Source of the DNA: Patescibacteria group bacterium
GTDB lineage: Bacteria; Patescibacteriota; Minisyncoccia; Phycocordibacterales; EsbW-18
Assembly (NCBI GenBank): GCA_038064475.1
Contig: JBBTTA010000001.1
Coordinates: 111,086-175,085 of the forward strand
Reading direction: 5' to 3'
Length of the DNA: 64,000 nucleotides
Shown: piece after piece, positions 1-64,000 of the stretch
How positions within the stretch are numbered: the first letter of the stretch is position 1
Layout of the letters: each line of letters begins with the position of its first letter
Notes under the pieces: generated by a model
What the model was told of the DNA's origin: nothing
Database searches by the model: none
The model's input: the letters and a program-made list of their open reading frames with translations, nothing else
Program-made: the position numbers and the translations under genes

Positions 1-293
1 CGATTACACATCACATCTGGATTTGGTGTGCGACCGTGTTTATATTCTTCAATCATATAGTCGGCGACATCACGTTTGTACGCTTCTTCAAGATCAAGAG
101 TTTCAAAAGGTATGTTGAGTTTCGCACACACCGCCATCGCATCCGCTCGGTCTTCGCGCCATGTGCACGTCAAAAATTCAGGGTGCCATGTTTTGATGAA
201 TACACCCGTTACATCGTGCCCACCATCCTTGAGAAGTGCGGCAGATACAGAGCTATCCACGCCTCCTGACATACCGACATATACTTTTGCCAT
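1..293 (-). CDS. mnmA: tRNA-specific 2-thiouridylase MnmA, N-terminal part (gene runs off the window start)
   Basis: Minus-strand translation from the ATG at 293 reads MAKVYVGMSGGVDSSVSAALLKDGGHDVTGVFIKTWHPEF..., which contains the SGGxDSS PP-loop typical of MnmA/TrmU. The ORF continues past coordinate 1. Confidence 0.8.
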   Translation of the reverse strand, partial: MAKVYVGMSGGVDSSVSAALLKDGGHDVTGVFIKTWHPEFLTCTWREDRADAMAVCAKLNIPFETLDLEEAYKRDVADYMIEEYKHGRTPNPDVMCN

Positions 294-457
294 ATCGCCA
301 CAAGTATACGCATGAATTGACGAAATTCAAGAAAAAATGTATTGTATTTTTGTTGGTTCCGACCAACACCCTCCAACATTTGCCTCGACAAGGTGTCCCC
401 TGGACAAGGCCCTTGTCTGAGGCTTTTTTTTAAGAAAGAAAGATATACTAGAGCTAC

Positions 458-976
458 ATGGTTGATATCGTACAAAAAGAAAATCACACACTTCGGGGTA
501 AGGCCGGACCTGTTGCACAGGCTGATTTTGGAAGTGAAAAACTTCATGAAATCATTGCGCGCATGTCTGATGCACTCTCTGGAGAAAATGACGGTGTTGC
601 GATTGCCGCACCCCAAATTGGCATTCCTCTCCGTATTTTTGTTATATCAGGGAAAGTACTTCGCAAAAAAAGAGACGGCTCACTAGCATCGGACCGTGTT
701 TTCATTAATCCAGAAATCGTAAACACTGCGCAGAAAAAAGAATGGATGGAAGAAGGATGTCTTTCTGTCCGCTGGCAATATGGTGAGGTCGAGCGTTTTA
801 TAAAAGCTACGGTGCGCGCACACGACGTGAACGGCAAAGCATTCACACTCGGCGGCGGCCGTCTCCTCTCACATATTTTTCAACACGAAATTGATCATCT
901 CAACGGCATTTTGTTTATCGACAAAGCACGCAACGTAAAAGAAATGCATCCTAACAAACCTCATTATGGATATTAA
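458..976 (+). CDS. def: peptide deformylase
   Basis: 172 aa carrying the GVAIAAPQIG, EGCLS and HEIDHLNG deformylase motifs. It sits immediately upstream of fmt and overlaps it. Confidence 0.9.
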   Translation: MVDIVQKENHTLRGKAGPVAQADFGSEKLHEIIARMSDALSGENDGVAIAAPQIGIPLRIFVISGKVLRKKRDGSLASDRVFINPEIVNTAQKKEWMEEGCLSVRWQYGEVERFIKATVRAHDVNGKAFTLGGGRLLSHIFQHEIDHLNGILFIDKARNVKEMHPNKPHYGY

Positions 977-1850
977 ATTTGTTTTTTGGGGAACGCCTGA
1001 TATTGCTGTTGCATCGCTCGAGGCCCTTGAAACACATGGACTGCTTCCCCGTCTCATTGTGACGGCTCCTGACAGAAAAGTTGGTCGCGGACTTGAACTT
1101 ACCCCAACAGACGTAAAGGTTTGGGCGAATGAGCGAAATATTCCTGTACTTTCACCCGAGAAACTTTCTGACCATACATTTATGGAAGCGCTCTCCCCCA
1201 CTTCGTACAGCATTTCTGAATGGGATGTCTTTGTTGTTGTTGCGTATGGAAAAATTCTCCCACACACAATTCTTTCACTTCCTCGTTTAGGAACAATAAA
1301 CATGCACCCATCTCTCTTGCCGCGCCATCGTGGTCCTGCTCCCGTTGAATCACAAATTCTTTTTGAGGGTACAAAAGATGGTGTAGGTATTTCTATCATA
1401 CTTCTCGACAAAGAAATGGACCACGGTCCCATTCTTGCTCATGCATCGGTCGGTGGTGCACTTTTATCATGGCCTATTGGAGCAGTTGAGCTTCGTGCAC
1501 TTTTAGGAGAAGCGGGCGGCACGCTCCTTTCAACTACGCTCCCAGAATTTGTACAAGGAAATATTACGCCAATTCCCCAAGACCACACACAAGCAACATT
1601 TTGCAAAAAAATAGAGAAAGAAGCTGGTTTGATTACTCTCACCGACGATCCATTCACTAATTTCAAAAAGATTTGTGCGTACGAGATTTGGCCACGTGCC
1701 TACTTCTTTGCAGAAAAGCACGGAAAACAAATTCGCGTTGTTATAACCAAAGCCTCATACGAAAATAACATCCTCACAATTGAGAGTGTTATTCCCGAAG
1801 GACGAAAAGAAATGACTTGGGACGAATTTCAACGCTATCTTGTATCTTAA
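966..1850 (+). CDS. fmt: methionyl-tRNA formyltransferase
   Basis: 294 aa with the N-terminal FWGTPD...A motif and the HPSLLPRHRG formyltransferase motif. The def-fmt gene order matches the usual arrangement. Confidence 0.9.
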   Translation: MDIKFVFWGTPDIAVASLEALETHGLLPRLIVTAPDRKVGRGLELTPTDVKVWANERNIPVLSPEKLSDHTFMEALSPTSYSISEWDVFVVVAYGKILPHTILSLPRLGTINMHPSLLPRHRGPAPVESQILFEGTKDGVGISIILLDKEMDHGPILAHASVGGALLSWPIGAVELRALLGEAGGTLLSTTLPEFVQGNITPIPQDHTQATFCKKIEKEAGLITLTDDPFTNFKKICAYEIWPRAYFFAEKHGKQIRVVITKASYENNILTIESVIPEGRKEMTWDEFQRYLVS

Positions 1851-1865
1851 ACACATTTGAAATTC

Positions 1866-1956
1866 CAGATACAAGGCGTGGGCGAGGACCAAACCGAGCA
1901 ATAGTTTTTCTATTGTGAGGGAGGATTGGAGCCCACAACACAGTAGGTGGATTTTC
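1866..1956. repeat. about 91-nt structured intergenic repeat, copy 1 (the second copy is at 20783..20875)
   Basis: Both copies begin cagatacaaggcg and end cagtagNtgNgatttc. They fold as nested stems gtgggc/gcccac, ccaa/ttgg and caatag/ctattg. Copy 1 lies in the gap between the convergent fmt and PPIase genes. Confidence 0.5.
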
Positions 1957-1964
1957 AAATGCGT

Positions 1965-2621
1965 TTAACGAACAATCTCAACGCTCGTGATAACAACATC
2001 TTCAACTGGTCGGTCACCTGTCGCAGTTTCGGTTGTTGCGATTGCATCAACAATTTCCATTCCGGAAATCACTTTTCCAAATACAGGATGCGAGCTTCCC
2101 ATTGGTGGCTTGTCAAAATCGAGTCCGGTATTATCAACAACGCTGATAAAGAACTGGCTACCACCTGAGTTTTTCTGACCTGTGTTTGCCATTGCTATCG
2201 TGCCGCGCACATTTGAATATCCTTCAACAAATTCGTCTTCAATCGTGTAGCCCGGACCACCCGTGCCCCAACGCATTGTTTGTGTTGCGTCTTTCGTCAA
2301 AGGATCCCCTCCTTGAATCATGAACCCTGCAATCACACGATGAAAACGCGTGTTGTCGTAAAAACCATCTCCTGCAAGTTTTATAAAATTACCTGTCGTA
2401 ATTGGCATGGCGTCGGAAAACAATTCAAACGTGAAGTCTCCACGATTTGTGTGAAAAATTGCTTGTGTCGCGCCTGCTGTTTTTGTTGTATCAGACGACG
2501 TTCCAATTTGTGGTTCATCTGCAATTGGTAATGAATTCATATCGGGAATACTTGAAATAATAAAGTATGCAACAAGTGCAACAATACTTAGCTTAACGAG
2601 TGACCAAAGAGCATTTCGCAT
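1965..2621 (-). CDS. peptidyl-prolyl cis-trans isomerase, cyclophilin type, with an N-terminal membrane anchor
   Basis: 218 aa containing HRVIAGFMIQGGDP and GTGGPGY, which are cyclophilin signatures. The N-terminus has a hydrophobic helix. Confidence 0.85.
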   Translation of the reverse strand: MRNALWSLVKLSIVALVAYFIISSIPDMNSLPIADEPQIGTSSDTTKTAGATQAIFHTNRGDFTFELFSDAMPITTGNFIKLAGDGFYDNTRFHRVIAGFMIQGGDPLTKDATQTMRWGTGGPGYTIEDEFVEGYSNVRGTIAMANTGQKNSGGSQFFISVVDNTGLDFDKPPMGSSHPVFGKVISGMEIVDAIATTETATGDRPVEDVVITSVEIVR

Positions 2622-2622
2622 A

Positions 2623-3000
2623 TTAGTTTTCTCCGAGTCCCATGGAACGAAGTATATTTTTCATAAAACGACCCCCCTTGCGCAACAAATGTGTTTTCTT
2701 GCTCTTTGTTCGCTGAAGTTCATCAACAAGACTGTCCTTTGCCGCATCGATTGCAGCATACAGGTCATCCTTCTCTGCAACTGCTCGGAGCGCCCCGTCT
2801 GCAGTCGTCAAATTCATCTCTGCCCTAAAAATATCTCCTGAGTGATGGTGCTGTGTTGTCTGTCCCAACTCGACTTGTACAAACGGATCTGCATCGCGAG
2901 GACCGAGGAACCGTTCGATCATACGCACTTTTTCTTCTGCATATGAACGAATTGCCGGTGTCAATTGCATGTGCACCGTCTTGATGTTGATGGTAAGCAT
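2623..3000 (-). CDS. hpf: ribosome hibernation promoting factor / ribosome-associated inhibitor A family protein
   Basis: 125 aa starting MQLTPAIRSYAEEKVRMIERFL, typical of the HPF/YfiA family. It ends 2 nt upstream of the PPIase gene. Confidence 0.8.
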   Translation of the reverse strand: MLTINIKTVHMQLTPAIRSYAEEKVRMIERFLGPRDADPFVQVELGQTTQHHHSGDIFRAEMNLTTADGALRAVAEKDDLYAAIDAAKDSLVDELQRTKSKKTHLLRKGGRFMKNILRSMGLGEN

Positions 3001-3059
3001 GGAAAACGTAGAACTAGAATAATAAATGCCTGTTACTTTCTCTATAGTACTACTTTTTC

Positions 3060-3959
3060 CTATCGGTCAAAAATACTTACAAGATACGTATCAATATCCC
3101 GCTGGTCCATGTCATAGAAGTACTCTTTTTCACGATGGAGGTCTTTTGCGAGATCGAGACCGACAAAACGCCAATGCCATGGTTCGAATTGGTAGTAGGT
3201 ATTGTTTTCAGGATACGAAAGAACAAATCCGTATTTGTATGCGTTTGCGAGAAGCCACGTATATGCTGGTGTAACATTGAATCCATCAAGCGCGCCGTTT
3301 GTTGCGACCGTTGAAAAATCCACCGTCGTGCCGAGTTGATGTTCTGAATATCCTTGATCTGCAGAAAATTGATTCGCCGTACCCGCACCATAGACGACAC
3401 TGTAGCTCGATTTGAGTGTTGTCTGTTCTCCAAATGAACGGAATGCGGAAATGATGCGAAGATCCACGTTATCGTTATCTGCTTCTTCCATGAGGTCTTC
3501 CAAAAAAGGCCATACTTTTGAGTGAATGTTTTCTGCCTCAACTTCTGGATATCTATATTGTTTTTCTATTTCTTTGAACGATGGCGGTGAGTAGTGTTCA
3601 TTCAAAAAGTACACTTTGGAGTATTTCTGCAATAGTTCAGGATCAGTTTTACTCAATTTTTCGAGCATACCAACCGTGTCAGCAATATCATCAATTTGGT
3701 CCTCCAAATCCTCGTTCTTTTTTTGTTCAGAGTAAAGAGCCTCAGACAATGTTTTATTTTCCAACTCTTTTTCTCCAAGTTTTGTTGAGAGATCCCCTAC
3801 CTCTGTCGTATATTTTTCATTCGCTGTGGCAAGTTTTGTCTGTGCTCTCCACCAGCCCAATGCAAGTCCCGCGCACAACACAAAGCCAATAAGAGCGTAT
3901 ATGTAGACTGACTGGGCTTTCTCTCTGGTATCGCTGTGATGCTCTGTATGTGTATTCAT
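3060..3959 (-). CDS. D-alanyl-D-alanine carboxypeptidase (VanY / peptidase M15B family), membrane-anchored with a coiled-coil region
   Basis: The C-terminus has YSEHQLGTTVDF and WHWRFVG, which are M15 motifs. The ORF track extends to 4040, but the ATG at 3959 (MNTHTEHH...) avoids overlapping the divergent GH18 start. Confidence 0.75.
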   Translation of the reverse strand: MNTHTEHHSDTREKAQSVYIYALIGFVLCAGLALGWWRAQTKLATANEKYTTEVGDLSTKLGEKELENKTLSEALYSEQKKNEDLEDQIDDIADTVGMLEKLSKTDPELLQKYSKVYFLNEHYSPPSFKEIEKQYRYPEVEAENIHSKVWPFLEDLMEEADNDNVDLRIISAFRSFGEQTTLKSSYSVVYGAGTANQFSADQGYSEHQLGTTVDFSTVATNGALDGFNVTPAYTWLLANAYKYGFVLSYPENNTYYQFEPWHWRFVGLDLAKDLHREKEYFYDMDQRDIDTYLVSIFDR

Positions 3960-4022
3960 ATCTTCATGAAATTTTTCAGCCAATAAAGATAGTGTATCAG
4001 GTATACTACTACCAATACACCT

Positions 4023-5216
4023 ATGCAAAAAGTACACCATTTTGGTTTCAGTTTCCTCTGTATTCTAGGGCTTGTTCTAGCGCCCTTCTTTGCGCATGCA
4101 GATATTCCAGATTTAGAGGTAACAGGTTGGATTCCCTACTGGACCGTCACTTCAGGAACGCGAGATGCGGCTCAACACCTTGAAACACTCACCGAAATCC
4201 ATCCGTTTGCCTACGTTATTAAGTCAGACGGCACGCTAAGTGACCTCGCAGATTTGGATAAACGCATATGGAAGCGTCTTTTCACAAAAGCGCGTCATGA
4301 GGATGTGTTGATTATTCCGACCGTCACCACAAGCAACGGCCCTTTGGTGCATAGCATTTTGACTAATGCACGACGTATGAAAGATCACGTCGAAGAAATT
4401 GTTGATATGGTTGAAGATGGCCGCTACGATGGTGTTGATATTAACTATGAAGGGAAATTAGCTGACACAAATCTTTTCTTTGCACTGTTCTTGCGTGAAC
4501 TCAAAAAAGAATTGGGATCAAAAATGCTTTCCTGCGCAATTGAATCACGCACGCCGCCTGAATCTCTCTACCGAGTTGTTCCTGATACAATCGAGTACGC
4601 AAACAACCTCCCCGCTATCGGTTTGTACTGTGACCGCGTGCAAATCATGACGTATGATCAACAACGCGCTGATCTTTTGTTAAACGATATGCGTAAGGGC
4701 GCGCCATACATTCCTGTATCTGACCCTGCATGGGTACGTAAGGTAGTTGACTACATGGCGCTCTCAATTCCTCGCGACAAAATGATGTTGGGTATTCCTA
4801 CCTACGGACATGAATTTGAAGTCATTACGATTCCTGATCAATTTTTGGAATACAATAAGGTCGGTTCACGAAATCCGGACACCGCACTCGATAAAGCAGA
4901 CGATAAAGATGTGGAGCCATCACGAAACAGCGCGGGTGAATTAAGTTTTTCGTACCTTCCTGACTTCATTGAGGACGATTTGCCACGAAATCTTCGTATT
5001 CCTGCAAACACCCCCGAAGGGAATAAAGCCGCCGCACAAGCACTCGCCTACGCCGGTATGACAGGACAAGCCGTTCCGGTCTATGTGGTGTGGTGGAGCG
5101 ATGCAGAAGCAATCGAAGATAAAGTTGAGCTCGCCGATGAGTTGGGGTTACGCGGTGTTGCAATATTTAAGATTGATGGGCATGAGGACGAAGATATGTG
5201 GAATATTTTTGAATAA
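4023..5216 (+). CDS. secreted glycoside hydrolase family 18-like (chitinase-like) protein
   Basis: The N-terminus looks like a signal peptide. The DGVDINYEG stretch matches the GH18 DxxDxDxE catalytic motif. Confidence 0.7.
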   Translation: MQKVHHFGFSFLCILGLVLAPFFAHADIPDLEVTGWIPYWTVTSGTRDAAQHLETLTEIHPFAYVIKSDGTLSDLADLDKRIWKRLFTKARHEDVLIIPTVTTSNGPLVHSILTNARRMKDHVEEIVDMVEDGRYDGVDINYEGKLADTNLFFALFLRELKKELGSKMLSCAIESRTPPESLYRVVPDTIEYANNLPAIGLYCDRVQIMTYDQQRADLLLNDMRKGAPYIPVSDPAWVRKVVDYMALSIPRDKMMLGIPTYGHEFEVITIPDQFLEYNKVGSRNPDTALDKADDKDVEPSRNSAGELSFSYLPDFIEDDLPRNLRIPANTPEGNKAAAQALAYAGMTGQAVPVYVVWWSDAEAIEDKVELADELGLRGVAIFKIDGHEDEDMWNIFE

Positions 5217-5254
5217 GAAAAAGCCCCGTATGGACATGTGGCCCACACAGAGCT

Positions 5255-5857
5255 TCAATTGACATGCATCTTTTTGCCGAACTTCTCAACGAAGTGGCAC
5301 ATCTGACCGGTGTACGCAAAGCAGAGCATGATTGTGTGATAAACGATGTTAATCGTCCACCACTTAAATCGCGATCTCTGCCACGGACTCGGATGATTCT
5401 CGTTCCAGAGCGCACGGAAAGTCAAAAGATCAATCGTCGCATCTGGGTAAAAGTACTTGAGAAGCCTTCGATATCGCCGCGCATGCGGCCCGTCGCAAAT
5501 GAGAAGAATGCTCTTCACATCCGGACGCACCTTGTGAATTTCTGTCACCTCCTGAATCGTATTGTTTGAGGTAACTGAGACCACACGCTTCGATGAAACA
5601 CCAAAGAAGTGCAGGTGCTTGAGCTTCGCTTTGTGCAATACATCCGCTCCGGGACCCAGATGCTCAGTGTTACCCCACGCAACCTCTTGCAATACTTCTT
5701 GATCTAAGAGGTATGCAGCGAAGGCAACACCTTGGCCTGTTGCACTGGGCAAGACCTTTTCGTGGTCATTGAGACCAGCGTATTCGGCAACAATACCGAG
5801 TTCATACGCGCCAACTTCTTTTCGTACTGTGTTACGAGGAACATAAGGATTCCGCAC
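5255..5857 (-). CDS. hypothetical protein of about 200 aa
   Basis: It is a long ORF and I recognised no confident family. The start codon is uncertain. Confidence 0.4.
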   Translation of the reverse strand: MRNPYVPRNTVRKEVGAYELGIVAEYAGLNDHEKVLPSATGQGVAFAAYLLDQEVLQEVAWGNTEHLGPGADVLHKAKLKHLHFFGVSSKRVVSVTSNNTIQEVTEIHKVRPDVKSILLICDGPHARRYRRLLKYFYPDATIDLLTFRALWNENHPSPWQRSRFKWWTINIVYHTIMLCFAYTGQMCHFVEKFGKKMHVN

Positions 5858-5923
5858 TTTTTACCACCTCCTTTTCTGAGAGGATTATATCACAAGAAGC
5901 CAGAGAAGTCAATAAGCACCCTT

Positions 5924-6790
5924 TCAGAGCGAATACTGTTTGAAGAGCGCTAACATACCACGAAGGTTTTTATCCCATTCAATCGTTTCGTGCGTTGAAA
6001 GCTCTACCGTAATTGCAGGAATATTAATTGAAGCAAGCCACCCTTCGGCGTCCCCTGTCACTTCATAACTATCAAATACATCGACTGTTTGATACCCAGC
6101 GGCAGTTGCGTATGAGGTCATGAGTGTGCGCGTCTCGGGTAAAATACCCATTTCACACTCTGATGCATACACGGCATTTGCTTGGCTGTGCCAGAACACA
6201 AAAGCATCGGGGCTTTGTGCGGTCACAAAATCACGAATCGCTCGAGTTTCAGGTTCAGAGAATGCAGACGTGCCCGCAGACACGACGTTCCCGCGCCATG
6301 TACTTTCTGGTTTCCATTTACAATCAAAGTTGCGGTTGAGGTCAACGTTGTTTGCATTGAAACGTCCAAGAGAATCATCTCCCCCAAGCGAAACGTCAGC
6401 GAGTGTGAAGCGTCCTTCCTTCCCTATGATTTTAAATACGCCGTCAGGATTTGCTGAAGGGATAATCGTTACCATGAGTGCGTCAGGAATTACTTCAGGA
6501 TGAAGTGTTAAGTAATCCATCGCTTCATACGCAAGCAAAACGCTATTCCATTCATATCCGCCGTGAATGCCTCCAACAAATACGAGATGGTTTTCACCGT
6601 CACCAAATGTTATCGCCTCAATAGGACGACCAAGGACCGAAGTACCAATCGTCGCACGCGTAACAACAGGTGTTTCCTCTACAGGCGGAACAACTTCAGG
6701 AACTTTGTCGCGCAGGAAAAAAACAAGGAGACCAATGAGCACTCCAAGAAGGAGAATGCCTCCGACAATCTTTTTACCGATGGGTCGCAT
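5924..6790 (-). CDS. zinc carboxypeptidase, M14 family, membrane-anchored (paralog 1)
   Basis: 288 aa with an N-terminal TM helix, GGIHGGYEWN and DLNRNFDC (M14 zinc-binding and NRN motifs). Its ATG shares one nucleotide with the stop codon of the upstream paralog. Confidence 0.7.
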   Translation of the reverse strand: MRPIGKKIVGGILLLGVLIGLLVFFLRDKVPEVVPPVEETPVVTRATIGTSVLGRPIEAITFGDGENHLVFVGGIHGGYEWNSVLLAYEAMDYLTLHPEVIPDALMVTIIPSANPDGVFKIIGKEGRFTLADVSLGGDDSLGRFNANNVDLNRNFDCKWKPESTWRGNVVSAGTSAFSEPETRAIRDFVTAQSPDAFVFWHSQANAVYASECEMGILPETRTLMTSYATAAGYQTVDVFDSYEVTGDAEGWLASINIPAITVELSTHETIEWDKNLRGMLALFKQYSL

Positions 6791-7677
6791 TATTCTTGGC
6801 TGGCAACGTATTCAATAACTGCGTCAGCACCCTTCCAGTTCTTTTCCCACTCTGTTGTGTCGTGTGTTGTAAGGAGAACGCTGATTGCTGGAATGCTTTC
6901 TTTCGCAAGCCAGTTCACCATGTCACCTGTAATGTCGTAAAAATCAAACTCTTCGTATGCGGGATACCCTGATGCCTTTGCGTAGAGGTTCGTCAATTCA
7001 AGTGTCTCTTCAGATACACCACCGTGACAGTTTGAAGCAAAGACTCCACCCGCTGAGCTGTAGAACACAACCACTGCGTCTGGGTCATTTTTCTCAATGT
7101 AGGCCTTCATTGCTTGGCTTTCTCGTTCAGAGAAGGCTCCTGTACCGCCGCTTACTGGAGTTTGCTGCCATACACCTGTTGCTTGCCAATCACAATCAAA
7201 GTTGCGATTGAGGTCAACATCGTTTGCGTTGAAGCGTCCAGGAATTGTTTCGCTCTTTGCAGTTGGCACGTCTTCTTTAGTGAATCGTCCTGATGTACCC
7301 ACAACTTCTTCCAAACCATCTGGGTTCAATACAGGAATAACTGATACCGTCACACCATCTGCAATCTCATCTGGATTTGCTTCCAAGAAATCAATAAGTT
7401 CGTATGAAAGCAATACTGTGTTCCATTCATAACCACCGTGAATACCTCCGACAAACAAAACCTCTTTATCTCCTTCACCAAAGTGATAGATAGGAATCTC
7501 ACGACCCTTAATTGATATACCAATAGATGTTTCTTCGAGAGCAACAGGAGTCGTTGTTGCATTCGTTGTTGTTGCTGTCTCTGGTGTCTCTGTAGTCTCC
7601 GGCTTACGTGTTGTAATCACCCAAATACCGAGCCCAATTAGAATAATGACAATAAGTGCTATAATGAATTTTTTCAT
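6790..7677 (-). CDS. zinc carboxypeptidase, M14 family, membrane-anchored (paralog 2)
   Basis: 295 aa with the same GGIHGGYEWN and DLNRNFDC motifs. It is clearly paralogous to the downstream gene. Confidence 0.7.
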   Translation of the reverse strand: MKKFIIALIVIILIGLGIWVITTRKPETTETPETATTTNATTTPVALEETSIGISIKGREIPIYHFGEGDKEVLFVGGIHGGYEWNTVLLSYELIDFLEANPDEIADGVTVSVIPVLNPDGLEEVVGTSGRFTKEDVPTAKSETIPGRFNANDVDLNRNFDCDWQATGVWQQTPVSGGTGAFSERESQAMKAYIEKNDPDAVVVFYSSAGGVFASNCHGGVSEETLELTNLYAKASGYPAYEEFDFYDITGDMVNWLAKESIPAISVLLTTHDTTEWEKNWKGADAVIEYVASQE

Positions 7678-7720
7678 GGAACTATTTTAGCATACTGGCT
7701 GTATTGTCAATTGGATACAC

Positions 7721-7747
7721 AAAAGGCCGCTTCCGCGGCCTTTTTTC
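7721..7747. terminator. rho-independent terminator, usable in both directions
   Basis: The hairpin ggccgc-ttcc-gcggcc is followed by tttttt and preceded by aaaa. Confidence 0.5.
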
Positions 7748-8265
7748 TAGTTGAATTTTATCGTTTGTGCGATATCGTCGATAAGTGAATCGAGGTTAAG
7801 ATCTTTTCGTTCCGCCTCACAAAGCTCTTGTTCCTTTTCATTCAAGTCATTGCACTGCAGAGATCGTGTACTGAATGCAAGTGCCACAGTTCGGTCATCC
7901 TTCACAAATACATACGCGTACTGTGTGTAAATATTTCCATCTCCACTATTTTTTATTTCAGTCACACAATACGTGTGTCCATCAATAGTGCGTTCTTCCG
8001 TTTCGCCTGCGCGCGCAATTTCAGTTCCCGCAGTGGTACAGAGATATGGCGCGTCAGAAATAATAATTTTTGGTGGCCAATCGTACGTAAACGTGTATTC
8101 AGCTCCAATTCGTCGTGGAAAGTTGAAATGAAATCCTTCTCCTTGTGTTGAATCCCATGAACCCAATACACCGATTTCATCGGCAAGACGTGACTTTATG
8201 ACTGCCGTTAGAACGGCTGCAAGGACGACAATGACAAGCGCCCCGATAATGATTTTCTCTTTCAT
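7747..8265 (-). CDS. hypothetical membrane-anchored protein
   Basis: 172 aa with an N-terminal TM helix. I recognised no family. Confidence 0.45.
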   Translation of the reverse strand: MKEKIIIGALVIVVLAAVLTAVIKSRLADEIGVLGSWDSTQGEGFHFNFPRRIGAEYTFTYDWPPKIIISDAPYLCTTAGTEIARAGETEERTIDGHTYCVTEIKNSGDGNIYTQYAYVFVKDDRTVALAFSTRSLQCNDLNEKEQELCEAERKDLNLDSLIDDIAQTIKFN

Positions 8266-8383
8266 ATATGTACCCTAGCACAAATAGCCGGTTAGGCATC
8301 ATTTACTCAAAAAATGGTACGAGAGGAAAAGAGACGTGGACGGCCCAGAAAAGGTGCCTGACCCCATTTACCTAGTTTACAAA

Positions 8384-8953
8384 TTAAAAGTTTCTTATAA
8401 TCGATTCACAAATATCTGCTGCTGTTTTTGCCCAATGTTCACTTATTTCTCCATTTCCCTCCGATAGTTCCTTGTGTAAATGCACATAGTTCCTTAAATC
8501 TCTGATGATGTGAATTTTATGATTTTCCATGTCGGAAAGATAGCCATTTTTGTGTGCAATCTCAAGAGCATCATTAAAGTTTTTTGCTTTTGGATATTTT
8601 TCAATTAATATAGCTTCAATAATCGAACCATATAAAATGATGGATGGTTTCCATAAGGAATTTTTTAGGCAAATTTTTGCAGATTTATAGTCTCTCTGAA
8701 GCAAGGGCTGTAGTCTTTTGCTGTTAATAAAGTCGAAGGTTCGCTCTGCAACTTTTTTTCTCATTGTTGGATCTTTTTCAAATAGATCCTTCGCACGATT
8801 ACTCATCATTTGTCGATATTCATCAGACACTAGCTTTGCTCTTGGAAATCGTTTTTGGTATTCAAGTGAAGACAGTTTGTGTTTTCTGTTTATATGAGTT
8901 GCGAGGCCTGAAGAAAATGTTTCTCCACAAATTTTACATTTTACTCTTTCCAT
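8384..8953 (-). CDS. C2H2-like zinc-finger protein with a C-terminal HEPN/DUF4145-like motif; possible defence or abortive-infection nuclease
   Basis: The N-terminus reads CKICGETFSSGLATHINRKH, a C-x2-C-x10-H-x4-H pattern. The C-terminus reads IIRDLRNYVHLH, an R..(R)N..H arrangement resembling the HEPN Rx4-6H motif. The gene is conspicuously AT-rich compared with its neighbours. Confidence 0.55.
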   Translation of the reverse strand: MERVKCKICGETFSSGLATHINRKHKLSSLEYQKRFPRAKLVSDEYRQMMSNRAKDLFEKDPTMRKKVAERTFDFINSKRLQPLLQRDYKSAKICLKNSLWKPSIILYGSIIEAILIEKYPKAKNFNDALEIAHKNGYLSDMENHKIHIIRDLRNYVHLHKELSEGNGEISEHWAKTAADICESIIRNF

Positions 8954-9121
8954 AGTTTTATATTGTTGCGGGACACTGGATTTTTGAATCCTCTCTTTGT
9001 ATTGACCGGTAAAGTGAGCATATCACAGGTATATGACTCGCGCAGTGCGACGGCACGAGCGGGAGTGCCGTTCTAGCAAGAACGGACACGTGTCATATGC
9101 CGGTGAGTATGCGAACGAATG

Positions 9122-9192
9122 TTGCGGGACTTGGATTCGAACCAAGATACCCTCCTCCAAAGGGAGGTGTCCTACCATTAGACGATCCCGCA
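9122..9192 (-). tRNA. tRNA-Gln (anticodon TTG)
   Basis: On the minus strand a cloverleaf can be drawn: acceptor TGCGGGA/TCCCGCA, anticodon stem CCTCC/GGAGG with loop CTTTGGA, and T-arm CTTGG-TTCGAAT-CCAAG. Confidence 0.85.
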
Positions 9193-9217
9193 GTAGCCAC
9201 ACTATACCTTTTGAAAC

Positions 9218-9442
9218 CTATTTTATAAAGGTGTCATCTATCTCAACAATTTTGTTGCGAGATGTGGTGCCCGCAACAATACACACCGCGCTTTGTGGAA
9301 CATTAAAATGTTTTGCGAGCACGCGGATAAGTTCCATATTTGCCTTCCCTTTTTCTGGCGTGGCGCGAATACCAACTTCAAGCCCCTCTGGAGTTTCTTT
9401 CACAAAATCTCCACGCAACACAACTTTAACGTTGTACTTCAT
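9218..9442 (-). CDS. DUF167 / YggU-family small protein
   Basis: 74 aa with EGKANMELIRVLAKHF...VAGTTSRNKIVEI, matching the YggU/UPF0235 pattern. Confidence 0.65.
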   Translation of the reverse strand: MKYNVKVVLRGDFVKETPEGLEVGIRATPEKGKANMELIRVLAKHFNVPQSAVCIVAGTTSRNKIVEIDDTFIK

Positions 9443-10469
9443 GTGGAGAAACGGTATCTACAAGTGCCAATTCAAGAGGCAAGTGAGCAATGTACGCACG
9501 AGACACTGCTCCATATGCGTCCAAGAATCGTGTAAGCACCGTTGAATTTATTTTTGGATTTTCTGTATGTGCAAATCCTTCCAAAATAGAAAGATCTTCT
9601 TCAGAAAACTCTTCTGCAAACACATCTTTCATATCTTTCGAATAACGAAGTAACAATACTGCGCGCAGTTTTTCCAACAACAGTTTTGCAAATACCTTCA
9701 TATCAACACCGGAATCTGTCGCGGAGCGAAGCGCGGCAAGGCCGCGCGAAGCGTCACTTTCTTGGATTGCGTACAGAATGCCATTGACGAGCTCGCCTTT
9801 TGGAGCCGACATAATAAGCGCGACTTCATCGACTGAAACTGTTTTATCAGACGACGATGCAAGAATTTTCTGCAAGACGCCGTTTGCATCACGGAACGAT
9901 CCGTCAGCCAAAAGTGCGATCAACTCCCCTGCCGCATGCTCAAGTTTAAAACCTTCTTTCTTCGCAACCTCAACAACGTATTCCTTAAGAAGTTTTCGTG
10001 AAGGTGATTTGAAGGTGTGCACTTCACAGCGAGAAACAATTGTTTCGGGGAGTTTTTCGAGTTCTGTTGTCGCGAGAATAAAAATGACGTGCGCTGGTGG
10101 TTCTTCGAGTGTTTTCAAAAGCGCGTTGAATGCTTCTTTTGTAAGCATGTGCACTTCGTCAATAATGTAGACCTTATACGTTGATTCAAATGGCAGTGTA
10201 TTCACCGCTTCACGAAGTGCGCGAACGTCTTCAATGCCACGATTTGATGCGGCATCAAGTTCGTAGAGATCAGTGTCAGTTGTGCCAAGCGCACGCGCCA
10301 CAATTCGCGCTACCGATGTTTTTCCTGTACCACGTGTGCCAGTGAACAGATATGCGTGCGATATATTTCCCTGTTTCAAAGCACCCTGAAGTGGCTTCAC
10401 CACTTGATCCTGTCCGCGGACGTCATCAAACTCCTGTGGACGATATTTTCGGTAGAGGGCGAGCGACAT
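9426..10469 (-). CDS. dnaX: DNA polymerase III subunit gamma/tau, short form
   Basis: It has the AAA+ clamp-loader Walker A (GTRGTGKTS) and the conserved LxxALEEPP box. At 347 aa it is short. Confidence 0.9.
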   Translation of the reverse strand: MSLALYRKYRPQEFDDVRGQDQVVKPLQGALKQGNISHAYLFTGTRGTGKTSVARIVARALGTTDTDLYELDAASNRGIEDVRALREAVNTLPFESTYKVYIIDEVHMLTKEAFNALLKTLEEPPAHVIFILATTELEKLPETIVSRCEVHTFKSPSRKLLKEYVVEVAKKEGFKLEHAAGELIALLADGSFRDANGVLQKILASSSDKTVSVDEVALIMSAPKGELVNGILYAIQESDASRGLAALRSATDSGVDMKVFAKLLLEKLRAVLLLRYSKDMKDVFAEEFSEEDLSILEGFAHTENPKINSTVLTRFLDAYGAVSRAYIAHLPLELALVDTVSPHEVQR

Positions 10470-10561
10470 GGGGCTATTGTAGCAAAATATTAAAAGAGCG
10501 CCCCTCCTTCGCCCCCTTCTTTGCTAAAGCTACGAAGGACAGGGAAGGCTACGGAGGGCAA

Positions 10562-10614
10562 GCAAAAACGAAGACCGCGACCCACTCCAGTTTTTCAACT
10601 GGGGCTGGTCGCGG
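10562..10614 (-). terminator. rho-independent terminator for the upstream minus-strand gene
   Basis: On the minus strand there is a GC-rich hairpin, GCCGCGACC...GGUCGCGG, followed by UCUUCGUUUUUGC. Confidence 0.5.
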
Positions 10615-10624
10615 CTGAAACTAG

Positions 10625-10966
10625 CTACATGACGTGGGGTGCCTTAGGTGCAAGCATCTCACCCCCCTCAACTCCAAACGGTGCATCATCCTTCGAGAAA
10701 AAGCGTATGACCCGAATTTCAATACCCTCTGAAATAAGACGGGGGCGAATCCCTTCCTCTCGAATAGGAACCTGTCGGGCGCACACCTGAAGAACTTCTG
10801 AGGTGAAAACATCGATATGTCCGAGTTTACAGAGACCCGTAAGAGCAAGGATTATTTCCATCTGCGAAAACAGTGGCTCGGTCGATCTATTCTCTTCATA
10901 GACAACGAAAGCTGCTTGTTCTTCTCGGAGAAAAAAGATGTAAGGACGACATTCCCAACTATGCAT
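10625..10966 (-). CDS. hypothetical protein, paralogous to 11071..11442
   Basis: 113 aa. Blocks such as FFLREEQAAFVVYEE and EPLFSQMEIILAL align with the neighbouring 123-aa ORF. Confidence 0.45.
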   Translation of the reverse strand: MHSWECRPYIFFLREEQAAFVVYEENRSTEPLFSQMEIILALTGLCKLGHIDVFTSEVLQVCARQVPIREEGIRPRLISEGIEIRVIRFFSKDDAPFGVEGGEMLAPKAPHVM

Positions 10967-11070
10967 CTCTATCTCCTTTCTGTTAATACATCTCTCTTAG
11001 GTATACGCCACAAAAAAGAAAAAGCAAACGAAAGGCCACACAGAGATTTGTGCGGCCAGAAATGATGACC

Positions 11071-11442
11071 TTACTGGTACAGACTTCCTGAAACGCCCCA
11101 GTCCTCTTCTTCCTCAAAAACAACATCTGAGAGTCTCAATGGTTCTGTGAGTAGATGCGGGGATATGCCGTCGGGTTTCAGCTGTGATCTGATGATCTCC
11201 TGTTGCACAAGTATTCCATCAGCCACGCTGAGCATTTGTATTGCCCACAGCACTTCCAAAATGAACTGGGCTTCAAACTTCGTAAAAAGGCGTGGTGTCG
11301 CTTTCAGTCGAAAGCTGGTCCCTTTGTCCTCTGTCACCTCTTTGTACAACAGAATAATTCCGTTTGCACCGTCGGAACGAGGCAAAAACAGCGAAGACCG
11401 CCCAGGAATGATTGGCATAGCGCCCCCTCTTTTTTGGTTCAT
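11071..11442 (-). CDS. hypothetical protein, paralogous to 10625..10966
   Basis: 123 aa with LFLPRSDGANGIILLYKE and PRLFTKFEAQFILEVL, which align with the downstream paralog. Confidence 0.45.
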   Translation of the reverse strand: MNQKRGGAMPIIPGRSSLFLPRSDGANGIILLYKEVTEDKGTSFRLKATPRLFTKFEAQFILEVLWAIQMLSVADGILVQQEIIRSQLKPDGISPHLLTEPLRLSDVVFEEEEDWGVSGSLYQ

Positions 11443-11526
11443 CTGTTTTTGTTATACGCTTCTCACAAAAAATATCAAGTACACATGACACTAAAAATAA
11501 TACCCTTCTCACATCTAACGTTCCAA

Positions 11527-11547
11527 CGTTCTATAGAACGATAGAAT
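11527..11547. promoter_or_regulatory. palindromic motif cgTTCTATAGAAcgatagaat, copy 1, a putative operator upstream of the ArsR-like gene
   Basis: It is a perfect 14-bp palindrome (cgttctatagaacg). A second 21-nt copy with one mismatch lies at 11886..11906. Confidence 0.4.
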
Positions 11548-11618
11548 ATTATTCTTTATTCTTTAAGAAAATTTGATGGGTGATTGTGTAGTCTATAGGC
11601 ATAAACCTACATACATCT

Positions 11619-11903
11619 GTGAATATTGATAAAAAGAAATTTCGATACCTCGAGAGAGTAACTCGTGGATCTTCACATAACCGCAGGATTCAAATTTTGT
11701 ATCTTCTTAACACAAAAGGAAATTTATCTGTTGAAACAATTTCCAACACCCTTCATACAAATTACAAGAATGCTGCACAACACACGCAACGCATGTTTAT
11801 TGCCGGTCTCATAGAAAAAACGCAAAGCGGCAGATCAGTACTTCACACACTTACACCACTTGGGAAATCCCTGCTTTCTTTCTATCGTTCTATAGAAAGA
11901 TAG
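11619..11903 (+). CDS. ArsR/SmtB-like winged-helix transcriptional regulator
   Basis: 94 aa with an HTH signature, RRIQILYLLNTKGNLSVETISNTLHTNYKNAAQHTQRMFIAGLIEK. The apparent start codon is GTG, so the true start is uncertain. Confidence 0.55.
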   Translation: MNIDKKKFRYLERVTRGSSHNRRIQILYLLNTKGNLSVETISNTLHTNYKNAAQHTQRMFIAGLIEKTQSGRSVLHTLTPLGKSLLSFYRSIER

Positions 11904-11906
11904 AAT
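11886..11906. promoter_or_regulatory. palindromic motif copy 2 (cgttctatagaaAgatagaat) overlapping the regulator's stop codon
   Basis: It matches the motif at 11527 with one mismatch. It is embedded in the 24-bp near-palindrome TCTATCgTTCTATAGAAaGATAGA. Confidence 0.4.
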
Positions 11907-11941
11907 GGGTTTTGGAAAAAATATAAAAATTTGGGGTTGTG

Positions 11942-12922
11942 TTAGCTAAGCGTTTTGTTTGTCTCTCGGATTAAAACCTCGCGCGCCTCAATCGCTGTCT
12001 TTACTTCCATCAATTCAAGTAAGAGAGGTTTCTGATACCCATCACCGTGCAAATACGATTTAAAATGCTTCTTCATTATTGAAAACGATTTATGTGGCAG
12101 AAGTTCTGCAAAAAGATTTGTGTGTTCAAGAAGTACGCGAAGTCGCTCGTGAAAATCCGGTCTCAATTTTCCGCTTAACAACCACGGATTCCCAAATATC
12201 GCGCGACCAAACATGATGCCATCACATCCCGAAGCTTTCACTTTCGCATGTGCGTCGTCCATATTCAAAACATCCCCGTTTCCAATGATGAGAGTGTCGG
12301 GTGAGATTTTATTGCGAAGCAGAACGGCACGCGCAATAAGTTCCCATCGCGCAGGCACTTTCGACATATCTTTTTTTGTGCGCGCATGCAGCGTCAGTGC
12401 CGCAGGTTTTTCTTCAAGCAGTGCTGGAATCCATGTTTCAATCTCGTCTTCATTAAAACCGCTACGTGTTTTCACTGACACAGGAATAGTGCTTCCCGCT
12501 TCATGAACACCTTCTTTCGTTGCGCGAATAAGTGCTTTTGCGAGCTCAGGATTTTTTATGATTGCCGCACCCGCACCTTGTTTGCACACATTCGTATCAG
12601 GACACCCCATATTGATATCAACGCCATCAAACCCCATCTCCGCCGCCAACTTCCCCGCTTGCTTCATGATGTCAGGATCTTTACTAAAAAACTGCGCGAT
12701 GATGGGCCGTTCGCTTTCAGTGTATGTAAGATCTTTAATGAGCACGTCATACCCACCCTTAAAAAGTCCATCGGCAGAGACAAATTCCGTCCATACGACG
12801 TCGGGTTTGCCATATTTCGCGATGATGCGACGAAATGCTGGGTCAGTAACATCTGCCAAGGGGGCGATACAGAAAAAAGGTTTATGTAGTGTCGTCCAAA
12901 AGTTATTCACAGGCACAACCAT
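11942..12922 (-). CDS. dusB: tRNA-dihydrouridine synthase
   Basis: 326 aa with the CIAPLADVTDPAFRRI and NMGCP motifs of the Dus family. Confidence 0.85.
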   Translation of the reverse strand: MVVPVNNFWTTLHKPFFCIAPLADVTDPAFRRIIAKYGKPDVVWTEFVSADGLFKGGYDVLIKDLTYTESERPIIAQFFSKDPDIMKQAGKLAAEMGFDGVDINMGCPDTNVCKQGAGAAIIKNPELAKALIRATKEGVHEAGSTIPVSVKTRSGFNEDEIETWIPALLEEKPAALTLHARTKKDMSKVPARWELIARAVLLRNKISPDTLIIGNGDVLNMDDAHAKVKASGCDGIMFGRAIFGNPWLLSGKLRPDFHERLRVLLEHTNLFAELLPHKSFSIMKKHFKSYLHGDGYQKPLLLELMEVKTAIEAREVLIRETNKTLS

Positions 12923-13031
12923 AGCACTTGCCTAGTCCGTATTCAAATGGTACATTCATACACCTGTTGTTCTTTGTTCGGCTAGTACGTGTCCGCATGG
13001 GGCGGAACGTTCTAAAGCAGTGGAGGAATGC

Positions 13032-13163
13032 ATGGCGACATTCAAGGGCAAGCCAACCGAGAAGAGCCTCAGCATGGTGAAGTTCTGCCCGAAGCGTACG
13101 AAGCGAAGCTACGCCCAGAGCCAGCAGAAGGATCGCCGCAGTAGGAAGCAGAAGTTCGGCTGA
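13032..13163 (+). CDS. small basic protein of 43 aa (MATFKGKPTEKSLSMVKFCPKRTKRSYAQSQQKDRRSRKQKFG), or alternatively a small RNA
   Basis: GGAGG lies 5 nt upstream of the ATG, and a canonical terminator follows about 30 nt after the stop. Codon usage is GC3-rich and atypical for the window. It is below the ORF-track size cutoff. Confidence 0.35.
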   Translation: MATFKGKPTEKSLSMVKFCPKRTKRSYAQSQQKDRRSRKQKFG

Positions 13164-13193
13164 CCCACCACCGCTACACAGAATCGAAGCACC

Positions 13194-13219
13194 GGAGTCC
13201 CTGTGGGACTCCTTTTTTT
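13194..13219 (+). terminator. rho-independent terminator
   Basis: The hairpin ggagtccc-tgt-gggactcc is followed by ttttttt. Confidence 0.7.
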
Positions 13220-13272
13220 GTTCGCGCTCATTAAGCGCGAACAACCCTTCGTAGCCTTGTGCGAAGTAGGGT

Positions 13273-14133
13273 TTATTCCACAGAAATTACTCCCTTCTTT
13301 TTGTAAAACACTTTATTACCGTAGCGAAGGTCAATGTATTCTAAGTACGCAAGGTCAGGTATTTCTGTTTTAAAATCAGATGAGTTCAAGATAACCGAAA
13401 GATCATTAAGTGCTGTCGTATACGATGATGAAGCCGTGAGGAGAATTTTGAATGTTGCCGTCTCCCCAATTCCCGAAGAAACGCTGGGACGAACCGTAAG
13501 AGTAACTGATGTGTCGGTCACATCACTTCGCGATGTGATGATTCCTTTTGTATCAAGTTCATCAAAGAGCGCATTAAGTGTTTTAAATTCCTCTTCTGGT
13601 AAAAACCACGAGCCAACGGGTTCGGTGAGAGACGTCAATCCACCACCATACCGAATATATGTTCCACCGGTGAGAAATGTGGGCGATGGTGCGTATACAA
13701 ATCCTGATGTATCGACAAAATAACATTTGCTGTCGTTTACACACCACACCGCAAACGGTTCACGTTCACGGATTGATACGGCCAACACGTCAAAGTCACG
13801 ACGTGACACATTTACGCGATCAAATCGTGGGTACGCATTCGTAAGAATTCCTTCAAGTTTATGTGTACGAATAAAAAGGATATTTTGTTTTGAAAAAATA
13901 TATCCATACGACCCTTCGAATTCTGGCGCAATGAGATTGAAAATATCTCGGTGCGAAACAGTTGTGATTCCATGAATCACCACACGATTAATGGAGAGTT
14001 GTGAGAGACGCGAAAGTTGTGAAAGGAGAAAAAGACATGACAACACGAGCACAATGCGAATTATCCACATGACAAGAAAGCGCCTGCGGCGTTCAACTCG
14101 TACGCGTTCAGTTGTAAAGCGTCGCCCAATCAT
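13273..14133 (-). CDS. ftsQ: cell division protein FtsQ/DivIB-like (POTRA domain), membrane-anchored
   Basis: It has a basic N-terminus, one TM helix, then INRVVIHGITTVSHRDIFNLI..., which is POTRA-like. Confidence 0.5.
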   Translation of the reverse strand: MIGRRFTTERVRVERRRRFLVMWIIRIVLVLSCLFLLSQLSRLSQLSINRVVIHGITTVSHRDIFNLIAPEFEGSYGYIFSKQNILFIRTHKLEGILTNAYPRFDRVNVSRRDFDVLAVSIREREPFAVWCVNDSKCYFVDTSGFVYAPSPTFLTGGTYIRYGGGLTSLTEPVGSWFLPEEEFKTLNALFDELDTKGIITSRSDVTDTSVTLTVRPSVSSGIGETATFKILLTASSSYTTALNDLSVILNSSDFKTEIPDLAYLEYIDLRYGNKVFYKKKGVISVE

Positions 14134-14147
14134 TTCGGCATTGTGGA

Positions 14148-15446
14148 TTATTGCGCCTTTGTAATACCCTCGGTCGTAGCCTTACGGGTGAGACGATCAC
14201 GGCCGCCCATGTAGGGACGAAGTACCTCTGGGATAAGGACTGATCCGTCTGCCTGCTGGAAGTTTTCAACGAGTGACACAAGGATACGTGGTGTTGGAAT
14301 TGCCGTGCAGTTCAGTGAGTGTGCAAATTGTCGTGCGCCGTCTTTGTCGGTGTACTTAATATTGAATCGACGACATTGAAAATCATGGAAGTATGATGCC
14401 GAGCTAATTTCGCGGTATTTCTCTTCCAAAGGCACCCATAATTCAATATCGTATTTCTTTACCTGACCCAAACCGAGATCAGCACCACAGTTTGCAACGG
14501 TGCGATATGGAATACCAAGCGTTTCGATAAACTCTTCGGTGTTGCGATTGAGCCACTCGTGCCACTTCACTGATTCCTCGTGATTTGCTTCACACAAAAT
14601 TACTTGCTCAAGTTTAAAAAATTCATGTACGCGAATAAGTCCTTTCACATCTTTACTGTAGCTTCCCGCCTCACGACGGTAACAAGGAGAAAATCCAAGA
14701 ATCTTTTTTGGCAATTCTTCTTTTGCAAGTACTTCATCGCCGTAATATCCCATAACCGGAATTTCAGCGGTTCCTGCAAGATAGTCTTCATCTTGTGTTG
14801 CGTAGATGTCTTCAACATCGTTTGGCAAATGTCCTGTGCCGTACAGAAGTTGTTTCTTCACAATAACGGGAGGAATCATTGGCATGAGATCTTTCTTTGT
14901 GAAGAAATCCATACCGTAATTCCAAATCGCAAAACACAGCCGTGCTCCATCATTCGTCAAATAGTATCCGCGAAATCCATGTACCTTTGAACCACGCTCA
15001 AAATCAACCATACCCAGTTCTCTCATTATCTCTACATGATCTTTTGCTTCAAAAGAAAATGCTGGTTTCTCTCCCCAACTTTTTATGTGCTGGTTGTCTG
15101 CGTCCGTTTCTCCTTCGGGAACTGATATGTCAGGGGTATTTGGTACCTGAAGCATCAAGGTCTTCCACATTTGCATCACCTCTTTGAGTTTTTCTTCAAG
15201 ACTGCCCAGTTCATCTTTTACGCGACGCATTTCAGATATCATCGCCGTACGCTCTTCTTGTGATGCCGATGTAATCGCATCACTCACTTTATTTTGTTCT
15301 GCACGCAAAGCCTCAACTTTTGTCATGAGCTCACGACGCTCATCATCAACAACAAGGAGTTCATCAATGTTTATGTTGACGTGCTTCTTTCGTGCACCAT
15401 CTTGCACAATGTCCTTATTCTCACGGATAAAATGTATATCAAGCAT
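14148..15446 (-). CDS. serS: seryl-tRNA synthetase
   Basis: It has the N-terminal coiled-coil arm and a class II core. I put the start at MLDIHFIRENKD; the ORF-track start further upstream overlaps dprA. Confidence 0.9.
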   Translation of the reverse strand: MLDIHFIRENKDIVQDGARKKHVNINIDELLVVDDERRELMTKVEALRAEQNKVSDAITSASQEERTAMISEMRRVKDELGSLEEKLKEVMQMWKTLMLQVPNTPDISVPEGETDADNQHIKSWGEKPAFSFEAKDHVEIMRELGMVDFERGSKVHGFRGYYLTNDGARLCFAIWNYGMDFFTKKDLMPMIPPVIVKKQLLYGTGHLPNDVEDIYATQDEDYLAGTAEIPVMGYYGDEVLAKEELPKKILGFSPCYRREAGSYSKDVKGLIRVHEFFKLEQVILCEANHEESVKWHEWLNRNTEEFIETLGIPYRTVANCGADLGLGQVKKYDIELWVPLEEKYREISSASYFHDFQCRRFNIKYTDKDGARQFAHSLNCTAIPTPRILVSLVENFQQADGSVLIPEVLRPYMGGRDRLTRKATTEGITKAQ

Positions 15447-15483
15447 ATGCGGGACTTTTGGAATATGGATTCTATTATACGGC

Positions 15484-16353
15484 ATGACACGCCCCGACGA
15501 AATCCGGCTTCTGGAGAAGGAGGAGTGGCCAGCATTTCTTCACGAAATAACCGATCCGCCTTCGAAACTCTTTGTACGGGGTGTTGTACCCCCTTCTGGT
15601 ACGCATTTTCTATCTGTCGTCGGCTCACGAAAATATTCTCCCTATGCAAAAAGTGTTTGTGAACGACTCATTGCTGGGCTTTCTGGCTATCCTATATCTA
15701 TTGTATCGGGTCTAGCGCTTGGTATTGATGGCATTGCGCATGAAGCAGCATTGGCGGCTGGACTCCACACTATTGCAGTCCCTGGGTCTGGTTTATCTGA
15801 CACGGTACTGTATCCACGTGCACATCTTCCCTTAGCACGTCGCATTATCCAGAGTGGTGGCGCGTTGATATCAGAGTTTGAGCATGAGTTCAAAGCAACT
15901 GATTGGAGTTTTCCTCAAAGAAATAGAGTGATGGCAGGTATGTCGCATGCAGTCCTTATTATTGAAGCGGGTGAAAAATCAGGAACACTCATCACCGCAC
16001 GACTTGGTATGGAGTATGGGCGACGAGTGCTCGTTGTTCCTTCGCCTCTTTTTACACCGTACGGAAAGGGTTCGAATGCTCTGTTGCGTGTCGGGGCTGA
16101 ACTTATTACCTCTTCATCAGATATTTTGGAAGCACTTGGTATTGAGGAAGCTGTACATAATGAAAAAGTGATGCCGCTCAATATATCTGACGACGAAAAG
16201 AAGATACTTGAAGTGCTCAATGAGCCGCTCCAAAAAGATCAGATCATTGCGCGCGCCGGCATGCCGGCGCGCGCTGTTCTCGTTCTCCTTTCGACACTCG
16301 AAATAAAAGGAATCATCACTGAACGTTTGGGAAAAATCGAACGTGTACGTTAG
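15484..16353 (+). CDS. dprA: DNA processing protein DprA/Smf
   Basis: GSRKYSPYAKSVCERLIAGLSGYPISIVSGLALGIDGIAHEAAL matches the DprA Rossmann-like domain. The start is the ATG at 15484; the longer ORF-track version overlaps serS in antisense. Confidence 0.8.
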   Translation: MTRPDEIRLLEKEEWPAFLHEITDPPSKLFVRGVVPPSGTHFLSVVGSRKYSPYAKSVCERLIAGLSGYPISIVSGLALGIDGIAHEAALAAGLHTIAVPGSGLSDTVLYPRAHLPLARRIIQSGGALISEFEHEFKATDWSFPQRNRVMAGMSHAVLIIEAGEKSGTLITARLGMEYGRRVLVVPSPLFTPYGKGSNALLRVGAELITSSSDILEALGIEEAVHNEKVMPLNISDDEKKILEVLNEPLQKDQIIARAGMPARAVLVLLSTLEIKGIITERLGKIERVR

Positions 16354-16400
16354 TATGAAGTTTGCAAAAGGTTGTGTATCGTAGTATTACTGTTCTTCAT

Positions 16401-18602
16401 ATGACAAAACTCGTCATCGTCGAGTCACCGGCGAAAGCAAAAACAATTGAAAAATATCTTGGCGAGGACTACGTTGTAAAAGCGAGCGTCGGTCACGTGC
16501 GCGATCTTCCAAAGAGCAACAAGAATGCAATTGATATCGAGAATGGTTTTACACCTAACTACGAAATCGTAGCCGCAAAACGCGCGGTGATTGATGAACT
16601 AAAAACAGCGGCGAAAAAAGCCGACCAAGTTATTCTTGCAACTGACCCCGACCGTGAAGGTGAAGCAATCGCATGGCACTTGGTGCAAGCGCTCGGCCTC
16701 CACAAAGCTGGTGCAAAAAAGAGTGGTGACGTACAGCGTGTTGTATTCCACGAAATCACAAAAGATGCCGTGCAAGAAGCGATGAAGCACCCACGCGCAA
16801 TTGATGAGAACCTCCGTCAAGCACAAGAAGCACGTCGAGTCTTGGACCGTCTCGTAGGATACGATCTCTCAGGACTTATTTGGAAAAAAGTTCGCTACGG
16901 TCTGTCGGCTGGCCGCGTGCAATCCCCCGCGCTTAGAATTCTCATGGAACGTGAGCGAGAAATTCGCGCATTTAAACCTGAAGACTACTGGATTCTCACT
17001 GCAGATACAAAAACAAAGTCAGGTGATGCGCTTGTGTTGACCGCAACCGAAGAACCTCGCGATCAAAAGCGTGTTGACACAATTATCTCTCTCGGAGAGA
17101 AAGCAGAGTGGCCAGTCACTGACATTAAAGAAACAACAGTTAATCGCCAACCAAAACCTCCGTTCACGACATCAACAATCCAGCAGGCAGCATCAACACG
17201 ACTCGGCTTCTCACCTTCACGCACGATGCGCGCGGCACAAAAACTCTATGAAAGTGGTCACATCACGTACATGCGTACTGACTCAACGACGCTTGCCGCT
17301 GTCGCCCAGAAACAAATTGTTTCTGTTATTGAATCTGAATATGGAAAAGAGTTTGCACGCCCAACAGCATACAAAAGCGCAAGTAAGAATGCACAGGAAG
17401 CCCACGAAGCTATTCGCCCAACTGATGTAGGGAAACAATCAGTAAAAAAAGGTGACGATGAAGATCGCCTCTACGAACTTATTTGGCGACGCACCGTAGC
17501 GAGCCAGATGGTGCCTGCACAGCTTTCGCAAACAAAAGTAGAAAGCATCCCCGATGCAAAAGATATGCCGGCGTTTACGGTCACAGGTTCACGCGTCATT
17601 TTTCCTGGTTGGTTAGCTGCTGATCCTGCATCTCGTGGTGAAGATGTCACGATTCCTCCAGTTGAGAAAGGTGAATTATTGAAATTGAAATCACTCACGG
17701 GAGATGCACGTCAAACACAGCCCCCAACACGCTACTCCGAAGCGGGTCTCATTAAAGAACTTGAGAAGCGTGGCATCGGTCGCCCTTCAACGTACGCCGC
17801 AATCATCAAAACAATTGAAGAGCGTGGGTATGTTTTGAAAGAAGGACGCACCTTGATGCCAACAGATACAGGAGATGTGGTGAGCACGTTCCTCGAAACA
17901 TATTTTGCTGATTACATCAGTGACTCATTTACGTCAGAAATGGAGGACGAGCTCGACGAAATCTCTCGTGGTGAACGTGATTATGCGAAAACATTGCAAG
18001 AATTTTATACACCATTTCAAAAAGAGCTCGCAAAGCGCTCAAAAGACGCAAAGAAAATCACTGACCTCGGTCCAGCGCCAAAAGAATTCCCCTGTCCGAA
18101 GTGTGGGAGTCCTATGGTCATGAAATTGGCGCGCAATGGAACGTTCATGAGCTGTTCTCGTTTTCCTGATTGTGATGGCGCTCGCGCACACGATGGTAAA
18201 GAAGTGACGCCACCTGAAGAATTGGGTAAAGATCCGGCATCAGGCGAATCTATTTTTGTACTTGAAGGACCCTACGGACCATACGTACAGATTGGTGTAA
18301 AAACCCCAAAAAATAAAAAACCTCGTCGCGCATCAATTCCAAAAGAGAAAGACCTTTCGACACTCACGATTGAAGAAGCCCTCAAGTATTTGAGCTTGCC
18401 GAGAGAACTTGGTGTACACCCAGAATCGGGCAAAGCAATCATAGCAAACATTGGACGCTTTGGTCCGTACATTGGACACGATGGTGATTTTCGATCACTC
18501 AAAACAGATGATGCGTATGCAATCACACTGAAACGCGCACTTGAGATATTAAAAGAGCCAAAGAAAGTCGGTCGCGGACGATTTGCCAAAAAGAAAAAGT
18601 AG
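16401..18602 (+). CDS. topA: DNA topoisomerase I
   Basis: The Toprim N-terminus reads LVIVESPAKAKTIEKYLG. The C-terminus has zinc-ribbon repeats such as CPKCGSPM. The start is set at MTKLVIVESP. Confidence 0.9.
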   Translation: MTKLVIVESPAKAKTIEKYLGEDYVVKASVGHVRDLPKSNKNAIDIENGFTPNYEIVAAKRAVIDELKTAAKKADQVILATDPDREGEAIAWHLVQALGLHKAGAKKSGDVQRVVFHEITKDAVQEAMKHPRAIDENLRQAQEARRVLDRLVGYDLSGLIWKKVRYGLSAGRVQSPALRILMEREREIRAFKPEDYWILTADTKTKSGDALVLTATEEPRDQKRVDTIISLGEKAEWPVTDIKETTVNRQPKPPFTTSTIQQAASTRLGFSPSRTMRAAQKLYESGHITYMRTDSTTLAAVAQKQIVSVIESEYGKEFARPTAYKSASKNAQEAHEAIRPTDVGKQSVKKGDDEDRLYELIWRRTVASQMVPAQLSQTKVESIPDAKDMPAFTVTGSRVIFPGWLAADPASRGEDVTIPPVEKGELLKLKSLTGDARQTQPPTRYSEAGLIKELEKRGIGRPSTYAAIIKTIEERGYVLKEGRTLMPTDTGDVVSTFLETYFADYISDSFTSEMEDELDEISRGERDYAKTLQEFYTPFQKELAKRSKDAKKITDLGPAPKEFPCPKCGSPMVMKLARNGTFMSCSRFPDCDGARAHDGKEVTPPEELGKDPASGESIFVLEGPYGPYVQIGVKTPKNKKPRRASIPKEKDLSTLTIEEALKYLSLPRELGVHPESGKAIIANIGRFGPYIGHDGDFRSLKTDDAYAITLKRALEILKEPKKVGRGRFAKKKK

Positions 18603-18608
18603 CAAGAT

Positions 18609-18639
18609 GGCCCCGCTGCGAAATGCAGCGGGGCCTTTT
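18609..18639. terminator. rho-independent terminator
   Basis: The hairpin ggccccgctgc-gaaat-gcagcggggcc is followed by tttt. Confidence 0.7.
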
Positions 18640-18745
18640 GATAGAGGTTAGCGAAAGTAGCCACGAAAGAAGAAATTTCTTACCGATTCCCGCGCCATGT
18701 TCTTGGCGAGACGGAAACGCGTGACTTGGTAGCGCCACCATCGCT

Positions 18746-19195
18746 TCATGCACCCTCCTCTACTGGAAAGAACCTATTGCCGATGCACCGCAATACGAAC
18801 AGTGTGTACCCCGAAATGAATCTGGATCGAAAGATGTGTGTGAGATCCTCGAATGTTTTCTGAGGATCTGTAGAATCCTTCACATATTCCTCGACTTTGA
18901 ATCGAATCTTACGGAGAAATCTTTGAGTAACCGCTGTCCCCTCAAAACGAAGGTATCCTTCGATGAGTTGCGAAACACTTGCGGTATCATTCTGATTAAA
19001 GAACCGATGCGATTCGATTTCAATCAACAGATCGATATCGATTCGCTCACCCAAATCACGCTCTTCTTGATTCTTCTCATAGTGGAGTTTGTCGAGGTCC
19101 TTCTCTTCCGAGAGATCCCGGCATCCCACATTAAGCGTCTTCGGAATCACGATGCCAGGAAGCGCTTCCTGCATCCGTTTCTGGTCGATAGACAT
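18746..19195 (-). CDS. hypothetical protein of about 150 aa
   Basis: The start is set at MSIDQKRMQ, with GGGGAG 7 nt upstream. This avoids overlapping the divergent rel gene. Confidence 0.45.
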   Translation of the reverse strand: MSIDQKRMQEALPGIVIPKTLNVGCRDLSEEKDLDKLHYEKNQEERDLGERIDIDLLIEIESHRFFNQNDTASVSQLIEGYLRFEGTAVTQRFLRKIRFKVEEYVKDSTDPQKTFEDLTHIFRSRFISGYTLFVLRCIGNRFFPVEEGA

Positions 19196-19284
19196 TCTGT
19201 ACTCCCCTTCCGAGATCAAATCTTTATGAACTCTACTCTTCGACCATGGATTGTCAATGAAGGCTTTTATGCCTATACTCAACC

Positions 19285-20766
19285 ATGACTCCTTCGCTCG
19301 AAATGCTTTTAAAGAGCCTTTCTCGAGCTTCCGCACAGGATCGAGACCTTGTTTCTCGCGCATGGAAATTCGCTGAGGAAGCCCATCACTCCCAAAAACG
19401 TGAGTCCGGAGAACCTTTCTTCACCCACGTTGCAAAAACCGCGGAGACGCTTGCGGCGCTTGGTGCCGACGCACCAACAATCGCCGCTGGACTCCTCCAC
19501 GACAGTATTGAAGACACAGGAAAAGATATTGAAGAAATCCGCGATACGTTTGGTCTCGAAGTTGCATTCCTTGTTGATGGTGTGACAAAACTTGGAAAGC
19601 TCAAATATCGTGGACTCAAACGTCACGTTGAATCATTGCGTAAACTTTTTATCGCAACCGCCGAAGACCCACGCGTCATTCTGATTAAGCTCGCCGATCG
19701 TCTGCATAATATGAAGACACTCTCGGCACTCCCTCAAGAAAAACGTATGCGTATCGCGCTTGAGACTTTGGAGATTTACGCGCCTATCGCGCATCGGCTC
19801 GGTATCGGAAAAGTAAAAGGAGAACTTGAGGATCTCGCCTTTCAAGCCGCATACCAAGAAGCATTCACAGAAACACGAAAGGCACGTGATGAAAAAGCAA
19901 AGCGCGCTGAAAGTGAGCTCAAAAAAATGGTTTTGAAGATTGGTACGATGCTTCGAGGCACCGGTGTAAAAGTACATACCCTCGATACACGCATCAAACA
20001 CCTGTACAGTCTCCACAAAAAACTACAAGAAAAAGGTAAAAACATTGAGAACGTCTACGACATTGCGGCATTGCGCATCATTGTGGAAACAGTTGAGGAG
20101 TGTTACCTCGTGCTTGGTTTAATTCACAGCGCATGGAAACCTTTACCTGGACGCATCAAAGACTACATCGCCGTTCCAAAACCAAACGGCTATCGCAGTT
20201 TACACACGAGTGTGTTCACGGGTACCGGTTCGGTCATTGAAATTCAAATTCGCACACAAGAAATGCACGATGTTGCTGAGCATGGTATTGCGTCACATGT
20301 GGCATACAAAGAAGACGGCTCGACAGACGGAAGTTTTGCGCTTGCACAAAATCTCATCAAAAGTCCCCTCCAAATAGCAGCCCAAGGCATTTCTCCACGC
20401 TGGATTAAAGACCTTGCTGAAACACACAAAGACGAACAGCAAGCACAATCATTTATAAAAAATCTCAAAACCGACTTCCTCGGCGATCGTATTTTCGTCT
20501 TCACACCAAAAGGCGAAGTCGTTGATCTCCCTTCAGATGCAACACCAATCGACTTTGCCTACTCAATTCACACCGATCTTGGACATCATGCTGCGGGAGC
20601 GCGCGTGAATGGAAAATATGTTGCGCTTGGCACCAAACTCAAGCACGGCGACATTGTTGAAATTGAAACAAAAGAGGCGAGTCACCCTTCTGCAAAATGG
20701 CTTACGTGGGTAAAAACAAGTTTTGCAAAGAAGAAAATACGTACTGCGCTTGAGCACAAAAAATAG
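19285..20766 (+). CDS. rel: bifunctional (p)ppGpp synthetase/hydrolase, short Rel/SpoT form with HD, synthetase and TGS domains
   Basis: The HD hydrolase motif is HDSIEDT. The synthetase motifs are YRSLHT and DxxALR. The C-terminus has a TGS-like GDIVEI region. The protein is 493 aa. Confidence 0.85.
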   Translation: MTPSLEMLLKSLSRASAQDRDLVSRAWKFAEEAHHSQKRESGEPFFTHVAKTAETLAALGADAPTIAAGLLHDSIEDTGKDIEEIRDTFGLEVAFLVDGVTKLGKLKYRGLKRHVESLRKLFIATAEDPRVILIKLADRLHNMKTLSALPQEKRMRIALETLEIYAPIAHRLGIGKVKGELEDLAFQAAYQEAFTETRKARDEKAKRAESELKKMVLKIGTMLRGTGVKVHTLDTRIKHLYSLHKKLQEKGKNIENVYDIAALRIIVETVEECYLVLGLIHSAWKPLPGRIKDYIAVPKPNGYRSLHTSVFTGTGSVIEIQIRTQEMHDVAEHGIASHVAYKEDGSTDGSFALAQNLIKSPLQIAAQGISPRWIKDLAETHKDEQQAQSFIKNLKTDFLGDRIFVFTPKGEVVDLPSDATPIDFAYSIHTDLGHHAAGARVNGKYVALGTKLKHGDIVEIETKEASHPSAKWLTWVKTSFAKKKIRTALEHKK

Positions 20767-20782
20767 AACATTTCTGAGGCCG

Positions 20783-20875
20783 CAGATACAAGGCGCGAGC
20801 GAGGATCGGACTGAGCAATAGTTATTTCTATTGTGAAGGAGAACCGGAGCTCGCAACGCAGTAGATGCGGATTTC
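20783..20875. repeat. about 91-nt structured intergenic repeat, copy 2
   Basis: It is roughly 85% identical to 1866..1956. Its stems are gcgagc/gctcgc and tcgg/ccgg, which are compensatory versus copy 1. It lies between the convergent rel and parB genes. Confidence 0.5.
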
Positions 20876-20885
20876 AGGAATGTTC

Positions 20886-21839
20886 TTAGACGCTGAAGTT
20901 GTTGATTGAGTATAGATCGTCGTCCGAGGGATCTTTCTTTGGGGTAGGTGGCTCACCTTCAGTTCCCTCTTGTGGCACTGTTGTATCTCTGGGTGCTTTT
21001 GTCGGAGCATTCTCCCCTTCTCCATTCAAAATACGGAGTACCTTACGCACGTCGTCTTCTGACATAACGTCAATTAAAATACGCCCACCGACAGCGCCCG
21101 GTTCAACGCGAACACGCGTGCCAAGTGTTTCTGATGCGCGCTCTTCAAGCTCCACAATATCTGGATCGTACATACGCTCTCGTTTGCGCACTTTATCAAA
21201 TGCAATACGACGAGAAATTTGTTCTGCGTCACGCACGTTAATTTTCTTCGCAATAATTTCTTTGAAAAGGGTACGTTGTTCTTCAGGACGATCAACAAGC
21301 ATAAGGAGTGGTCGTGTGTGACCTTCCGTAATCTGTCCTTCAGCGAGCGCTTGTTGCATCGCTTCGGGAAGCATGAGAATACGAAGTGTGTTTGAAACAT
21401 ATTCACGACTGCGGCCGATTTTCTTTGCGATATCCGTGTGTGAAAGACCAAATTGTCCTGCAAGTTGTTTAAATGCCTGCGCGCGTTCAACGGCATTGAT
21501 ATCTTCACGTTGAAGGTTCTCGATGATAGCAATCTCAAGTTTTACCTGTTCATTTTCTTGATCATCACGAATAATGACAGGGACTTGTGTTAGCCCAGCT
21601 ATTTTTGCCGCGCGTAAACGGCGTTCTCCGGCGATGAGCTCATATTCCATGCCCATACCACCGTTATCTCGAGAAACCTCACGCTGTGTCACCACAAGCG
21701 GTTGCAAGACACCATATTGACGAATTGAGTTCGCAAGATCCTTAAGACGCCCCTCATCAAAGTCGCGCCGTGGTTGATATGGATTCGGCACGATGCGATC
21801 CACTTCGACCCAAAAAATAGAATTACTCTGGTATGCCAT
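20886..21839 (-). CDS. parB: chromosome partitioning protein ParB/Spo0J
   Basis: It has the ParB box GERRLRAAK and the HTH GLSHTDIAKKIGRSREYVSNTLR. The start is set at MAYQSN. Confidence 0.85.
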   Translation of the reverse strand: MAYQSNSIFWVEVDRIVPNPYQPRRDFDEGRLKDLANSIRQYGVLQPLVVTQREVSRDNGGMGMEYELIAGERRLRAAKIAGLTQVPVIIRDDQENEQVKLEIAIIENLQREDINAVERAQAFKQLAGQFGLSHTDIAKKIGRSREYVSNTLRILMLPEAMQQALAEGQITEGHTRPLLMLVDRPEEQRTLFKEIIAKKINVRDAEQISRRIAFDKVRKRERMYDPDIVELEERASETLGTRVRVEPGAVGGRILIDVMSEDDVRKVLRILNGEGENAPTKAPRDTTVPQEGTEGEPPTPKKDPSDDDLYSINNFSV

Positions 21840-21935
21840 GTGTTCAGTGTAGCAAAATGAAACGCTCACGTCAGTGTGGAGATTCTGGGGATGTCTTATC
21901 GTACGAGCAGTTTTCTGCTAGAATCAATCCGAAAT

Positions 21936-22016
21936 GCCGGAGTGGCGGAATGGTATACGCGCACGACTCAAAATCGTGTCTCGAAAGGGATGAGGGTTCG
22001 AGTCCCTCCTCCGGCA
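21936..22016 (+). tRNA. tRNA-Leu (anticodon CAA), class II with a long variable arm
   Basis: A cloverleaf can be drawn: acceptor GCCGGAG/CTCCGGC, anticodon loop CTCAAAA, variable arm TCTCGAAAGGGAT and T-arm GAGGG-TTCGAGT-CCCTC. Confidence 0.9.
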
Positions 22017-22027
22017 CAAAGACAGTT

Positions 22028-22063
22028 GAGGCGGACGCATAGCGTCCGCCGATTACTGATTTT
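22028..22063 (+). terminator. terminator after tRNA-Leu(CAA)
   Basis: The hairpin gcggacgc-ata-gcgtccgc is followed by gattactgatttt. Confidence 0.6.
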
Positions 22064-22064
22064 C

Positions 22065-22187
22065 GCCGGAGGAGGGACTCGAAGGCGAATGCGGGCACCT
22101 TGTCAGCAGACAAGGTCGCATGAGCAGGGCCGAGCGGAGTAAGGAGCGACGGCGACGAACGAGCGCTTGGCCGAGTCCCGACGACTC
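22065..22187. repeat. tRNA-Leu 3'-flank structured element, copy 1 of 3
   Basis: It starts with gccggaggagggactcgaa, the exact reverse complement of this tRNA's T-arm and acceptor 3' half. A conserved GC-rich core follows (cgaatgcgggcaccttgtcagcagacaaggtcgcatgagcagg...gagcgacggcgacgaa). It ends with cgagtccc, which pairs with gggactcg in the first segment. Confidence 0.5.
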
Positions 22188-22201
22188 TTACCTACACCTT
22201 T

Positions 22202-23095
22202 ATGAAACCAAAAATCCTCGTCATCCTAGGGCCTACAGCTACGGGCAAAAGTGATATTGCGGTCCACCTTGCGAAAAAATTCGATGGGGAAGTCGTGTCC
22301 GCTGATTCACGGCAGGTATATCGCGGACTTGATATTGGCAGTGGAAAAATAACAAAGCATGAGATGAAGGGCGTTACGCATCACATGCTTAATGTAGTGA
22401 GCCCAAAAAATACATACACTGCAGCTCGTTTTGCATATGACGCGAATCGTATAGTAGAAAAAATCCTTTCAAAGAAAAAGTTGCCGATTATTGTTGGCGG
22501 CACAGGCATGTATATTGATGCACTTGTTGATGGTGTTATGTTTCCAGAAGTTCCTCCCAATCCCCTCCTTCGTAAAAAATTTGAAAAGAAATCCACCGAA
22601 GACCTTTTCCGTCTTCTTAAGAAAAAAGATTCTGTCCGTGCCAAAACAATAGACAAACATAATCGTCGTCGACTTATTCGCGCACTTGAAATTGTTGCTC
22701 TACTCGGAAAAGTCCCCTCTCAAAAAAAGAAAAGTATTTTTACACCACTCCATATTGGATTATTACTTTCTGATAAGGAACTCCGCGCAAGAATCCACAC
22801 TCGCCTACTCGCCCGAATGAAAAAAGGAATGGCAAGGGAAGTCGCACACCTCAAAAAAAGTGGTGTCTCGTGGAAACGTTTCGCAGAACTCGGACTTGAG
22901 TATCGCTATGTCGCACTGTATCTCCAGAAAAAGATTTCAAAACAGGGGATGTTGGTGAAGCTTGAAACAGAAATCTGGCGCTATGCGAAACGACAAATGA
23001 CGTGGTTTACACCAAATAAAAAAATCAATTGGTTCCGTCCGACGAAAGATGCGCGAAACATTGAAAAAAAAGTGAAACAGTTCCTCACCACATAA
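22202..23095 (+). CDS. miaA: tRNA dimethylallyltransferase
   Basis: The P-loop is GPTATGKS and the SADSRQVYRGLDIGSGK motif is present. Confidence 0.9.
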   Translation: MKPKILVILGPTATGKSDIAVHLAKKFDGEVVSADSRQVYRGLDIGSGKITKHEMKGVTHHMLNVVSPKNTYTAARFAYDANRIVEKILSKKKLPIIVGGTGMYIDALVDGVMFPEVPPNPLLRKKFEKKSTEDLFRLLKKKDSVRAKTIDKHNRRRLIRALEIVALLGKVPSQKKKSIFTPLHIGLLLSDKELRARIHTRLLARMKKGMAREVAHLKKSGVSWKRFAELGLEYRYVALYLQKKISKQGMLVKLETEIWRYAKRQMTWFTPNKKINWFRPTKDARNIEKKVKQFLTT

Positions 23096-23315
23096 TCTTC
23101 GTGGTATAAATGTTCCACTGGTGGGGTGGCCCTCCTTCGCATAAAGCTACGGAGGGTAAACGTCGCAGAATAAATGTAATCTTGTTCCCGATTTACACAA
23201 GAGCGAAGCGATTGTATTCTAAATCGCAATCCCTTTCTTGGCGGTATTCATTGTACAAAATTCGAACCTTTTTTGAAACCAATCCCGACGAGGAATGAAT
23301 CGCCCCGCCTCCGCA

Positions 23316-23732
23316 CTATTTATTTTCCTTTTTAGTCTGAGAGCGTTTCTCGTACGCTTTCCAACCAAGTAGCAAAAGAATGATAAGAACAACAAGAGCG
23401 CCTGCCAGAGCCCATGTCATCGGAGCCTTTTCTGCGAGATACGGAACAACATGATTTGAAACCAATAAAAGACCTGTCAGTCCAAAAATAATATCTAAAA
23501 TTCTATTCTCGATGACTTCATGAATATCAAAAAAGTACTCAATTGCTTCCCATGTCACCATACCGAAAAATGCTATACCGATAAGAAGATTTCGAGGCGC
23601 ATCAATAAAAGGCATGATAAATGCCATAACAACACCAGACCAAAAATGGACGATCATCCACAAATCCCAATATTTTCCTTCAGAAAAACTCCACGAAACA
23701 GATGGTGTACGAAGTCGGTGTTCAAGGTTCAT
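23316..23732 (-). CDS. hypothetical polytopic membrane protein
   Basis: 138 aa with several hydrophobic helices. Confidence 0.45.
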   Translation of the reverse strand: MNLEHRLRTPSVSWSFSEGKYWDLWMIVHFWSGVVMAFIMPFIDAPRNLLIGIAFFGMVTWEAIEYFFDIHEVIENRILDIIFGLTGLLLVSNHVVPYLAEKAPMTWALAGALVVLIILLLLGWKAYEKRSQTKKENK

Positions 23733-23736
23733 ATAT

Positions 23737-24633
23737 CTATACTACCTCGACATCTCGTAATGCAGCAATGCGTTCCTCAACTGGAGGATGCGTCATAAAG
23801 AGTTTTGTTAAAAACCCTCGACCGCTTTTTGCTCCAAATGGGTTTGCAATAAAGAGATGCGCCGTCGCGTGATTTGCGGCACGCATCGTGCCACTGTGCG
23901 TTGCAATTTTTTCGAGCGCTGACGCAAGACCTTCGGGATACCGCGTCAAAAGTGCACCTGACGCATCGGCCAAAAATTCTCGTTTACGAGAAATAGCAAG
24001 TTGCATGAGTGTTGCGGCAATTGGTGAGAGAATTGCAAGCACAATACCGATGAGCATCACGATGGCCCCCGCACGATTATCTCTATTACCTCCTCCAAAC
24101 ATACGTGAGCGAAGAAAAAAATCTGAAAGGAGGGTAATACAACCCACGAGCACAACGACAACGGTTGAGAGCAAAATATCGCGATTTCCAATATGTGAAA
24201 GTTCGTGCGCAATAACCCCTTCAAGTTCAGTGCGTGACAACACTGCCAAAAGTCCCGTCGTCACTGCAACGGTCGCATGCTCTTTATTACGCCCCGTGGC
24301 AAACGCATTGGGCACAGGATCATCAATCACGTAGAGCTTCGGCATAGGAAGCCCTGCAGTGATAGAAAGATTTTCAGTCACCGTATAGAGATCAAAAAAT
24401 TCTTCGCGCGAGGCTGGACGAGCGCGTGACACTGACAAAGCGATTTTGTCAGACCACCAATAGCTCGCAATATTCATGATGATGCTCACCACCACTGCTC
24501 CGTAGAGAATTTCTGGCGCACCATATGCTGCACTCACTCCCCACCCAATAAGAATAATTGCGACAAAGAAAAGCGACATCAAGACCCACGTCTTGAATAC
24601 GTTTGTGTCTTTGTGTGTGTAGAGACTTGCCAT
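23737..24633 (-). CDS. htpX: zinc metalloprotease HtpX-like (peptidase M48)
   Basis: It has the HELSHIGNRD HExxH motif and TM helices. The start is set at MASLYTHKD. Confidence 0.8.
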   Translation of the reverse strand: MASLYTHKDTNVFKTWVLMSLFFVAIILIGWGVSAAYGAPEILYGAVVVSIIMNIASYWWSDKIALSVSRARPASREEFFDLYTVTENLSITAGLPMPKLYVIDDPVPNAFATGRNKEHATVAVTTGLLAVLSRTELEGVIAHELSHIGNRDILLSTVVVVLVGCITLLSDFFLRSRMFGGGNRDNRAGAIVMLIGIVLAILSPIAATLMQLAISRKREFLADASGALLTRYPEGLASALEKIATHSGTMRAANHATAHLFIANPFGAKSGRGFLTKLFMTHPPVEERIAALRDVEVV

Positions 24634-24819
24634 ATTAGTGACCGACGTACATGAGTTCACGCATTTCTTCACTCATCAATCCTGAATTTCTATCAATCTC
24701 TTCAATCGCACGTACACTTTTCCATCCCACGAATAAAAACAAGATGAGGAACGCAAGAATGACATACCAGATGTTCCCCATCGGCCGTGTGCTTGATGCG
24801 TGGAATCCTGACATGCGTG

Positions 24820-25374
24820 TTAGTTAAACGCTACTTTCACCGGCTCACGTTGTTCGCTTCCCTCCTCAAGTTCAAAGAAATCACGTTGCTTCACATCAAA
24901 CATGCCGACAATGAGGTTGTTTGGAAATGTACGAATTGCAGTATTGAGATCGCGAACGTTTGTGTTGTAAAAGCGACGTGCTGCTTGAATTTTATTTTCT
25001 GTGTCCGAAAGTTCGCGCTGTAATTCAAGAAAGTTTTGATTCGCTTTGAGATCAGGGTAGGCTTCGGCAATTGCAAAGAGGGATTTGAGAGCTCCCGTGA
25101 GCATATTTTCTGCTTGTGCATGTTCCGCCACTGTTTGTGCACCGAGTGCCTGCGCGCGTGCCTTGGTGACATTTTCAAATGCCTCGCGTTCGTGCGTCGC
25201 ATATCCTTTAACCGTTTCAACCAAATTAGGAATGAGATCGTAGCGGCGCTTCAACTGCACATCAATATCTGCCCATGCCTCGTCCGCACGAACGCCCAAA
25301 CGTACAAATTTGTTGTACGTGAGCATGAGCCAGAGGGCGATGACGACAATAATGCCGACAAGAATATACAGCAT
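24820..25374 (-). CDS. lemA: LemA family protein
   Basis: 184 aa with an N-terminal TM helix and NKFVRLGVRADEAWADIDVQLKRRYDLIPNLVETVKGYATHE, which is the LemA signature. Confidence 0.8.
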   Translation of the reverse strand: MLYILVGIIVVIALWLMLTYNKFVRLGVRADEAWADIDVQLKRRYDLIPNLVETVKGYATHEREAFENVTKARAQALGAQTVAEHAQAENMLTGALKSLFAIAEAYPDLKANQNFLELQRELSDTENKIQAARRFYNTNVRDLNTAIRTFPNNLIVGMFDVKQRDFFELEEGSEQREPVKVAFN

Positions 25375-25457
25375 GGTTAGTGTTTAGACTTATAGATTGT
25401 TTAGTATACCACGAGGGCATGGGGTCAGACCCCCCTAGTCTGGGGTCTCCATTGTTT

Positions 25458-27158
25458 TTACGAATGTAGGTGTTTGGGCGCGTACTCAAGACTTCCCCTC
25501 ACCTTTTTCCCTGGGTTGAATATACCTTTCGGATCAAAAATATTCTTTGTTTGTTCAAAAAGTTTATACATGTCGTCTCCGAATTGCTGACGCAAGAATG
25601 GTGTTCGGATAATGCCATCGTTGTGCTCCCCCGACGCGGAACCTTTGTATGAAAAAACGAGGTTATATACTTTTTGAGCAATTTCAGGAATTACCTTGCG
25701 TACGTTTTCATCGGAAAGATTCATGAGCGGTATGATATGAAAATTTCCGTTTCCGATATGTCCTGCAATATTGTGAATCATGTAGTCGTTGTACTCATTT
25801 AAGATAGCGTACAGTTTTGGCAAAAACTCAGACAGCACACGTGGTGGCACCACAATATCGTCAATAAACGGCGCTGTCGAAACATGCTTTGATTTGTGGC
25901 GGAGCAAATTGAATGATTCGCGTCGAATAAGCCAATACTCTTCCATCTCTTTCTTATTCTTGAGTATCTCAACATAGCGCGGCTTAAACATCGCTAGTTC
26001 TTTTGCAAGCATTTCCGCTTTTTTCTTCAAGAGCACTGGGTCTTTGCCATCAAACGTAATCTGTAAAACCAATTTTGGAAGACCATGGCGAGCTATAGAA
26101 AGTGCCTCTGGAATACTTCCTTTCAAAAGCGTAAAAATATTTTTGAAACCAAGACGCTTCACAAACTGCACAAAGAACCTCAATGCAAGGCGAAGTGTTT
26201 TATCGTCGTACGATTCAAATGTTGTTGGTGTGTGTGCAAGTACTGTTTTGACAAGTTCCCCCAACCCTTCAAACGAATCCAAAAAGAGAATCATCATTTG
26301 CGAATGTGGATCAGGCGGGACGAGATCAAATGTAATCTCGGTGATAATACCGAGCGTTCCTTGTGAGCCCGTAAAAAGACGTGTGAGGTCAAGTGTTTCT
26401 TTGTGCGGGTCATACACATCCCATAGTGCATATCCTGAAGAGTTTTTGGTTACCTGTGGACGGGCATCTTGAATTATCTGCTGATTGTTCTTCACTAATG
26501 CATACATACGGCGATAGAGATCCCCTTCAAAGTCTTTCTGCAGGAGTTTCTGTTCAAGTGCCTCATGCGAAAGTTTTCCAAATGTGTATTCGTTACCATC
26601 AGAAAGCACAACCCTAAGCTCACGAATATAGTCGGCTGTCTTTCCGTACGCAAGCGTCAATTCCCCTCCTGCATTATTCGCCACCATGCCACCCACTGTG
26701 CACAATTCGCGAGATGCGGGGTATGACGGCATCAGGAGTCCACGCTTCATACTCTCGCGGTCAAAATCACGAAAAAACACCCCCGGTTCAACGGTACCTG
26801 TTGTTTGTGTAAATCCTTTGATATGCGAAAAGTATTTCGTCATATCAAGAACAATGCTTTCAGACAATGCCCCACCATCCATACCCGTGCCACCCGAGCG
26901 CGCGGTCAAGGACCACCCTTCGTGTTCTCCGACCGCACGTACAATCGTCGTGATATCCGACACGTTTTTTGGAACAATCACAGCCAAAGGTTTCAGTTCA
27001 AAAAGGGATGTGTCACGGCTCGCCGAACGAAGCGTGGCCTCGTCGGTGGTAATATCACCTGTAATACGTGACGAAAGCGTTTTGAGGAACTCATCCATAA
27101 CTTCGTCTAGTATAGCGTGTTTTTGTCCCGTTTGAGCCTGTGTGTGGACAGAAACCAC
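25458..27158 (-). CDS. FAD-linked oxidase (D-lactate dehydrogenase / GlcD-like)
   Basis: It has an FAD-binding PCMH domain (SGGTGMDGGALSESIVLD) and a C-terminal oxidase domain. The exact start is uncertain. Confidence 0.8.
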   Translation of the reverse strand: MVSVHTQAQTGQKHAILDEVMDEFLKTLSSRITGDITTDEATLRSASRDTSLFELKPLAVIVPKNVSDITTIVRAVGEHEGWSLTARSGGTGMDGGALSESIVLDMTKYFSHIKGFTQTTGTVEPGVFFRDFDRESMKRGLLMPSYPASRELCTVGGMVANNAGGELTLAYGKTADYIRELRVVLSDGNEYTFGKLSHEALEQKLLQKDFEGDLYRRMYALVKNNQQIIQDARPQVTKNSSGYALWDVYDPHKETLDLTRLFTGSQGTLGIITEITFDLVPPDPHSQMMILFLDSFEGLGELVKTVLAHTPTTFESYDDKTLRLALRFFVQFVKRLGFKNIFTLLKGSIPEALSIARHGLPKLVLQITFDGKDPVLLKKKAEMLAKELAMFKPRYVEILKNKKEMEEYWLIRRESFNLLRHKSKHVSTAPFIDDIVVPPRVLSEFLPKLYAILNEYNDYMIHNIAGHIGNGNFHIIPLMNLSDENVRKVIPEIAQKVYNLVFSYKGSASGEHNDGIIRTPFLRQQFGDDMYKLFEQTKNIFDPKGIFNPGKKVRGSLEYAPKHLHS

Positions 27159-27186
27159 TCAAACGTGCTACTATCCTTGAGCATAT

Positions 27187-27405
27187 ATGCAGAGTATTCC
27201 TGTCATACAGATAGTACTTTCGGTTCTCTTGATCGTACTCATCCTCATGCAGCAGTCAGAAGGCGGCATGGGCAATATGTTTGGTGGTGATGATGCGGGT
27301 AACCTCCGCCGCACACGACGCGGTCCTGAACGGGCCATCTTCATTGCTACAGTCATGGTAGCGATACTCTTTGCGGTAACATCACTTCTTGCACTTCTCT
27401 ACTAG
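27187..27405 (+). CDS. secG: preprotein translocase subunit SecG
   Basis: 72 aa with two TM helices and MQQSEGGMGNMFGG in the loop, which is typical of SecG. Confidence 0.75.
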   Translation: MQSIPVIQIVLSVLLIVLILMQQSEGGMGNMFGGDDAGNLRRTRRGPERAIFIATVMVAILFAVTSLLALLY

Positions 27406-27431
27406 AGACAATCTCTCAAACACGCCCCTGC

Positions 27432-29153
27432 GTGTTTTCTTGTATGGATATCCAAACACACGGTATATCAAGCACTGATTCTCCTACGCGAAACGTATGG
27501 GGTAATTCCACATTTCTTGAGCGCGTCCTTTTGCTTTGTCTCTCAGCTATTGTTGTTGTCAGCGGTTACATATTCTTTTCACACCTCACGACACGCCTAA
27601 CTCTTGAACAACCCTCACGCGGTGGTTCATTCACTGAGGGTATTGTCGGCACACCACGTTTTATCAATCCGCTCCTCGCACAATCACAAGCCGACCAAGA
27701 TTTGAGCATACTTTTGTTTTCGGGTTTGATGCGTGCTTTGCCTGACGGCACACTTGTTCCTGACCTCGCTCGTGACTTTACGGTGTCCGAAGACGGAACC
27801 CAGTACACATTCATGCTTGATAGAGATGCCGTTTTCCACGATGGCACAGCGATCACTGCCGATGACGTTGTCTTTACCATTACACGAGCACACGATCCAG
27901 CATTGCAAAGCCCTCAGGAAGACGTGTGGACGGGTATCGGTGTTGAAGCATTAAATGAGCGAACAGTCACCTTCACCCTGTCACGTGCATACGCATCATT
28001 CCTTGAAAACCTTACGATTGGTATTTTGCCCGCACACCTTTGGGAGAGCACGCCCCCTGAAGAGTTTTCCGCACACATTTTGAACACTGAACCTGTTGGT
28101 AGTGGTCCGTACAAACTAGCATCAGTGAAACGAAATACATCAGGTATTCCTACAAGCTACATCTTGAGTGCATTTAATGATTCAACACGCGGCCGACCAC
28201 ATATCAATGAAATCATTATTCGCATTTTTGGAAATGAAAAAGATGTCCTAAGTGCATTTCTCGATAATGATATCGACAGTCTTGATGGACTTGACCCGAT
28301 TGATGCAAAAACGCTTACAGACAACGGTGCCCTTGTCAGTCAATATGATCTTCCTCGGGTATTTGGTCTGTTCTTCAACCAAAATAAAAATGACACGCTC
28401 ACGAGCATTTCAGTTCGTCGTGCACTCAACGCCGCGATTGATAAAGAAGTAATCGTTGAGGAGGTACTCAACGGTTTTGGTGAAGCACTCTACTCGCCTC
28501 TTCCAACAAATCTCTTTGCCGCATCAACAACAAACGTTACTAACCATACAGAAGAGGCACGGGGTATTCTCGAACGCGCAGGGTTTGTACTGAATGAAGA
28601 GACAGGATTTTTTGAGGATGACGACATTCCACTCTCCGTTCATATCGCAACAGCAAATTCACCTGAACTTCGCACCGTCGCCGATATGGTAAAAGACGCG
28701 TGGGAGAAGGCTGGTATTGAAACAACAGTCGAACTTTTTGATATTGGCCAACTCCACCATGAGGTAATCCGCCCACGCTCGTACGATGTACTTTTGTTTG
28801 GTGAAGTGGTTGGCCGTGATGGCGATCTCTATCCATTTTGGCATTCATCACAACGCAACGACCCTGGGCTCAACGTTGCCCTCTATGCAAGCATTACCGC
28901 CGATGCTATACTCGAGGACATCAGAGCAACCCTTGATTCGGCTACGCGAGAGGAACTCTACACGTCCTTCGTGGACGAGATAGAGTCAGATGTGCCCGCG
29001 GTATTTCTGTATATGCCGCACCTTCTCTATGTTGCTCCAAAAAATGTGTCTGGTATGACTATTGGAGTCGTCCACACAGGAGCTGAAAGATTCTTGGATG
29101 TTCATGAATGGTATGTGCGTACTGAACGTGTTTGGAAATTCCTTTCACACTAA
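27432..29153 (+). CDS. ABC transporter substrate-binding protein, family 5 (peptide/nickel type), membrane-anchored
   Basis: 573 aa with an N-terminal TM helix. It shows the family 5 SBP fold, but I recognised no specific signature motif. Confidence 0.7.
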   Translation: MFSCMDIQTHGISSTDSPTRNVWGNSTFLERVLLLCLSAIVVVSGYIFFSHLTTRLTLEQPSRGGSFTEGIVGTPRFINPLLAQSQADQDLSILLFSGLMRALPDGTLVPDLARDFTVSEDGTQYTFMLDRDAVFHDGTAITADDVVFTITRAHDPALQSPQEDVWTGIGVEALNERTVTFTLSRAYASFLENLTIGILPAHLWESTPPEEFSAHILNTEPVGSGPYKLASVKRNTSGIPTSYILSAFNDSTRGRPHINEIIIRIFGNEKDVLSAFLDNDIDSLDGLDPIDAKTLTDNGALVSQYDLPRVFGLFFNQNKNDTLTSISVRRALNAAIDKEVIVEEVLNGFGEALYSPLPTNLFAASTTNVTNHTEEARGILERAGFVLNEETGFFEDDDIPLSVHIATANSPELRTVADMVKDAWEKAGIETTVELFDIGQLHHEVIRPRSYDVLLFGEVVGRDGDLYPFWHSSQRNDPGLNVALYASITADAILEDIRATLDSATREELYTSFVDEIESDVPAVFLYMPHLLYVAPKNVSGMTIGVVHTGAERFLDVHEWYVRTERVWKFLSH

Positions 29154-29180
29154 TTTTTAATCGTTTATCTCTTTGCCGCA

Positions 29181-31208
29181 GTGCGGCACTCTATGCAGAA
29201 AAGTACATCAGAGGGTTCTACAGAACGAACTCATTCATCACCCATCGGAGACAATCGTCCTCGCCGACGCCCCTTTAGCGCAACAGGCGGTAGCGGGCGT
29301 CCTCACTCAAGTCACGCAAGTCACACATCTTCCGCAGTTGGTGACCGTCGATCAACAAGCGACCCACGTGGAAGCGGTTCTCGTCCTACCGGCACTCGCC
29401 CAAGTGGCGGTCGTAGTGGTGGTTCGCGTATGGGTAGTGGCGGTCGTAGTGGTGGTCGTATGCGCCCTCCAAAGCACACACGTCAGAATCACATCGTGTC
29501 ATCAGTACCACGCCGAAGCAATGTTATTCCTCCTCCGGGAGAAGGCGTGCTTCGTGTGATTCCCCTCGGTGGTGTGGAAGAAATCGGAAAGAACATGACA
29601 GCGATCGAATATGGTGATGACATCATCATTATCGATGCGGGTTTTCAGTTCAGTGAAGTTGAAACTCCTGGTATCGACTACATTCTTCCCGATACTACCT
29701 ACCTCAAAGAACGCAAAGAAAAAATTCGTGCGCTTTTCATTACACACGGTCACTTTGACCACATCGGCGCAATTCCCTATCTCATGAATGACCTCGGCAA
29801 TCCACCGATTTACTCTCGTCAGTTCGGAGCTCTCTTGATACAAAAGCGTCAAGCAGAATTCCCTGACACACCACAACTAAATATTCGTGTTATCCGCGGT
29901 GATGAGAAAATTCAGATTGGTACAAACTTTGTTATTGGTACCTTCTCTATCTCACACGCAATTCCAGACTCAATGGGTCTTATTATCGACACACCACAAG
30001 GCACTATTGCGTTTATTGAAGACGTTCGTGTAGACCATGTCGATGGTGTTGCGACAGCTGGAGAAATCGATCACTACAAGGGTCTCAAAGAAAAGAAAGT
30101 ACTTCTCTTCACCCTCGACTCAACATCAATTGAAAAACCAGGGTTCTCAACTCCTGAATCAAAAGCTGTTGAAACAATTGAAAAGATTATGAAAGACGTT
30201 CCGGGACGTCTCATCATTGGAACATTTGCCTCACAAGTTGAACGTGTTATTCAGATTATCAATGCCGCAGATCACTACAATAAAAAAGTAGTCATTGATG
30301 GTCGCAGTATGAAGACAAACATTGAAATCGTAAAAGAGCTAAAGCTCTTGAAGCACGACAATATCGTTCCGATTGAAGAAATGGATAGCTACCCTCCAAA
30401 TAAAATTGTGGTCATGGCAACAGGTGCGCAGGGTGAGGAATATTCTGTATTCGATCGTATTGCAAACAAGTCACATAAATACATCACCCTCAACAAAAGC
30501 GATACAGTACTTTTCTCATCATCAGTTATTCCAGGAAATGAAACCGCAATCACACGTCTCATGGACAACTTGTATCGCCAAGATGCAAAAGTGATTACGT
30601 ACATGGATTCTCCTGTCCACGCATCAGGACACGGTAGTCGCGGTGAATTGGAATGGATTCACAAACAGATGAACTACAAATACTTCATGCCCGTCCATGG
30701 TTTTCACTACAAACTCCGCATGCATGCTGAACTCGCAGAAGGACTTGGCGTGAAGCGTGAAAACATCATCATTCCTGATAACGGTTCTATCATTGAATTT
30801 TCAAACAACGGTGACACCATGCATGTTCGTAAGGAAAAAGCATCAAATGAACGCATCATGGTTGACGGTTTCTCAATCGGAGGCCAACAAGAAGTGGTTG
30901 TTCGCGACCGTCAGACTCTTGCTGAACAAGGTATCTTCATGATTGTCGTATCAGTCAATCCAAAGACGGGTAAACTCCGTAAATCACCTGACATTATTTC
31001 TCGTGGTTTTGTCTACCTCAAAGAACAGCAAGAACTCATCAATGGTGCCCGCTCGCTCGTTGCAAAAACGGTTGAACACACAACAAAAGGGATGCAACCG
31101 ATCAACTTTGATATCGTAAAGAACGTTGTAACTGACGAAGTACGTCGCTTCCTCTTCCAGAAGACAGCCAAGTCTCCCATCGTCATTCCTGTCGTCATCG
31201 GGGTATAA
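29181..31208 (+). CDS. rnj: ribonuclease J with an RG/RS-rich disordered N-terminal extension of about 110 aa
   Basis: It has the metallo-beta-lactamase HxHxDH motif (HGHFDHIGAIPYL) and a beta-CASP domain. The N-terminus is low-complexity and rich in R, G and S. Confidence 0.85.
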   Translation: MRHSMQKSTSEGSTERTHSSPIGDNRPRRRPFSATGGSGRPHSSHASHTSSAVGDRRSTSDPRGSGSRPTGTRPSGGRSGGSRMGSGGRSGGRMRPPKHTRQNHIVSSVPRRSNVIPPPGEGVLRVIPLGGVEEIGKNMTAIEYGDDIIIIDAGFQFSEVETPGIDYILPDTTYLKERKEKIRALFITHGHFDHIGAIPYLMNDLGNPPIYSRQFGALLIQKRQAEFPDTPQLNIRVIRGDEKIQIGTNFVIGTFSISHAIPDSMGLIIDTPQGTIAFIEDVRVDHVDGVATAGEIDHYKGLKEKKVLLFTLDSTSIEKPGFSTPESKAVETIEKIMKDVPGRLIIGTFASQVERVIQIINAADHYNKKVVIDGRSMKTNIEIVKELKLLKHDNIVPIEEMDSYPPNKIVVMATGAQGEEYSVFDRIANKSHKYITLNKSDTVLFSSSVIPGNETAITRLMDNLYRQDAKVITYMDSPVHASGHGSRGELEWIHKQMNYKYFMPVHGFHYKLRMHAELAEGLGVKRENIIIPDNGSIIEFSNNGDTMHVRKEKASNERIMVDGFSIGGQQEVVVRDRQTLAEQGIFMIVVSVNPKTGKLRKSPDIISRGFVYLKEQQELINGARSLVAKTVEHTTKGMQPINFDIVKNVVTDEVRRFLFQKTAKSPIVIPVVIGV

Positions 31209-31217
31209 TAGAACCCT

Positions 31218-32375
31218 ATGCAACCGAAGCATCTTCGCCGAATCACGTATGCGTTCGCGTTTTTTGTGACACTTCATGTAGCGCTCATCACCTACATCAA
31301 TTCGAATGCCCTCGCCCGCATTGTAGGACAAAATCATGTGGATATAGTGTATACGGGAGGATTTTTGATTGCCCTTGTCTTTCTTCTCGTCTTGCCACGC
31401 CTCCTTCGAAATAACGGGGATGTAAGAACGACACTTGCACTCATAGTGCTTCAGATAGGTACACTGTGTGGACTTGCGTTCTTCCCCGCTTCCCCACTAT
31501 TTGTCTTTTTTTTCCTGATACAACTCATTATTCCACCTCTTTTGTATCTCGATATCGATGTCTTCCTCGAACATGCAACGAAAGACGAAACCACAGGAAG
31601 AACCCGCGGGGCATTTCTCACGTTTCTTAATGTCGCATTCCTCATTTCACCTCTCATCACGGGATTTGTACTCGGTCAGGGAGAAGTGTATTCATTGGTA
31701 TATCTTCTTTCGGCAGGAGTACTCCTTCCTGCGCTTGCCCTTATTCTAGTTGCATTCAAACATTTTAAAGACCCCCCCTATCGCCACATAGAGATTGTCG
31801 ATGGTATTCGTAAGGTCGTGGCTTCAAAAAACCTTCGAGGTATATTCATTTCAAATTTCCTGTTGCGCTGTTTCTTCGCAGTCATGACTATCTTCATGCC
31901 ACTCTATCTTCACAGCGAGCTCCAGTTGCCGTGGATTACGATTGGAGGCCTCTTTACCGTAATGCTTCTTCCTTTTGTCTTGTTTGAGTATCCCCTTGGA
32001 CGCCTTGCCGATACACGTTTTGGCGAGAAGGAAATCCTTGCGTGTGGATTCTTTGTTATGGCATCTGCAACCGCACTCATCCCCTTTATTCCTGCTTCTG
32101 CACTCGTGCTCCTGAGCATAACGCTCTTCATGACGCGTGTCGGTGCAAGTGCTCTTGAGAGTATGAATGATACGTTTTTTTTCAAACATGTCAGCGAGAC
32201 GGACACAGAAACGATTGCCCTGTTCCGTATGTTTGAGCCACTCTCCTACATCATTGCGCCGCTTTTGGCTGGACTTGTCCTCGTTTTCATTGATATCCGC
32301 TTTATTTTCCTTGTTCTCGGTGCTGTAATGACTCTTGGCATACCTGTTGCACTCGGTCTTCGTGATACTCGCTAG
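31218..32375 (+). CDS. MFS transporter
   Basis: 385 aa with about 12 predicted TM helices, typical of MFS topology. Confidence 0.7.
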   Translation: MQPKHLRRITYAFAFFVTLHVALITYINSNALARIVGQNHVDIVYTGGFLIALVFLLVLPRLLRNNGDVRTTLALIVLQIGTLCGLAFFPASPLFVFFFLIQLIIPPLLYLDIDVFLEHATKDETTGRTRGAFLTFLNVAFLISPLITGFVLGQGEVYSLVYLLSAGVLLPALALILVAFKHFKDPPYRHIEIVDGIRKVVASKNLRGIFISNFLLRCFFAVMTIFMPLYLHSELQLPWITIGGLFTVMLLPFVLFEYPLGRLADTRFGEKEILACGFFVMASATALIPFIPASALVLLSITLFMTRVGASALESMNDTFFFKHVSETDTETIALFRMFEPLSYIIAPLLAGLVLVFIDIRFIFLVLGAVMTLGIPVALGLRDTR

Positions 32376-32420
32376 TTGTACACGGAAGAATATGTTCGGT
32401 ACAATAGTGGGGCTTATTGA

Positions 32421-32720
32421 ATGGTAATTTTTCTCATGGATCACAACGCACAAAAACAAGTCACGATTTACTCAACACCAACATGTCATTTTTGTCACAT
32501 GGCAAAAGACTATTTTGGAGCACACAACATCGCCTTCACTGATTACAATGTTGGCGAAAATATGGAAAAGCGAGCTGAAATGGTCGCAAAAAGCGGACAA
32601 CTAGGCGTGCCTGTTATTGTGGTGACTGATCCAGACATTCCCGAAGGAGGAGAAGGACGCGACCATATCGTGATTGGATTTGACGAAGAGTATCTTGCAA
32701 ATCTTCTCGGAACAAATTAA
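32421..32720 (+). CDS. glutaredoxin-like / NrdH-like thiol-disulfide oxidoreductase
   Basis: It has a CHFC active site in VTIYSTPTCHFCHMAKDYF and a thioredoxin fold. Confidence 0.7.
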   Translation: MVIFLMDHNAQKQVTIYSTPTCHFCHMAKDYFGAHNIAFTDYNVGENMEKRAEMVAKSGQLGVPVIVVTDPDIPEGGEGRDHIVIGFDEEYLANLLGTN

Positions 32721-32746
32721 AAAAGAGGCCAGAGGCCTCTTTTTTG
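32721..32746. terminator. bidirectional rho-independent terminator
   Basis: The hairpin agaggcc-aga-ggcctct is flanked by aaaa and tttttt. Confidence 0.75.
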
Positions 32747-32757
32747 TTACAGAACCT

Positions 32758-33642
32758 CTATTGCAGTGGCAAGATTCGTGCGAGTGACTCCACACGACCG
32801 GTGTACACCAGTGTTGGAATACCAAGAAAACAATCGTTCTTCACATCGATCGCCGCGCCACCAGAATTTCCTCTCTCGATTTTGGCTGATGTGATGTAGT
32901 GGTCCGTATCAATTCCAGAAATAATTCCTTCCGTTGCAGTGATTGATTCTTTTGAACCAATTCCTGGATAACCGAGGATGACAACGCTATCCCCAATCAC
33001 AGGGCGTTCGGTACACACTTTCCACGGCAACACACCAAGTGTGGCTTCAGGTACAGGTGCTTCTGCAATATCTTTTCCTTCTTCGAGCACTATATCGTCC
33101 CCATCGATTTCGTACTCAGTATCATTATCAAAACGCTTCAGAAGACATTCCTCTGCCCTAATCACTTCTTCAGTCACCACATGTTTGTTCGTCATCATAC
33201 GAACCCCCGTTTCTTCGCGTATAAGCGTTGCTGACCCTCGTCCCGTTCTATCAACACCCTCTGCATCTTCAAACTGACATTCGACGACATACACATACGG
33301 GCTCCACGATGCAACAAGTCCTGCAATATTCGAGTCATCTTTAAGTGTTGTTAGGTTTTCTGAGAGAGCACCAAGCTCATCGGCAAGTTTCTTCGCCTCT
33401 GCGTCACGAAGTGCGGCGCTTTCTCCCATCTCCTCAAAGACAGTACGGAGTATATCTGTGTCCCCCGCAACTCCTGCAATCTCCTCTGATAAAGCCCCAA
33501 AGCGGTCGCTTATATTTTGAGAAAGGGCACGCTGTGCGCGGTATAAAGAAATAACACCGTAGCCCAACGCGATTGAAACAAGGAGCAAAAAAGCGCACAC
33601 ACTCGCAAGAATCAACATATTCTGTTTCGTAAGCACACGCAT
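32758..33642 (-). CDS. trypsin-like serine protease (S1 family), membrane-anchored with a coiled-coil region
   Basis: It has a C-terminal GNSGGA catalytic-serine motif and TNKHVV around the catalytic histidine. Confidence 0.65.
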   Translation of the reverse strand: MRVLTKQNMLILASVCAFLLLVSIALGYGVISLYRAQRALSQNISDRFGALSEEIAGVAGDTDILRTVFEEMGESAALRDAEAKKLADELGALSENLTTLKDDSNIAGLVASWSPYVYVVECQFEDAEGVDRTGRGSATLIREETGVRMMTNKHVVTEEVIRAEECLLKRFDNDTEYEIDGDDIVLEEGKDIAEAPVPEATLGVLPWKVCTERPVIGDSVVILGYPGIGSKESITATEGIISGIDTDHYITSAKIERGNSGGAAIDVKNDCFLGIPTLVYTGRVESLARILPLQ

Positions 33643-33674
33643 AGCAACTATGATACCACAGCGTATATGAGGTT

Positions 33675-35465
33675 TTAGATGGCTCCTTCGCGTCGTGCTT
33701 TTGAGCGATCGTTTTCTGTCAAATATTGTTTTCGCAAACGAACGCTTTTTGGTGTAACCTCGAGAAACTCATCTTCTGCCATCCATTCAAGACCTCGTTC
33801 GATTGAAAGTATCATCGGTGGTACCAAATTCAACGCTTCGTCAGTTCCTGATGCGCGAACATTTGTGAGTTGTTTCCCCTTTGTTGGATTCGCCATCATC
33901 TCATCTCCCTTTGCTGTGTTACCAATAACCATACCTTCATACACTTCAGTTGCAGGGCCAATGTAGAGCGTGCCGCGATCCTGAAGGCCCCAGAGTGAGA
34001 AGCCGAGTGACTTACCTCCTGCCATAGAAATCATAGAACCGACAATGCGCTTTTTAATTTCTCCCGCCCATGGACGAAAGGCAATAAAACGTGAGGCAAG
34101 AATTCCCTCTCCACGCGTATCAACAACGAACTGGTTTCGATAGCCAAGCAAACCGCGTGTTGGACCTTCAAAAATAATGCGAACGTGCATGTCATGAACG
34201 TGCATGTTCTGCATGACAAAGCCACGCACACTAAGTCGTTCAATAATCGATCCCTGAAATTCAATAGGCGTATCAATAACGAGTTCTTCAAACGGTTCCA
34301 TCTTTACACCATTCTCTTCTTTGATGATAACTTTTGGCTGAGATACCTGAAGTTCAAATCCTTCACGACGCATAATATCGATAAGAACGGCAATGTGGAG
34401 TTCACCACGTCCGTAGACTTCAAACACATCTGGTTTTGGAAATTCAACGCGAAGCCCAACGTTCACTTCAAGCTCGCGCTCCAAACGCTCTCGGACTTGT
34501 CGCGACGTAACAAATTTTCCCTCTTTACCGGCAAAAGGCGAATTGTTCACGAGGAAGTTCAAAACGATTGTTGGTTCGTCAATTGCAATCGCAGGCAAGG
34601 GTGTTATTTCAGGATCCGATGTTACTGTTTCTCCAATGTAAATATCTGGTAGCCCTGCGATAAGCACGATGTCACCTGCACCTGCAGATGAAACATCAAT
34701 ACGTTCAAGTCCTTTAAAATTAAAAATCTTCGTAATTTTCCCTGTGCGCGCTTCCCCATTAGGCTTTTTTACCGTTACTGACTGACCAGCCGATACCGTG
34801 CCTTGATAAATTCTCCCAACAGCCATTCGTCCAAGAAAATTGTCGTATGCGAGATTGAATGGCTGAAGTGTAAATGGTCCATCAGTTCCTTCAGATGTTG
34901 GTTTAACATGTTCCAAAACAACATCAAGGAGTGGCATCAAATCTTTTGTCTCATCCTCTATGTTTCGTTTTGCAATACCATCACGTCCAATCGCATACAC
35001 AACAGGGAAATCAAGCTGTGCGTCGTTTGCTCCCAATTCCATAAAAAGCTCAAGGACCAAATCAACAGCATGTTTTGGATTTGCCGCAGGCTTATCAATT
35101 TTGTTGATGACGACAATTGGTTTCAAACCAAGCTCGAGTGACTTCTTCAAAACGAAACGTGTCTGTGGCATTGGTCCTTCCTGTGCGTCAACAACGAGGA
35201 GCACTGAATCAATTGAACGGAGTACGCGCTCTACTTCAGAACCGAAATCAGCATGTCCTGGTGTGTCCACAATATTGATACGTGTTCCTTTGTACTCAAC
35301 TGAACAGTTTTTTGCATAAATGGTAATACCACGCTCTTGTTCAAGCGTATTGGAGTCCATTGAGAAGCCTTCTTCCATTGCACCCGTCTGACGCAAAAGA
35401 GCGTCGGTAAGTGTCGTCTTACCGTGGTCCACGTGTGCAATGATGGCTATGTTTCGTATTTCCAT
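33675..35465 (-). CDS. typA: translational GTPase TypA/BipA
   Basis: The G1 motif is [13 protein letters not shown] and the DTPGHADF motif is present, with EF-G-like domains. The start is set at MEIRNIAII; the ORF-track start is a GTG 30 nt upstream. Confidence 0.9.
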
Positions 35466-35574
35466 CCCGTTAGAAGTAGGCCGCGGCAAAGCCACTTTCT
35501 ACCTGATTATTTTGTAATTGCTTTGTTTTCATTTTTGTACCTATCTATATCTATTGGCCGCGACTTCTAACGGG
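35466..35574 (-). promoter_or_regulatory. bipA leader with a long inverted repeat and a 20-aa upstream ORF
   Basis: A perfect 12-bp inverted repeat (cccgttagaagt / acttctaacggg) with a GC-rich extension encloses about 85 nt. On the minus strand a uORF, MKTKQLQNNQVESGFAAAYF, occupies 35532..35470 and ends 4 nt before the bipA AUG. Confidence 0.35.
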
Positions 35575-35612
35575 ATCCATAACAAAAGTAAAACGCCCTT
35601 CGTCAAAAGATG

Positions 35613-36866
35613 TTAACGTCGGTTTCGATTGTACGGCAGCTCGATAAACGTGAGTGCCTTACCTGCCTTTCCTGCGCGACCTGTTCGTCCAATACGGTGA
35701 ATGTAGTCTTCGTACGTTCCCGGCAAATCATAGTTAATAACGTGCGACACGTCGGCAATGTCGAGTCCTCGTGCGGCAACGTCCGTTGCCACAAGAATCG
35801 TCACGTGATTCTTTTTAAACTGTGTGAGTGCGCGCTGACGCTTTGCATGGTTCTTATCACCGTGAATAGATTCTGCCAAAAAACCATGTTTGATGAGATC
35901 TTTTGAAAGTGCTTCAACACCGTGCTTCGTGCGTCCAAAAATAAGCACTTTGTGAAAGCCCTCACCACGCAATACTTCAACAAGCTTCTCAAGCTTTCGC
36001 TCACCTTCTTTAAGACGGACAACGTCCTGATCAACGTTCTTTGCGGTGTCGCGTGTCTTCACCGATACCGTCACAGGATCTTTGAGGAATTGTGAAATGA
36101 GCGCAGTTATTTCTGGTGACATTGTCGCAGAGAAAAAGAGTGTGTGACGATCCTTTGGTGTTTTCGCCATCATGAACTTCACGTCCCCAATGAACCCCAT
36201 GTCGAGCATACGGTCTGCTTCGTCCAATACAACGCTTTGAAATCCCGAGAGATCAAGGTATCCGTGTTCAATCATATCCTTAAGACGTCCTGGTGTGCCG
36301 ATCACAACATGTGGGCGACGACGAAGTGCAATCAACTGTGGACGCATGGGTGCACCACCGACAATACATGCGGAATAAATATTGGTACCACGTGTAAATC
36401 CCCTGAGCTCCTCCTCAATTTGAATTGCGAGTTCGCGTGTTGGTACGATAACAAGCGCGCTTTGGTTACGCGTTGTAAATATTTTGTGAAGAAGGGGAAT
36501 AAGAAATGCTGCTGTCTTCCCTGTTCCTGTGTTTGCAATACCAACAACATCTTTTCCTTCGAGAATGTAAGGAATTGATTGATCCTGAATTGGTGTTGGG
36601 ATTGTGTAACCTTTTTTTTCAATCGCAGTCTTAATGCGCTCATCAATAACAAAATCATTAAATGAGTGCTTTGGCGCGATGACTTCTGCTTCTTCAATCA
36701 CTGACACTTTGTACACGAATTTTGATACGTCACTAAACGTTTGATCTTTGAATCGATTATGACCACTTTTTGGTGCACCAAATCGACGACCTCCTCCTCT
36801 AAAAGGTGGGCGCGTTGAACGTTGAAAACGGTTTTTGCCGCCTTGTGGGCGATGCTTTGTATACAT
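35613..36866 (-). CDS. DEAD-box ATP-dependent RNA helicase with an RG-rich N-terminal extension
   Basis: It has the motifs GTGKTAAF, DEAD, SAT and HRIGRTGRAG. The N-terminus reads RPPFRGGGRRFGAPKSG. Confidence 0.85.
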   Translation of the reverse strand: MYTKHRPQGGKNRFQRSTRPPFRGGGRRFGAPKSGHNRFKDQTFSDVSKFVYKVSVIEEAEVIAPKHSFNDFVIDERIKTAIEKKGYTIPTPIQDQSIPYILEGKDVVGIANTGTGKTAAFLIPLLHKIFTTRNQSALVIVPTRELAIQIEEELRGFTRGTNIYSACIVGGAPMRPQLIALRRRPHVVIGTPGRLKDMIEHGYLDLSGFQSVVLDEADRMLDMGFIGDVKFMMAKTPKDRHTLFFSATMSPEITALISQFLKDPVTVSVKTRDTAKNVDQDVVRLKEGERKLEKLVEVLRGEGFHKVLIFGRTKHGVEALSKDLIKHGFLAESIHGDKNHAKRQRALTQFKKNHVTILVATDVAARGLDIADVSHVINYDLPGTYEDYIHRIGRTGRAGKAGKALTFIELPYNRNRR

Positions 36867-37092
36867 ACGAAACTGATTTGACCTTTATGTGTCTGTAAGA
36901 CGGTCAAAATTCTCGTCAGTTTCGTTGTCGTTTCACTAAACTGGAAACGTATATCTCGTGCTTATTCGCACAAAGCCTGTTGGCAGAAACCTAGGAGAAA
37001 ACCTTACGTGAGAATAATAAACTATCTGAGACAGTATGTCAACCCCGCGTAAAGTAAGTTCAACAAGTAAGTGCCCCCTCTTTCCTACTTTT

Positions 37093-37111
37093 GGAGGCTA
37101 AGCCTCCAAAT
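37093..37111 (-). promoter_or_regulatory. hairpin motif UUGGAGGCUUAGCCUCCAA in the helicase 5' region; a second copy lies upstream of gyrA
   Basis: The identical 19-nt hairpin (an 8-bp stem with a 3-nt loop) occurs at 37093..37111 and 54835..54853. Both copies are upstream of minus-strand genes. Confidence 0.3.
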
Positions 37112-37160
37112 GATTAGACCCTCCGGTTTATGGGGTCAGACCGCATTTATCGCTCACCTC

Positions 37161-37198
37161 AAACATGCAAAGCCGCGTCTACCGAAGGCAGACGCGGC
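37161..37198 (-). terminator. rho-independent terminator after the 37225..37812 gene
   Basis: On the minus strand the hairpin GCCGCGUCU...AGACGCGGC is followed by UUUGCAUGUUU. Confidence 0.6.
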
Positions 37199-37224
37199 TC
37201 GACTCGATACCTGAAGTGTTTTTT

Positions 37225-37812
37225 CTACAGAAGACCATCAACAAAGTCTTCGACTTTGTTTTGATATCCAGCCTCACAGGCTTCCTTTGCCCATAAAAGA
37301 CCATCAGAGCCTGATTCCCTTGCAACGCGGCGCATAACATTCTTAAACACTGTTGAGCCCGGTTTTATGTTAAGCCCGTCCTTCAAGTACTTTTGAGCGC
37401 GGGCGGGAGCGGCCTCACACGTCACGTTGACTTGTATTTCTTCAAGTATAACGTCGACTGCATCTTCCGTGCTTGTAGCAATTTGTCCCGTGGTGCCGTG
37501 ACGCGCTGTCACGTAGAGCGTGTACGTTCCAGGGCCAACAACGTTCCACGGTAACGTGTAGGGTGATGTTGTGCCAACCATCAAAGGAAATGGATCGGCA
37601 TTAACCACCTCACTTACACCATTTACCCACAACGTAAGACTCTTCACCGATGCAATCGGACTATGCTCCACAACTCCTGTGACGTTATACGTTTGTGGGA
37701 ACGAATCAAACGTCAACGTCGGAACGGGATCAAGACTTACAATCGGTGTATGTGCGTGAACAACACCGACACTCAAGAACGCTAGAGCCAAACTCGCCAA
37801 TACAATTTTCAT
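37225..37812 (-). CDS. hypothetical secreted protein
   Basis: It has a signal peptide (MKIVLASLALAFLSVGVVHA) and a Thr/Val-rich, beta-rich body. Confidence 0.45.
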   Translation of the reverse strand: MKIVLASLALAFLSVGVVHAHTPIVSLDPVPTLTFDSFPQTYNVTGVVEHSPIASVKSLTLWVNGVSEVVNADPFPLMVGTTSPYTLPWNVVGPGTYTLYVTARHGTTGQIATSTEDAVDVILEEIQVNVTCEAAPARAQKYLKDGLNIKPGSTVFKNVMRRVARESGSDGLLWAKEACEAGYQNKVEDFVDGLL

Positions 37813-37907
37813 ACACAATATTTTTAAACTACTAATGCGCGCATAATACACATGAGTGCTCAAATTTATTTAAAGAAAAACCTCGACTGTATGTCGAGGT
37901 TTTTCTT

Positions 37908-40640
37908 TTACACTTCCTGATGTTTCGGTGTGGGCGCTGGTGCTTTCATTGATTTCGTGCGCGATGCTTTTCCTTTCTTCACAATTGTCATGATGAATTC
38001 GCGCTCGCCTTTTTCGTTTTCAGTCGGAGCAATATCAACAGACACTTTACCCCCTTCCAAAATTCCCTTCGATACCATAAGTTGTGCCACTTTCGTCAAA
38101 ATCTTGTCCTGAATAAGACGCTTCAATGGACGTGCGCCGTATGTTGGATTAAATCCTTTTTCAGCAAGATATTCAATCGTCGCAGGAGACACTTCAAGTT
38201 CAATCTCTTTTTCAGTAAGGCGCTTTGTGACATTCTTAATCTGAATTTCAACGATGCGTGCAATAGCTTCTTTCGGCAAAATATTGAAGACAAGAATTTC
38301 ATCAAGACGGTTCAAGAATTCTGGGCGGAACTGATCACGAAGTGCTTCCATAACTTTATCGCGAACGTTCATGTTTGATTGTTCATGTGCGTCTGACGAA
38401 CCAAATCCAATCGCATGCATGCGATCGAGGTACTGTGCACCAACATTTGATGTCATAATAACAACGGTATTTTTGAAATTCACAACGCGCCCTTTTGCGT
38501 CAGTCAAACGTCCATCATCCAATACCTGTAAGAGAACGTTGAAGACTTCGGGGTGTGCCTTTTCAATTTCATCAAAGAGAATCACGCTGTAGGGTCGGTG
38601 ACGAACGAGTTCTGTCATTGAACCACCTTCTTCGTGTCCGACATATCCCGGAGGCGCACCAATCACTTTTGACACCGAGTGGCGTTCCATGTATTCAGAC
38701 ATGTCGATGCGGATGAGTGCTTTCTCATCGTCAAACATAAATTCAGCAAGCGCTTTCGCAAGTTCAGTTTTACCAACACCGGTTGGACCAAGAAACATAA
38801 ATGACCCAATCGGACGATTAGGGTCTGCAATACCTGCGCGTGAACGCTTCACGGCATTTGCAATTTTTTCAACCGCTTCATCCTGACCAATGACACGCTC
38901 TTTCAAGACATCTTCCATACGTGAAAGTTTCTCCGCTTCGCTTTCAAGCATGCGTGCGACAGGAACACCCGTCCAACGTGCAACAATTTCAGCAATCTCT
39001 TGTTCAGTTACTTCTTCTTTCAAAATACGACGAGATTTTTGCAAACGTTTCAAACGAGCGTCTTTTGTCTGCAATTCTTTTTCAAGAGCAGGGATGTGGC
39101 CGTAACGAATTTCTGCAGCACGTGCAAGATCTGCTGTTGCTTCGGCAGCTTCAGCCTCGAGACGCTCGCGTTCAAGCGATTTCTTAATATCTTTAATTTC
39201 AGTTATCGTTCCTTTTTCGTTCTTCCATTTAAGTTCAATTTCACTGATTGTTTCCTTGAGGTCAGCAATCCCTTTTTCAATAGCTTTCGTACGTGTCTTT
39301 GCTTTTGCCGCCTTGTCGCTCTTGCCCGCTGCTTCGTTTTTCAAAGCCTCGCGTTCAATTTCAAGAAGCATAATGGCACGGTGCGTCTCTTCAAGAATTG
39401 GTGGCTTGTTTTCAAGCGAAATACGGAGTGCTGATGATGCTTCGTCGATAAGATCGACGGCTTTGTCAGGCAAAAATCGCTCACTGATGTAGCGGCTTGA
39501 AAGGTTTGCTGCGGCAATGAGTGCATCATCAGTGATTTTGACACCGTGGTACAACTCATACTTTTCTTTGAGACCTCGCAAAATAGCAACGGTATCCTCA
39601 ATCGATGGCTCGTTGATATAGACCGGTTGGAAGCGACGTGTGAGTGCGGGATCTTTTTCAATGTGACGCTGGAATTCTTTAAGCGTTGTTGCACCAATCG
39701 CGCGAAGCTCGCCGCGAGCGAGTGCGGGCTTCAACATGTTTGACGCATCCATTGCGCCGTCTGCGGCGCCCGCACCAACGATCGTATGAATCTCATCAAT
39801 GAAGAGAACAATTTTGCCATCTGCTTTTTCGATTTCCTTCACAATCGCTTTCAAACGTTCTTCAAATTCTCCACGATATTTTGTTCCGGCAATCAACGAA
39901 CCCAAATCGAGTGAAACGAGATCTCTGTCTTTGAGTGATTCAGGGATATCGCCTGATGCGATACGCTGTGCAAGCCCTTCGACGACTGCAGTTTTTCCGA
40001 CGCCAGCTTCACCAATCAAAATAGGATTGTTTTTTGTGCGACGAGAAAGAATTTGAATGATGCGATTGATTTCTTTATCGCGACCAATTACGGGATCGAG
40101 TTTATTTTCTTTTGCGAGGTGTGTGAGACTTCGTGTGTAGCGTGCAAGTGCGCGCGGCTTCTTTGTCGTACCATGTGCTTCGTGTGTCGCGTGCTTTTCG
40201 CGCAACTCTTTCAAGATGCGTGTGACGTTTTCTTTTTCAATCTTAAATCGTGACAACACATCACGTACGTCATCAGACGCTTCAAGTGCAGCAATAAAGA
40301 GGTGCTCGGTTGAAATAAACTGGTCAGAGAATGACGACGCAACTTGTGCTGATGCTTCAAGAGACTTCGCCAATTCCTGCGTCAAATACATTTGGTATGA
40401 CGGTGCAATCATGGGACCGTTTTCAGGTGCCTCAATTGCTTCAAGGAGTGCGTCGGTAAGAGAAATCGTATCGACTTCGAGTTTGTCCAAAATAGACGCA
40501 ACCATTGATTCTTCCTGCAAAATCAACGCCGTGACGAGGTGTACGACGTTTACATTGCTCTGACCACGCTCTATAGCGAGTTCATGAGCTTTTTTGATGG
40601 CCTCTTTGGCCTTTGTAGTGAAGTTTTTAAATGGAGGCAT
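37908..40640 (-). CDS. clpB: ATP-dependent chaperone ClpB
   Basis: It has two AAA+ modules with Walker A GEAGVGKT and GPTGVGKT, plus a long middle coiled-coil typical of ClpB. Confidence 0.85.
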
Positions 40641-40695
40641 ATTGGTGAATATACGCTTCTAAAAATATACTACATTAATCGGCTTCGGTCAATCC

Positions 40696-41445
40696 TTACT
40701 GAACGATCGGCGCAAACGTCATATCGCTACCGTTTGCAATGAGTCCCACCACCCTGCCTTCTATATCAACAAGTGGGCTCCCTGGTACTAAACTCCCTCC
40801 CGACACTCCCGCACGAACCAGTGGTCCTCCCTCCGTTTCAGGTATAAGTTCAGCAACAATGCCTGCAGATACCGTTAATGAGGCCCCCCCACCGACTGCA
40901 ATGACTGTTTCTCCCAACACAAGCGTTGTAAAAGCTGAGAATGATGCGGGTAAAAGTGTCGCAACATCTAAGTCTTCGCGTGACTGCATTTTCAAGGTGC
41001 CCTGACCATCGTTTTGTGACGCGAGCACGGTTGCAGAAATTTCTCGAGTATCGTTGAGAACAACGACATATCGGTTTCGCTCATTGAGCGCGTTCGCCGT
41101 CATCACGGTGCCTTGTGTGTCCGTGATAATACCAAGCGCTACAAATTGTTTTATGTCGTTACTCTGAACACGATACACACGCACAATTGATGGCAATGCC
41201 TTTTCGATAGCTTGAGAAATAAGCTCACCTTCACGCACAATGACCGTCGTCTCCTGTTCTGTAGCAGAACCTTGAATAATCGTTTCGATTGGTTGTTCAA
41301 TGATGCGGCTGATGACACGTGTGATGTCTGCGGGCGCTTTTTCTATCAACGACACGGTAACAATGCCCGTCGCAACTGAGGTGACAAACGAGATAAGAAG
41401 TGTAAGAAGAATTGCTTGATTAGGAGTGAGCTTCTCAAGTTCCAT
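40696..41445 (-). CDS. membrane-anchored HtrA/DegP-like trypsin-fold domain protein, possibly catalytically degenerate
   Basis: It has an N-terminal TM helix and a GVSGGSLV...VDIEGRVVGLIANG serine-protease-like C-terminus. The region expected to carry the catalytic histidine reads MTANALNE, with no His. Confidence 0.45.
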   Translation of the reverse strand: MELEKLTPNQAILLTLLISFVTSVATGIVTVSLIEKAPADITRVISRIIEQPIETIIQGSATEQETTVIVREGELISQAIEKALPSIVRVYRVQSNDIKQFVALGIITDTQGTVMTANALNERNRYVVVLNDTREISATVLASQNDGQGTLKMQSREDLDVATLLPASFSAFTTLVLGETVIAVGGGASLTVSAGIVAELIPETEGGPLVRAGVSGGSLVPGSPLVDIEGRVVGLIANGSDMTFAPIVQ

Positions 41446-41470
41446 AGAATGCTAGTATACCACAAGTACG

Positions 41471-42637
41471 TTATGAAATGATGTCAGACAAGACGCTCAT
41501 AAGTACGTCAATATCTTCACGTGTTGTGCTGTATCCAAATGAAAAACGAATCGTATTATTTGCATGCTCGCGATCAAATGCAGCGATGACATATGAACCT
41601 TCTCCCCCACCTGAAAGACATGCACTCTTCGCAGATGCAGCAATACCGTGTTCACTCAGCTGTGCAACAAGAAATTCTCCTTCAGATCCTGGAAATGTTA
41701 CGTTAACAATTCCCCCTGCGCATTCTGTTTTTTCTCCATTCACAATACACTCAGAAAATCGTTCGTGAATTCTTTTAATCAAATATGTCGAGAGTGCATT
41801 GAAATGCAACGCTGTTTCTTCGTAACGTTTCTGTGCGAGTGTTAACGCTTTTTCTAAGCCAACAATTGCTCCTGTGTTTGGTGTTGCACCTTCATAACCA
41901 GAACGCCCATGAAGCACGCCACAGAGCCCCACATAGGGCACACCAGTACGAACAAAGAGTAGTCCTGAACCAGCAGGACCGTACATCTTGTATGCATCTA
42001 GCGTTACAAGATCCGCGCCGAGCTTTTTCATATCGAGACGTATCGTCAATGGCGCCTGTGTTGCGTCGGTGTGCAGAAGTGGTGTCTGTCCGTGGCTTGT
42101 TTTCCGTTTTTCTCGAATGATTTTTGCAATCTCTTCAATTGGTTGTACCGTACCGATTTCATTATTCACCAACATCACCGAGACAAGCACGGTGTTGTCT
42201 TGAATAAGTTCTTGTAGTTTTGTTACATCAACAACACCTTCTGTGGTAACTGGTGCAAAAGAAACAGAGAGTCCGCGTCGCGCGAACATTTCTGCACATG
42301 CGCGCACTGATGAATGCTCCAACATCGAGACAACAACATGCATGTTTGAAAGTTCGCGGCCAGAGTCCTGAAGAGCGTTTACAACACCCCACAATGCCCG
42401 CATGTTTGCGTCTGTGCCGCCCGATGTGAAATACAGTTCGTCTTGAGACGCGTTCAAAAGTTTTCCAATTGAAGCGCGCGCTTCTTCAATCACTTCTTTG
42501 TTTGCAACACCGTCACGATGGAGCGCACGGGGGTTCGCAAATCGTTCACGGAAAAAAGGCTGCATTGCCGCATCAACATCTCCATGCAGTGGTGTTCCCG
42601 AAGCGTAGTCGAGATAGATGACTGGTCGCTCTTTCAT
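41471..42637 (-). CDS. cysteine desulfurase (class V aminotransferase, NifS/IscS-like)
   Basis: It begins VIYLDYASGTP and has a PLP-lysine region. The start is set at MKERPVIY; the ORF-track extension overlaps infB. Confidence 0.8.
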   Translation of the reverse strand: MKERPVIYLDYASGTPLHGDVDAAMQPFFRERFANPRALHRDGVANKEVIEEARASIGKLLNASQDELYFTSGGTDANMRALWGVVNALQDSGRELSNMHVVVSMLEHSSVRACAEMFARRGLSVSFAPVTTEGVVDVTKLQELIQDNTVLVSVMLVNNEIGTVQPIEEIAKIIREKRKTSHGQTPLLHTDATQAPLTIRLDMKKLGADLVTLDAYKMYGPAGSGLLFVRTGVPYVGLCGVLHGRSGYEGATPNTGAIVGLEKALTLAQKRYEETALHFNALSTYLIKRIHERFSECIVNGEKTECAGGIVNVTFPGSEGEFLVAQLSEHGIAASAKSACLSGGGEGSYVIAAFDREHANNTIRFSFGYSTTREDIDVLMSVLSDIIS

Positions 42638-42741
42638 ACACGCATTGTAATGCGAAACACTCAGCCCCGCACTTGGTATTTTTGATATTTTATTGTATAG
42701 TAAGAGTCCTATGACCTCGGCAACGGTCGGATATACACCAT

Positions 42742-44238
42742 ATGACAACGTCTCACGAAAAATCGTCGCGCCCACCTGTCCTTGTCGTGCTTGGTCACGT
42801 TGACCACGGTAAGTCCAGCCTCCTTGATTACGTTCGCAAATCAAACATCGTCGCGGGTGAAGCGGGTGGTATTACCCAACACACAGCTGCCTACGAAGTT
42901 GTTCATAAAGATTCGTCAAAAAAAGACCAGAAAATAACGTTCATCGACACACCTGGCCACGAAGCATTCGGCGCACAACGAAAGCGTGGCGCCGCTTTGG
43001 CTGATATTGCAGTTCTTGTTGTATCCGCAGAAGACGGTGTGAAGGCACAAACAAAAGACGCCCTTTCTGCAATCATTGCGTCAAACATTCCCTACATCGT
43101 TGCAATCAATAAAATCGATTTGCCTGCGGCAAATGTTGAACGAACACTCGGCACGCTTCTTGAAAATGAAATCTACGTTGAAGGACGTGGCGGTACTGTT
43201 CCCTTCGTTCCGATAAGTGCAAAAACTGGTGAAGGCGTTCCTGAACTCCTTGATATGGTGTTGCTCTTGGCCGAGGTGAATCAATACACAGGTGAAGCGA
43301 AAAAGCTTGCCGAAGGTATCATTGTCGAATCACATCGCGATCCGAAGCGTGGTATCTCTGCAACATTCATTATTCGTGAAGGAACGCTCGATGTTGGTAT
43401 GGCAGTTGCTTCAAGCGGTGCGTACGCTCCTGTACGCAGTATTCTCGATCACACAGGTGTTCAACTTAAGACTGCAACCATGTGTGCGCCGGTGACGGTG
43501 GTCGGCTGGAGTGCATTGCCTTCAGTTGGTGAGATTGTTGTCTCGTTTGAAAAGAAGAAAGACGCTGAAAGCTATGCGGACGAACACCGCATCTCCCCTG
43601 TTGCACAAACTGCCGCATCTGAAGATGCAGACATGGCAATCCTCCCTATCATCATCAAAGCAGACGTAATGGGTTCTCTCGATGCTCTTCGACACGAAAT
43701 CAATAAAATTAAAGATGATCGACTCACTATTAAAATCATCAGTGCTGATGTGGGTGCGATTGGCGAAAATGATATTAAACGCGCTGGTGGTGATGCGCGA
43801 ACCGTTATTCTTGGCTTCAACACATCAATTGAAGACAGCACGCGAGAACAAGCGGAACGTGCAGGCATTGAAATTCACACAGAAACAATCATCTACAAAC
43901 TTGGTGAATGGCTCACCGAGCTCATGCAAACTCGCCGTCCAAAACAAATGGAAGAAGTGGTGCATGGCAAAGCAAAACTCTTGCGTATCTTTAGTAAGTT
44001 ACGTACGAAGCAAGTGATCGGTGCGCGTGTTGATGATGGTGCGATCGGACTTGGTGATACCGTAACCATTCTCCGCCGAGGGGAGCCAATTGGTCACGGA
44101 AAAATTATTGAGCTCCAGAAAAATCGAAATAATGTAAAAGAAGTTGAGCAAGGTTCTGAATTCGGTGCAAAGATTGATAGCAGTGTTGAAGTTGCGGTCG
44201 GAGATGAGTTGTCAGCATTTACTCACATTGAGCAATAA
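42742..44238 (+). CDS. infB: translation initiation factor IF-2, short form lacking the long N-terminal region
   Basis: It has the G domain [17 protein letters not shown] and DTPGHEAF. It is immediately followed by rbfA, which is the conserved gene order. Confidence 0.85.
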
Positions 44239-44239
44239 T

Positions 44240-44554
44240 ATGCACGAAGGAACACGAGAAGAAACATTTGCGCATCTTGCTGCAGAGTTTATCAATCGAG
44301 AATCAAACCGCGAATCACTTATTACCGTCACGCGCGTGATGTCGTCAACGGACAGCAAACGTGCTGATGTCTACATCACTGTACTCCCTGACACACGCGT
44401 TCCTGAGGCCCTCGACTTTTTGAAACGTAAACGAAGTGAGTTCCGTGAATTCGTAAAAACACATACGCGCGGACGTTCAGTTCCAACATTTGATTTTGTG
44501 TTTGATGTTGGTGAAAAAAACCGACAAGAAATCGAAGCATTGTCACAACATTGA
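44240..44554 (+). CDS. rbfA: ribosome-binding factor A
   Basis: 104 aa beginning MHEGTREETFAHLAAEFINRESNRESLITVTRV, which resembles RbfA. It sits directly downstream of infB. Confidence 0.7.
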   Translation: MHEGTREETFAHLAAEFINRESNRESLITVTRVMSSTDSKRADVYITVLPDTRVPEALDFLKRKRSEFREFVKTHTRGRSVPTFDFVFDVGEKNRQEIEALSQH

Positions 44555-44625
44555 GGCACGGGCGGGAATCGAACCCGCGCATGACGGTTTTGCAGACCGT
44601 AGTGTTACCACTTCACCACCGTGCC
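44554..44625 (-). tRNA. tRNA-Cys (anticodon GCA)
   Basis: On the minus strand: acceptor GGCACGG/CCGTGCC, anticodon loop CTGCAAA and T-arm GCGGG-TTCGATT-CCCGC. Confidence 0.85.
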
Positions 44626-44670
44626 ATGATTGTGTACAGAGTATCTCTATTTTGGTATTTTGGGAAGCAA

Positions 44671-44753
44671 GCTGGGGTGGCGAAATGGTATACGCGACAG
44701 ACTTAAGATCTGTTGTCCGCAAGGACGTGAGGGTTCGATCCCCTCTCCCAGCA
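44671..44753 (+). tRNA. tRNA-Leu (anticodon TAA), class II
   Basis: Acceptor GCTGGGG/TCCCAGC (with one G-U pair), anticodon loop CTTAAGA, long variable arm and T-arm GAGGG-TTCGATC-CCCTC. Confidence 0.9.
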
Positions 44754-44766
44754 CTAAAATTGTTGA

Positions 44767-44799
44767 GACGAACACATGTGTTCGTCGATTACTATTTTT
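44767..44799 (+). terminator. terminator after tRNA-Leu(TAA)
   Basis: The palindrome gacgaacacatgtgttcgtc is followed by gattactattttt. Confidence 0.6.
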
Positions 44800-44919
44800 G
44801 CTGGGAGAGGGGATCGAAGGCGAGTGCGGGCGCCTTGTCAGCAGACAAGGTCGCATGAGCAGGACTGAGAGGAATGAGGAGCGACGGCGACGAATGAGCT
44901 CTTGGTCTGAGCCCCTCTC
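44800..44919. repeat. tRNA-Leu 3'-flank structured element, copy 2 of 3
   Basis: It starts with gctgggagaggggatcgaa, the exact reverse complement of this tRNA's 3' half. The core is about 90% identical to copy 1. It ends with cccctctc, which pairs with gagagggg in the first segment. Confidence 0.5.
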
Positions 44920-44968
44920 TTAAAATATAAATTGCGAATAGAGCGTTATTTTAGTAGGATACAAACAC

Positions 44969-45040
44969 CCATCCGTAGCTCAATGGTAGAGCAGCTCCCT
45001 CTTAAGGAGTTGGTTGTAGGTTCGACTCCTACCGGGTGGA
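44969..45040 (+). tRNA. tRNA-Lys (anticodon CTT)
   Basis: Acceptor CCATCCG/CGGGTGG, D-arm GCTC-AATGGTA-GAGC, anticodon loop CTCTTAA and T-arm GTAGG-TTCGACT-CCTAC. Confidence 0.85.
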
Positions 45041-45130
45041 CTTTCAAAGAAAGTCCTGCATATTAGAGTGTGCGGAGCACATTCTACTCCGGCAAGCTTT
45101 GCCTGATTCGCGTTCTGACGCGACAAAGCT

Positions 45131-45224
45131 TACCGGGTGGACAAGTGAGCCGGTATCGATGAGCTTGCTTATCGGAAACGGCGAGCGCGGACACTCGGTA
45201 TCCTATACCGGGTGGACAAGTGAG
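45131..45224 (+). repeat. two 19-nt direct repeats (taccgggtggacaagtgag) that copy the 3' end of tRNA-Lys; they resemble att-site remnants
   Basis: The 12-nt core taccgggtggac is present at the tRNA 3' end (45030..45041) and again at 45131..45149 and 45206..45224. Confidence 0.5.
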
Positions 45225-45246
45225 TTTTAGTCGCCTGCTCACGTTC

Positions 45247-45328
45247 GGGCGAGTGGCGAAATTGGTAGACGCGCCAGCCTTAGGAGCTGGTGGAGCAATC
45301 CTTGGAGGTTCGAGTCCTCTCTCGCCCA
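45247..45328 (+). tRNA. tRNA-Leu (anticodon TAG), class II
   Basis: Acceptor GGGCGAG/CTCGCCC, anticodon loop CTTAGGA, long variable arm and T-arm GGAGG-TTCGAGT-CCTCT. Confidence 0.9.
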
Positions 45329-45335
45329 CACATAC

Positions 45336-45368
45336 AAAAACAACGCCAGTTTATTGGCGTTGTTTTTG
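45336..45368 (+). terminator. terminator after tRNA-Leu(TAG)
   Basis: The hairpin aaaaacaacgcc-agtttatt-ggcgttgttttt is present. Confidence 0.6.
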
Positions 45369-45384
45369 TATGTGCTGACGAAAA

Positions 45385-45495
45385 CGAGAGAGGACTCGAA
45401 GGACGGAGCGGTGTTGCAGAAGCTTCTGCAACCGCGAGTCCGTGCCTAGCCCGAACCGAGCGACGGCGAGGTGAGAGGCGAAGGAGAGTCCTCTT
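45385..45495. repeat. tRNA-Leu 3'-flank structured element, copy 3 of 3 (the divergent member)
   Basis: It starts with cgagagaggactcgaa, the reverse complement of this tRNA's 3' half. It shares gagcgacggcga with the other copies. Its internal hairpin gttgcagaagcttctgcaac replaces the ccttgtcagcagacaagg hairpin of copies 1 and 2. It ends with gagtcctct, which pairs with agaggactc. Confidence 0.45.
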
Positions 45496-45656
45496 CCCTT
45501 TCAAGCCCCTGTTAAGCCTTTATTTTTGGCCATATAGCTTGACTTTTTGGGTGAAAGTGCTATAATCGTCGGCAGAGTTGGGAACGTGTGTTCCCTAAAG
45601 TTCTTCGTCAACCTAGAGTCAAAACAAACTTCCCTATTGGGAAAGGAGATACAAAA

Positions 45657-46757
45657 ATGCTCATCTGGTTCGCAATCGTAGTGCTTTTCGTAATCCTCGT
45701 CATCCTTGCCGGAAAACTCGGCTGGTTCATGACCGAGGTTCCCGAGGGCTCTATGAAGTTCGTAAAAGCTGGTGAGGATTACGTCCGTACAATCCTCAAC
45801 ATCAAGAACAAGACGATGGTCAGGAAGTTTGATCCAGCAACTGGAGTCGAAGAAGAAGTCATCGAAACTGGATTCAATCCACTGTCTTTGTCTCCTCTTC
45901 GTGTATTCGGTTTTCACTGGATCAGTTGGATGTGGCCTCTTCGGCGTCTGCATCGGTTTTCTTTGACTACGAACATTCTCATTACGGAAACCGAACAGGG
46001 TCAAAAGAAACTCCACGAGTGGGTGCAGACCAAGCCACACGACAACACCGACCGACTTGGTCTCATGATCCGATCATACTTCTTTTTGAAGGGGGTCGAG
46101 CTCAAGGGGCAGTTCAAGGTAGACGTCGTTGTGTTCGCTCTCATGGAGATCGTCAACCCGCGTCTTGCAGTCTTCGTGTACAATGCTGACTTCGTCAAGA
46201 TCTTGGGACCAGCAATCCTTTCTGGATATGCTGACAATGCCAAGACCAAAGACATCGTCCAGTTCACGAACCTGAAGAAAGGACGTGGGAGTAAGTTCGC
46301 ACAAGATGTTTGTGAGTATGTAAATACAGGCCGCAGAAGTAAGGTCGCAACCGAGAAAATCGAAAACGTATACGGCGTTCGACTTGTCGAGACGTTTGTA
46401 TACGAGTTCGACCAAGCAGATGCTGATCCCGAGGCTCTCAAGGCCGCACAGGCTCAGAAAGTTGCCGAGCTCCAAGCAAAGGCAACTATCACAAGAGCAA
46501 CGGGTCAAGCTGAAGCTCGAGTGATCGAAGCCAATGCAAAAGCCACCGAGCTCTCGTCGAACGTCAAAGCACTCGTCGAGGTTGGGGTTGATCCCAACGA
46601 AGCGATGCGTAGTTACGCGACCATCCGTTCGACAGAGAATGTTCCAAACCTTCAGACGTGGGTGCAAGGTGGCGGTGTGGTTCCGACAGTTTCTGTTGGC
46701 AATCCCACTTCCCCTTCCCCTTCGTCCAAGAACAAACCCAAGGAGACTCCCTCATGA
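45657..46757 (+). CDS. SPFH / band-7 (stomatin/HflK-like) domain membrane protein
   Basis: It has an N-terminal TM helix, a band-7 core and a coiled-coil, AQAQKVAELQAKATITRATGQAEARVIEANAKA. AAGGAG sits 8 nt upstream of the ATG. The region's GC is visibly elevated. Confidence 0.75.
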   Translation: MLIWFAIVVLFVILVILAGKLGWFMTEVPEGSMKFVKAGEDYVRTILNIKNKTMVRKFDPATGVEEEVIETGFNPLSLSPLRVFGFHWISWMWPLRRLHRFSLTTNILITETEQGQKKLHEWVQTKPHDNTDRLGLMIRSYFFLKGVELKGQFKVDVVVFALMEIVNPRLAVFVYNADFVKILGPAILSGYADNAKTKDIVQFTNLKKGRGSKFAQDVCEYVNTGRRSKVATEKIENVYGVRLVETFVYEFDQADADPEALKAAQAQKVAELQAKATITRATGQAEARVIEANAKATELSSNVKALVEVGVDPNEAMRSYATIRSTENVPNLQTWVQGGGVVPTVSVGNPTSPSPSSKNKPKETPS

Positions 46758-47815
46758 TGAAGCGATTTTTGTTTCGTGCGAAGCGTTTCGCACGCAAGTG
46801 CGATATCAGGCTTCGTCGGAGGTTTCGTTCATTCGCAACCTTCGTCACGGTTCAGCGACGACGTGTTGGTTCTCACCTTCGCGTCGTGGTTTGGCCGAGG
46901 CTCAAGCTTCGACTGAACCAATTCAGTGTCCTTCTCATCACGAGAGGTATCGTACCTATCAAGGCACACTACCTGAAACATCGACTGATGGTTGTGACTG
47001 CCTTTAAGTTCGTGCTGAAAATCACTGCGGTCATCGTAGTGCTTCTCATAGCACGCGCACAGGGGCTCTTCGGAGAGAGCCTTTCTTTGAGGGAGTATCG
47101 GTGGTGGATCCTTGGAGTGCTTGTTGCACTCTGTGTGGTTCTACTTTCCGTGCTCCTATATCGGAAAGGGGTTCGCCTCAAGAAGTTTTCACTTCCGGGT
47201 TCTGTGGGTGAGAGGTTCAGCTTCAAAGGCTTCCTCAAACTTGCTCTGCTTGTGTTCGTGATCTTCTTCTTCAAGGATGTCATCGTAGCTACGGCTGCGG
47301 GCATCTGGAGCATTCGTCCCACCGACGAGAATATCGCTCGTTGGGAGAAGGACAAGCGTGCTGCTGAAGAAGCGACACGCAAAGCTCGCAGAACGGATTG
47401 GCCGTGCACATACGACCTCTCGGAGTACGGCGGGAAGCACGTCGCTAACCACGACGCGAAGTTCCTCAAGCCGGACGATGGAGAGGCGTGGAAGGTCTGT
47501 TTCTATGACCGACGCAAGCCCGAGCCCCTCTCCAACCAGCAGTTGAATAACTTCTGGAAGGACACCTTCCCTACACTCGTCGGAGATTCTGCTGGCTGGG
47601 ATGTAATCGTGATCAAAAACCGTGACTTCAACACGAAGACGTGTATGGTCCGGGACAAGCACAACAACGCATACTACCGACAGCAGTTTCCGAAGGAGTC
47701 TGGCGAGGTTTCGATCGACATGGTCGACGAGTCTCGCCGGCTCGTCATCGGCGGGGACAGCAAGGAAGAGGCCGAGTCGGGTAAAATCCCGCAAGTGTTC
47801 ACAATTTCCTGTTAG
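46754..47815 (+). CDS. hypothetical membrane protein co-transcribed with the SPFH gene
   Basis: Its ATG overlaps the SPFH stop (ATGA). It has two or three TM helices centrally and a soluble C-terminal domain. Confidence 0.5.
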   Translation: MMKRFLFRAKRFARKCDIRLRRRFRSFATFVTVQRRRVGSHLRVVVWPRLKLRLNQFSVLLITRGIVPIKAHYLKHRLMVVTAFKFVLKITAVIVVLLIARAQGLFGESLSLREYRWWILGVLVALCVVLLSVLLYRKGVRLKKFSLPGSVGERFSFKGFLKLALLVFVIFFFKDVIVATAAGIWSIRPTDENIARWEKDKRAAEEATRKARRTDWPCTYDLSEYGGKHVANHDAKFLKPDDGEAWKVCFYDRRKPEPLSNQQLNNFWKDTFPTLVGDSAGWDVIVIKNRDFNTKTCMVRDKHNNAYYRQQFPKESGEVSIDMVDESRRLVIGGDSKEEAESGKIPQVFTISC

Positions 47816-47834
47816 ACTCAAGGTTGAAATTCCA

Positions 47835-47870
47835 GAGGCGACGCCACAAGCGTCGCCTCTTTTCTTTTTT
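47835..47870 (+). terminator. rho-independent terminator
   Basis: The hairpin gaggcgacgc-cacaa-gcgtcgcctc is followed by ttttctttttt. Confidence 0.75.
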
Positions 47871-47920
47871 ATACATAACAAAACACCCCCTACACACCAC
47901 CATAGTGGTGTCGGGCGAAC

Positions 47921-47945
47921 AAAAACCACCAGTAGGTGGTTTTTG
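47921..47945. terminator. bidirectional terminator
   Basis: The hairpin aaaaaccacc-agta-ggtggttttt is present. Confidence 0.6.
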
Positions 47946-47968
47946 TTTTAGCCGGCAAGTTTTTGTTT

Positions 47969-48277
47969 TTAGATTCCGCCTTCAACTTGCGGCTCTATCT
48001 GTTCGTTTATTGAAGGTAGAGGCTCGTTACTTCCTATAGTCCCATGAATGATACGGATGATGCCAAACACTGACACCATGATGACCATGCCAATGATTCC
48101 ATAAAGCATATTCCTCTTCCCTGTTGCACGCTCACCTTCGTCATCAACATTCTTTATGAACTGGAATATTCCGTAAATGAAGAGGAGAAATGCAACAGCA
48201 AAAAGCAACATGATGACCGGACGCACGATGACATCATACAGTCGCGTCAAAAGTCCATTAACGGTCATTGGCTCCAT
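47969..48277 (-). CDS. small two-helix membrane protein, pilin-like paralog 1 (TrbC/VirB2-like architecture)
   Basis: 102 aa. The core LLFIYGIFQFIKNVDDEGERATGKRNMLYGIIGMVIMVSVFGIIRII is shared with the five upstream ORFs. Confidence 0.55.
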   Translation of the reverse strand: MEPMTVNGLLTRLYDVIVRPVIMLLFAVAFLLFIYGIFQFIKNVDDEGERATGKRNMLYGIIGMVIMVSVFGIIRIIHGTIGSNEPLPSINEQIEPQVEGGI

Positions 48278-48291
48278 GAACTGAAATATAG

Positions 48292-48642
48292 TTAGTTTCC
48301 TTCAACACCAGGAACTGGTAGTGACCCACCTTGATCAACACCAACCGCGTCACCAATCCATCGGATGATACCAACGATAGAAACGATAACGAAGAGTGCA
48401 ATGATACCTCCGATCATGAGGTTTTTACCTTGTTCTTTTGCTTCGTCACTACCTGAAGCGAAGATAAACTTCACCAAACCCCAGAAGAAAACAAGGAGAG
48501 CGATACCGACAACGATAGGTGTTGCAAGATCAACCAACCGGCCGATCGCTTCAACAATGTTCTCCACATTACCCAACTGTGCGTGTGCAAATGCTGGCAC
48601 AAATGCCGCAGCCGCAAGCGCGATAAGACCAATTCTTTTCAT
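48292..48642 (-). CDS. pilin-like small membrane protein, paralog 2
   Basis: 116 aa with a signal peptide ending AFAHA, then a hydrophobic helix, the loop GSDEAKEQGKN and a second helix IGGIIALFVIVSIVGIIRWI. Confidence 0.55.
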   Translation of the reverse strand: MKRIGLIALAAAAFVPAFAHAQLGNVENIVEAIGRLVDLATPIVVGIALLVFFWGLVKFIFASGSDEAKEQGKNLMIGGIIALFVIVSIVGIIRWIGDAVGVDQGGSLPVPGVEGN

Positions 48643-48749
48643 ACGTGTAAATATCTAGTTTTTAAACCTATAGGCCTTCGAAAGAAAGCTATGTATCCAT
48701 TATACCCTGCCCTGTGTGTGAGCAAGGACGCTATACACAGATGGGGAAA

Positions 48750-49118
48750 CTATGGTGTTGGAGGTGGTATTACTATTGGTGGAAGAATTGGAGGTGTTCC
48801 CGGTGTTATACCAACCTCTATTCCAATCCAGCGTATAATTCCGAAAATTGCAAAAAGTACAAAGAGTGCAATCGCACCTTGTACCATAAGTCGACGCCCT
48901 CCTTCTTTCGCACCTTCGTCTTCCGCATTCGCAATGTATTTTACAAGACCCCAAATAAAAACAAGAAGTGCAAGTGAAGCTGCAATGATTGTCAGTGTAG
49001 TGATAACTTGTCGAAAACTGGTTAAAAGGAGCTTTGTATTTGAAAGATTACCTCCTCCTTGCGCCAACACAAGAACCGGAAGAGCAAGAAGCCCAGATAT
49101 AAACAATAATTTTTTCAT
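48750..49118 (-). CDS. pilin-like small membrane protein, paralog 3, with a Pro-rich C-terminal tail
   Basis: 122 aa with the same core, LVFIWGLVKYIANAEDEGAKEGGRRLMVQGAIALFVLFAIFGIIRWI. Confidence 0.55.
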   Translation of the reverse strand: MKKLLFISGLLALPVLVLAQGGGNLSNTKLLLTSFRQVITTLTIIAASLALLVFIWGLVKYIANAEDEGAKEGGRRLMVQGAIALFVLFAIFGIIRWIGIEVGITPGTPPILPPIVIPPPTP

Positions 49119-49137
49119 AAAATAATATTAATTAATT

Positions 49138-49446
49138 TCAACCGAAGATATCGGTCTTGATAAACTGAACGATACCCCAGAAAGAGAAAAGAACGAACAA
49201 ACCGATAATACCGTATACCATTATTTTTCGGCCGTCATCCTTCGCTTTTCCATCCCCCGCTGATGCAATGTACTTTACGATTCCCCATACGAACGCAAGA
49301 ACTGCCAAAGCGCTCGCCAGCACAATAAGTGGGTTGATAAGGCCGATCGCGTCATTAATAAGTTCTGTAAGATTTGCAGGTGCGGCAAAGGCAAGACTTG
49401 GAACAATCAAGGAAAGAATAAAAGCTGATTTTTTCATATTATCCAA
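49138..49446 (-). CDS. pilin-like small membrane protein, paralog 4
   Basis: 102 aa reading AFVWGIVKYIASAGDGKAKDDGRKIMVYGIIGLFVLFSFWGIVQFI. Confidence 0.55.
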   Translation of the reverse strand: MDNMKKSAFILSLIVPSLAFAAPANLTELINDAIGLINPLIVLASALAVLAFVWGIVKYIASAGDGKAKDDGRKIMVYGIIGLFVLFSFWGIVQFIKTDIFG

Positions 49447-49873
49447 AATGAATTATTTCTGCTGAGTTTGTTCCTGCTCGTATCTGGTCAAGTGTTCCTT
49501 TGATGACGTTCGCAAGCACCGTCGCCCCAAGAAGTACCGCTGTGCCGATAAGTGTATACAAAAGAGTTTTCTTTGCGCTTTTCAACGCCTCCTCATTACC
49601 ACGTGCCTTCACAAACAAAAATCCGGAGTAAATGATGAAAAAAACAGCGACATAAAATCCAATCGTCGTTGCAGCTTTTGCGGCTTCGACAACAACTTCT
49701 TGAATTGAATCAAATTTAAGTGGGTTAACAATTTGAACAGGGCCCGGATTAGGTGTTCCTTGCGCAAAGGCAAAAGATACCGAAATAAATAGTCCAAAAA
49801 ATAATGCTATATAAAGTTTTTTAAAATGCGTTTCCATATCCTCCGTATCCAGACTTAACAAATGTTGTAACAA
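49439..49873 (-). CDS. pilin-like small membrane protein, paralog 5 (longer form)
   Basis: It has the same topology and loop, GFLFVKARGNEEALKSAKKTLLYTLIGTAVLLGATVLANVI. The start is uncertain; METHFKK at 49837 is possible. Confidence 0.5.
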   Translation of the reverse strand: MLQHLLSLDTEDMETHFKKLYIALFFGLFISVSFAFAQGTPNPGPVQIVNPLKFDSIQEVVVEAAKAATTIGFYVAVFFIIYSGFLFVKARGNEEALKSAKKTLLYTLIGTAVLLGATVLANVIKGTLDQIRAGTNSAEIIHFG

Positions 49874-50219
49874 TAAGATTCACGATAAGCCAAGCTGACA
49901 AAGCTATTATAAAGCCAATACCTGCATTTTTAAAGATGCTTTTTGCTTGTTCCATCCTTCCAGGATTGCCTCCCGCTGTAATAAGCAAAAACCCAGCCCA
50001 CAAGAAAAGAATTGTCACCAAGGGAATTGAGATCTTAAAGAGGAGAAAATCAATGAGACCGTCAACAAGTTGAACGAGACTCGCAAAATTACAGTCCAAA
50101 CCGTCACAGGGAACAAGACCTTCCGGCTCTGCTGCCCCAACAAGGATCGGTACCAAAAGAAGCATAAAAACGGCAACGCTTGCGTACACTCCCCATCGTT
50201 TGCCTGCCGTTTGTTTCAT
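49821..50219 (-). CDS. pilin-like small membrane protein, paralog 6 (with a Cys pair in the N-terminal region)
   Basis: 132 aa reading ILFLWAGFLLITAGGNPGRMEQAKSIFKNAGIGFIIALSAWLIVNLIV. Confidence 0.5.
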   Translation of the reverse strand: MKQTAGKRWGVYASVAVFMLLLVPILVGAAEPEGLVPCDGLDCNFASLVQLVDGLIDFLLFKISIPLVTILFLWAGFLLITAGGNPGRMEQAKSIFKNAGIGFIIALSAWLIVNLIVTTFVKSGYGGYGNAF

Positions 50220-50245
50220 ATATCTATTGTATCGCCTCCCCAGTT

Positions 50246-51547
50246 CTAGTCTATGAGGTTTTGCAGGCGTGTATCCGCTTCTCCTACCGCTTGGCTCACT
50301 CCACGGCGGCCTGATGCGATGTCAGAAATCATCGTTCCCAAAATGCCATCTGTCTCCGTTGGGCTTGGATCAAGAAATCCATGTGCAATAAGTGCTTCTG
50401 TGTAAAAGATTGATTTGAACGCATCGGTTGGTTTTTGTGCCAAGAGGTCTCGGCGAACAGGAGAAAGTAAAAACTTGTCCGACCACAATTGACCAGCTTG
50501 TGCACCCGAGAGTGCAAATGCTGCTTGGAATGCCCCGCCGACGTTGTCAGATTGCTTCATGAGCGCAATACCGTAGAATTTTCCGAATGTAGATTTTGTC
50601 GGGCCATCAGATACTTGTGGTACACGCGCAACATCGAAATTGAGGTTCGGATTTTTTTCCTGAATATCAAGAAGCTCACTTGCAAAACCAAGGTAGAGTG
50701 CAAGATCACCTCGCAAAAACATATCGAGCGATGCAGGTAATGCACGATTCCATGAATAGACCAGCTTCACCGGATTTGCGAACTCGGTGTAAAAACGAAT
50801 TGCTGAATCCGCGGGCGCCTCCGCAAATCCAAGCCTGTCAGAAAGAATTGATTCCACACCTTGTGTCGGAATACGTGTCGTGATTGGATTCCCCGCTTGC
50901 ATAACGAGTGTTGCAAGAATTTCTTTTGCATTCGTTACGTTTTCATACCCACCGAGTGCAATTGTGCTTTGCAAAACACTAAATGATGGATCCGTTTTTG
51001 TAAGTTTTGTTGAAAGATCGACAAGTTCGTCCCACGCTTTTGGCGGAAGGGCTAAGCTTGCTGCATTAAAGAGTGAGCGGTTCCAATACATGACAAGAGG
51101 ATCGACAAGAATTGGAAGTGCCAAAACACCCTCATCGGTGAGATAAATTTCTGATCCTTCGGCGAATGTGTCGCGGAAGGTGCGTTCCGTCATTGATGTA
51201 AAGGGTACGGTGTAAATCTTATCTTCGTAGCGCATGATATATTCATGCGGCAAAATGATTGCATCAGGCCCACGTTGTGCCGCCAAGGCTTCAATAAGTT
51301 CGGTATCGAATGTATCAGGTGAGAATTCTTTGTAGGTAACTGCGGAAAGTGAGTTGTCGGTGTCTTGGTTGTAGAGCGTCAAAATGTCTCCAACAAGCGC
51401 TGTGTCGAGCGTTCCCCAAATTGTGCCCGCTGCGGGCACAGCGTCTCCTCCACTGCCTCCAAATTTTCCGAATGTTGCAATTGCGGCAACACCCATGACG
51501 ATAAAGAACCCAAATATTGCGAGAAGTACTGCTTGAAATGTTTTCAT
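50246..51547 (-). CDS. membrane-anchored extracytoplasmic solute-binding-protein-like protein
   Basis: 433 aa with an N-terminal TM helix and a large periplasmic-type domain resembling family 1 substrate-binding proteins. It is the first large gene upstream of the pilin-like array. Confidence 0.5.
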   Translation of the reverse strand: MKTFQAVLLAIFGFFIVMGVAAIATFGKFGGSGGDAVPAAGTIWGTLDTALVGDILTLYNQDTDNSLSAVTYKEFSPDTFDTELIEALAAQRGPDAIILPHEYIMRYEDKIYTVPFTSMTERTFRDTFAEGSEIYLTDEGVLALPILVDPLVMYWNRSLFNAASLALPPKAWDELVDLSTKLTKTDPSFSVLQSTIALGGYENVTNAKEILATLVMQAGNPITTRIPTQGVESILSDRLGFAEAPADSAIRFYTEFANPVKLVYSWNRALPASLDMFLRGDLALYLGFASELLDIQEKNPNLNFDVARVPQVSDGPTKSTFGKFYGIALMKQSDNVGGAFQAAFALSGAQAGQLWSDKFLLSPVRRDLLAQKPTDAFKSIFYTEALIAHGFLDPSPTETDGILGTMISDIASGRRGVSQAVGEADTRLQNLID

Positions 51548-51654
51548 TTTAATTAAGGAAGTAAGAAGTAATTAGTAAGAAGTAAGGTGCAGAGTTGCAG
51601 ATTTAATTTGGTTCTTTTCTTTCTTATTTATTACTCATTATCTTTTACTTTATT

Positions 51655-52185
51655 TTACTTCTTTTTTCTTAAAATCATACCGTAATGGTGTGACCCGGCA
51701 TCCACATCTTGCTCAAACTCCAATCCTGCTTGTTCAAACAGCGTCCGGGCGGCATTTTTACCAAACACAGCATCGGTGTGCGGCCCCATGCCGCCAAACG
51801 AGTCTGTCCAATCGACGATAAGTACTTTGCCGCCCGGACGCAAAATGCGCGCGACCTCTTGTGCAAATCGATCGCGCGCTTCTATCTGAAACAACACATT
51901 AGAGACAATAGCTGCGTCCAAAAAGCCGTCGGCAAGTGTTGTTGCATGATCGCTCTCCAAATCACTCCAAATAACGTGGAGATTTTTGAAACCCTTTGCA
52001 TGTGCCTCTTTCTTTACCTTCGCCAAAAGATCTTTCTGCACGTCGATCGCATAGACGGCTCCATTATCCCCAACCTCTTTAAGCGCCTCCAAGGCGTGTG
52101 CCCCCGCGCCAACACCAAGATCAGCAACCTTCATACCAGCACCTAATTTAAACTGTGAAATTATTTTGTCAGGACGAGCGAACAT
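51655..52185 (-). CDS. class I SAM-dependent methyltransferase
   Basis: 176 aa with VADLGVGAGAHALEA (motif I) and LRPGGKVLIVDW. Confidence 0.7.
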   Translation of the reverse strand: MFARPDKIISQFKLGAGMKVADLGVGAGAHALEALKEVGDNGAVYAIDVQKDLLAKVKKEAHAKGFKNLHVIWSDLESDHATTLADGFLDAAIVSNVLFQIEARDRFAQEVARILRPGGKVLIVDWTDSFGGMGPHTDAVFGKNAARTLFEQAGLEFEQDVDAGSHHYGMILRKKK

Positions 52186-52208
52186 ATACTTCTAGTGTAC
52201 TATAAAAG

Positions 52209-52270
52209 AACAGAGAACAAAAAACAGAGGAAACACTTGTATTGTGGCCCTCTGTTTTTTGTTCTCTGTT
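52209..52270. terminator. perfect 22-bp inverted repeat (aacagagaacaaaaaacagagg / cctctgttttttgttctctgtt), a terminator-like hairpin
   Basis: It lies between the gyrA stop and the methyltransferase start. On the minus strand it is followed by CUUUUAUAG. Confidence 0.55.
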
Positions 52271-52286
52271 ATCTGTTTTCGTTTGC

Positions 52287-54761
52287 TTACAAGCAAACAA
52301 GTGATGCAATCGTGTCCCCTTCACGCATTTTCATGATGCGTACACCTTGTGTAACGCGTCCGAGTTGAGGGATTTCCTTCAATGCAACACGGATAACCTG
52401 TCCTTTTTGTGAAATAACCACCAATTCCTCAACAACGTCCGATGACACAATCTGTGCGGCAATCACTTTACCTGTCTTTGGTGTTACGTTCGCCGTCTTG
52501 ACACCTCCACCACCGCGCTTCTGTACTTTGTATTCACCAACAGGAGTTCGTTTACCATAGCCGTTTGACATGAGAATAAGGAGAGCATCGTTGTTGTCAT
52601 TCTTACCGACAACACCTGCACCAACAACATGATCGCCCTTATCCATATCAACACCACGCACACCTCCAGCAGTACGTCCCATCTGACGAACATCAGATTC
52701 TTTGAAACGAATTGACTGTCCTTCGCTTGTTGCAAGAATTATTTCGTCGCCTTCTGACACAAATGCGCTTGAAATGAGTTCGTCGCCTGAGTCGAGTGAG
52801 ATCGCAATAATACCGCTCTGGCGTACGTCATAGAAACTTTCTGATGCAACTTTCTTTGCAACGCCCATCTTCGTCACCATAAGCACACTCCCCTGTTTTG
52901 CTTTTGCGTCTTTCGACAATGCCAACACTGATGTCACACGTTCTCCATCAGATAGGGAGAGGAAGTTCATGATTGATTTTCCTTTTGTTGCGCGCTTGCC
53001 TTCTGGCAATTCATGCATCTTCAATTGGTACACCTTTCCGCGATCCGTGAAAAAGAGAAGATCGCTGTGTGTAGAGCAGCTCAAAAACGTTGTGACGAAG
53101 TCTTCCTCTTTTGTATTCAAATCAATCACACCAATACCGCCACGCTTCTGTGTTTTGTATTCCGTTGGGTTTGTTCGCTTAATGTAGCCACCGGCAGTGT
53201 ACACAAGCACGTTCTCCTCGTCAGGAATAAGATCCTCAACTGAAAGCATTTTTACACCACCCTTCACCACTTTTGTACGACGATCGTCACCATACTTCAG
53301 AGCGATCTCGGTGAGTTCTTCTTTAATCGTGTCGCGCATTTTCTTCTCGCTCTTCAAGAGTGTCTTGAGTTCACCAATGAGTTTCTGAATCGCATTGAGT
53401 TCATCCTCAATCTTCTTTCTCTCAAGCCCGGCGAGGCGTTGCAACTTCATTTCAAGAATCGCGATTGCCTGACGTTCAGAAAATCCAAATGTTTTCATGA
53501 GCGCCAACTTTGCCGTCGCACCATCATCCGATTTCTTAATTGTCACAATCACCTTATCAATATGGTCAAGCGCCTTGCTCAAACCAAGCAAGATGTGTTC
53601 ACGTGCTTCTGCTTCGCGAAGATCAAACTCCGTACGTCGCTTGATAACAACCATGCGGTGCTTGATAAACTCTTCCAAAATACTCTTCAGTGAAAGTGTG
53701 AGTGGAATGCCGTCAACGAGACATACGGTGTTTGTGTGAAATGTTTCTTCAAGTTGCGTGTGACGATACAGATAGTTGAGTACTTTCTGTGGATGCCCAC
53801 CAGTTTTGAGATCAATCGCAATACGAAGATCCTTTGCTGATTCATCGCGAATGTCTCGAATACCGTCGATTTTTTTCTCGTGCACCAAATCGGCAATCTT
53901 CATGATGAGATCTGCTTTGTTCACACGATATGGGATTGATGAAATGATGATTTGGAATTGTCCTTTCTTCCCTTCAACGATTTCTGCTTCACCGCGTGTC
54001 ACAATACCTCCCTTTCCTGTCGCGTACGCATGCTTGATATCTTTTTCACCGAAAATAACTCCCCCCGTTGGGAAGTCTGGGCCCTTTACGTGTTCCAAAA
54101 GTTCGTCTGTTGTTGCTTCAGGATTTTCAATCAACACTTTTGTCGCATTAATCACTTCGCGCAAGTTGTGTGGTGGAATGTTTGTCGCCATACCAACTGC
54201 GATACCGAGTGTGCCGTTCAAAAGAAGTCCGGGGACTGCTGCAGGAAAGACGGTTGGTTCTTTGAGACGACCATCGTAGTTCGGACGCCATAGAACCGTA
54301 TCTTTTTCAAGATCACGAAGAAGCTCTGCGGCCAAGCGTGACATGCGAGCTTCGGTGTAACGCATTGCCGCTGGTGGATCACCATCGATTGAACCGAAGT
54401 TTCCTTGACCAATCACCCATGGATATCGATATGAAAATGTCTGCGCCATACCAACCATCGCATCGTACACAGATGCGTCACCGTGCGGGTGGTATTTACC
54501 AAGCACATCACCGACAACAGTCGCTGACTTGCGTGGTTTTGAAGACGCAGTGAGATTGATGTTGTGCATCGCGTAGAGAATACGACGATGTACTGGTTTC
54601 AAACCGTCACGTACGTCAGGCAGAGCACGCGATGTGATAACTGACATCGCGTAGTCGAGGTACGATTCACGCATCTCGGTTGAGACGTTGCGCGACACAA
54701 TACCAGAGGCACGTGGTGCCTCTGGTGTAGGTTCATTTGTGGCTTCTTTTGTTCGCGCCAT
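52287..54761 (-). CDS. gyrA: DNA gyrase subunit A
   Basis: It contains [27 protein letters not shown] with the active-site Tyr region, a QRDR-like segment and a C-terminal beta-pinwheel. Confidence 0.9.
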
Positions 54762-54834
54762 ACTCCTCTATTATATCAAAAAATGTAGGAAAATCCAGTG
54801 TTTTCCACCTGTTTTGGAGGATTAACCTCGCCTT

Positions 54835-54853
54835 GGAGGCTAAGCCTCCAAGG
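54835..54853 (-). promoter_or_regulatory. hairpin motif UUGGAGGCUUAGCCUCCAA, gyrA upstream copy
   Basis: It is identical to the motif at 37093..37111 and lies about 75 nt upstream of the gyrA start. Confidence 0.3.
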
Positions 54854-55129
54854 CTAGTTTGGGAAGAGATTCTTGAGTGCCTCAAAACCCTCCCCGAAGC
54901 CCTTACGTAGACTCTCAAATGGGCTCTGTGTTGTCGGTTGTGTCGGTTGTGTAGGTTCTCTATCTGAACGCACAGCAAGTGTCACAAACCACAAAAGTGC
55001 AACAAAAAATGTCAGAGACAACGCAGTCAGAAACGCAATTCGGCGGCGTTCATGGAGTGGGCGTTCATGTATCTTTCGAAGAGTTTGAAATAGCATCGCG
55101 TTATGCGGCGACGGGATCGAGAACGACAA
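54854..55129 (-). CDS. hypothetical small membrane protein
   Basis: 91 aa with one TM helix and a TQPTQPT repeat. Confidence 0.4.
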   Translation of the reverse strand: MSFSIPSPHNAMLFQTLRKIHERPLHERRRIAFLTALSLTFFVALLWFVTLAVRSDREPTQPTQPTTQSPFESLRKGFGEGFEALKNLFPN

Positions 55130-55748
55130 TGTCGCCTTCTTTATCTATAACATCCTTCTTTCTAATCGTAAGTTTATCAACTGGCTTTATATCTGACTCC
55201 CCTTCTTCTTTCAAAAATGCTTTCAAAGTTTCTTTCGTATAGTGCATCGGAATAATGAGGTGCGGTTCGAATGACACAGCAATCTTGCCTGCCTGCGTGG
55301 GTGTAAGCACGTCTTCATTACCGACAGGAAGGAAGAGAATATCGATGTCGCCAATTTCTTCGAGTGTTTCAGGTGAGAGTTGTGGATTTGAAAGCGCACC
55401 GAGGAAACACAAACGCATTTCTTCAAGCGTCACAACATACACCGTATTGATTTTCTCTTCCCCACCATAGACTGATTCTGATGCAAAACCGCGCACATAT
55501 ACTTCTGCAAATTCGTATTCACCAGGACCTTGTATAACAAATGGCTCTTTATCGCCACGTGAGACTGTTTCAACACCATTCATGTCAGGGTGGTCTAGTG
55601 TTACAAGCGCGATGTCAGCTCCAAAGCTCGACGCAGGAAGTTTTGATTTCTTGGAGACAGGATTAAAGGCAAGAACGGTGTCGCCGAACTGTACTTTGAA
55701 CGATTCGAGTGTGTTGTACGTAATAATCATGTAGAGAGAGTATACCAA
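55101..55748 (-). CDS. MBL-fold metallo-hydrolase
   Basis: 215 aa with a beta-lactamase-like fold, for example LDHPDMNGVE and IIPMHY. Confidence 0.55.
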   Translation of the reverse strand: MVYSLYMIITYNTLESFKVQFGDTVLAFNPVSKKSKLPASSFGADIALVTLDHPDMNGVETVSRGDKEPFVIQGPGEYEFAEVYVRGFASESVYGGEEKINTVYVVTLEEMRLCFLGALSNPQLSPETLEEIGDIDILFLPVGNEDVLTPTQAGKIAVSFEPHLIIPMHYTKETLKAFLKEEGESDIKPVDKLTIRKKDVIDKEGDIVVLDPVAA

Positions 55749-55769
55749 AAATCGTGACTCTAAACCCCT

Positions 55770-56741
55770 TTACCGAAGATACAATTCCTTGTTCTGTTTA
55801 TGCTCCTCAAACGTCTTTGCGTAGTAGATTTTGCCCGACTTGTCAGAGAGATAGAAGTAGTAGTCAGATGTAACAGGTTCTGCGGCGGCGCGAAGTGAAT
55901 CGAGGCCAGGGTTCGTAATCGGTGTTGGCGTCAAACCACGATAGACGTACGTGTTGTAGGGTGAATCAACTTTAAGGTCTTCAAGAGTGAGGTCTGCTGA
56001 ACCTTTTCCTAAGAGATAGACAAACGGCGCATCTACTTGCAGTGCCATATCGTCGTCGAGACGTTTCCATAAAATACCTGAAACAATTTGCCTATCCTCA
56101 AACGTCTTCGCTTCCTCTTCAAGAATTGATGCCATGATGACAATGTCAGAGAGTGTTCGACTAGAAGATGCAATTGATGAAGTTAGTGTTGTAATCTTTT
56201 CATTGAACGTATCTTCTAACGTTTGAATGATACGTGTTGCTGTCGCATTTGGTGGAAAGAAATATGTATCAGGAAAAAGATATCCTTCACGTGACTCCGC
56301 TCCTCTGATAAACGCTTCTTTAGAAAATGCTGGCAAGGTTGTTGCAAAAATATCTGCCATCTCATGCACTGATGTTCCTTCAGGAATAAGCACACGCAAA
56401 GGCTTCACACGAAAATCTGCATGCGTCATACGCCACGCAGTCACAAATAAGCGCGGTGCGCCTTCAAAGTAGTATTCCCCTGCCTTCACGCCAGTGCCGC
56501 CGCCCGTGAGTACAGCAAACACTTTAAAAAAGAATTCTGATGCAATAAGGTTTTTTGCCTCAAGGATATCTGCTGTCTCATGAAGTGTTGCCCCATCTGG
56601 AATATGCGCGTACGTTGGGTACTCGCCTCCACGCCTCGCCCATGCCGGGGCTACGGCCGAGGGTGGTGTCTGTAAAAACACAATCAAAAGAATGAGAAGG
56701 CAGGTAGCGGCACTGATTATAATCGTTCGGCGTGACAGCAT
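55770..56741 (-). CDS. mltG: endolytic murein transglycosylase MltG (YceG family)
   Basis: It has an N-terminal TM helix and the YceG-like motif IPEGTSVHEMADIF. Confidence 0.8.
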   Translation of the reverse strand: MLSRRTIIISAATCLLILLIVFLQTPPSAVAPAWARRGGEYPTYAHIPDGATLHETADILEAKNLIASEFFFKVFAVLTGGGTGVKAGEYYFEGAPRLFVTAWRMTHADFRVKPLRVLIPEGTSVHEMADIFATTLPAFSKEAFIRGAESREGYLFPDTYFFPPNATATRIIQTLEDTFNEKITTLTSSIASSSRTLSDIVIMASILEEEAKTFEDRQIVSGILWKRLDDDMALQVDAPFVYLLGKGSADLTLEDLKVDSPYNTYVYRGLTPTPITNPGLDSLRAAAEPVTSDYYFYLSDKSGKIYYAKTFEEHKQNKELYLR

Positions 56742-56743
56742 GA

Positions 56744-58066
56744 CTAGCTAGGAAGATTTATTGGTGGTTCACTCTTACGTGATTCAATGCGGCCCAGTGT
56801 TGGTGTTTCAGACACGCCACCTGGGAAGTGGAAAATCGTCGCCAACTCTTCAGAGTTGAGTATAAAAGGTTTTCTTTTATATTTTTCCTTAAAAAGGAAT
56901 TGCGTGCTGATGCCACTGTGCGGTGCGTGGAAATATCCGCGCAAACGATATGCTTCAAACATATTCTTTTTCATCTTTGGAAGCTTTTTTCCAAAAGGAT
57001 CTTGAAACCAATAGTCATGGCTGGTTCCAAAAGCTTTCTTAAAACCATTCAAATAGCCCGAGCTGTACTGTGCCAACACACCGTTAAGCGCCCCTTTGTG
57101 CCCATTATTGAAGTATTCTTTCTCAGCAAGATAGAGCGCACGAATACCTACGTCATATCCAGTTTTGCTGGTGCTTCGTTCAAGTGCCTCAATCGTGTCT
57201 TTCTCCACTGGTGTTAGGTTTATTTTATTGTCTTCGGGATCTTCACCTCGAATTTTTCGCTTCTTGATGATCGATGCGATTTCAGTTTTTACATCGTCCT
57301 TCCACTTATCCGTTGGTTCACGCCATTCTTTTACTTTCTTTCCTACATCAAAGACATCTTCAGGTTTTGTAAATTGAGAAAGAAGCGATACGTTTTTTGG
57401 GTCTTCTTTTTTATGTGCACGAAGAAGAATTTGGATCCATGCCTGTTCGCCTTTGCCGAGTCCACCCAAGTATTCAAGGACCTGTGTAATCGGATCAATT
57501 TTAAATTCTTCTTTGGGATCTTTATCGAGACCGTAATCAATATATGTCTTTATTGGGTAGGGATCTATTTTCGTAAGTGCGAATTCAGCAGCATAGAGAT
57601 CTGCCTTGTTTTTGTCATACATAAAGGCAAGTGTGTAGTCAGGCACCTCGGTCACTTCAACTGTCGGATACTGTGCGTAGAGGCTGTTTTGAATTCCTTT
57701 GACCGAATCCTTCCACGTCCAAATGAAAAATTTTACCTGTCCCTCAATAGACACAAGTTCAAGCGAAAACCACGGACGTACTCCCCCTTTCCAATATTTG
57801 TCGTACCATGTTCCCTCTCCACCAGTCGCATAAAAAACGCCAAGCGCCAATTCCATTGCTGCAGGAGATTTTGAAACTTCTTTTGGTACACGAATTTCCA
57901 AAAGTACTGGCTCTTTGCTCTGTATGTACTGTGCGCGGCGATATGCCATCCACTGCTGCCAAAACGCACTGATGAGTGCGAGCGGAAGCCAGAGGGGAGC
58001 AAAACGCCACACAAGTTTGAGGACAGAGACAATCGTATCAAGCGTGCTACCAAAATATTCGAACAT
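56744..58066 (-). CDS. hypothetical membrane-anchored protein of about 440 aa
   Basis: The start is set at MFEYFGSTLD, which is followed by a TM helix. The body is large, soluble and K/E-rich. I recognised no family. Confidence 0.45.
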   Translation of the reverse strand: MFEYFGSTLDTIVSVLKLVWRFAPLWLPLALISAFWQQWMAYRRAQYIQSKEPVLLEIRVPKEVSKSPAAMELALGVFYATGGEGTWYDKYWKGGVRPWFSLELVSIEGQVKFFIWTWKDSVKGIQNSLYAQYPTVEVTEVPDYTLAFMYDKNKADLYAAEFALTKIDPYPIKTYIDYGLDKDPKEEFKIDPITQVLEYLGGLGKGEQAWIQILLRAHKKEDPKNVSLLSQFTKPEDVFDVGKKVKEWREPTDKWKDDVKTEIASIIKKRKIRGEDPEDNKINLTPVEKDTIEALERSTSKTGYDVGIRALYLAEKEYFNNGHKGALNGVLAQYSSGYLNGFKKAFGTSHDYWFQDPFGKKLPKMKKNMFEAYRLRGYFHAPHSGISTQFLFKEKYKRKPFILNSEELATIFHFPGGVSETPTLGRIESRKSEPPINLPS

Positions 58067-58118
58067 GGTTCTATGATAGCCTGTTGAAATTGATTTACCA
58101 ATACAGCTTTTTGGATAC

Positions 58119-58150
58119 AAAACACCCCGACGTTTGTCGGGGTGTTTTCT
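58119..58150. terminator. rho-independent terminator
   Basis: The hairpin aaaacaccccgac-gttt-gtcggggtgtttt is present. Confidence 0.7.
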
Positions 58151-58256
58151 TGTATAAAACGGTGGAGCGAACTTAGTTTTTTGAAAAGCCTCGGAAAGTG
58201 CGACGGCACTGGACGGAGCAAAAATACAGGAGTATTTTTGCGTGCTTTTCAAAAAA

Positions 58257-59327
58257 CTATGCGAGCGTATATTTTCCGTCTGACGTCTTTTCGAAGTGCT
58301 TGCTGTCCTGAAGGTTTACCACAATCGTGTTTGGCTTCACGTAACGTTCCTTCAACACCTTCTCGATAATTTCGTCCTTTGCAAGCGTACCGTGCTGTTT
58401 CAAGACCTTCTTGATAACGTCCCGAACGACTCCTTCAACATACCCCCATTCAGAGAGGGCGTAGAGACCGCGTCCAACGAGAACAAATCGTCCGTCCTTA
58501 ATAAGTTCGTTGTGTGCTGTTGCAATGTGCGCCTTACGATCAAAAAGTTCGCTAATGCGCTTTGCAACTTCAGTAAAGTGCAATGGTGAACCATGTTGAC
58601 GAATGGCGAGGTATGCGTAGTCGCGGATACCTTTTGGTGTGATATTCGCTGATGAGGTTGGCCCCCATTCGCCGAGAGGATTGCTACCAATCATTTTTGA
58701 AATCGAGAGCCAGCGCTTTACCATTTCTTCGTTACGGTAGTGTTCTGCAAGATCCTTGATGTGTTCCAAAAATCCTTGAACGATATCTGTTTCAGACACG
58801 AGTTCATCGTCAGAAAGTGTCGTGTATAGTTTTTTTAATGCTTCTTCAATCTTTTCTGCAACACCACCATCAACGTGCCAACGGTGCACAAAGTGCTCGT
58901 CTTCTTTTCGTTTTTCAAATGCTTCGCCGATAACAAGAAGTGCATTGAAGTGATTGCGTGTGCTCTGATCAGTTGAGAGGTGATTCAAAAATGCTTCCTC
59001 AGACACGATGCCACCACAGAAAAGCATTTCTTCGCGGAGTTCGTTAAATGCTACTTGCTCTTTTGTGTATACGTCTGACTTGCGAATAGTTGCGAGGGCG
59101 TAGTTTTCAATCTGACGAACACGTTCTCGTGTGATGTTATACTCACCACCAATTGCTTCAAGCGTCATGCGCTTTGCCTTGTCGTTGAGACCGTAGCGCT
59201 TCACGAGAACATCTTTTGCGCGATCCGTGAGTACACTCAAAAGGCGCTTCGTCACTTGCTTTGGGTTGAAGTGAATCGACGCCTTTGGTGTGCTCACTGC
59301 CTTTGTTTTTGCGGCTGTTTTTGCCAT
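58257..59327 (-). CDS. sigma-70 region 4-like HTH domain protein with an unrelated C-terminal domain
   Basis: The N-terminal segment LEAIGGEYNITRERVRQIENYALATIRK matches sigma-70 region 4.2. The remaining roughly 250 aa have no recognisable sigma regions 2 or 3. Confidence 0.55.
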   Translation of the reverse strand: MAKTAAKTKAVSTPKASIHFNPKQVTKRLLSVLTDRAKDVLVKRYGLNDKAKRMTLEAIGGEYNITRERVRQIENYALATIRKSDVYTKEQVAFNELREEMLFCGGIVSEEAFLNHLSTDQSTRNHFNALLVIGEAFEKRKEDEHFVHRWHVDGGVAEKIEEALKKLYTTLSDDELVSETDIVQGFLEHIKDLAEHYRNEEMVKRWLSISKMIGSNPLGEWGPTSSANITPKGIRDYAYLAIRQHGSPLHFTEVAKRISELFDRKAHIATAHNELIKDGRFVLVGRGLYALSEWGYVEGVVRDVIKKVLKQHGTLAKDEIIEKVLKERYVKPNTIVVNLQDSKHFEKTSDGKYTLA

Positions 59328-59458
59328 ATGGTGTCAAACGTGTTCTAAGCTGTTAAACGCCCTTTCTACCCCCTAGATATGCGTATCAGTGTATCATTGA
59401 CTGGATTACCCGTCAAGGGCGACTCTTGGGGTCAGCCCCCAAACGTAGAACATTATTA

Positions 59459-61858
59459 CTACTCCGGAATAATGTTCAAAATCCTGTCCTGTATGTAAAT
59501 ACGTCGCTTTACTGAGCTGTTTCCTAGCCATTTAGCTACCGCTGGCATTGCCTTTGCCGCCTCAAAAACCTCCTCTTCCGAAGCCCCCCGAGACGCCTCA
59601 ACCGTGCCACGGACCTTACCGGAGACCTGAACGGCAATCATAACTGAGCCCCCCTTGAGGGCCTCCTCATCCAGAGCCGGCCATGAGGCCTCATGTTGCC
59701 GCCCTGTGTTCCCAATCACCCCCCAGAGCTCTTCGGTAATGTGCGGTGCAAATGGCGCAAGTAAGAGGAGGAGTGTGTTGTACCACTCACGAGGTACGAA
59801 TGGCAGTTCTTCAAGACTATTCGTAAGTATCATGAGCGAGCTGACCGCAGTATTGAACTTCATTGCCTCAATATCACCACTCACTTTTTTAATTGTTGCG
59901 TGCAAAACTCGTTTTACGTCGAGAGATTCATCAACATCATCAGCAACCTTTTCGGAGAGCTTCCACACACGTTCAAGAAAACGGCGTATGCCCACGAGAC
60001 CGTTCGTTGACCATGCAATCATCTGATCATACGGACCCATAAACATTTCATAGGTGCGAAGTGCGTCAGCACCAAATCGTTCAACGACTTCGTCAGGGTT
60101 CACGACGTTGCCCAATGACTTCGACATCTTCTCTCCATCTTCCCCCAAAACAAATCCGTGCGACAAGCGTCGTGCGTATGGTTCCAATGTTGGCACAACA
60201 CCAATGTCGTACAAGAATTTGTGCCAGAAACGTGAATACAACAGGTGAAGCGTTGTGTGTTCCATACCGCCGTTGTAGAGATCAACTGGCAACCACTCCT
60301 TCATGTTCTTTTTGTCTGCTAATGCTTCATTATTTTTTGGATCAGTATAACGAATGTAGTACCACGATGAACCTGCCCAGTTTGGCATCACATCTGTTTC
60401 ACGCTTCGCTTTCCCTCCACACTTTGGGCATGTCGTATTCACCCACTCATGCATTTGTGAAAGTGGTGAATCACCTGAATCCGTTGGTTCATATTTTTCA
60501 ACAGGCGGCAACACCACAGGAAGCTCTCCTTCAGGCACAGGGACCCAGCCACACTTCTCACACGAAATCATTGGGATTGGTTCGCCCCAATAACGCTGAC
60601 GTGAAAACACCCAGTCGCGGAGACGATATGTTGTCGTTATTGCACTCCCCACATGTTTTGTTATTTTTTCTTTTGCTTCTTCAGTCGAAAGCCCGTCAAA
60701 TTTCCCTGAGTTGATGAGTGTGCCATCTCCAGAATACGGAAGCGACTCTGATGTTTCAATCACTTGTACAACAGGAATATTGTATTTCTTCGCGAAATCA
60801 AAATCACGTTCGTCGTGCGCAGGCACCGCCATGATGGCGCCTGTTCCGTAGCCACCAAGTACGTAATCAGCAATAAACATTGGAATTTCAACACCGTTTG
60901 CGGGATTGATTGCAACAATACCCTCGAGTTTGACTCCCGTTTTTTCTTTGCCTAATGCCTGTCGTTCAATATCTGTCTTTGTCTTTGTTTGCTCAACGTA
61001 TCGTACAACCTCCTCTTTGTTTTCTAATGACTTGTGACTAGTGACTAGTGACTGCAGAAATTCGTGTTCAGGGGCAAGTACAAGATATGTTGCACCAAAG
61101 AGTGTGTCAGGGCGTGTTGTGAATACCTTAATTCCTGATTCCTGATCTTTTATTTTGAATTCTATTTCCGCTCCCTTACTTGGTGCAATCCAATTCTTTT
61201 GTCCCGCAGTCACTGCAGGAATAAAATCAACTATGTCCAAATCATCATACAGACGTTGTGCGTACTTCGTAATTGCAAGCATCCACTGTTCGCGCTCTCG
61301 TTTTTCAACAGGTGTACCACAACGTTCGCAACATCCACCAACCACCTCTTCATTCGCCAAACCAATTTTATCTTTTGGACACCAGTTGATCGTAGTTCTT
61401 GTTTTGTATGCCAAATCGTTTTTGTAGAGCTGTAAAAATATCCACTGCGTCCATTTGTAGTAGTTAGGATCTGACGTATTTATTTCTCGTGACCAATCAA
61501 ATGAAATACCAAGCATCTGCATCTGCTTTTTGTAGACGGCAATATTTTCTTTTGTTACTTCATGCGGATTACGCCCCGTCTTGATAGCATAGCTTTCTGT
61601 TGGCAAACCGAATGCATCCCATCCCATTGGATAGAGGACGTTTTCACCTTGTGCACGTCGCTTACGAACGAGGGCATCAAGCGCAGTGTAGCTCCGGACG
61701 TGTCCGGTGTGAAGCCCTGCGCCAGACGGAAATGGAAACTCAACAAGGATGTATGATTTCTTTTTTGAAGAACCATCCCCCGCGCGAGCATACGAGGGGT
61801 CATCAGCCCATATCTTTTGCCATTTCGGCTCAATCGCTTTAGGATCATACTCCTGCAT
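59459..61858 (-). CDS. leuS: leucyl-tRNA synthetase
   Basis: It has the class I HIGH motif (HTGHVRSY) and KMSKS, plus a CP1 editing domain. The start is set at MQEYDPKAIEPKWQ. Confidence 0.9.
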   Translation of the reverse strand: MQEYDPKAIEPKWQKIWADDPSYARAGDGSSKKKSYILVEFPFPSGAGLHTGHVRSYTALDALVRKRRAQGENVLYPMGWDAFGLPTESYAIKTGRNPHEVTKENIAVYKKQMQMLGISFDWSREINTSDPNYYKWTQWIFLQLYKNDLAYKTRTTINWCPKDKIGLANEEVVGGCCERCGTPVEKREREQWMLAITKYAQRLYDDLDIVDFIPAVTAGQKNWIAPSKGAEIEFKIKDQESGIKVFTTRPDTLFGATYLVLAPEHEFLQSLVTSHKSLENKEEVVRYVEQTKTKTDIERQALGKEKTGVKLEGIVAINPANGVEIPMFIADYVLGGYGTGAIMAVPAHDERDFDFAKKYNIPVVQVIETSESLPYSGDGTLINSGKFDGLSTEEAKEKITKHVGSAITTTYRLRDWVFSRQRYWGEPIPMISCEKCGWVPVPEGELPVVLPPVEKYEPTDSGDSPLSQMHEWVNTTCPKCGGKAKRETDVMPNWAGSSWYYIRYTDPKNNEALADKKNMKEWLPVDLYNGGMEHTTLHLLYSRFWHKFLYDIGVVPTLEPYARRLSHGFVLGEDGEKMSKSLGNVVNPDEVVERFGADALRTYEMFMGPYDQMIAWSTNGLVGIRRFLERVWKLSEKVADDVDESLDVKRVLHATIKKVSGDIEAMKFNTAVSSLMILTNSLEELPFVPREWYNTLLLLLAPFAPHITEELWGVIGNTGRQHEASWPALDEEALKGGSVMIAVQVSGKVRGTVEASRGASEEEVFEAAKAMPAVAKWLGNSSVKRRIYIQDRILNIIPE

Positions 61859-61926
61859 AGATAAAAAGAATACTACCACTCAAAAACAGAATCAGGAAGC
61901 AAGAATCATGAATCATGCGTGTGAGC

Positions 61927-61958
61927 AAAAATCCGCCCGAAGGCGGATTTTTGCTTTT
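61927..61958. terminator. rho-independent terminator
   Basis: The hairpin aaaaatccgcc-cgaa-ggcggattttt is followed by gctttt. Confidence 0.75.
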
Positions 61959-61976
61959 GATTCTTGATTCTACTCT

Positions 61977-62921
61977 TTAGTACTTCGGAAATGCAGGATA
62001 TTTCTGCGGATCAACCGTTCGTTCGAAACACGTACGTCCTTCACCATGTTCAAAGATTCCTTCCATTCCCCATGGATCACGCGCAGGCACTGTTGCTTCA
62101 CTCATTACACTCTCGCGTGCAAATGTTGCACACAAATCGAACGAAAGCTGGCCTGTAACAGCGTACTCGTATGTCTCACCTGTCTCTGGATCCGTTGGCG
62201 CAACATACCCACTGAACTCATCTGAAAGATCAGAAAGGGCGACAGGAAGTTTTTGTCGTGTCTGCCAGTAGTTCAAAACCTCCCACTGAATACCCGAGAG
62301 ATCAGACACGCGCTGCTCATCAAACTTCAATGCACGTCGTTCGCTTGGAGAACCAATCGTCAAAAACCCACAGACAATTGCTCCAAGAACAAGAAGTGCG
62401 GCAATAACGATGAGTGGTTTATTAACAGATGTATCACCTCGCATTGATCTGCGAAGATCGTAGAAGTAGTAGCCAAAGACACTGCCCGCAACAGCAAAGA
62501 CAGCAAGCATCTTCATCACAAAGCGAATCGTCACTTCACTACCGAGGTATGTGTTCAAGAGTGCAATAACGTCACCCACAACAACCGCACCTGCGGCAAA
62601 AAGTGTAAACCATACAAACCACTTACGAATTGAAAGTGTTGCTTTTGCAGAGTTCGCCGCAATGTCTTTGCGTACCCACCACGACAAAACGAGGAACAAT
62701 GGAAAGACAACGAGAAGCGTTGAAATCGTGAACTGCAACGTTGACGCTGTTGATGAGTAAGAGAAGTAGTAATTTGAGAGTGCATCAGGAAACTTTGAGT
62801 TGATAATTGCAAAAAGCATTGCAAGAAGGCTTCCTGCTGATGTGTAAAGTGAGAGTGCAATGCCCACATAGACGAAGAAGTCCTTTGGAGACATTTTTGG
62901 TCGATCAATTGTTGGTTCCAT
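61977..62921 (-). CDS. hypothetical polytopic membrane protein
   Basis: 314 aa with about 6 TM helices and a soluble C-terminus. Confidence 0.45.
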   Translation of the reverse strand: MEPTIDRPKMSPKDFFVYVGIALSLYTSAGSLLAMLFAIINSKFPDALSNYYFSYSSTASTLQFTISTLLVVFPLFLVLSWWVRKDIAANSAKATLSIRKWFVWFTLFAAGAVVVGDVIALLNTYLGSEVTIRFVMKMLAVFAVAGSVFGYYFYDLRRSMRGDTSVNKPLIVIAALLVLGAIVCGFLTIGSPSERRALKFDEQRVSDLSGIQWEVLNYWQTRQKLPVALSDLSDEFSGYVAPTDPETGETYEYAVTGQLSFDLCATFARESVMSEATVPARDPWGMEGIFEHGEGRTCFERTVDPQKYPAFPKY

Positions 62922-62979
62922 ATGTGTACTTAATGAATATATGCCTCATGGTAGCACCCTTTTTATGCACCCGAGAAAC

Positions 62980-63007
62980 TTGACAAAAACTTAAGATTTG
63001 CTATATT
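62980..63007 (+). promoter_or_regulatory. near-consensus sigma-70 promoter (TTGACA, 16-nt spacer, TATATT)
   Basis: cTTGACAaaaacttaagatttgcTATATTagc is read directly from the sequence. It points into the GC-rich non-coding-looking locus. Confidence 0.4.
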
Positions 63008-63014
63008 AGCGATA

Positions 63015-63535
63015 TCTAGACGTTTGGGTCAAGTGCCCTCCGCCGTAGAGTTCCTTCACAGCAGTTCAGTCTCACCTACCGCCCCTAAACGGGCAAAGGA
63101 GAATGGATGAGGAATCGTCACGGTCCGGTCGCGAACGCGACCAACTTGTTCAACTTCATGAGGAACACCTCGACGCCGGCCTGACCGACGGCTGCGACGA
63201 GTACCCCGCTCGCGAACATCGTGTTCGCGTAAGAGTAACCATGTTCCGCAACACTTCGAGCGTGCGGAACCAATCCCTCGGGAGCACCGATGACGGAAAC
63301 GCCACCGGATTAAGACGCGAGTGCGAGCTCGCACTTCCGCCCACAGCATGTCGCGAGGACATTCTGCACACTCGTTGTTCAAAAGAACCCTGATGATGGG
63401 TCACTGGGACACAGCCGCGACACCGTCCGGCGCCCCCACCCTTTCCCAACCAAAACTGGGACGAATCAGGTATACGAGGCCTTCGAAAAAAAACTAAAAA
63501 GGCGTCTCAAAAAAAGAAAAGAACTGCAACAAACT
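63015..63535 (+). ncRNA. rnpB: GC-rich structured RNA candidate, possibly RNase P RNA
   Basis: Local GC is well above the background. Three mutually overlapping short ORFs in different frames, a typical structural-RNA artefact, cover it. A promoter and a terminator bracket it. P4-like GGUCCGG and ACCGGAUUAAG strands are complementary to each other. There is a GUAAGAG motif after a hairpin, and UCCCUCGGGAGCA resembles the P15 region. The RNA would be short for type A RNase P. Confidence 0.35.
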
Positions 63536-63538
63536 GGC

Positions 63539-63580
63539 CCCGCTCGCGCAATGCGCGAGCGGGGCCTTTTACTTTTCTGA
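63539..63580. terminator. strong bidirectional rho-independent terminator
   Basis: A 14-bp GC-rich hairpin, ggccccgctcgcgc-aat-gcgcgagcggggcc, is followed by ttttacttttct. Confidence 0.75.
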
Positions 63581-63582
63581 TA

Positions 63583-64000
63583 TTATGGTTGGCTTATTAT
63601 TTCCCACTTTTTATTTTGTCGTAGTGCAAACATACCAGCAACAAACAATGCCATTGAGGTGAGTGCAGAAAGCATGCAATACACACATATCGCTTTAATA
63701 ACAAATAGTTGTAAAAATACCAAAACCAGCGAAACACATAATCCCGCAAAAGTGAGTTTTGATGCAAGTACAACATACTTTTTTTCCATACGCGTCAAAG
63801 AGAGAAGCGCTAAAAGAAATATGCTTGCATAGTAGAGCACACCAAAAAACGCCACGGGGATACCACCAATTTCAGAATACGTACTCGTCAAAACCGTCTC
63901 ACATCCCCCAATGATTGAACATGGCACGGGAGCCTCCAACACATGCTCAATAGTTAAAAACATTGCGTCCAAAAATCCTACAAAGGCAAGAATAGTGAAC
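63583..64000 (-). CDS. vitamin K epoxide reductase (VKOR)/DsbB-like membrane protein, partial (N-terminus beyond the window end)
   Basis: It has TM helices and the Cys motifs CSIIGGCETV and CVYC. The reading frame stays open past coordinate 64000. Confidence 0.55.
   Translation of the reverse strand, partial: FTILAFVGFLDAMFLTIEHVLEAPVPCSIIGGCETVLTSTYSEIGGIPVAFFGVLYYASIFLLALLSLTRMEKKYVVLASKLTFAGLCVSLVLVFLQLFVIKAICVYCMLSALTSMALFVAGMFALRQNKKWEIISQP

Follow-up and report, generated by a model that had tools for sequence, protein, structure and literature searches.

MITEs of the ERIC/YPAL and Correia kinds, from Enterobacteria and Neisseria, are non-coding units of 100-170 nt with inverted-repeat ends that fold into one long hairpin. 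They insert at TA with duplication of the target, lie in transcribed intergenic regions near the 3' ends of genes, and are confined to a genus or family, beyond which their interiors are not conserved. Repeats of this hairpin type, REP, ERIC and Correia among them, are usually viewed as lineage-specific, and conservation of an interior is not expected of them. PATE elements, derived from IS200/IS605, have neither inverted-repeat ends nor a target duplication and carry a hairpin near each end. Duplication of TA is a hallmark of IS630/Tc1/mariner transposition, and ISY100 needs in cis only its 24-bp inverted repeats (PMC2170065). The motif GTAG is the tag of RAYT-associated REPs, in which a 20-40-nt palindrome bears an unpaired GTAG at its 5' end (PMC3733652).

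Here we describe a new structured element, strand-specific and very widespread, that is borne by miniature transposons; two copies of it lie in a 64,000-nt stretch of DNA (the window) from a Patescibacteria MAG near Campbellbacteria and Kaiserbacteria. Its mobile, MITE-like nature is well supported. The account that we favour, with moderate confidence, is a MITE-like element bearing a strand-specific structured core as conserved cargo, an RNA role being thought the likeliest for that core.

Two copies between convergent stop codons

The original prediction placed two copies of a repeat in gaps between convergent genes, and both were found at the positions given, one between fmt and a peptidyl-prolyl isomerase (PPIase) gene and the other between rel and parB. 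Their similarity was confirmed, but the proposed identity of about 85% was not, the value being 75/93 (81%) over the coordinates first assigned to the repeat and falling to 70% when the gaps are compared in full. The element extends beyond the limits first given and occupies each gap entirely, from one stop codon to the other (1850-1965 and 20766-20886). Searches of the 64-kb window using blastn, nhmmer and an unfiltered covariance model gave a copy number of two only.

Copy 1 is a full unit of 116 nt on the plus strand (1850..1965; covariance model 56.3 bits, E 9e-13), with A as its first base, T as its last, and inverted-repeat ends AACACATTTGAAA and TTTCAAATGCGTT. It is preceded by fmt, encoding methionyl-tRNA formyltransferase (966..1850, plus strand; an ORF, with Pfam Formyl_trans_N matched on the identical gene), the TAA stop codon of which (1848-1850) consists of the left duplicated target TA (1848..1849, context TTAA, 1847-1850) and the first base of the element. 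The PPIase gene on the other side (1965..2621, minus strand; an ORF matching Pro_isomerase) is convergent with fmt, and its stop codon, TTA at 1965-1967 when read for the minus strand, consists of the last element base and the right duplicated TA (1966..1967, context TTAA, 1965-1968). Copy 2 is a unit of 121 nt on the plus strand (20766..20886; 55.7 bits) with the ends GAACATTTCTGA and TCAGGAATGTTCT. The TAG stop (20764-20766) of rel, of the RelA/SpoT family (19285..20766, plus strand; ORF and RelA_SpoT domain match), is formed by the left TA (20764..20765) and the first base of copy 2, and the right TA (20887..20888) belongs to the minus-strand stop codon (TTA, 20886-20888) of the convergent parB (20886..21869, minus strand; ORF and ParB domain match).

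Related genomes hold both sites in the empty state. In the syntenic relative L127 (Fmt 61% identical), the genes at the fmt/PPIase site overlap by 4 bases, TTAG, with no gap between them, and the element is absent from the site orthologous to copy 1 in L127, L255 and L256; two relatives other than L127 have at fmt/PPIase either an unrelated 61-nt palindrome or a different gene order. At rel/parB, empty sites reading CTAA, TAA-A-TTA and TTAA were found in L253, L252 and L254 (Rel 79%, 72% and 69% identical to that of the window), and these, along with the sequence itself, identify the left TA of copy 2. L251 (Rel 83% identical) carries an orthologous diverged copy of 33.2 bits, and L250 (82%) a 42-nt remnant. 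Comparison of the filled arrangement at both window sites, N-TA-[R...Y]-TA-N, with the empty one, Y-TA-R, indicates that TA is duplicated; alternatively, the same junctions may reflect duplication of the full 4-bp YTAR.

A non-autonomous hairpin-forming element would thus have inserted at the TA within Y-TA-R, where convergent stop codons overlap. Insertion would duplicate the TA, and a purine start together with a pyrimidine end would rebuild TAR stops on both strands, as judged from the four junctions; with both stop codons rebuilt, neither protein would be altered. Such a geometry would provide a route for transposons into genomes with minimal intergenic space, such as those of CPR bacteria. 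The unit, of 114-190 nt in the copies found, is small, non-coding and dispersed, and has the terminal inverted repeats and the target duplication, read from filled and empty sites, that define a MITE. Among the options offered by the original prediction, the REP/MITE-like element is accordingly the one borne out, given empty sites at both loci, a duplicated TA, inverted-repeat ends and many dispersed copies.

The L250 remnant has kept the outer stem and CGCAGTAG and has lost the core, as expected if a deletion had taken place between the CGCAG repeats on either side of it. The core is therefore dispensable in at least one lineage, L250 having the outer hairpin only. The converse history, in which a core was inserted into pre-existing hairpins, was considered and rejected on two grounds: the outer stem is conserved from copy to copy in the same genome, and L250 keeps CGCAGTAG, the mark of a deletion between the CGCAG repeats. 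In L251, the orthologue of window copy 2 is 77.5% identical to it, compared with 47-50% at the third codon positions of rel and parB in the same pair of genomes. The L251 copy has also kept its fold (-41.5 kcal/mol) through changes from CCGC/GCGG to CCAC/GUGG and from GCGAGC/GCUCGC to GGGAGC/GCUCCC. This single orthologous pair points to selection on the inserted rel/parB copy.

A location between convergent genes would also suit a bidirectional intrinsic terminator and nothing more, the similarity of the two gaps then being due to convergence or local duplication. An A-tract, stem and U-tract are indeed present in many Desulfobacterota copies (AAAAAGGNCC...GGNCCTTTTT), and L250 keeps a simple 12-bp hairpin after the loss of the core. 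However, the window copies have weak U-tracts, and a rho-independent terminator test of both elements (tails UUUUCAAA and AUUUCAGG) found no terminator-like site. A4/T4 tracts flank only 47 of the 120 listed copies, 60% being without them; a terminator has no need of 22 bases invariant across phyla or of an 80-nt loop insert; and related genomes cope with overlapping stops and no hairpin. We consider a terminator alone extremely improbable, and as a sufficient explanation it is largely refuted. The bidirectional terminator module suggested in the original prediction is disfavoured on the same counts, the window copies having no canonical stem followed by a U-tract and A4/T4 tracts being confined to 47/120 copies.

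Fold, covariation and strand asymmetry

All the stems named in the original prediction are present in the minimum-free-energy folds of both copies. In copy 1, the conserved core (GATACAAGGCG...CAACACAGTAG; 1868..1946, plus strand) forms a rod-like fold, as supported by folding, pattern and alignment, with the helices P2 (1878-1883/1931-1936), P3 (1889-1892/1926-1929) and the P4 hairpin (1898-1916) and a near-invariant internal loop, AAGGC at 1873..1877 on the 5' side facing AACACA at 1937-1942. The core of copy 2 (20785..20864, plus strand) has the loop sequences AAGGC (20790-20794) and AACGCA (20855-20860) and the helices P2 (20795-20800/20849-20854), P3 (20806-20809/20844-20847) and P4 (20815-20834). 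P2 pairs as GUGGGC/GCCCAC in copy 1 and GCGAGC/GCUCGC in copy 2, P3 as CCAA/UUGG and UCGG/CCGG, respectively, and the inner stem GCAAUAG/CUAUUGU is common to both. A further, outer stem differs in sequence between the copies, being GAACAUUUCUGAGGCCGCA/UGCGGAUUUCAGGAAUGUUC in copy 2 and CAUUUGAAA.UCCA/UGGA.UUUCAAAUG in copy 1, where the minimum-free-energy fold pairs the 5' arm (CAUUUGAAA then UCCA, 1854..1867, plus strand) with the 3' arm (UGGA then UUUCAAAUG, 1948..1961). The folds have stability z values of -6.9 (copy 1) and -8.8 (copy 2), and none of 200 shuffles was equally stable.

Independent single-sequence folding gave a single unbranched rod in 110 of the 114 listed copies, with 5' and 3' arms of 48-52 nt each, 12 nt of flank included. 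From the outside inwards, the rod consists of a variable outer stem, a tandem G-A/A-G step, UAC/GUA, the loop AAGGC/AACRCA, two variable stems split by purine-rich loops, and an apical hairpin that is typically GCGUAC-loop-GUACGY. A covariance model was built and 119 listed matches were aligned to it, giving changes on both sides at 33 of 36 pairs, pairing in 85.1% of cells (61.3% after shuffling and 28-42% with the partners slid) and a covariation score of 0.565 as against 0.171, all figures that a structure-fitted alignment favours. The outer stem (helix 1) covaries across the family as well, with double changes at 9/9 pairs. RNAalifold on a plain MAFFT alignment found 19 of 24 pairs compensated, and this result and the single-sequence folds agree with the structure-fitted covariation despite the fitting bias. 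The selection on secondary structure that had been claimed from two copies is therefore upheld by the 33/36 double-changed pairs and the low shuffled and slid controls. The extra copies keep the stems, leaving the original prediction neither limited to two copies nor contradicted by stem-breaking ones.

About 25 diverged copies, found by the covariance model only, are free of pattern bias since they do not match the exact pattern from which the family was collected. They retain AAGGCG and AACGC-G; in them UAC/GUA covaries to UGC/GCA and UGAC/GUCA, and the G-A step is replaceable by Watson-Crick pairs. In the paired columns, 295 cells are G-U or U-G and 81 are A-C or C-A. The strand running from GATAC to GTAG has a more stable fold than the complementary strand in 104 of the 114 listed copies, with mean fold energies of -43.6 and -36.4 kcal/mol, and remains favoured after collapsing of related copies (54/57 clusters at 85% identity and 21/23 at 75%) and with DNA energy parameters (108/114 listed copies). 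Hence the core folds on one strand only, an asymmetry that the original prediction had missed, and we infer that it acts as a single-stranded nucleic acid.

The single-stranded form need not be RNA. The core might instead be a cis site for propagation of the element via single-stranded DNA, with the folded plus strand, rather than the double-stranded ends, being recognised by the mobilising enzyme or by a host replication factor, and this we consider unlikely; candidates for the recognising factor would be a tyrosine transposase of the HUH/Y1 class (RAYT/IS200 kind) or else a factor for priming or recombination. A strand-specific fold in nearly all lineages, whatever the orientation of the host genes, and the persistence of the asymmetry under DNA parameters are in keeping with it, as is the conserved GTAG in which the core ends, with further same-strand GTAGs in Acidobacteriota units. 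However, the GUA of this GTAG is base-paired and covaries, and the motif lies at the 3' end of the body rather than at the 5' end as in REPs. The folding strand is the locally C-rich strand in 56 of 86 listed assemblies (p = 0.007), which could reflect the direction of replication. IS608-type elements insert into the lagging-strand template, and the GC-skew bias seen here runs opposite to that expectation. Moreover, the orthologous rel/parB copy shows conservation well beyond the neutral level, which would not be expected of a purely selfish site in cis.

A conserved interior on different transposon ends

The original prediction had proposed a search for further copies and a comparison with Rfam. 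For the former, the pattern GATACAAGGCG-N(50-80)-CAACRCAGTAG, with 22 specified bases taken from both copies, was scanned against one genome per species. The exact core pattern was matched by at least 120 stretches in at least 86 assemblies of at least 10 bacterial phyla, a phylum count that rests on long contigs and isolates (short MAG contigs are possibly mis-binned, and near-identical copies across "different" phyla could be binning errors). The hosts belong to Acidobacteriota (Terriglobia, Bryobacterales, Thermoanaerobaculia), Desulfobacterota (many genomes), Trichlorobacter, Nitrospirota, Omnitrophota, Planctomycetota (Scalindua), Patescibacteria (Kaiserbacteria, Peregrinibacteria, Saccharibacteria), Actinomycetota, including a Coriobacteriaceae genome, Bacillota (Selenomonadales), Spirochaetota (Spirochaetaceae), Bacteroidota, Anaerolineales, several Gammaproteobacteria and others. 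Host sequences include megabase contigs and a closed 6.8-Mb chromosome, the Thermoanaerobaculia chromosome OY761158.1 and Terriglobia CAVWRA01 are among the hosts, and two hosts are isolates, Trichlorobacter thiogenes ATCC BAA-34 and Thalassolituus maritimus DSM 24913. Up to nine copies were present among the loci fetched from one assembly. The core is thus conserved across phyla, which the original prediction had not recognised.

No Rfam family matches either window copy. At the gathering thresholds of Rfam 15, the window and 15 other loci gave only tRNAs and rRNAs and no family for the element, and with E values up to 10 the best match to copy 1 reached 15.6 bits against a threshold of 50. 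A tRNA/tmRNA scan gave nothing related to the element. Keyword searches for such a MITE gave no description in the papers searched, sequence-string searches returned chance primer matches only, and the motif is not present in the Geobacter 'multicopy nucleotide sequence' supplements. The exact pattern had a single match in viral contigs, at a contig edge, and none in plasmids. A looser pattern matched at least 120 viral stretches; 79 of these were screened with the covariance model, proved to contain no element and were attributed to chance. Weak covariance-model matches after tRNA-Leu genes were set aside as a separate feature.

Alignment of several copies per genome or clade allowed the ends of the unit to be delimited. 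These are TA|GCCCGGATTTCTCACAC...GTGTGAGAAATGCGGGC|TA in Acidobacteriota and TA|ACAGGTTGCTGAAAAAGG...CCTTTTTCAGCAACCTGT|TA in Desulfobacterota and Trichlorobacter. Units of the arrangement TA|R...Y|TA with inverted repeats occur in Acidobacteriota, Desulfobacterota, Trichlorobacter and CPR bacteria, and a 2-bp TA duplication is seen in these same lineages, where the YTAR reading also fits. A Desulfobacterota MAG lineage and Bacterium BMS3Bbin05 carry the same core between other ends, GATGGnnnCGTAAAAAGT...ACTTTTTACGnCGCCATC (GATGG...CCATC). Copies with these ends are bounded by 6-bp direct repeats that vary from copy to copy (ATTCTT, ATATTT, AAGCTT, AACATT, AGTTTT), such 6-bp repeats replacing TA in the AB03/MAG063/Desulfurivibrionaceae lineage. 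A 6-bp duplication differs from TA and is therefore probably due to another transposase. Conversely, in the Desulfobacterota genome L094 the ends CAGGTTG..GAAAAAC enclose a 145-nt hairpin with an unrelated interior. With the core found between different ends, and the same ends found around a different interior, it is the interior and not the ends that is conserved across phyla, which is the reverse of the pattern of ordinary MITEs. The core consequently rides on at least two kinds of transposon ends, another property that the original prediction had missed.

No autonomous element or transposase with matching ends was found in the 8-kb loci examined. L053, considered as a candidate autonomous element, has no transposase-like ORF, and putative orphan half-cores flanking a transposase gene proved to be only chance 8-mers and truncated copies. 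These ends bear in turn on propagation through single-stranded DNA. The TA-flanked sites would equally fit insertion 3' of TA by an element ending in TA, but HUH enzymes do not generate target duplications, and the variable 6-bp repeats are genuine ones; long terminal inverted repeats also set the units apart from IS200/IS605 derivatives. The only RAYT found, by a regex scan (L062:1270-2043; NF047646, 97.6 bits), lies 4.2 kb from an element and is flanked by palindromes of its own that are unrelated to the element, and a RAYT link at the loci scanned was rejected.

Strict ORF calls place 20 copies between convergent genes, 32 between co-directional genes and 5 between divergent genes; in the co-directional pairs the folding strand is sense in 14 and antisense in 18. 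These counts indicate that promoter regions are avoided and that the orientation of the element is independent of host transcription. At 31 loci or more, a converging gene ends close to the core, its stop codon being 9-31 nt away and coinciding with the unit boundary. No recurrent neighbouring protein family was found among 740 ORFs near elements, the top clusters being ABC transporters, kinases, EF-G, UvrB and similar housekeeping genes. One Gammaproteobacteria MAG has four copies in the 16S-23S spacer of a single rRNA operon.

These four copies are necessarily transcribed, and they could be taken to favour a further reading, in which the copies are independent genes for a small structured, self-cleaving or protein-binding RNA, their dispersal being secondary. 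Conserved internal loops, covarying variable stems and tight arm lengths are typical of functional RNAs, G-U pairs are abundant, and the orthologous rel/parB copy is conserved in place. On the other hand, the window copies have no promoter-like site and no upstream sequence is conserved across lineages; there is no Rfam match with E up to 10, all known self-cleaving ribozyme classes included; the copies are many per genome, at unrelated loci and with no conserved neighbour; and presence or absence with target duplication denotes insertion rather than an inherited gene. Independent RNA genes are very unlikely in our judgement, and the small RNA of the original prediction fares no better, given that no promoter-like site was found and that orientation with respect to neighbouring genes is random.

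Proposed role and comparison with known systems

Taken as a MITE-like element with conserved cargo, the unit would comprise lineage-variable outer inverted repeats that behave as transposon ends and an 80-nt interior, conserved across phyla, that behaves as cargo between at least two end types. It is a reasonable inference that the TA-flanked lineages are mobilised by an IS630/Tc1-type DDE transposase. Such an enzyme would not be a full account, as it recognises double-stranded ends and leaves the strand-specific fold and the invariant loops unaccounted for. Likewise, since the inverted repeats of ISY100 suffice in cis, the conserved core is unexplained by IS630-type mobilisation. Our leading guess for the core, weakly supported, is a role at the RNA level, where it would serve neighbouring transcription units as a 3'-end or insulating structure, so that the insertion could be tolerated or would be of use. 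Such a role, whether in termination, processing or insulation, agrees with where the copies lie, with their persistence and with conserved loops of an RNA-like pattern; the random orientation counts against it, as do the missing canonical terminator features in the window copies. In particular, a role in host transcripts would be expected to match the folding strand to the upstream gene, and 14 sense versus 18 antisense copies were seen in co-directional pairs. Recognition of the invariant loops by a conserved host factor would account for the retention of the sequence across phyla.

A bolder version is possible but tentative, namely that the 80-nt core is a portable single-stranded module, either an RNA that a universally conserved host factor binds or a catalytic RNA, which unrelated miniature transposons acquired and carried into at least ten phyla and which the hosts keep. 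A core so kept might define transcript 3' ends or insulate convergent genes with formerly overlapping stops. If this were true, transposons would be delivering a class of bacterial RNA element that is widespread yet uncatalogued. More generally, the chance of the core being a new functional module, whether RNA or single-stranded DNA, is a credible one. The covariation of the 80-nt structure is on a par in strength with that of well-established RNA families, yet it is missing from Rfam, and a functional core would mean that a large class of structured nucleic acid in bacteria has gone unannotated; to our knowledge, it would also be the first case of such a module as cargo on different miniature transposons. 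The cultured hosts T. thiogenes ATCC BAA-34 and T. maritimus DSM 24913 make the element open to direct testing.

With respect to known systems, the TA|ACAGGTTGCTGAAAAAGG ends of Desulfobacterota and Trichlorobacter are similar to the ends of Tc1, CAGTGCTGGCCAAAAAG. E. coli REPs have the step 'stem-AA-GGCG' in common with the core. The element resembles IS630/Tc1/mariner transposons in insertion at TA with a probable TA duplication and in its terminal inverted repeats (PMC2170065), but no transposase gene with these ends was found in the loci examined and one lineage has 6-bp duplications. Like REPs and REPINs, it is an extragenic palindrome enriched between convergent and co-directional genes (PMC3733652; PMC3116915), with frequent G-T pairing that suggests a single-strand function, a GTAG motif and long persistence in place. 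It differs from them in its 80-nt body, its inverted-repeat ends and target duplications, and the lack of a linked RAYT in the loci scanned. Membership of the REP/REPIN group was rejected, as the unit is 114-190 nt long and its GTAG is at the 3' end, with a GUA that pairs with UAC and covaries (UGC/GCA, UGAC/GUCA). Derivation from IS200/IS605, as in PATE, was rejected in view of the long inverted-repeat ends, the single rod and the variable 6-bp duplications in one lineage. With the structured RNA families of Rfam (release 15) the element has in common a covariation-backed structure and conserved loops, although none of these families matches it. The ERIC/YPAL and Correia MITEs are likewise short non-coding repeats near the 3' ends of genes, with inverted-repeat ends, a single long hairpin and TA duplication; the element described here differs from them in an interior conserved in at least 10 phyla, a fold formed on one strand and at least two kinds of ends.

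Arms, ends and strand of the units

Besides the inner left arm (L), many units have another one farther out (L'), as seen in L026, L037, L085, L007 and similar units of Desulfobacterota, as well as in L025, L048 and L079. In these units, L' forms the inverted repeat with the right end, and L pairs with the right arm beside the core, so that the right arm has two possible partners. A TA-flanked hairpin MITE of 145 nt (L094 1283-1430) shares its CAGGTTG..GAAAAAC ends with the core-bearing elements of its genome and differs from them in the interior, which includes GCGTAGCGAAGC, reminiscent of GTAGCGAGG, the outer-layer motif of the Acidobacteriota units.

Strand composition was analysed for the 124 exact-pattern copies among the matches listed (the window and the public-genome stretches L001-L120; 86 assemblies). 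Among these listed matches, the folding (GATAC-to-GTAG) strand tends to be the locally C-rich one, with negative GC skew at 82 of the 124 copies and in 56 of the 86 assemblies (p = 0.007), and the tendency persists at loci without a coding bias toward either strand (27 vs 14, again among the listed matches).

Intergenic and spacer sites

The fmt/PPIase gap of L255, a relative of the window organism, holds a 61-nt palindromic sequence (L255 1083-1143; AGCTTATAGCTTATA...TATAAGC..AGCTATAAGC) that is not related to the element. The presence of a different palindrome in the same gap suggests that hairpin elements may repeatedly land at the overlapping stop codons. In a Gammaproteobacteria MAG, four element copies (L022 1862-2782) lie in the 16S-23S spacer of one rRNA operon, three of them oriented along the direction of rRNA transcription; the four copies flank the two spacer tRNAs.

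Hairpins 3' of tRNA-Leu genes and palindromes beside a RAYT gene

The regions downstream of tRNA-Leu(taa) and tRNA-Leu(caa) in the window (44671-44830 and 21936-22095) have a common layout, in which a strong hairpin, ACGAACAC..GUGUUCGU or GCGGACGC..GCGUCCGC, is followed by CGAUUACU, then by the 3' end of the tRNA itself repeated in inverted orientation (e.g. GCUGGGAGAGGGGAUCGAA) and finally by GGCGARUGCGGG. The covariance model of the element matched both regions weakly (19.5 and 17.7 bits). This layout resembles either part of a tRNA in inverted orientation or a conserved downstream module. On the 3' side of tRNA-Leu(tag) lies a perfect 20-bp hairpin (ACAUACAAAAACAACGCCAG...; 45329-45374; fold z = -6.5).

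A REP-associated tyrosine transposase (RAYT) gene was identified at L062 1270-2043 (NF047646, 97.6 bits). The genome is rich in the element, yet the nearest copy lies 4.2 kb away, and the palindromes on either side of the gene, GGGAACGCCAAGCTCCAGCTTGGCA and GCCGAGCTGGAGCTCGGCG, are the RAYT's own.

Follow-up and report, generated by a model that had tools for sequence, protein, structure and literature searches.

The window analysed here, a stretch of 64,000 nucleotides from a Patescibacteria genome, contains at positions 8384..8953 on the minus strand a coding sequence that starts with ATG, ends with the stop codon at 8384-8386 and, as the earlier note had read from the open reading frames, encodes a protein of 189 amino acids, in which an N-terminal zinc finger is joined through a linker to a C-terminal HEPN domain (hereinafter ZnF-HEPN). 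On the gene's own strand, 167 nt upstream of the ATG, lies a tRNA-Gln gene with the anticodon TTG (9121..9192, minus strand; ARAGORN; Rfam, 63.7 bits), and the downstream neighbour in the ORF list (7747..8265, minus strand) encodes a 172-aa ORFan with an N-terminal hydrophobic helix. Both protein-coding genes belong to a lineage-specific variable segment that extends from the tRNA-Gln 3' end to an M14 peptidase gene (7678..9120, minus strand). The unit of tRNA-Gln, ZnF-HEPN and 172-aa genes appears to be closed by an intrinsic-terminator-like hairpin (7721..7744), in which a run of Ts comes after a GC-rich stem of 10 bp; the scan calls it on the plus strand, and the palindromic stem also precedes Ts on the minus strand.

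A database protein from a Patescibacteria MAG that is annotated as 'DUF4145 domain-containing protein' is 100% identical to the 189-aa protein, and a database search retrieved about 165 homologs from Patescibacteria, a level of conservation that rules out a chance open reading frame. The AF2 model of the protein has a pLDDT of 88.2. Residue conservation and profile matches within the family are given for 40 aligned ZnF-HEPN homologs.

The N-terminus of the protein, CKICGETFSSGLATHINRKH, has the pattern C6-x2-C9-x10-H20-x4-H25, and all four zinc ligands are invariant in the alignment of the 40 family members; helices follow at residues 18-25, 29-35 and 44-60. The rest of the family has the spacing x9 between the second cysteine and the first histidine, as in Ros87, and the x10 of the window protein results from a one-residue insertion, G16, that is unique to it. 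In the window protein, the match to the ROS_MUCR family (PF05443) is sub-threshold (17.0 bits against a gathering cut-off of 25.4, E 0.0065), whereas 35 of the 40 family members match it at E below 0.01 (best E 4.2e-7) and the family profile matches Ros87 (PDB 2jsp) over residues 17-54 with an E of 1.6e-4. The window protein is also below the gathering cut-offs of the classical C2H2 finger (PF00096, 16.4 against 25.2 bits) and of zf-BED (PF02892, 19.8 against 20.6). Taken together, the family matches, the Ros87 profile match and the invariant ligands support the prediction of a Ros/MucR-type C2H2 domain at residues 3-60 (8774..8947, minus strand), a refinement of the C2H2-like finger that the earlier note had claimed. 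The family resembles Ros/MucR in the spacing C-x2-C-x9-H-x4-H, which is followed, as in Ros87, by a helix with the motif ..EY.., but it contains the finger part only, fused to a predicted RNase domain, whereas Ros/MucR proteins are free-standing regulators. Only positions 64-119 of the ROS_MUCR profile align to the window protein, which begins at the finger, and the N-terminal region of MucR/Ros (profile positions 1-60) is absent from it in the Pfam alignment. The Ros/MucR finger is a DNA-binding fold with a preference for AT-rich DNA, and it is not known to serve as a protein sensor. The finger is the most variable domain of the family, with a mean pairwise identity of 43%.

The linker (residues 63-86; 8696..8767, minus strand), defined by the family alignment as DPT.R.KVA.RTFDF..N..L..LLQRDY, is better conserved (mean pairwise identity 61%), and its R71 and F75 are invariant. 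Relatives devoid of the finger still have it together with the HEPN domain (profile positions 72-194), and the module of linker and HEPN domain recombines with other N- or C-terminal domains, in the manner of defence effectors. The HEPN domain proper (residues 87-189; 8387..8695, minus strand) is the most conserved part, at 65% mean pairwise identity. The Pfam family DUF4145 (PF13643) matches residues 91-183 of the window protein, corresponding to positions 2-88 of the 88 in the profile, by a narrow margin (24.3 bits against the gathering cut-off of 23.1, E 3.3e-5) and matches 32 of the 40 family members (best E 4.9e-7). In the model, helices 1 (81-97) and 2 (101-119) are separated by a variable insert (120-140) from helices 3 (141-163) and 4 (172-188), an arrangement that agrees with the HEPN superfamily, whose all-alpha core of four helices has its insert after the second. 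The top PDB matches found with Foldseek are all HEPN proteins (2hsb, 7ae6, 6m6w, 1ylm, 1o3u, 3o10, 8y7g, 8wf8), the best of them, 2hsb, with a weak E value of 0.036 and a probability of 1.0.

The C-terminal stretch IIRDLRNYVHLH includes the predicted catalytic motif R151-D-L-R154-N155-Y-V-H158-L-H160-K-E162 (residues 151-162; 8468..8503, minus strand), which is placed by its column counts and by its position at the end of helix 3 in the AF2 model. The motif is conserved in more than 165 homologs from Patescibacteria. In the alignment, H158 and E162 are present in all 40 sequences, R154, N155 and H160 in 39 each, and the column of R151 consists of 34 arginines and 6 lysines. Read as R154-N155-x4-H160, it is the canonical Rx5H, its arginine followed by a polar residue; R151-x6-H158 is an alternative reading. 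According to the definition of HEPN domains (Anantharaman et al., 2013; PMC3710099), helix 3 ends in an Rx4-6H motif whose arginine precedes a polar residue, and helix 2 carries an acidic residue; in the family, helix 2 carries the acidic residues E113 and E118, each at least 90% conserved. Thus, the protein matches the superfamily definition because of the asparagine after the arginine, the location of the motif at the end of helix 3, the acidic residues of helix 2 and the variable insert. The assignment to DUF4145/HEPN, which the earlier note had proposed from the RxxRNxxH motif, is accordingly supported by Pfam, the matches across the family, Foldseek and the position of the motif.

The gene differs sharply in composition from its surroundings, as had been suspected from its visibly low GC content. 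With a GC content of 33.5%, where the window averages 45.7% (sd 3.1), it coincides with the minimum among all 570-bp windows of the stretch (fraction at or below, 0.0005), and the low-GC patch is confined to the gene. In terms of codon positions, GC1/2/3 are 0.41/0.33/0.27, compared with 0.57/0.39/0.41 for the 44 genes of the window; the GC3 value is the lowest among them, so amino-acid composition alone is insufficient to account for the low GC and is ruled out as its cause. This property holds across the family: the gene has 23-37% GC regardless of a host GC of 30-55% and is below its flanks in 38 of the 40 loci. Furthermore, in genome pairs that share 38-52% identity in DnaX, GltX, AspS and the S11 peptidase, the ZnF-HEPN proteins reach 65-70%.

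The closest relative of the window (L076) keeps both the tRNA-Gln and the M14 peptidase genes and lacks the ZnF-HEPN gene; blastn similarity between the two ends at the 3' end of the tRNA and resumes at the start codon of M14a, and the variable segment of the relative holds only an 87-aa ORF. This relative was reached through a search with DnaX, the 172-aa neighbour being uninformative as an ORFan: its sole homolog is a 99%-identical copy from the same species, and it too is absent from L076. Given the host-independent low GC, the low divergence compared with housekeeping proteins and the absence from the closest relative, horizontal acquisition of the gene, as the earlier note had proposed, is well supported, and a core housekeeping gene is ruled out by the patchy distribution, the GC content and the empty site. 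The family is restricted to Patescibacteria. No relative of the protein was detected in the viral contigs of IMG/VR, a tblastn search against 50,697 phage genomes yielded nothing, and the plasmid collection yielded nothing but a distant relative of the HEPN module on a Streptomyces plasmid, which adjoins genes for a large AAA protein and for TIGR02679/02680.

The adjacency to tRNA-Gln, which the earlier note reported correctly and read as generic context for acquired genes, is instead a recurrent and real property of the family. Of 50 non-redundant family loci, about 24 have a tRNA-Gln gene upstream of the ZnF-HEPN gene and on its strand, and none has one downstream; the tRNA anticodon can be either TTG or CTG, and in very different hosts the ZnF-HEPN gene starts 25-45 nt past the 3' end of a real or an orphan tRNA-Gln. 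In a few loci, tRNA-Glu, tRNA-Ser or tRNA-Ala takes its place, about a third of the evaluable loci are without a nearby tRNA, and the tRNA and the gene can be separated by unrelated cargo as long as 3.8 kb. The window contains an orphan copy, decayed in part, of the T-arm and the acceptor strand at the tRNA-Gln 3' end (GGATTCAAAAATCCAGTGTCCCGCAAC; 8965..8991, minus strand), which ends 11 nt ahead of the ATG. When it was aligned to the final 26 nt of the resident tRNA, none of 5000 shuffles attained the same score. Such a copy is clear in the window and in locus L042 and marginal in L039, L041 and L046; a scan of the loci did not confirm it in every family member. No second copy above the shuffle level is present within 3 kb downstream of the gene. 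The tRNA 3'-end repeats thus bracket only a 140-bp spacer, with the gene outside.

The spacer that separates the orphan copy from the real tRNA can fold into a long imperfect hairpin (9018..9112, minus strand; -48.9 kcal/mol, z -3.65; none of 200 shuffles as stable); its only other copy is on a contig from the same species (L075), and Rfam found no match in the spacer and its neighbourhood except the tRNAs. The sole promoter-like site upstream of the gene precedes the tRNA (9201..9229, minus strand; 9 of 12 consensus positions), with none detected by the consensus scan in 8954-9120; the evidence for this promoter is weak because the number of such sites is not above the shuffle expectation. 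Scanning from the tRNA to the gene and on to the next ORF revealed no terminator-like site. Co-transcription of tRNA-Gln and the ZnF-HEPN gene is therefore possible.

The earlier description of the gene as solitary is correct in the sense that there is no conserved partner gene: the genes for proteins of about 190 aa found downstream in other loci are not homologous, the 172-aa ORFan included, so a conserved partner was rejected. An adjacent MNT antitoxin gene was not found, the neighbours being non-homologous and differing from locus to locus, and the MNT-HepT pair seen in one locus only is separate cargo. In other loci, the cargo of the tRNA-Gln flank includes a true PD-T7-4/RAZR homolog, the HepT-MNT pair, PIN_12, NYN and PADLOC candidate families, as well as metabolic genes (SDR, argininosuccinate synthase, NUDIX); because ordinary metabolic genes are among the cargo, the flank is not a pure defence island. 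In the window, the neighbours are the ORFan and peptidases, with no defence genes. No integrase or recombinase was found among the 33 intervening ORFs (considering the 25 most frequent of 32 Pfam families) or among the called genes of the loci, and one Mutator-family transposase was found among the family loci. In tRNA-linked islands, an element inserts at the 3' end of a tRNA gene and thereby repeats that end. These loci resemble such islands in that the tRNA-Gln 3' end is directly repeated (window, L042), in the variable cargo and in the empty or alternatively occupied site in close relatives, but differ from them in that no integrase was seen in any locus, the orphan copy lies upstream, the repeats exclude the gene and no downstream copy was found.

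Among characterised systems, the closest to the ZnF-HEPN family is RAZR, the ring-activated zinc-finger RNase also known as PD-T7-4 (Zhang et al., Nature 2026; PDB 9Y9C, 9Y6U; PMC13017515). RAZR is a single-gene abortive-infection RNase whose variable finger domain sets the specificity; the E. coli protein assembles around ring-shaped phage proteins and cleaves single-stranded RNA non-specifically, it cuts tRNAs, and no DNA cleavage was found (PMC13017515). Each of the two is the product of a single gene, is about 200 aa long and has a zinc-binding domain at the N-terminus that a conserved linker connects to a DUF4145-type HEPN domain at the C-terminus, and in both the finger is the most variable part and the HEPN domain the most conserved (here 43% against 65%). 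The linker of the family is the analogue of RAZR residues 66-79, which are conserved and essential, and the catalytic pair of RAZR, R146/H154 in the stretch RIVGNQAVH, is on the helix equivalent to that of the motif described here. However, the RAZR finger is a Cys4 zinc ribbon, in contrast to the Ros/MucR-type C2H2 of the family, and the RAZR motif is R-x7-H as opposed to R154-x5-H160 or R151-x6-H158. One locus (L010) contains, in the same tRNA-Gln-linked cargo region as a ZnF-HEPN family member, a true RAZR homolog of 234 aa that served as a positive control, being detected by the PD-T7-4 model (2.2e-11) and matching 9y9c_OA. By comparison, the PADLOC model of PD-T7-4 (PDLC04109) matched none of the 40 ZnF-HEPN members at E up to 10, PADLOC with its 5027 defence models and NCBIfam left the window protein unrecognised, PADLOC applied to the 40 members gave scattered weak matches only, and 9Y9C was not among the 50 Foldseek matches listed. 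The profile comparison of the family with the RAZR homolog was marginal (hhalign probability 7%, E 0.005). Because the PADLOC model is blind to the family and the type of finger differs, the family, judged by sequence comparison, is not a member of RAZR proper.

The earlier characterisation of the fusion as unusual was overstated: fusions of zinc ribbons with DUF4145 were listed in 2013 (PMC3710099), and the mechanism of one of them, RAZR, has since been characterised (PMC13017515). The known fusion partners of DUF4145 include restriction endonucleases, helicases, Sel1, zinc ribbons, TIR, sigma-HTH and AbiJ-NTD1 (PMC3710099), and the present family conforms to this group in the four-helix core, the insert between helices 2 and 3, the Rx4-6H motif with N after R and the variability of N-terminal modules, but the Ros/MucR finger is not on the partner list of Anantharaman et al. 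(2013; PMC3710099). Three features do set the family apart: a finger of the Ros/MucR type, confinement to Patescibacteria and a fixed place behind tRNA-Gln. A comparable logic, with an N-terminal sensor or intramolecular antitoxin attached to a suicidal HEPN RNase, has been proposed for AbiJ-type proteins (PMC3710099) and may apply by analogy, although these have a HEPN domain of another family and other N-terminal domains.

We consider it somewhat favoured, with a probability of roughly 0.55, that ZnF-HEPN is a single-polypeptide sensor-plus-effector HEPN RNase of abortive infection or growth arrest, encoded by a mobile accessory gene that resides after tRNA-Gln; RNase activity, the sensing of a trigger and the role in defence are what we infer from the domains and the locus, and the gene is probably a phage-defence or toxin gene. 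The Ros/MucR-type finger would be the recognition or regulatory module, and the conserved linker would pack on the effector HEPN domain, whose metal-independent RNase site would consist of R154, N155 and H160, with H158 and R151 nearby and E113 and E118 on helix 2. In the resting state, the RNase would be inactive. A trigger could bind the finger region and reposition HEPN dimers, be it phage nucleic acid, to which the Ros/MucR fold points, or a phage protein of the kind that activates RAZR, and the activated enzyme would then cut cellular and viral RNA, stopping translation and resulting in abortive infection or growth arrest. The gene, located in the variable cargo region directly 3' of tRNA-Gln, could be transcribed from the tRNA promoter. 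In favour of this reading are the domain and fold matches, the nearly invariant motif, the parallels with RAZR, the modularity of linker and HEPN domain, the defence or toxin cargo of the tRNA-Gln flank elsewhere, the setting of the Streptomyces plasmid relative and the signs of horizontal transfer. Against it are the failure of PADLOC, NCBIfam and the PD-T7-4 model to detect any of the 40 members, the weak profile similarity to the RAZR homolog, the metabolic genes among the cargo, the ORFan and peptidases next to the gene in the window, the DNA-binding character of the Ros/MucR fold and the weak Foldseek E values.

The fixed location invites a different explanation, namely that this is a selfish, site-specific mobile gene that behaves as an addiction toxin does, or as a free-standing homing endonuclease; its finger would recognise DNA at or near the tRNA-Gln 3' end and its product would promote its own insertion or retention there, no benefit to the host in defence being required. 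The start of the gene 25-45 nt past a real or orphan tRNA-Gln end, on a constant strand in varied hosts and after TTG and CTG tRNAs alike, the lack of a consistently neighbouring integrase or transposase, the low-GC patch limited to the gene, the patchy distribution and the very high sequence conservation are all in line with it. Moreover, tandem copies of this finger module are found in proteins that seem to end in nucleases: the multi-finger relative P0133 has a sub-threshold match to Phage_endo_I (E 4.6e-4), BFVD neighbours are annotated as Endonuclease I, Holliday junction resolvase and Endonuclease, there is a match to PHROG 1271 'HNH endonuclease' (E 0.039), and HEPN-only relatives have NUMOD3-like N-termini (Pfam E 0.28). 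These nuclease assignments are, however, all sub-threshold or made by eye, and Pfam detected no HNH domain in the multi-finger relatives, so that, because the Pfam nuclease matches are sub-threshold only, the link to homing endonucleases stays a lead. HEPN domains are known solely as RNases or non-catalytic domains, never as DNases (PMC3710099), and RAZR cleaves no DNA (PMC13017515); the orphan copies are equally explained by other elements integrating into tRNA-Gln, and no second att copy or target duplication was found downstream of the gene. We regard a selfish gene of this kind as unlikely, and the more specific proposition that a HEPN protein with a homing-endonuclease-style finger targets the tRNA-Gln 3' flank, or uses the tRNA as a promoter or processing signal, as distinctly improbable.

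Whether the protein acts on nucleic acids enzymatically at all is at issue in the proposal of a Ros/MucR-type transcription regulator or xenogeneic silencer, in which a non-catalytic HEPN-like domain would serve for dimerisation or ligand sensing. The finger identified by the Pfam and PDB matches belongs to an AT-preferring DNA-binding fold and, having an AT-rich coding sequence, the gene could conceivably be autoregulated. Non-catalytic HEPN domains are numerous (Table 1 in PMC3710099), yet R154, N155, H158, H160 and E162 are nearly invariant, as in a catalytic HEPN signature; the HEPN part is also better conserved than the DNA-binding part, the module of linker and HEPN domain exists without the finger, and the N-terminal oligomerisation region of MucR (profile positions 1-60) is missing, all of which makes a regulator appear rather improbable. 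A catalytic role of another kind, in RNA processing or quality control tied to tRNA-Gln, either maturing a co-transcript or cleaving tRNA-Gln under stress, would fit the fixed adjacency and orientation, the sole promoter-like site upstream of the tRNA with no terminator in between, and the precedent of HEPN tRNA nucleases such as PrrC and RloC (PMC3710099) and of RAZR, which cleaves tRNAs (PMC13017515). It is nevertheless very improbable: the closest relatives keep tRNA-Gln without the ZnF-HEPN gene, about a third of the evaluable loci have no tRNA and some have tRNA-Glu, tRNA-Ser or tRNA-Ala, as much as 3.8 kb of cargo can intervene, and the foreign GC together with the divergence pattern opposes a core function.

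The proposed sensor-plus-effector RNase is a convenient subject, the protein being small, confidently modelled and provided with obvious point mutants, so that the predictions are cheap to test. The puzzle that the locus poses is how a single gene without a recombinase holds its place about 30 nt past tRNA-Gln, even between hosts that share only about 40-50% identity in their housekeeping proteins. If the tRNA-Gln flank were indeed targeted, this would explain the repeated place of an integrase-less gene 25-45 nt after the tRNA and would imply a new type of gene mobility or of expression coupling, possibly with a HEPN target beyond free RNA. Little is known of the immune and mobile genes of Patescibacteria (CPR), a group with tiny genomes; the 3' flank of tRNA-Gln is a recurrent hot spot for cargo in this group and could be mined for new defence systems. 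If the proposed function is correct, the family would carry the RAZR principle over to another finger fold and into a phylum that is uncultivated.

The ZnF-HEPN gene (8384..8953, minus strand) encodes a 189-aa protein whose N-terminus, MERVKCKICGETFSSGLATHINRKH, contains the pattern C6-x2-C9-x10-H20-x4-H25 and whose residues 149-160 are IIRDLRNYVHLH. The Pfam DUF4145 profile matches residues 91-183 narrowly above threshold (24.3 bits vs the curated cut-off of 23.1), the matches to zf-BED, ROS_MUCR and zf-C2H2 are all below their respective cut-offs, and a scan of the protein with PADLOC and NCBIfam models yielded no match. Two PHROGs without known function match it, one per half, and an identical database protein is named 'DUF4145 domain-containing protein'. 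Altogether 165 homologous proteins were found, nearly all of them 184-207 aa long, with the two-domain layout in common and 49-77% identity. The homologs with an organism name in the homology search belong to Patescibacteria MAGs (Paceibacterota, Microgenomates, Veblenbacteria), and Moraniibacteriota, Roizmanbacteria and WWE3 are also represented among the genome loci of the family; some 'binchicken' MAGs bear other taxon labels, which were taken as given.

In the 40-sequence family alignment, C6, C9, H20, H25, H158 and E162 are invariant, R154, N155 and H160 each occur in 39 sequences, and position 151 carries R in 34 sequences but K in the other 6. ROS_MUCR matches 35 of the 40 members (best E 4.2e-7) and DUF4145 matches 32 (best E 4.9e-7). 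The best solved relative of the family profile is Ros87 (PDB 2jsp, E 1.6e-4), aligned over CxxC...H....H..EY; the C-x2-C-x9-H-x4-H spacing is common to the family and Ros87, and a one-residue finger insertion (x10 instead of x9) is private to the window protein. The AlphaFold2 model built from the alignment is confident (pLDDT 88.2): a small beta/alpha finger, whose following helices run to approximately residue 60, is joined by a linker to a bundle of four helices, and an additional helix is placed between helices 2 and 3. Its best Foldseek matches in the PDB are consistently HEPN proteins, with weak scores (E >= 0.036): AF_0298 (2hsb), MNT-HEPN toxins, YutE, TM0613, sacsin HEPN, Csx1 and Cas13b. 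The HEPN superfamily is defined by an Rx4-6H motif ending helix 3, in which R is followed by a polar residue, together with an acidic position in helix 2 and an insert of low conservation that separates helices 2 and 3 (PMC3710099). In the model and alignment, R154-N155-x4-H160 lies at the end of helix 141-163 and E113 and E118 lie within helix 101-119; residues 120-140 are the HEPN domain's most variable stretch across the family. The ZnF-HEPN family falls within the superfamily so defined; together with the DUF4145 score and the structural matches, this upholds the HEPN/DUF4145-like motif proposed in the earlier note, and the ORF list and sequence likewise bear out the 189-aa ORF and its C-x2-C-x10-H-x4-H finger.

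The closest characterised system, RAZR (formerly PD-T7-4; Nature 2026), combines an N-terminal Cys4 zinc ribbon, a conserved linker (66-79) and a C-terminal DUF4145/HEPN domain whose catalytic residues are R146 and H154, and is a single-gene abortive-infection system activated by 24-mer assembly around ring-shaped phage proteins, followed by non-specific cleavage of single-stranded RNA; variability in RAZR is highest in the zinc-finger domain, which determines phage specificity (PMC13017515). The ZnF-HEPN family shares with RAZR the finger-linker-DUF4145 layout and a rise in conservation from the finger to the HEPN domain (in the family alignment, sequence pairs are on average 43% identical in the finger region, 61% in the linker and 65% in the HEPN domain) but differs in having a C2H2 rather than a Cys4 finger. 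The PADLOC PD-T7-4 model detected 0 of the 40 family members, and an hhalign comparison of the family with a RAZR homolog was marginal. The PADLOC model works in Patescibacteria: it matches (E 2.2e-11) a 234-aa protein, a genuine RAZR/PD-T7-4 homolog, encoded in L010 (4289-4993, plus strand), a Patescibacteria locus with a ZnF-HEPN copy; the protein also matches the RAZR structure 9Y9C (9y9c_OA), carries a CPHC...CVPC zinc ribbon and a RIFGNWGAHP motif, adjoins a PIN_12 protein, and is encoded between tRNA-Gln and the ZnF-HEPN copy. Judged by the PD-T7-4 model, the finger type and hhalign, the ZnF-HEPN family is not a member of RAZR. The fusion of a zinc-binding domain with a DUF4145 HEPN domain is an architectural class already known and now characterised, so its description as unusual was overstated.

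An exhaustive search with the family profile through 1.84 billion representative proteins recovered only approximately four full-length representatives at 50% identity (seven matches with E <= 1e-30) and 3480 partial relatives. The finger module (ROS_MUCR in Pfam) is tandemly repeated 2 to 16 times in larger proteins of 300-1350 aa (P0132, P0133, P0147 and related). Some of these multi-finger proteins appear to end in nucleases, which is a lead only: P0133 has a sub-threshold C-terminal Phage_endo_I match, P0147 an HNH-like C-terminal motif recognized by eye, and BFVD structural neighbours are annotated as Endonuclease I, Holliday junction resolvase or Endonuclease. The linker and HEPN domain occur without the finger (P0134, P0139, P0145, P0223) in three arrangements: on their own behind a NUMOD3-like N-terminus, preceded by a winged-helix-looking domain, or preceding an uncharacterised C-terminal domain of ~230 aa. 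A distant relative on a plasmid of Streptomyces chartreusis (NZ_CP108842.1, 555153-555995) is a hypothetical protein of 280 aa with 28.5% identity to the linker and HEPN part; it directly follows a 1453-aa AAA-domain protein, with TIGR02679/TIGR02680 genes, probably Wadjet JetD/JetC, nearby.

The tRNA-Gln(TTG) gene of the window (9121..9192, minus strand) lies on the same strand as the ZnF-HEPN gene, 167 nt upstream of the ATG. An upstream, same-strand tRNA-Gln (TTG or CTG) is found in 24 of 50 non-redundant loci, window included (22 by script, plus L019, whose start codon was corrected, and L051, both added by hand, the L051 tRNA being read just before the ATG and truncated by the contig end), and most of the loci lacking it have <1 kb of upstream sequence. 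Another tRNA occupies this position in four loci (tRNA-Ser in two, tRNA-Glu, tRNA-Ala), and no tRNA genes were found in 169 kb of sequence downstream of ZnF-HEPN genes. With one or two tRNA-Gln genes per ~1-Mb genome, as is usual in such genomes, chance would place fewer than one in the 175 kb analysed upstream of the genes. The tRNA-gene distances form three classes, namely ~30 bp, where the tRNA is immediately followed by the gene (L008, L019, L033, L057, L065), 114-170 bp (L042, window, L039) and 0.7-3.8 kb. The T-arm and acceptor 3' strand of the window's tRNA-Gln recur as an orphan copy (8965-8991) that stops 11 nt short of the ATG, with a score reached in 0 of 5000 shuffles; the equivalent copy is clear in L042 and marginal in L039, L041 and L046. 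Given these orphan copies, the inherited unit is the tRNA-Gln 3' end, a ~30-nt leader and the ZnF-HEPN gene, and other DNA has entered at the tRNA and separates it from the gene.

In the window, this intervening DNA is a 140-bp spacer of host-like GC (48.5%) that folds into a long imperfect hairpin (9018-9112, minus strand; -48.9 kcal/mol, z -3.65), has no match in an Rfam scan and is present elsewhere only in L075, a contig of the same species; what is left of an integrated element, an insert resembling a MITE, or a structured leader are its possible identities. The cargo at other loci includes NYN, PIN_12, RAZR, a HepT-MNT pair, GIY-YIG, a Mutator-family transposase, PADLOC candidate families, SDR, argininosuccinate synthase, NUDIX and hydrolases. 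There was no integrase among the 25 most frequent of the 32 Pfam families matched by the intervening ORFs or among the genes called at the loci, and no conserved partner gene of ZnF-HEPN was found in the neighbourhoods compared. A 229-aa ORF (6291-6980, plus strand) in L076, the closest relative found, ends inside or next to tRNA-Gln and carries, by eye, a LAGLIDADG-like motif (LIGIALYWAEGAK), and a GIY-YIG ORF occupies the same position in L001; thus, the upstream side of tRNA-Gln also collects mobile nuclease genes. Four tRNA genes are clustered elsewhere in the window, at 44553-45329 (one on the minus strand, Cys-GCA, and three on the plus strand, Leu-TAA, Lys-CTT and Leu-TAG).

On the upstream side of the ZnF-HEPN gene, the sole promoter-like match (9229-9201) precedes tRNA-Gln. 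From tRNA-Gln through the ZnF-HEPN gene to the 172-aa ORF no terminator-like site was found, and this ORF is followed by a strong terminator-like hairpin (7721-7744); all these sites are consensus matches only, and their number is not above shuffle expectation. Co-transcription of the ZnF-HEPN gene from the tRNA promoter is therefore possible.

With a GC content of 33.5% vs the window mean of 45.7% (sd 3.1), the ZnF-HEPN gene is the most AT-rich stretch of its size in the window (0.05% of gene-sized sliding windows are as low). Its GC3 (0.27 vs 0.41 +/- 0.06) is the lowest among 44 window genes and its GC1 is 0.41 vs 0.57 +/- 0.04; since GC3 is also the lowest, the deficit is not solely an amino-acid effect. 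The second-lowest GC patch (11300-11750, ~32-36%) lies around small ORFs upstream of DnaX, among them a 94-aa ORF (11619-11903, plus strand), and two adjacent plus-strand genes (45657-46757 and 46754-47815; GC3 0.57 and 0.65 vs the mean of 0.41) are outliers in the opposite direction, possibly another foreign segment. Across loci, ZnF-HEPN genes have a GC of 23-37% and host flanks 30% to 55%; the gene is below its flanks in 38 of 40 loci, with a weak correlation (r 0.38). Between the window and L001, ZnF-HEPN proteins are 65% identical vs 38% for DnaX, and between L006 and L008, 70% vs 44-52% for GltX, AspS and the S11 peptidase. L076 (DnaX 87%, M14 peptidases 72-79% identical to the window) has the gene order DnaX, DUF167, 229-aa ORF, tRNA-Gln(TTG), 87-aa ORF, M14a, M14b; both the ZnF-HEPN gene and the 172-aa ORF are missing from its tRNA-Gln/M14 site, and nucleotide similarity ends at the tRNA 3' end and restarts at the M14a start codon. 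The window segment 7678-9120 is therefore lineage-specific; its arrangement is repeated in a same-species contig from another sample, and in a Campbellbacteria relative an acetyltransferase comes after a tRNA-Gln that is 90% identical. The earlier note's picture of a low-GC gene beside tRNA-Gln is thus confirmed, and the horizontal acquisition that it proposed is backed by the GC relative to flanks, the lower divergence than in housekeeping proteins and the empty site in L076. The tandem, diverged M14-type peptidase genes (5924-6790 and 6790-7677, minus strand; 288 and 295 aa), also kept in L076, have abutting start and stop codons and hold 77-nt repeats that are 81% identical (6295-6371 and 7167-7243).

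The interpretation that we favour, with a probability of roughly 0.55, is that ZnF-HEPN works as a single-protein RNase in the manner of RAZR or AbiJ: sensing or targeting would fall to the variable finger region, the conserved HEPN domain would cleave RNA and so arrest the infected cell, and the gene would travel as mobile accessory cargo at a tRNA-Gln hot spot. The recurrent tRNA-Gln 3' end could also be read as the mark of a selfish, site-specific element, which we consider unlikely. No second att copy downstream of the gene, no phage copy in viral collections and no recombinase at the loci was found that would account for the gene's mobility. A regulator of the Ros/MucR type whose HEPN domain is not catalytic, to be weighed between the Ros87-like finger and the nearly invariant R154 and H160, seems rather improbable, and an enzyme functionally tied to tRNA-Gln, to be weighed between the 24 tRNA-Gln loci and the four with other tRNAs, is quite improbable. 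Compared with RAZR-type fusions, what is new in the ZnF-HEPN family is its Ros/MucR finger, its confinement to Patescibacteria, the fixed tRNA-Gln position and the escape from defence-system models; rather than a new category, ZnF-HEPN is a solid candidate that can be tested and that poses one real puzzle.

Follow-up and report, generated by a model that had tools for sequence, protein, structure and literature searches.

Integrase-borne islands and prophages that integrate at tRNA and tmRNA genes are the described systems closest to the element reported here. They target the 3′ part of the gene and supply a replacement 3′ end, and the gene stays intact. Their far border is marked by a direct repeat of the tRNA 3′ end, and successive insertions lead to tandem arrays in which the newest element lies beside the tRNA. 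The attP of mycobacteriophage Ms6 lies in the T-loop of tRNA-Ala (PMC1762012), the ssrA islands of Dehalococcoides carry tandem repeats (PMC3146451), and a passage in PMC9897764, citing Williams 2002, describes the tRNA gene fragments left by integration into tRNA and tmRNA 3′ ends. The element described below resembles these systems in all of the points above. Unlike them, it forms units of 170-200 bp instead of kilobases, contains neither an integrase nor an ORF, carries an inverted copy of the att-like segment and a covarying three-way-junction core, and stands behind many different tRNAs with its arms matched to each. We file it with the family of tRNA-targeting integrative elements but outside it, because the defining integrase is absent.

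Three other kinds of system are also comparable. Integron attC and the (+)ssDNA attP hairpin of phage CTX are folded single-strand sites, and Xer recombinases use the CTX attP. As in these sites, a single strand of the imperfect palindrome A-hairpin-A′ at the border of our unit might suffice to restore a duplex site, folding depends on the strand, and the arrays resemble cassette arrays. In contrast to them, the unit has no R and L boxes, GTTRRRY core, dif-like site or linked IntI or Xer, and its single-stranded form is hypothetical. Moreover, its junction sequences are derived from the T-loop (TCGAAGG and CGAnT), which is also its target, unlike those of attC. MITEs, REPINs, Correia elements and RPE are likewise short, non-coding, hairpin-forming and intergenic, occur in several copies per genome and are presumably mobilised in trans. 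Unlike theirs, the inverted arms of the unit (A′ and A2) are target-derived and differ from one host tRNA to the next. A target-site duplication of fixed length is lacking (the repeats span 8-64 nt), and the units lie strictly behind tRNA or tmRNA genes in sense orientation with a far more complex, RNA-like architecture. The mascRNA of MALAT1 and the plant tRNA-snoRNA dicistrons processed by RNase Z also place a structured RNA directly behind a tRNA or in a tRNA-like helix. By analogy, the tRNA-like helix of the unit could let RNase P and RNase Z define RNA ends. Those systems are eukaryotic, however, and in the unit the T-loop is replaced by the core, the G.U identity pairs are erased and the acceptor-like part has decayed in old copies.

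Patescibacteria have very small genomes with few recognised mobile elements or non-coding RNAs. We analysed a 64-kb stretch (hereafter the window) of a 324-kb contig from a Hainich groundwater metagenome (0.1 µm fraction); the closest proteins to its MiaA are from Campbellbacteria/Parcubacteria. Here we describe the architecture, fold, distribution and arrays of the element, and the gain, loss and exchange of units and cores that we observed. We read it as an integrative cassette for a structured RNA, att-like and non-autonomous, which is mobilised in trans and lodged at tRNA and tmRNA 3′ ends, a reading to which we assign a probability of about 0.5.

Three copies of the unit in the window

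The first unit lies behind tRNA-Leu(CAA), with the housekeeping genes relA/spoT and parB upstream and miaA downstream (Table 1). The preliminary description had recognised this locus as a third copy of an element in which a hairpin, an antisense segment, a core and a closing stem follow one another in the same order as behind tRNA-Leu(TAA) and tRNA-Leu(TAG). This layout is real. A covariance model (CM) was built from 13 copies and used to search the 64-kb window, a filters-off run included. Exactly three matches were obtained, and the next-best hit had an E-value of 0.08. The match at 22063-22187 scored 125.6 bits (E 4e-34), which confirms that the tRNA-Leu(CAA) copy is genuine, and those at 44798-44923 and 45380-45500 scored 113.1 bits (E 1.5e-30) and 79.3 bits (E 8e-21). 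The three-copy signal is far beyond chance. Copies 1 and 2 are 79% identical, and copy 3, which belongs to a different subfamily, shows 43-46% identity. The folding energies of the + strand are -61.1, -59.1 and -56.1 kcal/mol for the three copies (z -4.2, -5.0 and -4.5), and the + strand folds better than the - strand in all three.

Table 1. Positions of the unit parts at tRNA-Leu(CAA) and of the two further units in the window
Feature	Position	Strand	Remarks
Host gene, tRNA-Leu(CAA)	21936..22017	+	ARAGORN; Rfam RF00005, 62.1 bits
A1, T-loop-to-acceptor 3′ segment of tRNA-Leu(CAA)	21997-22015	+	Copied by the element in both orientations
Trailer, hairpin hp0 and U-rich anti-trailer	22017..22064	+	
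hp0 stem, loop ATA	22030-22038/22042-22050	+	
A′ arm, Watson-Crick antisense without mismatch over 19 nt (tRNA positions 54-72)	22065..22083	+	
Junction GG and P2, a long hairpin with tandem G.A motif, 5′ bulge and C-AGCA-G loop (22105-22108)	22084..22125	+	Fold, covariation
P3, 9-bp base with conserved G.U, G.A-rich internal loops and invariant tip GAGCGACGGCGA (22144-22155)	22128..22172	+	
A2 3′ arm cgagtccc, direct copy of tRNA positions 56-63, 3′ strand of P1	22172..22179	+	
Second unit, behind tRNA-Leu(TAA) (44671-44754)	44755..44923	+	hp0 44767-44786; CM match 44798-44923
Third unit, behind tRNA-Leu(TAG) (45247-45329)	45330..45500	+	Subfamily-B core; CM match 45380-45500

In copy 1, the tRNA positions to which A′ is antisense comprise the T-loop, the 3′ strand of the T-stem and the 3′ strand of the acceptor stem. 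The 3′ part of A′ (22074-22081, gggactcg) is the 5′ strand of the closing helix P1 and pairs with A2 just as the preliminary description had proposed for its terminal stem. No more than 8 nt of the A2 repeat are recognisable here, and the core is G-rich. The hairpin hp0 is terminator-like but non-canonical, with CGATTACTGA between the stem and the T run. As in other copies, GAG and CGA stand on either side of its stem, and the plan of the equivalent segment (trailer, hp0 and anti-trailer) is conserved across copies. A terminator scan called one of the three hp0 hairpins in the window.

The A′ of copy 2 is a perfect 20-nt antisense of its own tRNA-Leu(TAA), and that of copy 3, a unit with a long perfect hairpin, matches its own tRNA-Leu(TAG) over 16 nt. 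Both lie in a tRNA cluster at 44.5-45.5 kb, which has the genes for IF-2 and RbfA upstream and type IV secretion pilin-like genes farther downstream. A near-consensus promoter for the gene downstream of copy 3 follows that unit.

The unit occurs behind many tRNA genes in Patescibacteria

A pattern composed of the invariant parts (TCGAAGG ... GAGCGACGGCGA.G...GAG) was run on one-genome-per-species GTDB and yielded 14 matches. Ten of these are real, all ten in Patescibacteria (Saccharibacteria, Paceibacteria, Kaiserbacteria, Nomurabacteria and Minisyncoccia), and the remaining 4 are chance matches in high-GC genomes. About 19 further real copies were found in JGI metagenomes. Pattern and covariance-model searches together gave a total of about 30 copies, and all taxonomically labelled ones are from Patescibacteria. 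The genes directly upstream encode tRNA-Pro, Ser, His, Glu, Trp, Lys, Asp, Gly, Tyr, Cys and Leu, and also tmRNA, and every antisense arm corresponds to the tRNA beside it. Host tRNAs and tmRNA score as intact genes, with the units starting within the segment from the T-loop to the 3′ end. Among the tRNA genes in the sampled loci, a noticeable share have the module on their 3′ flank, and it also follows tmRNA.

Rfam 15, applied at gathering threshold to the window and 7 loci, identified only tRNA and tmRNA; at E<=10, the element regions gave only weak matches to microRNA-precursor hairpin models and a few sRNA or leader models, all far below gathering. The element thus fits no curated family, with T-box, tmRNA parts, self-cleaving ribozymes, Drum and HEARO among those covered. 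Pattern scans of IMG/VR returned 29 matches, all due to chance and none passing the CM, and a stricter pattern returned 0. BLAST against GenBank phages and PLSDB plasmids gave no match. That none of these searches of viral contigs, phages and plasmids found a copy counts against an integrative cassette. A description of the element was not found in literature searches. The family is apparently undescribed and phylum-wide in Patescibacteria.

These data also bear on the claim of the preliminary description that the element is tied to tRNA-Leu genes in general and is not a local duplication inside the tRNA cluster. The latter part is borne out. The former fails, as the same core stands behind at least 10 other tRNA specificities and tmRNA. 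Since the antisense arm fits each neighbouring tRNA, the three Leu genes in the window are a sampling accident.

The downstream gene miaA

MiaA modifies tRNAs reading UNN codons, Leu(UUR) among them. One might therefore suspect a regulatory element specific to tRNA-Leu that acts here as a leader for miaA, an idea in keeping with the position of all three window copies behind tRNA-Leu. We give it hardly any credence, because at least ten other tRNA specificities and tmRNA carry the same element, copy 3 follows tRNA-Leu(UAG), which is outside the MiaA substrate class, the adjacency to miaA is broken in locus L090, and neither a T-box nor another leader family matches. In L090 a divergent yggT-like gene intervenes between the unit and miaA, and the downstream genes are unrelated in most copies elsewhere. 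The link to miaA raised in the preliminary description is thus incidental.

The miaA ATG follows the 3′ arm of copy 1 at a distance of only 22 nt. With so short a gap and no sigma-70-like promoter detected in 21800-22300, read-through from the tRNA promoter into miaA is possible. In the predicted minimum-free-energy structure of the tRNA together with the unit, the 3′ half of the tRNA is sequestered. In a co-transcribed unit, A′ would thus be predicted to compete with tRNA folding, a point against the cassette reading.

The arms of the unit are matched to the host tRNA

The order of parts in a unit is A1, an A-rich trailer, hp0, a U-rich anti-trailer, A′, the core (junction GG, P2 and P3) and A2. 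Units measure about 170-200 bp, of which the structured module takes up ~125 nt. A′ is located at +44 to +57 nt and A2 at +152 to +160 nt from the tRNA end. The direct repeat A2 begins at T-loop C56 and is 8-64 nt long. Exact A′/A2 matches extend over 10-20 nt, compared with a background of at most 9 nt. The orientation is always that of the tRNA-sense strand, and the upstream gene is immediately adjacent. The trailer and hp0 follow a plan, ACAAAAATAAYGAG - stem - CGAYTATRTTTTTGT, that is common to different tRNAs and genomes, and the hp0 stems covary. In many copies CGAYTAT stands between the hp0 stem and the U tract; the U tract follows immediately in L008, L012, L014 and L018. The sequence 3′ of A2 is locus-specific, as opposed to the shared plan of the trailer and hairpin after A1, which counts in favour of a cassette.

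The T-loop and T-stem part of A′ matches at 9-10 of 10 positions in all 16 scored copies. The junction TCGAA is part of this target-matched arm and not of the core: behind a tRNA-Met with the T-loop GTGCAAT, the junction reads AATTGCACGG. An optional hairpin, Px, is inserted exactly between the anti-acceptor and the anti-T-stem parts of A′. Wherever a tRNA stem has a clean G.U position, the base in A′ is the Watson-Crick partner of the 3′ strand and in no case the base found in the 5′ strand; on this ground we rejected the idea that A′ reproduces the 5′ strand as part of a degenerate tRNA duplicate. The sequences thus identify A′ as a templated or selected Watson-Crick complement of the tRNA 3′ strand. 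Many copies show decay of the acceptor-derived stretches in both arms, anti-acceptor in A′ and acceptor in A2. We compared the preservation of the two arms as a test for selection on the pairing of A′ with A1, and A′ was not significantly better preserved than A2 (Wilcoxon p 0.30). A retroviral-type primer-binding site was also rejected, as the complementarity stops at the trailer or enters it and never covers CCA.

The order A1/A′/A2 is that of a tandem inversion duplication (direct-inverted-direct). It could in principle be a neutral by-product of replication, a functionless triplication generated by snap-back template switching at the terminator palindrome and the T-loop TCGA. The exactness of A′ as a templated complement and the palindromes TTCGAA and TCGA agree with this. 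Nevertheless, we regard such an origin as very improbable, since it leaves unexplained a 90-nt conserved, covarying core common to unrelated tRNAs and genomes, the selection on P2 described below, and the repeats that end at the tRNA 3′ end instead of at the hairpin.

A covarying three-way junction

A′ pairs with A2 on the tRNA-sense strand and closes a three-way junction of P1, P2 and P3, and the same junction is predicted for all core types. The core replaces the T-loop in A′-core-A2. In the 13-copy alignment, 24 of 36 predicted pairs show compensatory changes. We then used an alignment of 29 copies (28 distinct), which was fitted to the model. In it, 91.8% of the cells pair, compared with 32-41% in controls slid by 1-3 columns, both sides change in 32 of the 36 pairs, and none of 500 shuffles reaches the observed values. 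The covariation test that the preliminary description had named thus provides strong support for the fold. G.U is the commonest state of one P3 pair, and G.U variants occur at several other pairs; because of these states, the sense strand alone can form the fold. A tRNA-like gene on the minus strand was rejected for the same G.U pairs and for the folding energies, both of which favour the + strand.

Two loop motifs recur in the hairpins. The first is a C-AGCA/AACA-G tetraloop hairpin, and the second is a hairpin with tandem G.A, at least 2 G-C pairs and a GACG or GAA loop (GAGCGACGGCGA, GGAGCGCGACGGCGCGAG, GAGCGAAGCGA). The two exchange places between P2 and P3 among core types. The tip of hp0 is often of the form GC-GAA-GC, like the second motif, and tandem G.A motifs are present in every hairpin. 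The fold matched none of several known RNAs. A hammerhead-type ribozyme was rejected on the junction strands (GAAGG/GAAAG, 2 nt and 0-1 nt) and the absence of CUGANGA, and group II domain V and the T-box on the absence of their defining motifs. For a box C/D-like, K-turn or TIGR guide RNA, the tandem G.A is present without the bulge or boxes. TIGR arrays consist of 36-nt units of another design (PMC12045711).

The copy that the window shares with L090 through vertical inheritance has 93% identity in P2, with a compensatory stem change, compared with 56% for the trailer and hairpin and 57% for the downstream flank. Judged from this comparison, the contrast reflects purifying selection in place, which a purely decaying insertion would not show. 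Conservation of P2 in place is at least as compatible with an RNA useful to the host as with a selfish element.

The unit may alternatively be a resident functional RNA of the tRNA transcription unit. A′-core-A2 would be made by read-through, closed by a helix that copies the acceptor/T helix of the tRNA beside it and released by RNase P and RNase Z, possibly with the involvement of the CCA-adding enzyme. It would then act as a decoy or take part in the maturation or quality control of tRNA. The arrays and repeats would then be secondary products of slippage between repeated segments. Besides the strong covariation, the sense-strand G.U pairs and the conservation of P2, this account is favoured by the GC-rich core (about 0.6-0.75 compared with about 0.45 for the genome), the fixed spacing and the constant orientation. 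In young copies, P1 is a helix of 17-19 bp with the tRNA's own sequence as its 3′ strand, and Px lies exactly at the acceptor/T boundary, where the body of a tRNA would emerge. Against it, occupancy is patchy among orthologous tRNAs, close relatives swap whole units and cores, and direct repeats reach into the non-functional trailer in some copies (see below). The decay of the acceptor parts of A′ and A2 indicates that the tRNA-like end is not maintained; furthermore, A′ turns the G.U pairs of the tRNA into Watson-Crick pairs, and the T-loop itself is not kept. On balance, we hold a resident RNA to be possible, though not probable. If it were correct, the unit would represent a new, widespread class of RNA in the CPR that is linked to tRNA expression.

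Units and cores are gained, lost and exchanged

The integrative cassette reading draws on the distribution, geometry and covarying structure of the units, on the selection on P2, and on the following observations of discrete, exchangeable units. Direct repeats stop at the last base of the tRNA in L013 (17 nt), L031 (19 nt) and L016 (19 nt), and by analogy these repeats behave like att identity blocks. In L009 (33 nt), L017 (27 nt) and L022 (64 nt) the repeats extend into a unit-like trailer, which suggests stacked insertions. Tandem arrays, with units separated by copies of the tRNA 3′ end, are present in L021, L027, L018 and L088. L021 contains two identical units. Three units stand behind tRNA-Cys in L027, and the second of them differs in its core. 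L013 includes a fragment that carries the 3′ end of another tRNA.

Occupancy varies among orthologous tRNA genes. In syntenic tRNA sets, the unit stands behind Pro in L008 and behind Gly in L017. The Leu-TAG gene is occupied in the window and empty in L015, and Lys is followed by a canonical unit in L015 and by other small repeats in the window.

The locus of copy 1 allows a direct comparison. The arrangement relA/spoT-parB-tRNA-Leu(CAA)-[units]-miaA is kept in three relatives, whose MiaA proteins are 71-75% identical to that of the window and whose tRNA is nearly identical. The window and L090 have the same core subtype at this locus, and L092 has another core. L088 and L090, with MiaA 85% identical, differ by an additional 132-nt unit, which lies in L088 between the tRNA T-loop and the older unit and is absent from L090. 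An 18-19-nt repeat of the tRNA 3′ end, CGAGTCCCTCCTCCGGCA(C), marks the borders of the extra unit. The A′ of this unit is imperfect (GGAGAAGGGACGAGAAAG), and the arm was therefore not copied from the target at that event. Moreover, the older unit of L088 has a different core from that of L090 between unchanged flanks. The difference between L088 and L090 could equally be explained by repeat-mediated deletion, which weighs against the cassette reading. In the source population, the tRNA cluster is collinear in five other Hainich/Logan contigs that span it. Neither a presence/absence polymorphism nor an excised form was seen in contigs of this population, and both results likewise count against a cassette.

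A model for insertion and its alternatives

On the integrative cassette reading, the unit would enter the T-loop region by site-specific recombination between its own A and the chromosomal A, as integrase-borne islands do. The incoming A1 would complete the tRNA as a replacement 3′ end, the unit would add its own hairpin, and the old 3′ end would be pushed downstream as A2. In an excised single strand, A:A′ could rebuild a duplex attachment site capped by the P2/P3 junction. The recombination enzyme would be supplied in trans, unlike that of integrase-borne islands. The core might work as an RNA produced by read-through from the tRNA promoter and bind a trans-acting factor via its two conserved loops. 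If such a mini-integrative cassette is mobilised in trans, it is the smallest element known with the attachment logic of the tRNA 3′ end, and it would point to a recombinase still to be found and to an att site made of a folded strand.

Several results are difficult for this model. No recombinase, transposase or reverse transcriptase was detected in or near any unit examined, which counts against it. No ORF fits in a unit of 170-200 bp. Pfam annotation of about 54 kb of the window revealed no recombinase, and all-vs-all ORF clustering around 22 loci recovered only syntenic housekeeping genes and no linked protein family. Moreover, with more than 14 different targets matched by A and A′, a fixed attP does not suffice as an explanation.

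Guidance by base pairing is another alternative. In RNA-guided targeting, the P1 arms A′ and A2 would act as paired guides for both strands of the 3′ end of the tRNA gene, or else A′ would recognise the pre-tRNA. The conserved hairpin loops would serve as the docking point of an unlinked enzyme (a recombinase, a nuclease or a modification enzyme). It is consistent with this that the arms differ from target to target and the hairpins do not, that the T-loop part of the junction is also complementary to the target (as behind tRNA-Met), that the two loop motifs are kept even when swapped between P2 and P3, and that every hairpin has tandem G.A. We nonetheless consider it unlikely: no partner protein is linked, a guide would fit an occupied site as well as an empty one, and the arms have decayed in older copies. 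In addition, the complementarity enters the trailer and not the CCA end, which argues against the mature tRNA as the target.

A further possibility is a programmable, protein-free cassette. Here a conserved RNA or folded ssDNA scaffold, with target-matched arms that recognise both strands of the tRNA or tmRNA 3′ end, would recruit a host enzyme that is not linked to it, for the insertion, exchange or protection of the cassette. We regard this as doubtful. If true, Patescibacteria alone would have a system for recombination or tRNA targeting that is directed by base pairing, and proteins would engage it through the P2/P3 loops.

The repeats formed by the units also interrupt assemblies at tRNA clusters and give rise to chimeric contigs. 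One locus, L004, appears to be a hybrid of copies 1 and 2; it is probably an assembly chimera, as its join falls in a stretch that is identical between the two copies.

Units with other cores

Several units keep the A'/A2 logic, an antisense arm and a far direct repeat of the tRNA 3' end, around different cores. The tRNAs ahead of them are Met (T-loop GTGCAAT), Leu-GAG, Ala, Ser-GCT, and Gly-TCC. Most of these units were missed by the covariance model built from 13 unit copies; the family thus extends beyond the canonical core. In the window, the 3' end of tRNA-Lys(CTT) with 7 additional nt, taccgggtggacaagtgag, recurs twice in direct orientation behind the gene. Ahead of each copy is a small hairpin segment whose first bases are a short antisense (ccgg...). 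The model did not recognise these repeats (best E 8.5), which may represent a different or degenerate unit type. An orphan subfamily-B unit in L027 carries a tRNA-Leu-like 3' arm without an upstream tRNA gene and is followed by a second tRNA-Leu-like 3' fragment, gattcaagtgctctcctgcccgc. It looks like what is left of a tRNA locus that was lost or rearranged. The marginal P2-like match antisense to the tRNA-Gln 3' flank (13.3 bits, E 0.08) is probably due to chance.

Positions of features in the window and comparison loci
Feature	Contig	Position	Strand
P2-like match	window	9057-9093	+
tRNA-Gln	window	9121-9192	-
Segment with hp0 hairpin	window	22017-22064	
tRNA-Lys(CTT)	window	44969-45041	
tRNA-Lys(CTT) 3'-end repeats	window	45042-45246	
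Sigma-70 promoter	window	45539-45566	
389-aa protein, no Pfam domain	window	45588-46757	
T4SS_pilin/TrbC-like genes	window	about 47969-50220	
Different-core unit	L016	3053-3260	
Different-core unit	L012	3100-3250	
Different-core unit	L018	2330-2530	
Different-core unit	L046	180-372	
Different-core unit	L008	6869-7100	
Orphan unit	L027	563-685	+
tRNA-Ser(GGA)	L088	3418-3505	
tRNA-Ser(GGA)	L090	3431-3516	
tRNA-Ser(GGA) with its unit	L092	3428-3650	
Unit of tRNA-Ser(GGA)	L092	3552-3650	

The hp0 hairpin

Across the window, L008, L010, L013, L016, L018, L021, L088, and L090, the 'terminator' hairpin hp0 often has GC-GAA/GAUGA-GC at its tip and GAG...CGA at its base. The unit core contains the same tandem-G.A hairpin motif, and hp0 may therefore be more than a terminator.

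Neighbouring genes and contig breaks

tRNA-Ser(GGA) lies directly 3' of miaA in all three relatives with the orthologous tRNA-Leu(CAA) locus, and in L092 it has its own unit; unlike in these relatives, no tRNA follows miaA in the window. In contig L004 (1-202, Logan ERR3858137), the 5' half of window copy 2, with the A' of tRNA-Leu-TAA, continues into the 3' half of copy 1 and then miaA. Since the switch falls within a ~30-nt stretch that is the same in both copies, the contig is, judged by its sequence, most likely a chimera that the repeat caused during assembly. Several further contigs stop within the tRNA cluster. Just 3' of the third unit, ahead of the 389-aa protein gene, is a sigma-70 promoter close to the consensus (TTGACT, 16 nt spacer, TG-TATAAT). 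Elsewhere in the window, five small clustered genes with T4SS_pilin/TrbC-like domains adjoin a solute-binding protein gene.
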